This document shows positions 1 to 20,458 of a DNA stretch of 20,458 nucleotides, piece after piece; position 1 is the first letter of the stretch; each line of letters opens with the position of its first letter. Source of the DNA: an uncultured archaeon. Its GTDB lineage: Archaea > Asgardarchaeota > Thorarchaeia > Thorarchaeales > Thorarchaeaceae. The notes under the pieces are model-generated. The model saw only the letters and a program-made list of their open reading frames with translations, was not told the origin of the DNA and did not search any database. The DNA lies in assembly GCA_964590575.1 (NCBI GenBank), contig CAZPWM010000054.1, forward strand, positions 1-20,458, in the 5' to 3' direction. The position numbers were made by a program, and so were the translations under genes.

Positions 1-273
1 AATATCGTTGTGTATCCAGGGGACTTCCAAGATGTCATTGCAAATGTAAGTGCCGCTGCGGGACTTTGGCCATTAGGTCCAAGAAGACTTGACCTCTCTC
101 TTGTGAATGGAACCATAGAGCTTGATAGCATGTATTTGGAAATGAATGTAATCGCTCCAGAAACCACTACAACACCTGGTGGTATTCTTGGAATTCCAAT
201 TGAAACAATTGTAATATCTATTATTGCTACTCTACTCGTTGTGGCAGTAATCTTAGCACTGAGGCGGAGGTGA
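1..273 (+). CDS. C-terminal part of a membrane-anchored surface/secreted protein (5' end outside window)
   Basis: Frame is open from base 1 (NIVVYPGDFQ...). It ends in a Thr-rich linker (ETTTTPGG), a hydrophobic helix (IVISIIATLLVVAVILAL) and a basic tail RRR, then TGA. Confidence 0.8.
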   Translation, partial: NIVVYPGDFQDVIANVSAAAGLWPLGPRRLDLSLVNGTIELDSMYLEMNVIAPETTTTPGGILGIPIETIVISIIATLLVVAVILALRRR

Positions 274-280
274 GAAAATA

Positions 281-922
281 ATGAGTAGTGTTACAAAGAA
301 GTTTGTGGGTATAGATGCGTTATGCAAATATTATCAGGAGCTCGGTATCAAGGCGTCCATACTCCCTGACAAAAGTCCGGAAGCTGTGGAGAAGGGTCAC
401 ATAAAGCAAGATATGGGCTACATAAAAGTCACTGGTCGGGAATTTGATCTTGTCACGATAAGAATGAAGGGGACAACTCGTGGTTCATATGACCTAGGTA
501 AAGTCAAAGGCATTCCTATAGCAACCAAGGAAAAGATACCTTTTGAATACCATCACATAGTGCGAGCTGAAATTGCTAACGAAGGAGCAATGAAGGCCAA
601 GCTCAAAAAGAAGACGAAAGGTATTGTTGGGAAGGAAGTCATAGATGTTTCATGGGAGGGAGGTCGTCTTGCAGAAACGCTAAATTCAGACAACTCACTT
701 AAAGCATCTATAATGAAATTCATTGAACATGAAGACAGCATTAAGATAGAAACCGACAAGAAGAATAAGATTTTCAGGATAGTGTACTCTCGACCTTCAG
801 AGATTAAAAGCGGTCTAGCATACGGGTTCCAGTTCAATAGGAAACTGCTTCCGAAAGAAGCTATAGATGTAATGGACAGGATAGCTTCTCTAGCGAGCAA
901 GTCTGCCAGTAGCAAGAACTAA
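281..922 (+). CDS. Hypothetical protein, 213 aa, Lys-rich, apparently soluble
   Basis: ATG 7 nt after the upstream stop, preceded by SD-like GGAGGTGA. No family recognised. Confidence 0.8.
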   Translation: MSSVTKKFVGIDALCKYYQELGIKASILPDKSPEAVEKGHIKQDMGYIKVTGREFDLVTIRMKGTTRGSYDLGKVKGIPIATKEKIPFEYHHIVRAEIANEGAMKAKLKKKTKGIVGKEVIDVSWEGGRLAETLNSDNSLKASIMKFIEHEDSIKIETDKKNKIFRIVYSRPSEIKSGLAYGFQFNRKLLPKEAIDVMDRIASLASKSASSKN

Positions 923-948
923 CTTTCAACATAGACACATTTATGCCA

Positions 949-1002
949 CCAGAGACCTATAGAGCTCGAAAGGGAATTCCTAGGAGTTTCTATAGTCTCT
1001 GG
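949..1002. terminator. Long imperfect inverted repeat (hairpin), possible terminator or processing element
   Basis: CCAGAGAC-c-TATAGA...TCTATA-GTCTCTGG arms enclose an inner AGG-gaatt-CCT stem, about 27 nt after the stop at 922. Confidence 0.45.
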
Positions 1003-1061
1003 ATATTGTTTAACTTGCTTTGATGTCTTTCCTTATTATTCCAATTTGTCCTCTTTCTGCC

Positions 1062-1499
1062 ATGAAAAAAGTCTATCCTGAGAGAATGTCCCTAACGGAG
1101 GTTTGGCCACATTTTGAAACAGGGGGATTAATCCACCTTTCGACCTTAGATGGGTACCAACCACGTATAAGAATGATGGCTCTGACAGCCCGTGATCAGA
1201 AACTATGGGTTGTAACAAGAACCGGCGATGACAAGGTCACTCAGATACGAAAGAACTCGAATACAGAATTTACTCTTGCAGTTGAAGGAAAAGAGAAAAT
1301 GGGATGTCTAAGAGCGACTGCAGATGCGATTATTGTAGAAGACTCAAATACACGTAAAGAAGTCGCGTCAGTGATACCTTGGTTCACAGGATACTGGAAA
1401 TCATCTCAGGATCCAAATTTCACACTCATTAGACTTGATTTGAAGAAGATACTTTTCGATCATCACGAAACTAGTTCCAAATACACCATTGATTTGTGA
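1062..1499 (+). CDS. Pyridoxamine 5'-phosphate oxidase-like (split-barrel, general stress protein 26-like) protein
   Basis: LSTLDGYQPRIRMM...WVVTRTGDDKVTQIRKNSNTEF...YWKSSQDPNFTLIRL matches the family pattern. ATG 1062 preferred over TTG 1020. Confidence 0.8.
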   Translation: MKKVYPERMSLTEVWPHFETGGLIHLSTLDGYQPRIRMMALTARDQKLWVVTRTGDDKVTQIRKNSNTEFTLAVEGKEKMGCLRATADAIIVEDSNTRKEVASVIPWFTGYWKSSQDPNFTLIRLDLKKILFDHHETSSKYTIDL

Positions 1500-1670
1500 C
1501 CATGTGGTCTAATGTAAGAAAATGTGAAAGAGAGAGTTTGACAGATTTGTTTCTTCCAGTCATTTCAGAATGACTCATGACAGCTATGCATTGAGCTATA
1601 CCTTTTCTCGGTTTTTTTGAGAGAAGTAAACATTACTCAGAGTTCAATTGTCTTGTATCGGGTCATATGA

Positions 1671-2462
1671 ATGAGTAGTTATTCAGTGGAAATTCAACCT
1701 GCGGCAATAGAAGACGCAGACGTTCTTACAGAAACCTGTAGGACAGCGTTTAATTCTGATTCGGATTTTGGAGCTCCTGGACCTGGCGGTCCTCCGGGGT
1801 ACGACTCACTAGAGTGGAACATCGACAAGATTAGGAACCGTTATCTTCACTACTACAAAATTCTTGTAGAAAGTGAAATCGTTGGAGGATTCATAGTTGG
1901 GGATAGAGGTCCGGACTATATGGTATGTGAACGAATCTGGATAGATCCTGACAAGATGAGAAAAGGCATAGGTACAAGGGCATTCAAGTTGGTTTGGAAC
2001 CTGTATCCTTCAGCGGATTTGTGGGTGTTGGGAACTCCAGAGTGGAACACAAGGACAAATCCGTTCTATCAGAGTATTGGTTTTGTGCAGATAGGAAAAA
2101 CACACGAATACTCATGGGATGGAATCTATTATGAGAAGAGAATCACAAATGGATTCCCTAGAGCGATGTCTAGAATTGAAAGCATCCGAGATCGTCAACA
2201 AAGAGTGATTGTCGAAGGACAAGTGGAGCATATTTCAGAACCACGAACAGTATCTTCTCGAAAGACGGGTGAGGAGCTAAAAGTATCTAACGTGACTTTT
2301 TCAGATGACACAGGATCAATCAAGCTTGTTCTTTGGAATCAACAGATACCACAGGTGAAAGTAAACACAAACATACGAATTGAGGAAGGATATGTGAAAG
2401 CATATCGAGATGAACTACAATTGAACATAGGACAATGGGGAATGATTATCACTTTAATCTAA
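1671..2462 (+). CDS. GNAT N-acetyltransferase fused to a C-terminal SSB/RPA-type OB fold
   Basis: GNAT motifs: RIWIDPDKMRKGIGT (acetyl-CoA binding), TPEWNTRTNPFYQSIGF, GGPPGYDS. From residue about 166 an OB fold: VIVEGQVEHISEPRTV...FSDDTGSIKLVLWNQQ...IRIEEGYVKAYRDELQLNIG. Confidence 0.88.
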   Translation: MSSYSVEIQPAAIEDADVLTETCRTAFNSDSDFGAPGPGGPPGYDSLEWNIDKIRNRYLHYYKILVESEIVGGFIVGDRGPDYMVCERIWIDPDKMRKGIGTRAFKLVWNLYPSADLWVLGTPEWNTRTNPFYQSIGFVQIGKTHEYSWDGIYYEKRITNGFPRAMSRIESIRDRQQRVIVEGQVEHISEPRTVSSRKTGEELKVSNVTFSDDTGSIKLVLWNQQIPQVKVNTNIRIEEGYVKAYRDELQLNIGQWGMIITLI

Positions 2463-2467
2463 GAACA

Positions 2468-3691
2468 TCATCCCTGAACTCCAAAACGTTCTTCCATTTC
2501 CTCAGAATAATCATTATTCCGAGTGTATCTAAAGGATACCATGAGAATGACAACTCCAATAGCAACAAGAATAATGGCTGCAATGAAACTGCCGCGATAT
2601 GCATTCGCATTTGAAAAGCCTTGGCCAATTAGAAGGTCTGCAACAGGTCCTGCTATCAAAGTCGCAGCAATCCCCCAGCTTAGGAAGAAGGTTGCGTTAT
2701 AATATGCGAATAATCTACCCCGGTATTCTTTTGGTGCCATCTTTGCAACAATCGAATAGCTTGATGATTGAATAACGACCGATGATGCTCCAATGAGGAA
2801 TGAAGCAAGCAGAGCCAACGTGAAACTAGGCGTGACAATAAGCCAGGAGATACCAAGTATAGCAAATATGATTCCAGACATCATCACCCTATTGTCATCA
2901 GACTTAGCAACTATCGATCCCAGAAGCAATCCAGCCACCATAGATGCAACACTCCCAATATTGCTGAACAGTGCGAGCTCTACTCCGGTAGCGCCAAAAC
3001 CCGTTGGATCCTCAAGGAAGAGGCTAGTTATTATGGCAATAGAGTTTCTCCCAAAATTAATGAATACCAAGGCGACAATGAATATCAAGTATCCAACGCG
3101 AAGCTGGTAGGGAAGCTCACTAAGAGCATAATTCTCTAAGATTTCATTGCTGTCAGATTTCTGTGGTTTTTCCTCCTTTCTTAAGCGGATAGAGAAATAG
3201 ACTATGAAGCTTGAAAATATCATTACAACTGCAGCAATATTGAAGATGCTACCATTTGCGAACCCTCCACGGTCATAAAGAAAACCTCCAAGAAAGGCAC
3301 CACCTATCCCTCCGAACCCTCCAATGATTGAGAACTGTCCCATTAGCTTCTTTCTCTCATCAATCTCAGTCAGTTCAGAAACCAAAGCGGACCATCCAAC
3401 ATTGGACATGCTCCAGAAAACTTCGATTCCTCCCAAGGCAAAGATAATGACATAACCTGCAACAATCAACTGGTTCATACCAAGAAAGAACATGTAACCA
3501 ATGACCATGAAGAAATGTCCAATTCCTGCAAGGAACTCTCCTAAAACTACGAACTCTGTTGGCTTTCGATATCTGTCTAGTAAGTTACCCCAGAGGAAGG
3601 ACTGAGTGAGTGCATTCGCGATCATTCCCACTGTGGCCATCAATGTTACCTCAGTTGTTGAGAGACCTAGTGATCTAAGATAGATAGACAA
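2468..3691 (-). CDS. MFS transporter; probable true start is TTG at 3793 with an in-frame TGA at 3760-3758 (possible pseudogene)
   Basis: Many TM helices; motif-A-like WGNLLDRYRK and APKEYRGRLFAYYN. The called ORF begins within TM1 and the same frame upstream reads EFTGLSTFQILTYFRRSIVYTFLSIYLR. Confidence 0.85.
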   Translation of the reverse strand: MSIYLRSLGLSTTEVTLMATVGMIANALTQSFLWGNLLDRYRKPTEFVVLGEFLAGIGHFFMVIGYMFFLGMNQLIVAGYVIIFALGGIEVFWSMSNVGWSALVSELTEIDERKKLMGQFSIIGGFGGIGGAFLGGFLYDRGGFANGSIFNIAAVVMIFSSFIVYFSIRLRKEEKPQKSDSNEILENYALSELPYQLRVGYLIFIVALVFINFGRNSIAIITSLFLEDPTGFGATGVELALFSNIGSVASMVAGLLLGSIVAKSDDNRVMMSGIIFAILGISWLIVTPSFTLALLASFLIGASSVVIQSSSYSIVAKMAPKEYRGRLFAYYNATFFLSWGIAATLIAGPVADLLIGQGFSNANAYRGSFIAAIILVAIGVVILMVSFRYTRNNDYSEEMEERFGVQG

Positions 3692-3837
3692 GAAGGTGTA
3701 TACTATGGACCTTCGAAAATATGTAAGAATTTGAAATGTAGAGAGTCCAGTGAATTCTCATCCTTTGAGCTTGGAATAACTGAGAAAACTCAAATTGGCT
3801 TTTCGCCACCAATGTCCATCTTAAATACCAATTGTTG

Positions 3838-5685
3838 CTACAATTGGTTGACTCTAGAATTTGGATACACTTTGTTCTGGTTGAACACCAAGCTCTTCAC
3901 AGTAACCGGAAAGACTTGCCCATCATGTAGAGGTGCTCCAATGTCTATCCAGTCCCCTTCCTCAAGAGACAACTCATCAAGACAAATGAGGTTGTGTTGA
4001 ATTGATGTTTCCTGACGAACCATGAGTCCTACCATTTTTCCGATATCACTTTCAAATAGCAAGATAATCATCTTCTTTGCGGAAACGGAGTGCGGGAGAG
4101 AGTCCTCGATGGCTTTAACGAATTCTTGCAGCCAGGTGTAAGAGCGGTAGAGTGAATCTTTGAAGTATAGAGCAACAAGATCCTTACCCTCTATCATATC
4201 GAATTTTGAGAAAGATTGCTGGACCTCTTTTTTAACGTAGTCAGGGCTGTAGTTCTCTTTGGTCACATTTACTGGGATCACGGGAATATTAGCAATTGGA
4301 AAGTCGATACTCTTGTCAAAGTAACAGGTAGATCCAGATACCGAGAGTGTGAATGCACCTGCACCAATAACTGTCGCTCGAATTTTGTTTTCGGGTTCGA
4401 TAATGGGTAATCCAAGTTTTTCAACAAGAGCACGAATTTCTTCTGCAAGATACTTTCCAATATCATTATAGCTCTGTTCACTACCATAATAGATCTCTGC
4501 GACCCCGCCTGAGAAGGAGAACTCGTCGATTGGAATGGTGAAATCCAGATCATCAGTCATCATGAGTTCCTTAGCGATAGGACTCTTTGCAGGACATCTC
4601 ATCACTTCGACTAAGGCTTTCGCAAATTCTCTAGCGATTGATTTTGCATCCTCCTCTGGGATAATATCCCCTAACTGGAATTTCATATCCAACTCTTTCA
4701 TAACGAAAGCGGCTGGTTCATCTATCCTCCAGATCTTGAAATCTTCATCGATCCCAAGTAGTCGACCACCAACATTGATGCAGGATGTACTCCGAACCAA
4801 TCCCTTTGAAGTGATAGCAAGATTACTGGTTCCTCCACCAATGTCCACATTCATAATGGTTCGTTGAGTTTCACGAGAGCGGTTTACAATACCACTTCCC
4901 ATTGCACCAAGAACTGACTCAAAGTTGGGTCCAGCCGCTGCGCTCACGAATTTTCCGGATTCGGAGGATAGCCGCTTGACAATTTCAGCAGCGTTTTGTT
5001 TCTTTGCTGTTTCACCAGTGACCACTACAGCACCAGAATCAACCATCTCGGGTGTGATGCCAGCCTTTTGATATTCATCTTTACAGAATTTTACAATCGC
5101 TTCAATATCAATTGTAAATCGATTGATTAGAGGTGTGAAGATAATCTCACTCTCGTAGATGATTTCACGGTCAATGAGCATGAATCGATTAGTCGGATTA
5201 AGAAAACTTCTCTCTCTACCAAGAGTAAGACACGAAAACACAAGGTGCGATGTTGATGAACCAATATCTATACCCACACTCAACATCTTGAGATGCTCGG
5301 AGCTGTCATACAATTGATATGTTCGGACCTTAGGCTCCGCGCGAGACTTAGATGATTCTAGCATTCTTGATTTCGCTTCTATTTTCCGCTTTTCCGCAGT
5401 TGAAAGAGCTGCATTAAGAATCGGAGTGACCATTCCCATTAATCTATCAAAACTCTCTCCAGGTGGAAGAACAGTGCTGAGTGCAGGTTTGAACTCCTTG
5501 ATGAGATGATGAAGTCTAGAGACCTCTGTGAGAGTTTCGGCTTCGTGCTGTTGTAATAGCGAATCGAAATGATGTGTGAAAGCATCTTCAAGATTAGCTA
5601 CATCAACACCCTTGTGTTCTTCGAGGAATTTACTCACAATTTCGATGATTTGCCATTTCAAGCGGTTAGGATCAACCTCAACCAT
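3838..5685 (-). CDS. eutA: EutA-like (ethanolamine ammonia-lyase reactivase family) ASKHA ATPase, copy 2, with N-terminal extension
   Basis: SVGIDIGSSTSHLVFS, TGETAKKQNA, FVSAAAGPNFES, NVDIGGGTSN, CINVGGRL, FSGGV, IRATVIGAG, CLDEL..GDWIDIGAPL..PVTVKSLVF. ATG 5685 follows a GGTGA SD; TTG 5691 overlapping the upstream stop is the alternative start. Confidence 0.88.
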   Translation of the reverse strand: MVEVDPNRLKWQIIEIVSKFLEEHKGVDVANLEDAFTHHFDSLLQQHEAETLTEVSRLHHLIKEFKPALSTVLPPGESFDRLMGMVTPILNAALSTAEKRKIEAKSRMLESSKSRAEPKVRTYQLYDSSEHLKMLSVGIDIGSSTSHLVFSCLTLGRERSFLNPTNRFMLIDREIIYESEIIFTPLINRFTIDIEAIVKFCKDEYQKAGITPEMVDSGAVVVTGETAKKQNAAEIVKRLSSESGKFVSAAAGPNFESVLGAMGSGIVNRSRETQRTIMNVDIGGGTSNLAITSKGLVRSTSCINVGGRLLGIDEDFKIWRIDEPAAFVMKELDMKFQLGDIIPEEDAKSIAREFAKALVEVMRCPAKSPIAKELMMTDDLDFTIPIDEFSFSGGVAEIYYGSEQSYNDIGKYLAEEIRALVEKLGLPIIEPENKIRATVIGAGAFTLSVSGSTCYFDKSIDFPIANIPVIPVNVTKENYSPDYVKKEVQQSFSKFDMIEGKDLVALYFKDSLYRSYTWLQEFVKAIEDSLPHSVSAKKMIILLFESDIGKMVGLMVRQETSIQHNLICLDELSLEEGDWIDIGAPLHDGQVFPVTVKSLVFNQNKVYPNSRVNQL

Positions 5686-5687
5686 TT

Positions 5688-7739
5688 TCAATCACCCTGT
5701 GAGTATTCCTTGTTTTCGTTAAACACCAGACTCTTCACAGTAACAGGGAAAGATTGAGTAGATTTGAGAGGTGCTCCAATGTCAATCCAGTCTCCTGCTT
5801 CAAGCTGCAACTCGTCAAGACAGAGGATATTGCTCTTTATTGCGGTCTCATCTCGTATTGTGAGTCCCAACCTCTTAGCAAAATCGTAGCCAAAGATCAG
5901 GATAATCAATCTCTTGTTGGCTACAGAATTAGGGAGTGCTTTTTCTAGTGACTTTGCAAATGGGGGAAGCCACTCGTCACCTATGTACTCCTTCGAGTAG
6001 GTTCTCTCTTTAAAGTAAAGAGCAACTATATCCTCACCCTCAACCATATCAAATGTTGTGAATGCTCTTTGGACTTCTTCCACTACCCTTTTTGGGGTAA
6101 ATTCTTCATCACCAAGATTGACAGGAAGAACTGGAATATTGCCTAGTGGAAAATCAATACTATCATCGAAGAATGTAGTTGATCCTGATACTGAAAGAGA
6201 GAAAGCCCCAGCACCAATGACTGTTGCTCGTATCTTGTTCGGAGGTTCAACTACAGGCAACTCGTGTTCTTCTATCAGAGCTTTCAGCTCCTCTGCAAGC
6301 ATCACTCCAATGTCATCAAAGGTTTCTTTGCTACCATAGAACAGCTCCCCAACTCCACCAGAGAAAGAGTAAGCATCTACAGGTATCGAGAAATCCAAGT
6401 CCTCAGTCATCATCAATTCTTTTGCAACTACGCTTTTCGTTGGGCCTTGCATCACTTCAAACAACGCTTTTGCATACCCGCGAGCAACAGTCCTAGCATC
6501 TGATTCAGAGATGATGTCATCGATTTGGTATTCCATACCTAGTTCATTCATGAGAAATTGCGTGGGTCCATCAATCCTCCAGATTTTGAAACCTTTATCA
6601 ATGCCAAGAAGACGACCACCGACGTTGATGCATGATGTGCTGAGGACCTGACCGTTGGATGCGATTGCTAAATTACTCGTTCCTCCTCCGATGTCAATGT
6701 GCAAGATTGATTTCTGACTACGGAGTGATTGATCGACAATCCCACTTCCCAATGCACTTAGAAGTGACTCAAGGTTAGGACCGGCGGCTGCACTGACGAA
6801 TTTCCCTGATTCAGAAGATAGACGCTTTGCTATCTCAGCGGCGTTCTGTTTCTTCGCGGTTTCTCCGGTAACTACGACAGCTCCAGTTTCAACCATATCA
6901 GGGGTTATTCCTGCCTTCTTGTACTCCTGTTTGCAAAAGTCTACGACGGCATCGATATCGATGGTATACCTATCAATCAGAGGAGTGAAGATAATTGAGC
7001 TCTCATAGATGATCTCACGGTTGACGAGATTGAAACGATTTGTTATATTGAAGAAACTGGTCTCTCGTTTTAGTGTGAGCCGTGAAAAGATGAGGTGGGA
7101 GGTGGATGATCCAATATCTATTCCAACACTTAGAACCTTCATGTATTCAACATTGTCTGCAGGTAGATGACCCATTAACATCTCGATCGGTTCGATTATT
7201 TCTTCATCCTCTTTGCCCTCAACTAAAGATTCTTTGTCCTTCTTGGAAATTCGGAGCTTCACCTCTTGCCCACAGTGTACTGGCAAAGGCTCTTCGCCGT
7301 CCGAGTTCAGAATCTGCATCTTCTTGTCGTAAGGGACATCAACTTCTTCGTTACAAACGCCACAATGGAAAGTAATGATGATTGACTGATCGCTCCCCGG
7401 CATCATTGGACCCGTTTTCTCCGAAGCTGGTTTCTTCTTTCGGCGATGAGCCCCTTCCCAAGGAGCTTTGAACATGAATAACATCATCGTGAGGAGCATA
7501 TCAAATTCCTCACATGGCTCTATTACGGACGACAATGTTGGTTTGAAAGAGGTAATGAGTTTGCGAAGCCCTTCGACTTCGGTGAGGGCCTTGAGTTCAT
7601 CCTCGCAGAGTATCTCTCCGTACTTCTGTTCAAATGAATTCGTTAGACTCTCTGCGTCTTCCGTGAAATGCTTCTCAAAGAAACCTTTGACGACTCCAAT
7701 GACACGATGCTTCATGTTGTCGACATTGTCTTCAATCAT
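5688..7739 (-). CDS. eutA: EutA-like ASKHA ATPase, copy 1, with N-terminal helical domain and CxxC...HC metal-binding insert
   Basis: Same complete EutA motif set as copy 2 from residue about 200 on. N-terminal 200 aa extra, including FHCGVC...PVHCGQ. Confidence 0.88.
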   Translation of the reverse strand: MIEDNVDNMKHRVIGVVKGFFEKHFTEDAESLTNSFEQKYGEILCEDELKALTEVEGLRKLITSFKPTLSSVIEPCEEFDMLLTMMLFMFKAPWEGAHRRKKKPASEKTGPMMPGSDQSIIITFHCGVCNEEVDVPYDKKMQILNSDGEEPLPVHCGQEVKLRISKKDKESLVEGKEDEEIIEPIEMLMGHLPADNVEYMKVLSVGIDIGSSTSHLIFSRLTLKRETSFFNITNRFNLVNREIIYESSIIFTPLIDRYTIDIDAVVDFCKQEYKKAGITPDMVETGAVVVTGETAKKQNAAEIAKRLSSESGKFVSAAAGPNLESLLSALGSGIVDQSLRSQKSILHIDIGGGTSNLAIASNGQVLSTSCINVGGRLLGIDKGFKIWRIDGPTQFLMNELGMEYQIDDIISESDARTVARGYAKALFEVMQGPTKSVVAKELMMTEDLDFSIPVDAYSFSGGVGELFYGSKETFDDIGVMLAEELKALIEEHELPVVEPPNKIRATVIGAGAFSLSVSGSTTFFDDSIDFPLGNIPVLPVNLGDEEFTPKRVVEEVQRAFTTFDMVEGEDIVALYFKERTYSKEYIGDEWLPPFAKSLEKALPNSVANKRLIILIFGYDFAKRLGLTIRDETAIKSNILCLDELQLEAGDWIDIGAPLKSTQSFPVTVKSLVFNENKEYSQGD

Positions 7740-7785
7740 GCTTGGTCATTCCTGAATGCCGTTATTAATTGGATGAAACTCAATT

Positions 7786-7834
7786 CATATTTAAACAATA
7801 TGTTTATATATTAAATAATACAATATTGTATTAT
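7786..7834. promoter_or_regulatory. Divergent promoter region with TATA-like boxes and palindromic operator(s)
   Basis: Very AT-rich. TTTATATA at 7803-7810 (+), TTTAAATA at 7795-7788 (-), perfect 20-bp palindrome ATAATACAAT|ATTGTATTAT at 7815-7834, and TAAACA-ata-TGTTTA at 7792-7806. Confidence 0.7.
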
Positions 7835-8192
7835 GCTAGGGAAGAAACAACGTCGAACACTCGCAGAGCGGGCAGAGTCAATCTTCAAATTCATAGATAT
7901 ACAACCTGAACCATTCCCAAAATCAGAGTTCCAACGGATTGGTCTCAATCCCTCCACAGCAGAGAGTTGGGTTCGCCTCATCGAATATATCCAAAGTCAA
8001 CCTATGATAAAAGTCACAAGAATGGGATCATCAACATATATTGAGAAAATCGAGAATAGATACCTGAGCATGATGAGGAGAAGAATTCTAAATCCAAAAT
8101 TGTCTTTGAAAGAGAGAAATGATGCTATGAGAGATTACATCAATGCTCTCATGACACTAGAAACAATAGAAGATGGGAGAATCAAGAAGTAA
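7833..8192 (+). CDS. Small basic protein, probable winged-HTH transcriptional regulator
   Basis: Helix, then FPKSEFQRIGLNPSTAESWVRLIEYIQ (HTH-like spacing), a beta-hairpin-like IKVTRMGSSTYIE and a C-terminal helix pair. Divergent from the eutA-like pair. Confidence 0.6.
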   Translation: MLGKKQRRTLAERAESIFKFIDIQPEPFPKSEFQRIGLNPSTAESWVRLIEYIQSQPMIKVTRMGSSTYIEKIENRYLSMMRRRILNPKLSLKERNDAMRDYINALMTLETIEDGRIKK

Positions 8193-8271
8193 TGGATTCC
8201 TCCTCTACTCTGGAGAACGCAGACAAACAGAGCGCTTATCTATCAATGAAAGCATCACCTAATTGAGAAAC

Positions 8272-9375
8272 ATGACACATAGTCTGATTCACCATGAAGA
8301 TTTACTCGTTTTCACACAACAGGTAATGATGAAAATGGGAGCATCCAAAGCGAATGCATTTTGTGTCGCGGATAATCTTGTGGCATCCAACCTCCGAGGG
8401 ATTGATTCTCATGGAGTTGGCAGACTCAAAAGATATGTTGAAGGAATCAAGACCGGGTATATACTCCCTGATGCAGAACCTGTTATAGAAAAGGAAACAC
8501 TTGTCATTGCAAACATCAATGCGATGAATGGATTAGGACAACCTGCAGGTGTCTTTGGTATAAAGAAAGCAATTGAAAAGGCAATGAACACAGGAGTGGG
8601 GATTGTTACGGTCTTTAATTCCAATCACTATGGTTTTGCTGGCTATTACGCGATGATGGCATTAGAACATGACTTAATCGGAATCTCAATGACAAATTCA
8701 GAACCACTTGTTGTTCCCACTTTCAGCAGGAATGCAATGATTGGGACTAATCCCATCGCTTTTGCTGCTCCCACAAAGACTGAAAGACCATGGGTCATGG
8801 ACCTAGCGACGAGTGTTGTACCAAGTGGTAAGCTTGAGGTCTATGACAGGAATAGTAAGAAAATTCCATTAGGATGGGCAACAGATGAAACTGGTCACAG
8901 CACCGATAATCCAGCACAAGTCCTGAAGAATCTCTATCGAGGTTTCGGTGAGGGAGGGATTTTCCCACTAGGTGGCGAAGGTGAGCTTCATGGTGGCCAT
9001 AAAGGATATGGCTTGGCAACAATGGTAGATGTTCTTTGTGGAGTAATGTCTGGTGGTAATTATCTCCGGGATCTGAAATTCTTTAAAGACGGAAAACCAA
9101 GCCATCCCAGAATCGGGCATTTCTTCATGGCACTAGACCCATCATACTTCATCGACATTGATTCATTCAAAGCTAGAATGGATGATATGATTATTCGTCT
9201 GAAGAGTGCTGAGAAAGCTGAGGGGCAGGGAAGGATTTTCGTTCATGGAGAGAAAGAGTTCGAAGAACATGACCGTCGTGCAGGAAATGGTATTCATCTT
9301 GATCAGAAGACTGTAGAGAGTTTGTCAGAACTGTCAAAGGAGTTCTCAATTGACCTTCAATTCATGGATTTATAG
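8272..9375 (+). CDS. Ldh_2 family (malate/L-lactate/ureidoglycolate/sulfolactate dehydrogenase-like) oxidoreductase
   Basis: LRGIDSHGVGRL, NSNHYGFAGYY, GTNPIAFAAP, DLATS, PLGG...HKGYGLA and RIFVHGEKE are hallmark motifs. ATG 8272 preferred over TTG 8263. Confidence 0.93.
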   Translation: MTHSLIHHEDLLVFTQQVMMKMGASKANAFCVADNLVASNLRGIDSHGVGRLKRYVEGIKTGYILPDAEPVIEKETLVIANINAMNGLGQPAGVFGIKKAIEKAMNTGVGIVTVFNSNHYGFAGYYAMMALEHDLIGISMTNSEPLVVPTFSRNAMIGTNPIAFAAPTKTERPWVMDLATSVVPSGKLEVYDRNSKKIPLGWATDETGHSTDNPAQVLKNLYRGFGEGGIFPLGGEGELHGGHKGYGLATMVDVLCGVMSGGNYLRDLKFFKDGKPSHPRIGHFFMALDPSYFIDIDSFKARMDDMIIRLKSAEKAEGQGRIFVHGEKEFEEHDRRAGNGIHLDQKTVESLSELSKEFSIDLQFMDL

Positions 9376-9398
9376 CATGGAAAGTTTCACATACCACC

Positions 9399-9773
9399 TT
9401 AAGCATGTGCATCAGGATCTTCCTGCATCATTCCGAAAGCATTGCCTTCCGGGTCCTTGAAATATGCAAGATAACCAACTCCATTGATGACTGTCTTTGG
9501 GAAAACAATCTCCCCACCAAGCTCACTGATTTTCTCGATTATCGAACCAATGTCCTGCACCTTAATCACGTTAGATATGTTGCTCCAACCTTCTTCCTTC
9601 TTGAAAAAAGACCCGTTTATACCAGCCTCGCCCTCATCCCCAGTCTTCACTGAATAGTATGGACCACCCGCTCGTTCAGTCTTCGTAACCTTCCAGCTGA
9701 ATACAGTTTCATAGAACTTCGTTGCCCTCTCAAAATCATCAACGGGTAGCTCAAAGTAATAGACTCGATTCAT
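9399..9773 (-). CDS. VOC / glyoxalase-bleomycin resistance family protein
   Basis: YFELPVDDFERATKFYETVFSW...GGEIVFPKTVINGVGYLAYFKDPEGNAFGMMQ. ATG 9773 follows a GAGGT SD. Confidence 0.92.
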   Translation of the reverse strand: MNRVYYFELPVDDFERATKFYETVFSWKVTKTERAGGPYYSVKTGDEGEAGINGSFFKKEEGWSNISNVIKVQDIGSIIEKISELGGEIVFPKTVINGVGYLAYFKDPEGNAFGMMQEDPDAHA

Positions 9774-9917
9774 TGGTTGACTAACCTCTTGTAACAAAGG
9801 AAATATCATATTAACTATATTTAATATTTTCTACTAGTCGAAAGCTGATATTAAATGTGAAGAGCAATCATAGTCGCGGGAGGAACCTTCCATTCTATTC
9901 CATGTAGAACAGGAAAA

Positions 9918-10883
9918 TTACCTCATTTCAAGAGAGAGCGTAGATATTGTCTCCATCTGTTCTGATGAAAGGGAAATCCTCATAGATTCAGCATTCTGTT
10001 CTGCTTGGTAGGTCTTACTGGCACCGGGTATTGCAATAACTGTGTCACCATGATAGTTCGTTGTCCAGTTCAATGCTACTTGTGCAACTGTGGCGTTATG
10101 CTCCGAAGCAATTGCCTCAAGTGCTTCAATCAGTTTCTGACTTTTCTTCAGACCACTACGAAGACGATTCCTCCGCATCCGAGGCATCACATCAAGTAGC
10201 TCAGGATTGCTATGAAGCTTGCCAGTCAGTACTCCTTGACCTAATGGAGTATAAGCCATGATGGTGATTCCAAGTTCCTTTGCGGTTTCCAAAGTACCAT
10301 TGAACTCAATCCCACGTTTCAGAAGGGAGAAATTGACCTGATTGACTGCGAGTGGAATTCCTCTATCAGCAAGTGCCTCATGAGATTTGATCATCCGTTC
10401 ATTCGAGAAGTTACTTACACCAACCGCGCGGATTTTACCTGAATCCACTAAGTTAGCCATCTCATCCATCTGGGTCTTAATGGATGAAATTGAAAGAGGC
10501 ATATGAACAAGATAGAGGTCAATCGGGTAGGGTTCTAGTCTTTTCGTGCTCTTCTCAGCAGACTTCGGAAGGGATATAGCCCTCTTGAGCAGTGGGAACC
10601 ATTTGGTTGAGATGACCACATCTCCAGGAGTTTTTCCAGCAGCTATCAAGCCACGTGCTACAGAACATTCCGAATATCCGGAGCCATAAATCTCAGCTGT
10701 ATCAACCAAATTCATTCCAGAGTCAAGTGCGACTTTTACGACTGCATCTTGGGTTTCAGGTTCCACAGGACCTAGCATGTACTTGAAGAAGCCTTTTCCA
10801 CCAGCAAACTCCATCGCACCAAGACCGATAGGAGTGACTTGTATGTCAGTCTTGCCAAGTCGACGTTTCACTATATCGTTCAT
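9918..10883 (-). CDS. Aldo/keto reductase
   Basis: RRLGKTDIQVTPIGLG, DTAEIYGSG, ISTK, IDLYLVH, GKIRAVGVSNF, NQVNFSLL, AYTPLGQG, IPGAS. Confidence 0.95.
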   Translation of the reverse strand: MNDIVKRRLGKTDIQVTPIGLGAMEFAGGKGFFKYMLGPVEPETQDAVVKVALDSGMNLVDTAEIYGSGYSECSVARGLIAAGKTPGDVVISTKWFPLLKRAISLPKSAEKSTKRLEPYPIDLYLVHMPLSISSIKTQMDEMANLVDSGKIRAVGVSNFSNERMIKSHEALADRGIPLAVNQVNFSLLKRGIEFNGTLETAKELGITIMAYTPLGQGVLTGKLHSNPELLDVMPRMRRNRLRSGLKKSQKLIEALEAIASEHNATVAQVALNWTTNYHGDTVIAIPGASKTYQAEQNAESMRISLSSEQMETISTLSLEMR

Positions 10884-10889
10884 TATCAA

Positions 10890-11891
10890 TCAAAGTTTCT
10901 TCTCAATGACTGCTTTTAATCGCTCATATGTGTCCCCTGCTTTAGAGAAAGGACAGACTTTGACACAAATTGAACATCCATAGTATTGTGCGAAGTATTC
11001 GAAGCATTCCTGTTGTTTGATGTTGGTGACTCTTCCAGTGTCATGAGTCACAGTTCCTTCGAGGATGGCTTGAGGGGGGCATTGTTTGACGCACAATCCA
11101 CAATTTTTACAGTATTCATCAATCCATTCATGGGTATTCGAATCCACAAAGGGCAGATTTTCAATACTTGTATAGACTGCAGCTAATCTCACTCTGGGTC
11201 CAAACTCAGGAGTGATCAAGAGACCGTGCTTTCCAACCCAACCAATTCCAGCTTTTTGAGCTAGGGGAGGAAACAGTACCAATCCACCAAGGGGATGGTC
11301 CGCCTGAGAGGCATATCCATGCTCTCGTAGAAACTCAGCAATCCTATTGGCAGCCTTTCCCAAGTCATCATAGGTTGCGAAGACCATGTTCATTGTTTCT
11401 TGGCTTGCTGCCTTGTCGATTTTTTCCTCACTCATCTCCATTGCCAAGATGATTGCATCGTCGAAGAGCGCACCCATTTTTTGGAAGATCAAGTCTTGAG
11501 GTAACTTGACAAACTCTAACACACCGACTCCTTGAGAATTAGCAAATTCTTTGAGTTGTTCAAGAAACTCAGGAGGAGCATTTTTCGATGCATCAACAGG
11601 ATTGTCTGAGATTGAATCAACAGAAAGGTGAATATTCTTCATGATTGAGAGTAGGCGTCTGATTGGAAAGATATGCCTTAGCTCAATGTCATCTCTTTCC
11701 TGCAAGAGATTCATCATCTCAAGGGGAATTTCAAACCTAGTTGGGGAGTCTGATGTTGGATGCAGTACATCGGGGAAATTATGGACTGATCTCTGTTTTG
11801 CAATCAATCTTGTGATTCTTGGTTTACCGAATACTCTAACAAATGAGGCTGTGAACTTGTGCTTGATTCCCAATTTGTCCAGTCTCTCCAT
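10890..11891 (-). CDS. Epoxyqueuosine reductase / reductive dehalogenase-like cobalamin-binding 2x[4Fe-4S] protein
   Basis: AQKAGIGWVGKHGLLITPEFGPRVRLAAVYT, CKNCGLCVKQCP and C-x9-CSICVKVCP. Confidence 0.85.
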   Translation of the reverse strand: MERLDKLGIKHKFTASFVRVFGKPRITRLIAKQRSVHNFPDVLHPTSDSPTRFEIPLEMMNLLQERDDIELRHIFPIRRLLSIMKNIHLSVDSISDNPVDASKNAPPEFLEQLKEFANSQGVGVLEFVKLPQDLIFQKMGALFDDAIILAMEMSEEKIDKAASQETMNMVFATYDDLGKAANRIAEFLREHGYASQADHPLGGLVLFPPLAQKAGIGWVGKHGLLITPEFGPRVRLAAVYTSIENLPFVDSNTHEWIDEYCKNCGLCVKQCPPQAILEGTVTHDTGRVTNIKQQECFEYFAQYYGCSICVKVCPFSKAGDTYERLKAVIEKKL

Positions 11892-11975
11892 TTTGATTGA
11901 GTGAGTATGCAGATTAAGATTATGTTGGTTTTATCCTTACCACACATCACCGCTACTTCCCCCTAATTGGTACAA

Positions 11976-11994
11976 GAAGGGGAAGTTCCCCTTC
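11976..11994. terminator. Inverted repeat just downstream of the 697-aa gene, possible terminator hairpin
   Basis: GAAGGGGAA-g-TTCCCCTTC, 7 nt past the minus-strand stop at 12002. Confidence 0.5.
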
Positions 11995-12001
11995 CTGCCA
12001 A

Positions 12002-14095
12002 TTAACAATTGGATGTGATGTAGACATACCAGCTGAAAGTTCCAGGCGTTGGATCCGAACAAACATATCCGAATCCGTATGCATGGTCGTTTATTGGATC
12101 ATCTAACTGTGGGTTGTTTAGAGGATCAGCTGATTTTGAGGCATAGAACACAGCAGCTTGGATATCACTGCCTTCTGTTTCCAGAGTGGCTCTGAACCAA
12201 GCCTGCACAATTGTGGTAGGTTGAAGAAGCGAAAGTCCTGTCATGTATAAGCCAAATTTACCGCCTCTCTCCTGAACATTATGACTTCCCGATGCAAAGG
12301 AGCAGACTTGATGGATGCCCTGGAGCGTTGGTGCCCATCTTGTGAACACATCATCACCATTCTTATTCTCCCATGCAAGCGGACTACACGCATCGAACAC
12401 AATAGTTTCAAGATCTCCATCACCTAGTCTCATATGAGGGATACTTAGCCAACCATCATCGTGTTGCGAGGTGAAGGTCACACCATCGGGATTCCCATGA
12501 TCCTGATAGTAGACAATGTCCACTGCATCAATCCATTCAGTGTCAGTTCCACTGAATTGAGCGTCCTTGAAATCTTCCTCCCAAGCTGACCATTCGCCCC
12601 AGTTGAACTCTCGATTAAATCCTCCAATTACGCCCATCCAATTGTAGAATCCCTCGATATTTTTCTCAGTGTTCCAGAGGGGATTATCAATGACAGACAT
12701 TCCGACCCACTCAATGCCTACCTCTTTGACACCGTCATCATAAGCACCAGAAGGTGCGCTAGGAGCGATTGTTCGGACACCAGAGCTATTGGTACTGGCA
12801 AATGTAACTGGGAGGAACATGAATGCCGAGAACATCATCAAAAGGAACAGAAGCACAAACCCACTGCGTCTTCTTCGGAGAACAAGAAGAGAAACTAAGA
12901 TAACCGCTACAGCTCCAACAGCAATAGTGAGTGTTGTATCCATAGCGAAATCGACTGATTCTATTGTAACAGCAATACAATCACTAGCTCCTCTGTTCTC
13001 TGCATCTCTGACCCTCACGGAGATAGCGTGGGGCACAGGATTGTCTTTCTTCAGTACTTCTGACAGTGATACAGTTGTGAAGGTTTTCGATGTGCTTAGA
13101 ACTCCATCAAAATCTGAGCCCCATTCATAGGTATATGGTGGAGTTCCGAATGAAACACTGCAATCAAAGGTAATGGATGTCCCGGGCATCATAGATATGC
13201 CACTTGATGGAGTCGTTATATGAACAACCGGATCGAAGAGGGTAGCATCAAAATAAATGATACTGTGAATTCCCGGTATCTCACCACTGTCATCCTCGAT
13301 AATCTCAATCTCCCAGACAGGATAGAGCAATTTTTTGTTTTCAGTATCATCATCATCCACGGTATACACAAGACGATGATCTACCACATTGTTTGTATTG
13401 ATTCCATGTGCTTCGAGGATTGATTCATATTCAATGAGAGAGGATCTTGCATATGCATCAGGCTTTGGTTCTCTCCACTTCCAATCGAATCCAATTATGC
13501 GGTCGTATGCACTTACTCCATCGCCAACTATGACTGAGATTTGCGCAGCTTCGCCTGTTATTGGTAGATCATTATAGACGAATTCGTAGTTCACTTGATA
13601 CTGAAGAATCTTGACTCGCAATCTTCTGTCATCAAGATTGTATGCGGAAACATTGGTCGAGCCAATATTCGCTAAAGCTGCATTATCTGGAAGTAGTCCA
13701 TTATCATCCAACCATGACCATGCGATTTCACCACAAGTGCCCGGTGAGGGTAAATCATTACCCAACGCAACATTCCAGAGCTTGTCATAATCCCCATACC
13801 ATATCGAACCATCCCGAGAATCAACTTCGAAGGATCTGTTCCCTGAGTTTACAATATACCTGCCTTCCTCCTCCTCTGGCAAGACATCTGCAAGTCCAAA
13901 GAGATTACGAGCTAGGTCTTGCGTGTAACTCAAGTTCACTTGAGGAGTTGTCAGTTCGAATATTGGAATTTCAGTCTGAGACAAGACAAATTTCGAAGAA
14001 TCAAAAACATCGATGCTTATTGGTGATACTACTTCATCGGAAACTGAAACCACCAATAAAATCATCATTATCAATAGAACTGCATCCCGCTTCAT
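12002..14095 (-). CDS. Secreted/membrane multidomain protein: signal peptide, N-terminal domain, PKD/Ig-like domain, TM pair, DUF6345-like C-terminal domain
   Basis: Signal MKRDAVLLIMMILLVVSVS; PKD-like GTSITFDCSVSFGTPPYTYEWGSDFDGVLS...ISVRVRDAE; DUF6345-like WEEDFKD...DAVDIVYYQDHG...RLGDGDLETIVFDACS...W.P...GIHQV. Confidence 0.72.
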   Translation of the reverse strand: MKRDAVLLIMMILLVVSVSDEVVSPISIDVFDSSKFVLSQTEIPIFELTTPQVNLSYTQDLARNLFGLADVLPEEEEGRYIVNSGNRSFEVDSRDGSIWYGDYDKLWNVALGNDLPSPGTCGEIAWSWLDDNGLLPDNAALANIGSTNVSAYNLDDRRLRVKILQYQVNYEFVYNDLPITGEAAQISVIVGDGVSAYDRIIGFDWKWREPKPDAYARSSLIEYESILEAHGINTNNVVDHRLVYTVDDDDTENKKLLYPVWEIEIIEDDSGEIPGIHSIIYFDATLFDPVVHITTPSSGISMMPGTSITFDCSVSFGTPPYTYEWGSDFDGVLSTSKTFTTVSLSEVLKKDNPVPHAISVRVRDAENRGASDCIAVTIESVDFAMDTTLTIAVGAVAVILVSLLVLRRRRSGFVLLFLLMMFSAFMFLPVTFASTNSSGVRTIAPSAPSGAYDDGVKEVGIEWVGMSVIDNPLWNTEKNIEGFYNWMGVIGGFNREFNWGEWSAWEEDFKDAQFSGTDTEWIDAVDIVYYQDHGNPDGVTFTSQHDDGWLSIPHMRLGDGDLETIVFDACSPLAWENKNGDDVFTRWAPTLQGIHQVCSFASGSHNVQERGGKFGLYMTGLSLLQPTTIVQAWFRATLETEGSDIQAAVFYASKSADPLNNPQLDDPINDHAYGFGYVCSDPTPGTFSWYVYITSNC

Positions 14096-14270
14096 GTGCT
14101 CAACCTCTTGCGTCTATCGCTTCTCGAGTTTCCCTCTCATGAGAAAGGAGTGTTCACAACTATAATCGCACCCTAAAAACCTCTCTAATCTTTTACCTAT
14201 GGTCTCAAAGATGCGTCCTTGTGTGATCGTCGAAAGACAATAATGGTAGTTAGTTTTTTTCTAACATACT

Positions 14271-16316
14271 ATGACCGCAGAACATTCCTACTTGGATGAG
14301 AAGACTGAGATTGAGAACAGGGTAACAGATCTTCTATCAAGACTCACAATGAAGGAGAAATTCATGCTTCTTACAAGTCATGGAAGAAGACGCATGTATA
14401 CAACCAAACCAATCAAGCGGCTAAAGATTCCTTCCTTCAAGATGACTGATGGTCCACTTGGGGTGGCGATGCACTCGAGTGGGTTCAAGAAGAACACGAG
14501 ATTTCCAGCCACGATCGCCCTTGCTGCTTCGTGGAATAGAGACCTCATGGGTGAAATCGGAGCTGCAATGGGAAGGGAGGTTAGGGCTGTTGGTCGACAC
14601 ATTCTCCTAGCACCGGGAATAAACATGGCTAGAACTCCATTAAACGGGAGGACTTTCGAGTACTTCAGTGAGGATCCATACCTGACCAAGGAGCTTGCCA
14701 TCCCCCTTGTTAAGGGTGTTCAAAGTCAACGTGTTGCTGCTTGCCTAAAGCACTACGCTGCCAACAATCAAGAGATAGACCGCATGACCTCTAGCTCTGA
14801 GGTTGATGAGCGGACACTAAACGAAATCTATCTTCGAGCGTTCAGAGCCACAGTGAAGGAAGCTGATCCTTGGGCTGTGATGACATGTTATAACATGGTG
14901 AATGGAGTTTATGGTTGCGAGAACAGCTATCTCCTTCAAGAAACACTGTTTGACAAATGGGGATTTGATGGGCTGGTCATGACCGATTGGTTGGCGTCAA
15001 GGAAGGCAAAAACAACTAAAGGATGCATAAACGCGGGTCTCACCCTTGAGATGCCTTGGGCGAGAGTGTATAAAACAAAGTCACTAGAAAAGGCATACAA
15101 GGAGCGTGAATTCACAGATAAAACTCTGGAAGATCGTGTGCGTAGAAACATCAGGGTGATGATGTTGACAGGTCTGTTCGATATACCAGAAAACTTGCCA
15201 ACGGGGGCTCGTAATACTCTAGAACATCAGCAGCTTGTTCGTCGAGCAGCTGAGGAAGGGATTGTTCTTCTGAAGAATGACGGAGATCTATTACCACTTG
15301 ATATTGAAAATCACAAGAGAATAAGTCTTCATGGTCCGAATTTACAGAAGAAATTTGGGAGATTATTGAGTGGGGGCTCGTCCGCTGTAAGTCCTCCATA
15401 TGAAGTTACTCCACTTGAAGGTCTTTCCAAGAAAGTGAAAGGTAAGGTGCAACTTGCAGTTGACGACAGATTGATGCAAGCTCTCTCTAAAGTTGCTATT
15501 ATATTCGCAGGATTGAATCATGGACGAGGAGGAGACTCTGAGTCTATGGACAGGAGCTCTTTACACCTTGATGAGAAACAGGTCAAAGAAATCAAGAGAG
15601 TCGCAAGTGAGCATCAACAGACGATTGTGTGTCTGATTGCCGGTAGTCCGATTACAATGGATGAATGGATAGATGATGTGGAAGCGGTCCTCATGTGTTG
15701 GTATGGAGGAATGGAAGCAGGTCATGCGATTGCTAACGTTCTGTTTGGAGATGTGAACCCCTCAGGAAAATTACCAATGACATTCCCAAAGCAGCTAGAA
15801 GATTCTCCAGCTCATAGCACTGGCAATCGAAGAAACTACCCTGGTGATGAGGAGAAGAGAATCTATTATGATGAGGGCATCTATATTGGATATCGTTGGT
15901 TCGACAACAAGAAGATTGAACCTCTTTTCCCATTTGGGTATGGAATGTCTTATACGAAGTTTGAGTATGGGGCAATCAATCTGAATAGACAATCTATTGG
16001 GAAGCCAGAAGATGCCCTAATAGTTGATGTTGATGTTACGAACATCGGTGAACGTGCAGGTTCAGAAGTCGTTCAAGTCTATGCCAGGGAGATTGATACA
16101 TCAGTAGCACGACCACCGCAAGAACTTGTAGGTTTCGAGAAAATCCAATTGAATCCAGGCGAAACAAAGACTGTGTCAGTTATCGTGAAGGCGGAAGACT
16201 TGGCATTCTATGATATAACAAGACACGAATGGATAATAGAACTTGGAGATTATAGAATCCTGGTAGGCAAGTCCTCTAGAGATATTCTAGGCAATGTGGA
16301 CTTCTCCTATATATGA
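14271..16316 (+). CDS. Glycoside hydrolase family 3 (beta-glucosidase/BglX-like), cytoplasmic, with C-terminal Fn3-like domain
   Basis: TDGPLGV, LAPGINMARTPLNGRTFEYFSEDP, KHYAANNQE, VMTDW (nucleophile Asp), VLLKN, NPSGKLPMTFP, PFGYGMSYTKF, EVVQVY. No signal peptide. Confidence 0.96.
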   Translation: MTAEHSYLDEKTEIENRVTDLLSRLTMKEKFMLLTSHGRRRMYTTKPIKRLKIPSFKMTDGPLGVAMHSSGFKKNTRFPATIALAASWNRDLMGEIGAAMGREVRAVGRHILLAPGINMARTPLNGRTFEYFSEDPYLTKELAIPLVKGVQSQRVAACLKHYAANNQEIDRMTSSSEVDERTLNEIYLRAFRATVKEADPWAVMTCYNMVNGVYGCENSYLLQETLFDKWGFDGLVMTDWLASRKAKTTKGCINAGLTLEMPWARVYKTKSLEKAYKEREFTDKTLEDRVRRNIRVMMLTGLFDIPENLPTGARNTLEHQQLVRRAAEEGIVLLKNDGDLLPLDIENHKRISLHGPNLQKKFGRLLSGGSSAVSPPYEVTPLEGLSKKVKGKVQLAVDDRLMQALSKVAIIFAGLNHGRGGDSESMDRSSLHLDEKQVKEIKRVASEHQQTIVCLIAGSPITMDEWIDDVEAVLMCWYGGMEAGHAIANVLFGDVNPSGKLPMTFPKQLEDSPAHSTGNRRNYPGDEEKRIYYDEGIYIGYRWFDNKKIEPLFPFGYGMSYTKFEYGAINLNRQSIGKPEDALIVDVDVTNIGERAGSEVVQVYAREIDTSVARPPQELVGFEKIQLNPGETKTVSVIVKAEDLAFYDITRHEWIIELGDYRILVGKSSRDILGNVDFSYI

Positions 16317-16380
16317 GATAAAGCGCTGTCTATCTTCATTGAATATAGATTTATGAGTTTAATCATGTGATTGACATACC

Positions 16381-17091
16381 ATGAACCTTGATTCCCCAAG
16401 AAAACCTGAGAGTATTACTGAGTACATCAACGCCGCTCCCAAAGAGGTGCAAAAGAAATTACGCGAAATGCATGCCTGTCTTGGTAAAGCCGCACCTGGA
16501 GCAAAGGAAGGTATAGAGCGAGGCGTTCCCGCCTTTTCCTACAAAGGGGTACTATTCACATTTGCGGCAAGAAAAAATCATATCAGTTTTAATCCTACAC
16601 CAAGTGCTGTACGAGCATTTACAAAGGAACTGTCAAAATTTGAAACATCCAGTACAACAATTAGATTTCCGTTAGATAAACCACTTCCCTTAGATCTCAT
16701 TCGCAAGATTGCGGCCTTTCGCGTTCGAGATGCTAAAAACCATTGGCAGGTTCTGCGCAATTCAGAAGAGCACAAACAACTCGCGCTTAAAGCGGCAGAT
16801 AAGGCTGAGCAGGTTTTACAGATGTTCGAAGAGGAACATCCAACGGACAAACGTCCGCGAGAAGCGATAGAAGCACTTAGGGCTTGGGCGTGCGGAAAGA
16901 GAGAACTAGGTATGGTTGAGGTACGTAAGCTCTCACTGGACTCTCATGCGGCGGCTCGCGAGGCTAGGACGGATGCGGCGAGATTTGCCGCTCGCGCCGC
17001 AGGCCATGCCATCGCAACCTGGCATGTACCGAGTCATGCGCAGGGTGTTGAAGAATATGCGATAAAAGCTAGAAAAGCAGCAATGTCGTAA
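16381..17091 (+). CDS. DUF1801/YdhG-like domain fused to an Imm5-like (putative immunity) helical domain
   Basis: N-terminal ITEYINAAPKEVQKKL...APGAKEGI..GVPAFSY...HISF.P...TIRFPLDKPLPLDLIRKI; C-terminal LALKAADKAEQVL.MFE...DKRPREAIEA...HAAAREA..AARFAARAAGHAIATWHV..HA. Confidence 0.78.
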   Translation: MNLDSPRKPESITEYINAAPKEVQKKLREMHACLGKAAPGAKEGIERGVPAFSYKGVLFTFAARKNHISFNPTPSAVRAFTKELSKFETSSTTIRFPLDKPLPLDLIRKIAAFRVRDAKNHWQVLRNSEEHKQLALKAADKAEQVLQMFEEEHPTDKRPREAIEALRAWACGKRELGMVEVRKLSLDSHAAAREARTDAARFAARAAGHAIATWHVPSHAQGVEEYAIKARKAAMS

Positions 17092-17226
17092 AGAGATATT
17101 TTTTGGAGAGATGGACTTCGCACATGATTTGATAGAATACTATTTTGATTCACCATCACTACCTCTAAGTTTTACAAAAGATATTATAAGGAACCAACTG
17201 GGCAAATAGAAACTTAGGTTATTTGT

Positions 17227-18693
17227 GTGGGTAGAATTACTTCTTACTTTGGTCTTGGAAACGCAAAACCAGAGGTGGTCAGACTCACAAAAATATACAC
17301 GTCACTCGCTCTATTCATGCAAGTTGCGTTCACGATCTCCACAACATTCTACTTGATTTTTGTAGCAGAATCTTTAGGGAATAATAATTTCATTGTTGGA
17401 ATGACATACGTAGGAATCCTTGTTATAGTTGAGATGGCCATTCAGACGCTCTTTGATTATCCGACCGGAGTTATAGGTGACTGGATAGGACAGCATTACA
17501 TTTTGGCGACTGCCTATCTTACTTATGCAATTGCATTCTCCTTGGTTTCAACTGTCACAACGACCAGTCCGTTCATCCTCCTTGTCCTCATCTATTCTCT
17601 AATGGGATTTGCAGGCTCACAACAAAGCGGAGCAATTGACAGCTGGTTTGATAATAATTGGCGTGTGTCCATGCCAGAAGATGAAGGGCGGAAAGAGTAT
17701 GGAGTGTTCTTAGGGAAACTTGGAATGTTATTTTGGTTAACTAATATACTCATTTTGATTCCAGGAGGAATCCTTGCGACAGTCTTCGGAAGACCATGGG
17801 TGTTCCAGATTCAAGCAATCATGTGTGTTATAATATCAATTCTGTCATGGAAACTCGTTCGCAACCTCCCAGGTACTGAAGAGTTAGACCAAAAACGACC
17901 TACTATGGAGGAGTATTTTTCACTACTGAGAGAAGGGGTTCAGTACCTTTTCAGCAGTTCTTATGTGAAGTATTTACTCGTGGGAACAATGTTGGTCAAT
18001 AGCTGTATATCAGTTTGGGGCAATCTGATTCTCTTCCCCATGTACTATAGCTACATGCTGACAGATGTAGCAGTTGCCAGCTTTCGAACCATTGTCATGG
18101 TTCCGCTTGTCGTATACTCTGAAAGGTCAGGTGTTTGGGCAAAAAGGTATGAACCCAAAAAATGGATTCCCCGATTTCGATTTCTTCAATCAGCAGGTGC
18201 TGTGTTCTTTTGGATATTCGCGATAATTATGATTGTTTTCCCAATACCGCCGGAAGATTCACCAATGATCGACCTGTTACTCCCGGGTACAGAACTATTA
18301 ATTCTGAGAGTCCCAGTTGCTTCAGTTATACCAGTAGTGATAATGATTGTAATCTTCTTTATTTTAGGGATTTTCTTTCAACTCGCAAATGTCCTGACAT
18401 CTAGAGTATTTGTTGATGCTATCCCGAACCGAGTCAGAAATGGAGTGTATTCTCTCTTTCCAACAGTTGTTTTATTATTGAGTATTCCTCAAATTGCGTT
18501 CTTTGGATGGCTCATCTCAATATCAATTCCTACGACTCTTGTTCTAATTGGGATAATCTCGAGTATGGGTTGTTTGATGATTCGAAAAGGATTGCAATAT
18601 CCACATCCCCAAGAATTAGAGTCAGAGTTTCGAGAATCAGAAGATATCAGATTTGAGAGAATAGATGAGGAATTTGAGGATTTCGAAACCTAG
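17227..18693 (+). CDS. MFS transporter
   Basis: About 12 hydrophobic segments; FDYPTGVIGDWIGQ (motif A-like), SGAIDSWFDNN, IPNRVRNGVYSL; acidic C-terminal tail; GTG start. Confidence 0.88.
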   Translation: MGRITSYFGLGNAKPEVVRLTKIYTSLALFMQVAFTISTTFYLIFVAESLGNNNFIVGMTYVGILVIVEMAIQTLFDYPTGVIGDWIGQHYILATAYLTYAIAFSLVSTVTTTSPFILLVLIYSLMGFAGSQQSGAIDSWFDNNWRVSMPEDEGRKEYGVFLGKLGMLFWLTNILILIPGGILATVFGRPWVFQIQAIMCVIISILSWKLVRNLPGTEELDQKRPTMEEYFSLLREGVQYLFSSSYVKYLLVGTMLVNSCISVWGNLILFPMYYSYMLTDVAVASFRTIVMVPLVVYSERSGVWAKRYEPKKWIPRFRFLQSAGAVFFWIFAIIMIVFPIPPEDSPMIDLLLPGTELLILRVPVASVIPVVIMIVIFFILGIFFQLANVLTSRVFVDAIPNRVRNGVYSLFPTVVLLLSIPQIAFFGWLISISIPTTLVLIGIISSMGCLMIRKGLQYPHPQELESEFRESEDIRFERIDEEFEDFET

Positions 18694-19163
18694 TCATTGC
18701 TCATGAATCGAGTTGCTTGCCTGTATCGAGTGTCTTTGACATAATCATAGGAAGCTATCTTCCTTGGAATCACAGTCACCGCCACCCATTTTGTTAGCTT
18801 GAAGAGGCCTTCACGGTAATCAAGAGCACGTTGACTACTCATCCTACGATTGAAAATCTTCAGAGCAATCTCATCCATGTTCTCGTCGGAAATCTCAGCT
18901 TCGCCATAGATGATGACACCCCTTGTCGGAGGACCTTCATGATCAACTAAGATTGTCACCTTATTATCATGCTTAATGTTTGTAGCCTTTACACTCTCCT
19001 CCGGTGTACCGAAAACTAACTTACCGCCTTCATAGAAAAACCATACTGGAGCAGCATGAATTGATCCATCCTTGTTATGAGTACAGACACGAGCTACTGT
19101 CACGTAATTCAGAAATTCTAGGACTTCATCTGGTGAAAGAGGGGGAGATTGAGTATACGACAT
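18690..19163 (-). CDS. Pyridoxamine 5'-phosphate oxidase-like (PPOX class, FMN/F420-binding split barrel) protein
   Basis: ARVCTHNKDGSIHAAPVWFFY...KATNIKHDNKVTILVD...GVIIYGEAEI...VIPRKIASYDY. Its stop overlaps the convergent MFS stop (CTAG). Confidence 0.88.
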   Translation of the reverse strand: MSYTQSPPLSPDEVLEFLNYVTVARVCTHNKDGSIHAAPVWFFYEGGKLVFGTPEESVKATNIKHDNKVTILVDHEGPPTRGVIIYGEAEISDENMDEIALKIFNRRMSSQRALDYREGLFKLTKWVAVTVIPRKIASYDYVKDTRYRQATRFMSND

Positions 19164-19340
19164 AATTCTCACAACGCTTCATTATAGCAAGCTTAAATCA
19201 ATAACAACGCGTGGTATATGCGTTTTGGATTCTAGAAAATGGGGTTAAAATCTCCTAGGCACCATTACTCGCCTCCTCAGTTCGTACTGCTGAACGGGCA
19301 GGCTTATTTTGTGGTCTTTAAAATATAAGCGTGAGTGAAA

Positions 19341-19619
19341 ATGAGAATCAAAGCAGTTCTACGGGATACAGAGATCTTACAGATGGAGTCTGGGTCCAAG
19401 GAAAGAGTCCTAGCTGCGGCAAAGAAGAACATCGATAGAGTCGTGAATCTACCAAGTCTCTTGAAGGTGATGGGTTTGGATTTCGATGGTAGGCCAGTCA
19501 TGCTTGAAGCTCTAAAGAATTCAAAGATTCATGTATGGTTAATGAATGATGCCCAACAACATTTAATTCTCATGAGCGAGAAGAACGAAATCGAAAACCA
19601 GGGGTACCAATGGCAGTAA
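19341..19619 (+). CDS. Small hypothetical protein (about 92 aa)
   Basis: Protein-like composition, fills the intergenic gap, GTGAG SD-like motif and AT-rich TATA-like stretch upstream. No family recognised. Confidence 0.75.
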   Translation: MRIKAVLRDTEILQMESGSKERVLAAAKKNIDRVVNLPSLLKVMGLDFDGRPVMLEALKNSKIHVWLMNDAQQHLILMSEKNEIENQGYQWQ

Positions 19620-19664
19620 AGTTTCATTTTACATTTGGAAGATGATTTGATTGAATGTCCAATC

Positions 19665-20396
19665 TTACAATTTGAATCTGGCAAGTCGTCTATGAATTTC
19701 CTCTGAGACTGATATCTTCCGACCCGGGGCACTTTTTAGTAATTGCTCTATATCACCAACAAGCCGAGTTCGATCATCTTCTAACTCCATTCGAAGATCA
19801 TCTGTGAGGACACCAATCCTTTCAATCCTGTGAACTAACTCAATCTGTTGAAGCAAGTTGTCCATCAGCTCCGCAAAGAGAGTTTCGTTTTCCCTATCAT
19901 CATCTAGTTCGGAATCTAAACGGTCCTCTTCAACTTCAAGAAGATATCTGAGGGCTTCGAAAGCATTTGCATTATCACCATATTGTTCAACTTGATCCCT
20001 TGCAAGTTCAAATGCCTCATCAACCCGCTCCTCCGAATAAAGTATCCTACATAGGTCTTCAAGTGCACAATAACCAGCAGGATTGTTCTGAATGAATTCT
20101 TTGTAGAGCAGTTCTGCTTCTTCAGTTCTCAGAGCCTGATCTAATAACCTGCCCAAGCCACAAACCGCATCCTCATGGTTAGGGTTTCGGACTAATACTG
20201 CCCTGAATGTGGATTCAGCATCATGATCGTTACACAAGCGAGCCTGGATTTCTCCAAGCTTGGTCATAAGTTCAAGATTGTCAGGATCAGCTGTAAGTTG
20301 TTCTTTTACAAGTACCTCAGCTTCCAGCTCCCGCTCATCCTGACAGAGATCCTTGACTTTCTGGATTACTTCGTTAGACTCATGGTTCATCGTCAT
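19665..20396 (-). CDS. Tetratricopeptide repeat protein with acidic helical C-terminus
   Basis: TPR-like units: DPDNLELMTKLGEIQ..., AESTFRAVLVRNPNHEDAVCGLGRLL..., AELLYKEFIQNNP. ATG 20396 or 20390 preferred over GTG 20453. Confidence 0.82.
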   Translation of the reverse strand: MTMNHESNEVIQKVKDLCQDERELEAEVLVKEQLTADPDNLELMTKLGEIQARLCNDHDAESTFRAVLVRNPNHEDAVCGLGRLLDQALRTEEAELLYKEFIQNNPAGYCALEDLCRILYSEERVDEAFELARDQVEQYGDNANAFEALRYLLEVEEDRLDSELDDDRENETLFAELMDNLLQQIELVHRIERIGVLTDDLRMELEDDRTRLVGDIEQLLKSAPGRKISVSEEIHRRLARFKL

Positions 20397-20458
20397 GACC
20401 TTTAAGGAAAGATTGTAGGCAATTATGGCAAACTCCTTTTTAAAGAGAATCACAAATC

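What the first reader, a model, noticed from the sequence alone, without database searches (positions are those of the whole stretch)
2468..8192. Orphan tandem EutA-like ATPase operon with divergent regulator and downstream transporter: candidate undescribed system
Seen: two full-length, tightly coupled EutA paralogues, both with intact ASKHA phosphate motifs (DIGSST, DIGGGT, SGG), followed by a co-oriented MFS gene and preceded by a divergent HTH-like gene with palindromic sites. Established: EutA normally occurs as one copy of under about 500 aa beside eutB/eutC and reactivates the adenosylcobalamin enzyme ethanolamine ammonia-lyase. No eutB, eutC, eutT or microcompartment shell gene lies in this window. 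Inference: a heteromeric ATP-dependent chaperone/reactivase for a different client (another B12 enzyme or a non-B12 complex), or an actin-fold ATPase repurposed for another role.
Basis: partly seen in the sequence, partly recalled or inferred. Interest (0 to 1): 0.75.

Follow-up and report, generated by a model that had tools for sequence, protein, structure and literature searches.

The report
Asgard long EutA-like ATPase pair
Two neighbouring genes in an Asgard archaeon belong to a little-known branch of an ATP-using "repair factor" family that has a new front end and its own small gene switch, and they cannot be doing the vitamin-B12 enzyme repair job their database name implies.

Summary
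Two adjacent EutA-family (PF06277) genes of 683 and 617 aa lie on the minus strand, with a co-oriented MFS gene downstream and a divergent 119-aa gene upstream.

The window comes from a Thorarchaeota (Asgard) genome. EutB, EutC and BMC shell genes were not found in it. EutB was found in 0 of 301 sampled Asgard genomes, while EutA-family genes were found in 154 of 301.

Both proteins belong to a monophyletic long-form clade, and every member that carries a source name is Asgard. The clade is defined by a new N-terminal module: a helical domain, a GPxxPGS motif and a CxxC…H[C/H] metal-ribbon-like segment. No sequence or fold relative was found for it.

The second copy is a Thorarchaeota-specific duplicate that has lost the ribbon, and it is often missing. 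The MFS gene is not a conserved neighbour.

The conserved partner is the small divergent gene, adjacent in about 43 of 53 long-form loci. It carries a conserved TACA-N4-TGTA palindrome between its TATA-like box and its start codon. Its paralogues pair with unrelated genes, so it is most likely a local transcription factor.

The ATPase's client or substrate is still unknown. I read the locus as a regulator-controlled, ATP-driven remodelling or chaperone ATPase that does not serve ethanolamine ammonia-lyase. The scan has flagged related Asgard EutA-like genes before, on other DNA.

The parts
5688..7739 (-). Copy 1, a long-form EutA-family ASKHA ATPase of 683 aa. This is the ancestral architecture of the Asgard long clade.
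   Evidence: ORF and translation. PF06277 scores 440 bits at aa 201-674. The AF2 model has pLDDT 89.0 and pTM 0.80. Full-length relatives of 54-83% identity are found in Asgard genomes.
7434..7739 (-). Copy 1 N-terminal helical domain (aa 1-102), four to five helices, specific to the clade.
   Evidence: Helices at 5-24, 29-44, 46-51, 54-72 and 77-102 with pLDDT above 90. The domain is conserved in 23 aligned sequences, copy 2 included. It has no Pfam or NCBIfam hit, no fold match above the noise level for helical bundles and no stand-alone homologue.
7242..7388 (-). Copy 1 metal-ribbon-like segment (aa 118-166) with putative ligands C126, C129, H155 and C156. It is preceded by the conserved GPxxPGS motif (aa 110-116).
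   Evidence: C126, C129 and H155 are kept in 20 of 20 copy-1-type sequences. Position 156 is C in 13 and H in 7. Strands 120-125 and 161-166 appear in the models. Metal binding is inferred, not shown.
5718..7139 (-). Copy 1 EutA domain (ASKHA core plus C-terminal domain).
   Evidence: PF06277 match. Fold matches are Ppx/GppA at Z 15.6 and FtsA, PilM, MreB and HgdC-type activators at Z 12-13.
3838..5691 (-). Copy 2, a long-form paralogue of 617 aa. It keeps the helical N-domain but lacks the ribbon segment. It is a Thorarchaeota-specific duplicate.
   Evidence: PF06277 scores 463 bits at aa 135-604. It is 67% identical to copy 1 in the EutA domain and 36% in the N-domain. The ribbon columns are gapped. 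In the tree it forms its own clade (SH-aLRT 99) inside the f1 long clade (97).
7740..7832 (.). Divergent promoter region. It holds a TATA-like TTTATATA at 7803-7810 (+ strand, small gene) and a TATA-like TTTAAATA at 7795-7788 (- strand, copy 1).
   Evidence: Sequence read directly. The same back-to-back AT boxes appear in the spacers of family f1. Promoter function is inferred.
7815..7834 (.). Putative operator: the 20-nt perfect palindrome ATAATACAATATTGTATTAT with core TACA-N4-TGTA at 7819-7830. It lies between the small gene's TATA-like box and its ATG.
   Evidence: The core is found in 15 of 18 small-gene upstream regions scanned, paralogue loci included. The motif is rare genome-wide and sits next to small-family genes.
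7833..8192 (+). Small conserved partner (119 aa), probably a DNA-binding local regulator of an undescribed family.
   Evidence: Adjacent to the long gene in about 43 of 53 assessable long-form loci and divergent in all but one, by hand tally. It has 28 invariant columns in 11 sequences from several families. It has no Pfam, NCBIfam, PADLOC or PDB-sequence match. Atlas leads to winged-helix/MarR clusters score only 0.83.
2468..3691 (-). MFS transporter (407 aa), co-oriented, 146 nt downstream of copy 2. Probably a passenger rather than part of the unit.
   Evidence: PF07690 scores 113 bits. Homologues occur in only 3 of 21 loci, and several genes away in the other two.

Best explanation
The locus is a Thorarchaeota-specific tandem duplication of an Asgard-restricted long-form EutA-family ATPase.

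**The unit**
- The evolutionary unit is two genes. One is the long ATPase, built as helical domain, GPxxPGS motif, CCH[C/H] ribbon-like segment, acidic linker and EutA-type ASKHA ATPase.
- The other is a divergently transcribed 119-aa DNA-binding protein.

**Proposed regulation (inferred from position only)**
- The small protein binds the TACA-N4-TGTA palindrome, which lies between its own TATA-like box and its start codon. From there it would repress its own gene.
- The site lies just upstream of the ATPase promoter, so the same protein would control the ATPase gene too.

**Proposed ATPase function (inferred)**
- The ATPase does not serve ethanolamine ammonia-lyase.
- It most likely uses ATP binding and hydrolysis in the actin-fold core to remodel a protein client or to exchange a bound cofactor, as EutA does for its lyase.
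- The clade-specific N-terminal module would be the docking or specificity element.

**Copy 2 and MFS**
- Copy 2 has lost the ribbon. It probably co-assembles with or modulates copy 1, but it is dispensable.
- The MFS gene is a neighbour by local synteny only.

**Shown versus inferred**
- Shown: family membership, architecture, distribution, absence of eutBC, conserved pairing, and conservation of the palindrome.
- Inferred: DNA binding, metal binding, ATPase activity, chaperone-like action and heteromer formation.
For: **Family and motifs**
- PF06277 matches at 440 and 463 bits. Both copies keep all invariant family columns, DxG and GGG included.
- The ASKHA fold is confirmed on a confident model.

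**Not an ethanolamine ammonia-lyase factor**
- EutB, EutC and BMC give 0 hits in the own genome.
- EutB is in 0 of 301 Asgard genomes, against 154 of 301 for the EutA family.
- The proteins score below all four NCBIfam EutA equivalog cut-offs.

**A distinct clade**
- The long forms are monophyletic (SH-aLRT 100, stem length 0.45) and sit next to Asgard short forms.
- Of 1.84 billion representative proteins, only about 10 clusters cover the N-terminal part.
- Every long-form protein that carries a source name is Asgard.
- The N-terminal module is conserved. It is found nowhere else in the own genome and not as a stand-alone protein.

**The regulator**
- The small gene is adjacent in about 43 of 53 assessable long-form loci, across families f1, f5, f9, f14, f22, f24 and f27. 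It is divergent in all but one. This is a hand tally.
- Its paralogues sit next to unrelated genes: divergent from an ATC_hydrolase-HEAT gene, and co-oriented downstream of a PolX gene. That pattern fits a local regulator.
- The palindrome core is present in 15 of 18 upstream regions scanned, always just before the small gene's start.
- At one mismatch or fewer, the own genome has 3 sites against 1 for the reversed control.
- Five other f1 genomes have 11 sites against 1 control, and 6 of the 11 abut a small-family gene.

**The known EutA role**
Against: **No client identified**
- Apart from the small gene, no neighbour is conserved across families. The long gene is mostly monocistronic.
- Nothing here shows that the ATPase acts on a protein rather than on a small molecule.

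**Small protein**
- It matches no HTH family in Pfam, NCBIfam or PDB sequences.
- 10 of the 53 assessable long-form loci lack the small gene. A permissive HMM scan of seven fetched loci that lack it gave only one weak hit, 2.4 kb away, and six had none.

**Palindrome**
- Within the window alone the palindrome is not statistically unusual.

**Distribution**
- The long form is patchy even within the genus. About 11 of 25 genomes have it, and near-complete genomes G098 (97%) and G197 (99%) show only the short copy. It is therefore an accessory function.

**Structure**
- Diol and glycerol dehydratase reactivases are not among the 50 best structural matches listed. Fold comparison therefore adds no specific support for a reactivase-like mechanism.
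Confidence: 0.45

Rival explanations
1. The long EutA-like protein is an enzyme acting on a small molecule, such as an ASKHA-type kinase or an ATP-dependent hydrolase. Together with its dedicated regulator, and in this genome the MFS transporter, it would form an inducible uptake, catabolism or detoxification unit.
For: - A single gene under a dedicated divergent regulator is a typical layout for catabolic or detoxification genes.
- The distribution is patchy and accessory.
- In this window an MFS gene follows on the same strand.
- The ASKHA fold matches include phosphatases and kinases such as Ppx/GppA and AnmK.
- In family f5, the short Asgard EutA copy sits beside gamma-glutamyltranspeptidase and a peptide ABC transporter, which is a metabolic context.
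Against: - MFS adjacency is unique to this window among 21 loci.
- To my knowledge no EutA-family member is known as a small-molecule enzyme. This is recalled, and no search of mine addressed it.
- A 200-aa helical and ribbon module with very high conservation looks more like a macromolecule-binding element. That is inference.
Confidence: 0.2
2. It is a cobalamin-enzyme reactivase after all, but for a different B12 enzyme of the genome, such as methylmalonyl-CoA mutase or a B12-radical-SAM enzyme, encoded elsewhere.
For: - The only characterised role of the family is cofactor exchange on an AdoCbl enzyme (PMC5821096, passages read).
- The own genome has 2 MM_CoA_mutase matches and 7 B12-binding-domain matches.
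Against: - None of these genes lies in the window or next to any of the 21 long-form or 15 short-form loci examined.
- The corrinoid-protein activators expected for methyltransferases are already present, with two RACo_C_ter matches.
- The long form is patchy within a genus. I did not test whether the B12 enzymes share that pattern.
Confidence: 0.12
3. It is a cytomotive or cytoskeleton-linked actin-fold protein. Either it forms a ParM/ParR-like pair, that is a polymerising ATPase plus a small DNA-binding adaptor at a cis site, or it is a factor acting on Asgard actin.
For: - It has the actin-superfamily fold, with FtsA, MreB and PilM among the matches at Z 12-13.
- The obligate-looking pairing with a small DNA-binding protein and a cis palindrome resembles the ParM/ParR/parC parts list.
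- One Lokiarchaeial member (831 aa) carries a C-terminal extension. Its stand-alone homologue P0293 (E 5e-10) gives sub-threshold matches to solved profilins: 5zza at 0.0065, 1prq at 0.085, 6yrr at 0.12, 5yed at 0.13 and 5zzb at 0.15.
Against: - The site is one palindrome, not an array of iterated repeats. No direct repeats were found in the spacer.
- Paralogues of the small protein pair with non-ATPase genes, which fits a regulator and not an adaptor.
- The profilin-like extension was seen in 1 of the 21 long-form loci I fetched. No homologue lies near the other loci or in the own genome.
- The extension itself has no direct profilin match.
- An earlier scan note on this fusion is marked as partly fallen on a later check.
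Confidence: 0.1

Closest known systems
EutA, the ethanolamine ammonia-lyase reactivating factor (Pfam PF06277; NCBIfam NF007991-NF007994)
   Same: Both copies give a full-length, high-scoring match to the EutA domain with intact ASKHA nucleotide motifs. An ATP-driven action on a bound partner is the obvious model for how they work.
   Different: - They score below every equivalog cut-off.
- No eutBC was found in the own genome or in 301 Asgard genomes.
- They carry a 130-200-aa N-terminal module that is absent from ordinary EutA.
- They are paired with a small regulator rather than embedded in a eut operon.
Short (about 480 aa) stand-alone EutA-family proteins of Asgard archaea, including the third copy in this genome
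   Same: They are the nearest relatives in the tree, at 41-46% identity. They also occur without eutBC.
   Different: - They have no N-terminal module and no paired small gene.
- Their neighbourhoods differ: gamma-glutamyltranspeptidase and an ABC transporter in f5, and nitroreductase, ACT and PNPOx-like genes in f1.
- They are much more widespread than the long form.
Diol/glycerol dehydratase reactivases (DdrAB/GdrAB) and Hsp70-type ASKHA chaperones
   Same: The working model is shared: an actin-fold ATPase whose nucleotide cycle remodels a client protein. The description of these families is recalled, not taken from a call.
   Different: - No small beta-subunit-like partner was identified.
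- These structures are not among the 50 best fold matches listed, so the comparison is inconclusive.
- The accessory domains are unrelated.
ParM/ParR/parC type II partition systems
   Same: The parts list matches: an actin-fold ATPase, a small DNA-binding protein and a cis site in the promoter region.
   Different: - The genes are divergent rather than co-oriented.
- The site is a single palindrome rather than a repeat array.
- The ATPase belongs to the EutA family, not the ParM family.
- The locus is chromosomal and its inheritance looks largely vertical.
- Paralogues of the small protein pair with non-ATPases.

Membership tests
EutA family in the broad sense (Pfam PF06277, Actin_ATPase clan) | Full-length match to the family model above the gathering score | tested here: met
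   Copy 1 scores 440 bits and copy 2 scores 463 bits against a cut-off of 27, covering profile positions 2-475 of 475.
EutA family in the broad sense (Pfam PF06277, Actin_ATPase clan) | ASKHA phosphate-1, phosphate-2 and adenosine motifs intact | tested here: met
   DIGSST, DIGGGT and SGG are present in both copies. Both keep all 22 invariant columns of the 113-sequence alignment.
Ethanolamine ammonia-lyase reactivating factor EutA (functional equivalog) | Score above NCBIfam equivalog cut-offs | tested here: not met
   The best scores are 383.5 bits (copy 1) and 410.2 bits (copy 2), against cut-offs of 598-952.
Ethanolamine ammonia-lyase reactivating factor EutA (functional equivalog) | Client enzyme EutB/EutC encoded in the genome, normally adjacent | tested here: not met
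   EutB, EutC and BMC give 0 hits in the own genome, which is 91% complete. EutB is in 0 of 301 sampled Asgard genomes. No eut family appears among the 18 window ORFs.
Ethanolamine ammonia-lyase reactivating factor EutA (functional equivalog) | ATP-dependent release of damaged cobalamin from the lyase | not testable with these tools
   This is a biochemical assay.
Diol/glycerol dehydratase reactivase (DdrAB/GdrAB type) | Specific structural similarity to the large subunit, plus a small partner subunit | tested here: inconclusive
   The top 50 Foldseek and VIA rows are Ppx/GppA, FtsA, MreB, PilM, AnmK and HgdC-type activators, and the reactivases are not listed. A family that is not listed is not excluded.
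ParMRC-type partition system | Centromere-like array of iterated repeats bound by the small adaptor | tested here: not met
   There are no direct repeats in 7700-7860, only one palindrome and two AT-rich inverted repeats.
ParMRC-type partition system | ATP-dependent polymerisation of the ATPase | not testable with these tools
   This needs purified protein.
Winged-helix or other HTH transcription factor (the 119-aa protein) | Match to a curated HTH family or to a solved HTH protein | tested here: not met
   No HTH match appears in Pfam for any of the 11 members, apart from one WH_KIN17 hit at E 0.096. NCBIfam gives nothing. The PDB profile search has a best E of 0.34. Atlas leads to MarR and winged-helix clusters score 0.83, below the level that counts.
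Winged-helix or other HTH transcription factor (the 119-aa protein) | Conserved palindromic site in its own promoter, in the autoregulator layout | tested here: met
   TACA-N4-TGTA is found in 15 of 18 upstream regions, between the TATA-like box and the start codon. Genome-wide, 6 of 11 sites in five genomes abut a family member.
Winged-helix or other HTH transcription factor (the 119-aa protein) | HTH fold | not tested

The most novel reading that the evidence does not exclude
The long-form proteins are an Asgard-specific actin-superfamily machine, not a cofactor chaperone. In this reading the ATPase's helical and ribbon front end, together with the small DNA-binding partner, lets it act on the archaeal cytoskeleton or on DNA. 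It could polymerise, or remodel actin or chromatin. The hints are the ParM/ParR-like parts list and the rare fusion of one Lokiarchaeial member to a profilin-like domain.
Probability: 0.1. Interest if true: 0.85.

Novelty: new variant of a known kind. Interest (0 to 1): 0.55.

Why it matters
- Public databases name hundreds of Asgard proteins "ethanolamine ammonia-lyase reactivating factor EutA", yet no sampled Asgard genome encodes the lyase. The annotation is misleading, and the real role of a strongly conserved ATPase is open.
- The long form adds an orphan N-terminal module and a dedicated regulator from an undescribed small-protein family with a readable operator. That gives a compact two-gene system that can be tested directly by EMSA, ATPase assay and pull-down.
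- Actin-fold ATPases of Asgard archaea bear on how eukaryotic cell biology arose. A new lineage-restricted member deserves a look, even though no eukaryotic link was found here.
- I found no paper on these proteins. Full-text searches for EutA with Asgard, EutA with Thorarchaeota, and "ethanolamine utilization" with "Asgard archaea" gave 1 unrelated paper, 0 and 0.

Tried and rejected
**Binding and expression**
- Complex prediction of copy 1 with the small protein gave no verdict: score 0.00, and the controls were not run.
- A copy 1 plus copy 2 complex was not run.
- No RNA holder was listed for the stretch, so nothing can be said on expression.

**N-terminal module (aa 1-195)**
- Folded alone it reaches pLDDT 79.9.
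- Foldseek against the PDB found nothing at E 0.001 or better.
- VIA-wide gave a best Z of 8.3 on dynein and Cascade helical segments, and Z of about 6 on cyclin/TFIIB folds. That is within the stated noise for helical bundles.
- The protein atlas gave no usable hit.
- A search for shorter proteins returned only 4 fragments.

**Small protein**
- It has no family in Pfam, NCBIfam or PADLOC and no PDB sequence match.

**Defence system**
- PADLOC gave 0 hits for the six proteins tested.

**Regulon hunt with the operator**
- Extra sites in the own genome lie upstream of a topoisomerase-like gene, and between a 138-aa and a 182-aa gene beside HypF.
- The second site is conserved in G227. Neither site links to the ATPase.

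**Synteny with same-genus genomes that lack the pair**
- The region is rearranged, so no clean insertion or deletion boundary could be drawn.

**Other attempts**
- The search for related loci with a single protein returned only 2 loci, so I used the genome search instead.
- Direct profilin tests of the 831-aa member's extension found nothing in Pfam or PDB sequences.
- The genome already has two RACE-type corrinoid activators, so I dropped the idea that the EutA-like genes replace them.
- The sigma-70 promoter scanner was not used, because it does not cover archaeal promoters.

Full report
**What is in the window**

The minus strand carries three co-oriented ORFs: an MFS transporter (2468-3691, 407 aa), EutA-like copy 2 (3838-5691, 617 aa) and EutA-like copy 1 (5688-7739, 683 aa). 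A 119-aa ORF (7833-8192) runs the other way.

Pfam gives full-length EutA (PF06277) matches of 463 and 440 bits, and MFS_1 at 113 bits. None of the 18 ORFs scanned matches a eut or shell family. Both translations carry DIGSST, DIGGGT and SGG.

Copy 1's stop and copy 2's start overlap by 4 nt with the TTG start, or are 2 nt apart with the ATG start. Logan contigs from two runs bridge the copy 2/copy 1 junction and the copy 1/small-gene spacer. The best holder may be the window's own sample.

**Whose genome, and is there a lyase?**

The best 120 relatives of copy 1 are mostly 660-710 aa (about a dozen are shorter or partial) and 56-83% identical. Wherever a source names them, they are Thor-, Loki-, Hod-, Heimdall- or Promethearchaeota. 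The two genome-contig loci are Candidatus Thorarchaeota MAGs.

The own genome is 3.40 Mb in 194 contigs and 91% complete. It has no EutB, EutC or BMC shell match. It does have a third, short (484 aa) EutA-family gene on another contig.

In an even sample of 301 genomes of the phylum, 154 have a EutA-family match and 0 have EutB.

NCBIfam's four EutA equivalog models score copy 1, copy 2 and the short copy at 383, 410 and 417 bits, against cut-offs of 598-952. They are family members but not equivalogs of the lyase reactivase. That role is described in PMC5821096 (passages read).

**The long form is a clade with a new front end**

Both copies carry homologous N-terminal extensions, 36% identical over about 100 residues. 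Aligning 20 copy-1-type and 3 copy-2-type N-termini shows these elements in order:
- a helical domain with a conserved RLIxxFKPALSSVLxPGEEFD stretch;
- a GPxxPGS motif;
- a CxxC…LPxH[C/H] segment;
- an acidic linker;
- an LLMGH motif.

C126, C129 and H155 are kept in 20 of 20 copy-1-type sequences. Position 156 is C in 13 and H in 7. Copy 2 lacks the ribbon segment.

AlphaFold2 on a 113-row alignment gives pLDDT 89.0 and pTM 0.80. The model has five helices in residues 5-102, two strands and a helix in 120-166, and then the ASKHA core with its C-terminal domain.

Fold searches of the whole model return generic ASKHA proteins: Ppx/GppA at Z 15.6, and FtsA, PilM, MreB, AnmK and HgdC-type activators at Z about 12-13.

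The N-terminal module folded alone reaches pLDDT 79.9. It has no match beyond the noise level for helical bundles, no atlas hit, no family hit, no other copy in the own genome and no stand-alone homologue, only 4 fragments.

Of 1.84 billion representative proteins, 2253 match copy 1 at E 0.001 or better, but only about 10 clusters cover the N-terminal part. Those that carry names are Asgard.

**Phylogeny**

I built a quick IQ-TREE (LG+G4) of 73 EutA domains:
- 24 long forms from 21 loci;
- 15 Asgard short forms;
- 34 of the 150 listed representatives.

The L038 copy 2 and the truncated L052 copy 2 were left out.

The long forms are monophyletic (SH-aLRT 100, stem 0.45), next to Asgard short forms. 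Inside the clade the grouping follows the taxonomic families. Copy 2 is one clade (99) nested in the f1 (Thorarchaeota) long clade (97) and sister to f1 copy 1 (82). The duplication therefore happened at the base of that family.

By hand tally, copy 2 is present in 14 of about 25 f1 genomes that have the long form. It is intact in L038 and truncated to 161 aa in L052. It is absent from the fully covered loci L037, L039 and L056. The pair is thus a lineage-specific elaboration, and copy 2 is dispensable.

The long form itself is patchy. About 11 of 25 genomes of the own genus have it, and near-complete genomes G098 (97%) and G197 (99%) show only the short copy.

**The conserved partner is the small gene, not the transporter**

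I clustered the ORFs of 21 long-form loci, about 20 kb each. Only one neighbour is conserved across families, the small gene, seen in 14 of 21 loci (sequences).

A profile of 11 small-gene sequences (28 invariant columns) finds the family in 78 of 301 genomes.

I matched the tables by hand. The small gene lies within a few hundred bases of the long gene's start in 33 of 42 assessable copy-1-type loci and 10 of 11 f5-type loci, about 43 of 53 in all. It is divergent in all but one (G139, co-oriented). Three loci are cut by contig ends. One search's list is truncated, with 102 matches not shown.

In seven fetched loci that lack the small gene (families f9, f14, f22 and f24), a permissive HMM scan found only one weak hit, 2.4 kb away, and six had none.

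The MFS homologue occurs in 3 of 21 loci and is adjacent only in this window.

**The small protein behaves as a local DNA-binding regulator**

Its paralogues sit beside unrelated genes:
- divergent from an ATC_hydrolase-HEAT protein followed by an NTP_transf/Metallophos protein, in family f22;
- next to a PolX-PHP polymerase gene on the same strand, in family f1.

The spacers in f1 share ATATGTTTATATATTAA-N-TAATACAATATTGTATT directly before the start codon.

I scanned for TAC[AG]-N4-6-[CT]GTA in the 170 nt upstream of a conserved codon. It hits 15 of 18 family members, including f5, f27 and the paralogue loci. L038 was missed through a mis-set anchor, but shows the motif. L048 and L055 carry near variants. 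Three further members could not be anchored.

In the window, the core occurs once against 0.25 expected, which is not significant on its own. Genome-wide:
- The 14-mer with one mismatch or fewer occurs 3 times in the own genome, against 1 for the reversed control.
- It occurs 11 times in five other f1 genomes, against 1 control site.
- Six of those 11 sites lie within 40 nt of a small-family gene.

In the window the palindrome (7815-7834) lies between a TATA-like TTTATATA (7803-7810) and the ATG (7833). A second TATA-like box on the other strand (7795-7788) lies 48 nt before copy 1's ATG.

From these positions I infer autorepression of a leaderless small-gene transcript, and control of the ATPase promoter from just upstream. 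DNA binding itself is not shown. No HTH family or solved structure matches the protein, and the atlas leads to MarR and winged-helix clusters score only 0.83.

**What the ATPase might do**

No client is encoded nearby, and the long gene is mostly monocistronic. B12 enzymes exist in the genome: 2 MM_CoA_mutase matches and 7 B12-binding matches. They lie on other contigs, and two RACE-type corrinoid activators are present as well.

The short Asgard copies sit in non-B12 contexts: gamma-glutamyltranspeptidase, an ABC transporter and SBP_bac_5 in f5, and nitroreductase, ACT and PNPOx-like genes in f1. PADLOC finds no defence family.

My best reading, at 0.45, is an ATP-driven remodelling or cofactor-exchange ATPase for a client other than the lyase, with the N-terminal module as the specificity element. 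The rivals are a small-molecule enzyme (0.2), a reactivase for another B12 enzyme (0.12) and a cytoskeleton- or DNA-linked actin-fold machine (0.1).

**Leads from earlier scan notes**

One note reported a Loki-type 831-aa EutA-profilin fusion and is marked as partly fallen on a later check. That protein is my L055/P0125. My tests gave the following:
- Its 141-aa C-terminal extension has no direct Pfam or PDB match.
- Its one stand-alone homologue, P0293 (123 aa, E 5e-10), gives sub-threshold matches to five solved profilins, from 5zza at 0.0065 to 5zzb at 0.15. It also has a weak Roadblock hit at E 0.13.
- No such domain lies near the other long loci or in the own genome.

I keep this as a weak lead for the novel reading only.

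A second note, on a stand-alone EutA in a Heimdallarchaeon, agrees with my distribution data. A third ties another EutA branch to tungsten enzymes. I did not test that one.

**Novelty and score**

The family is known. What is not described, as far as I could find, is this Asgard-restricted long architecture, its dedicated small regulator with a readable operator, and its complete uncoupling from ethanolamine ammonia-lyase across the phylum. Three full-text searches found no paper on it, and the one paper holding both EutA and Asgard only lists EutA among actin-like families.

I rate it a new variant of a known kind, with interest 0.55. It is a well-defined and testable orphan system in a lineage of high evolutionary interest, but its function has not been established and no eukaryotic link has been demonstrated.

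Noticed in passing
G000:C37:18608-20062 (L004:8609-10063): A third, short (484 aa) EutA-family gene sits in the same genome beside nitroreductase, ACT and PNPOx-like genes. In family f5 the orthologous short copy sits between a gamma-glutamyltranspeptidase gene and an unknown 329-aa gene, followed by an ABC transporter and a peptide-binding protein. This suggests a non-B12, possibly gamma-glutamyl-linked role for the short branch.
   Followed up: partly
L055:8794-11289 (G273:C138), aa 691-831: One Lokiarchaeial long form is 831 aa, with a 141-aa C-terminal extension. Its stand-alone homologue P0293 gives sub-threshold matches to solved profilins. An earlier scan note on this fusion is marked as partly fallen.
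   Followed up: partly
L050:9767-11071 (G167:C40): In one Thorarchaeota genome a 434-aa leucine carboxyl methyltransferase family gene (PF04072, E 1.9e-36) is inserted between copy 1 and copy 2 on the same strand.
   Followed up: no
L057:6128-8597, L061:5738-8170, L063 and L064; L059:8159-10384, L060 and L062: Paralogues of the 119-aa protein carry the same kind of palindrome. They sit divergent from an ATC_hydrolase-HEAT protein that is followed by a 930-aa NTP_transf/Metallophos protein, and co-oriented next to a PolX-PHP polymerase gene. This looks like an undescribed Asgard family of small local regulators.
   Followed up: partly
G000:C9:11806-11819 (L083:1501-1514) and G227:C21:39996-40009 (L099): A near-identical palindrome is conserved in two genera. 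It lies upstream of a 182-aa gene with a weak DUF134 match, next to a HypF-like gene. It may be the operator of another small regulator.
   Followed up: partly
L040:11790-12938, L041:13002-14150 and L041:11396-12460: In family f9 loci that lack the small gene, a radical SAM gene lies divergent from or near the long EutA-like gene. In one locus a 354-aa TrmB-like protein with two 4Fe-4S motifs lies directly upstream.
   Followed up: no
window:1671-2462, 12002-14095, 16381-17091: The window holds three unusual fusion or orphan genes: a GNAT acetyltransferase fused to an OB-fold, a 697-aa DUF6345 protein, and a DUF1801 plus Imm-5-like protein.
   Followed up: no
G000:C55:5088-8101, C7:43162-44706, C93:4467-5210, C24:27815-28549: The genome encodes two methylmalonyl-CoA mutase large subunits, several corrinoid-type B12-binding proteins and two RACE-type corrinoid activators. 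Cobalamin metabolism is therefore present, but unlinked to the EutA-like genes.
   Followed up: partly
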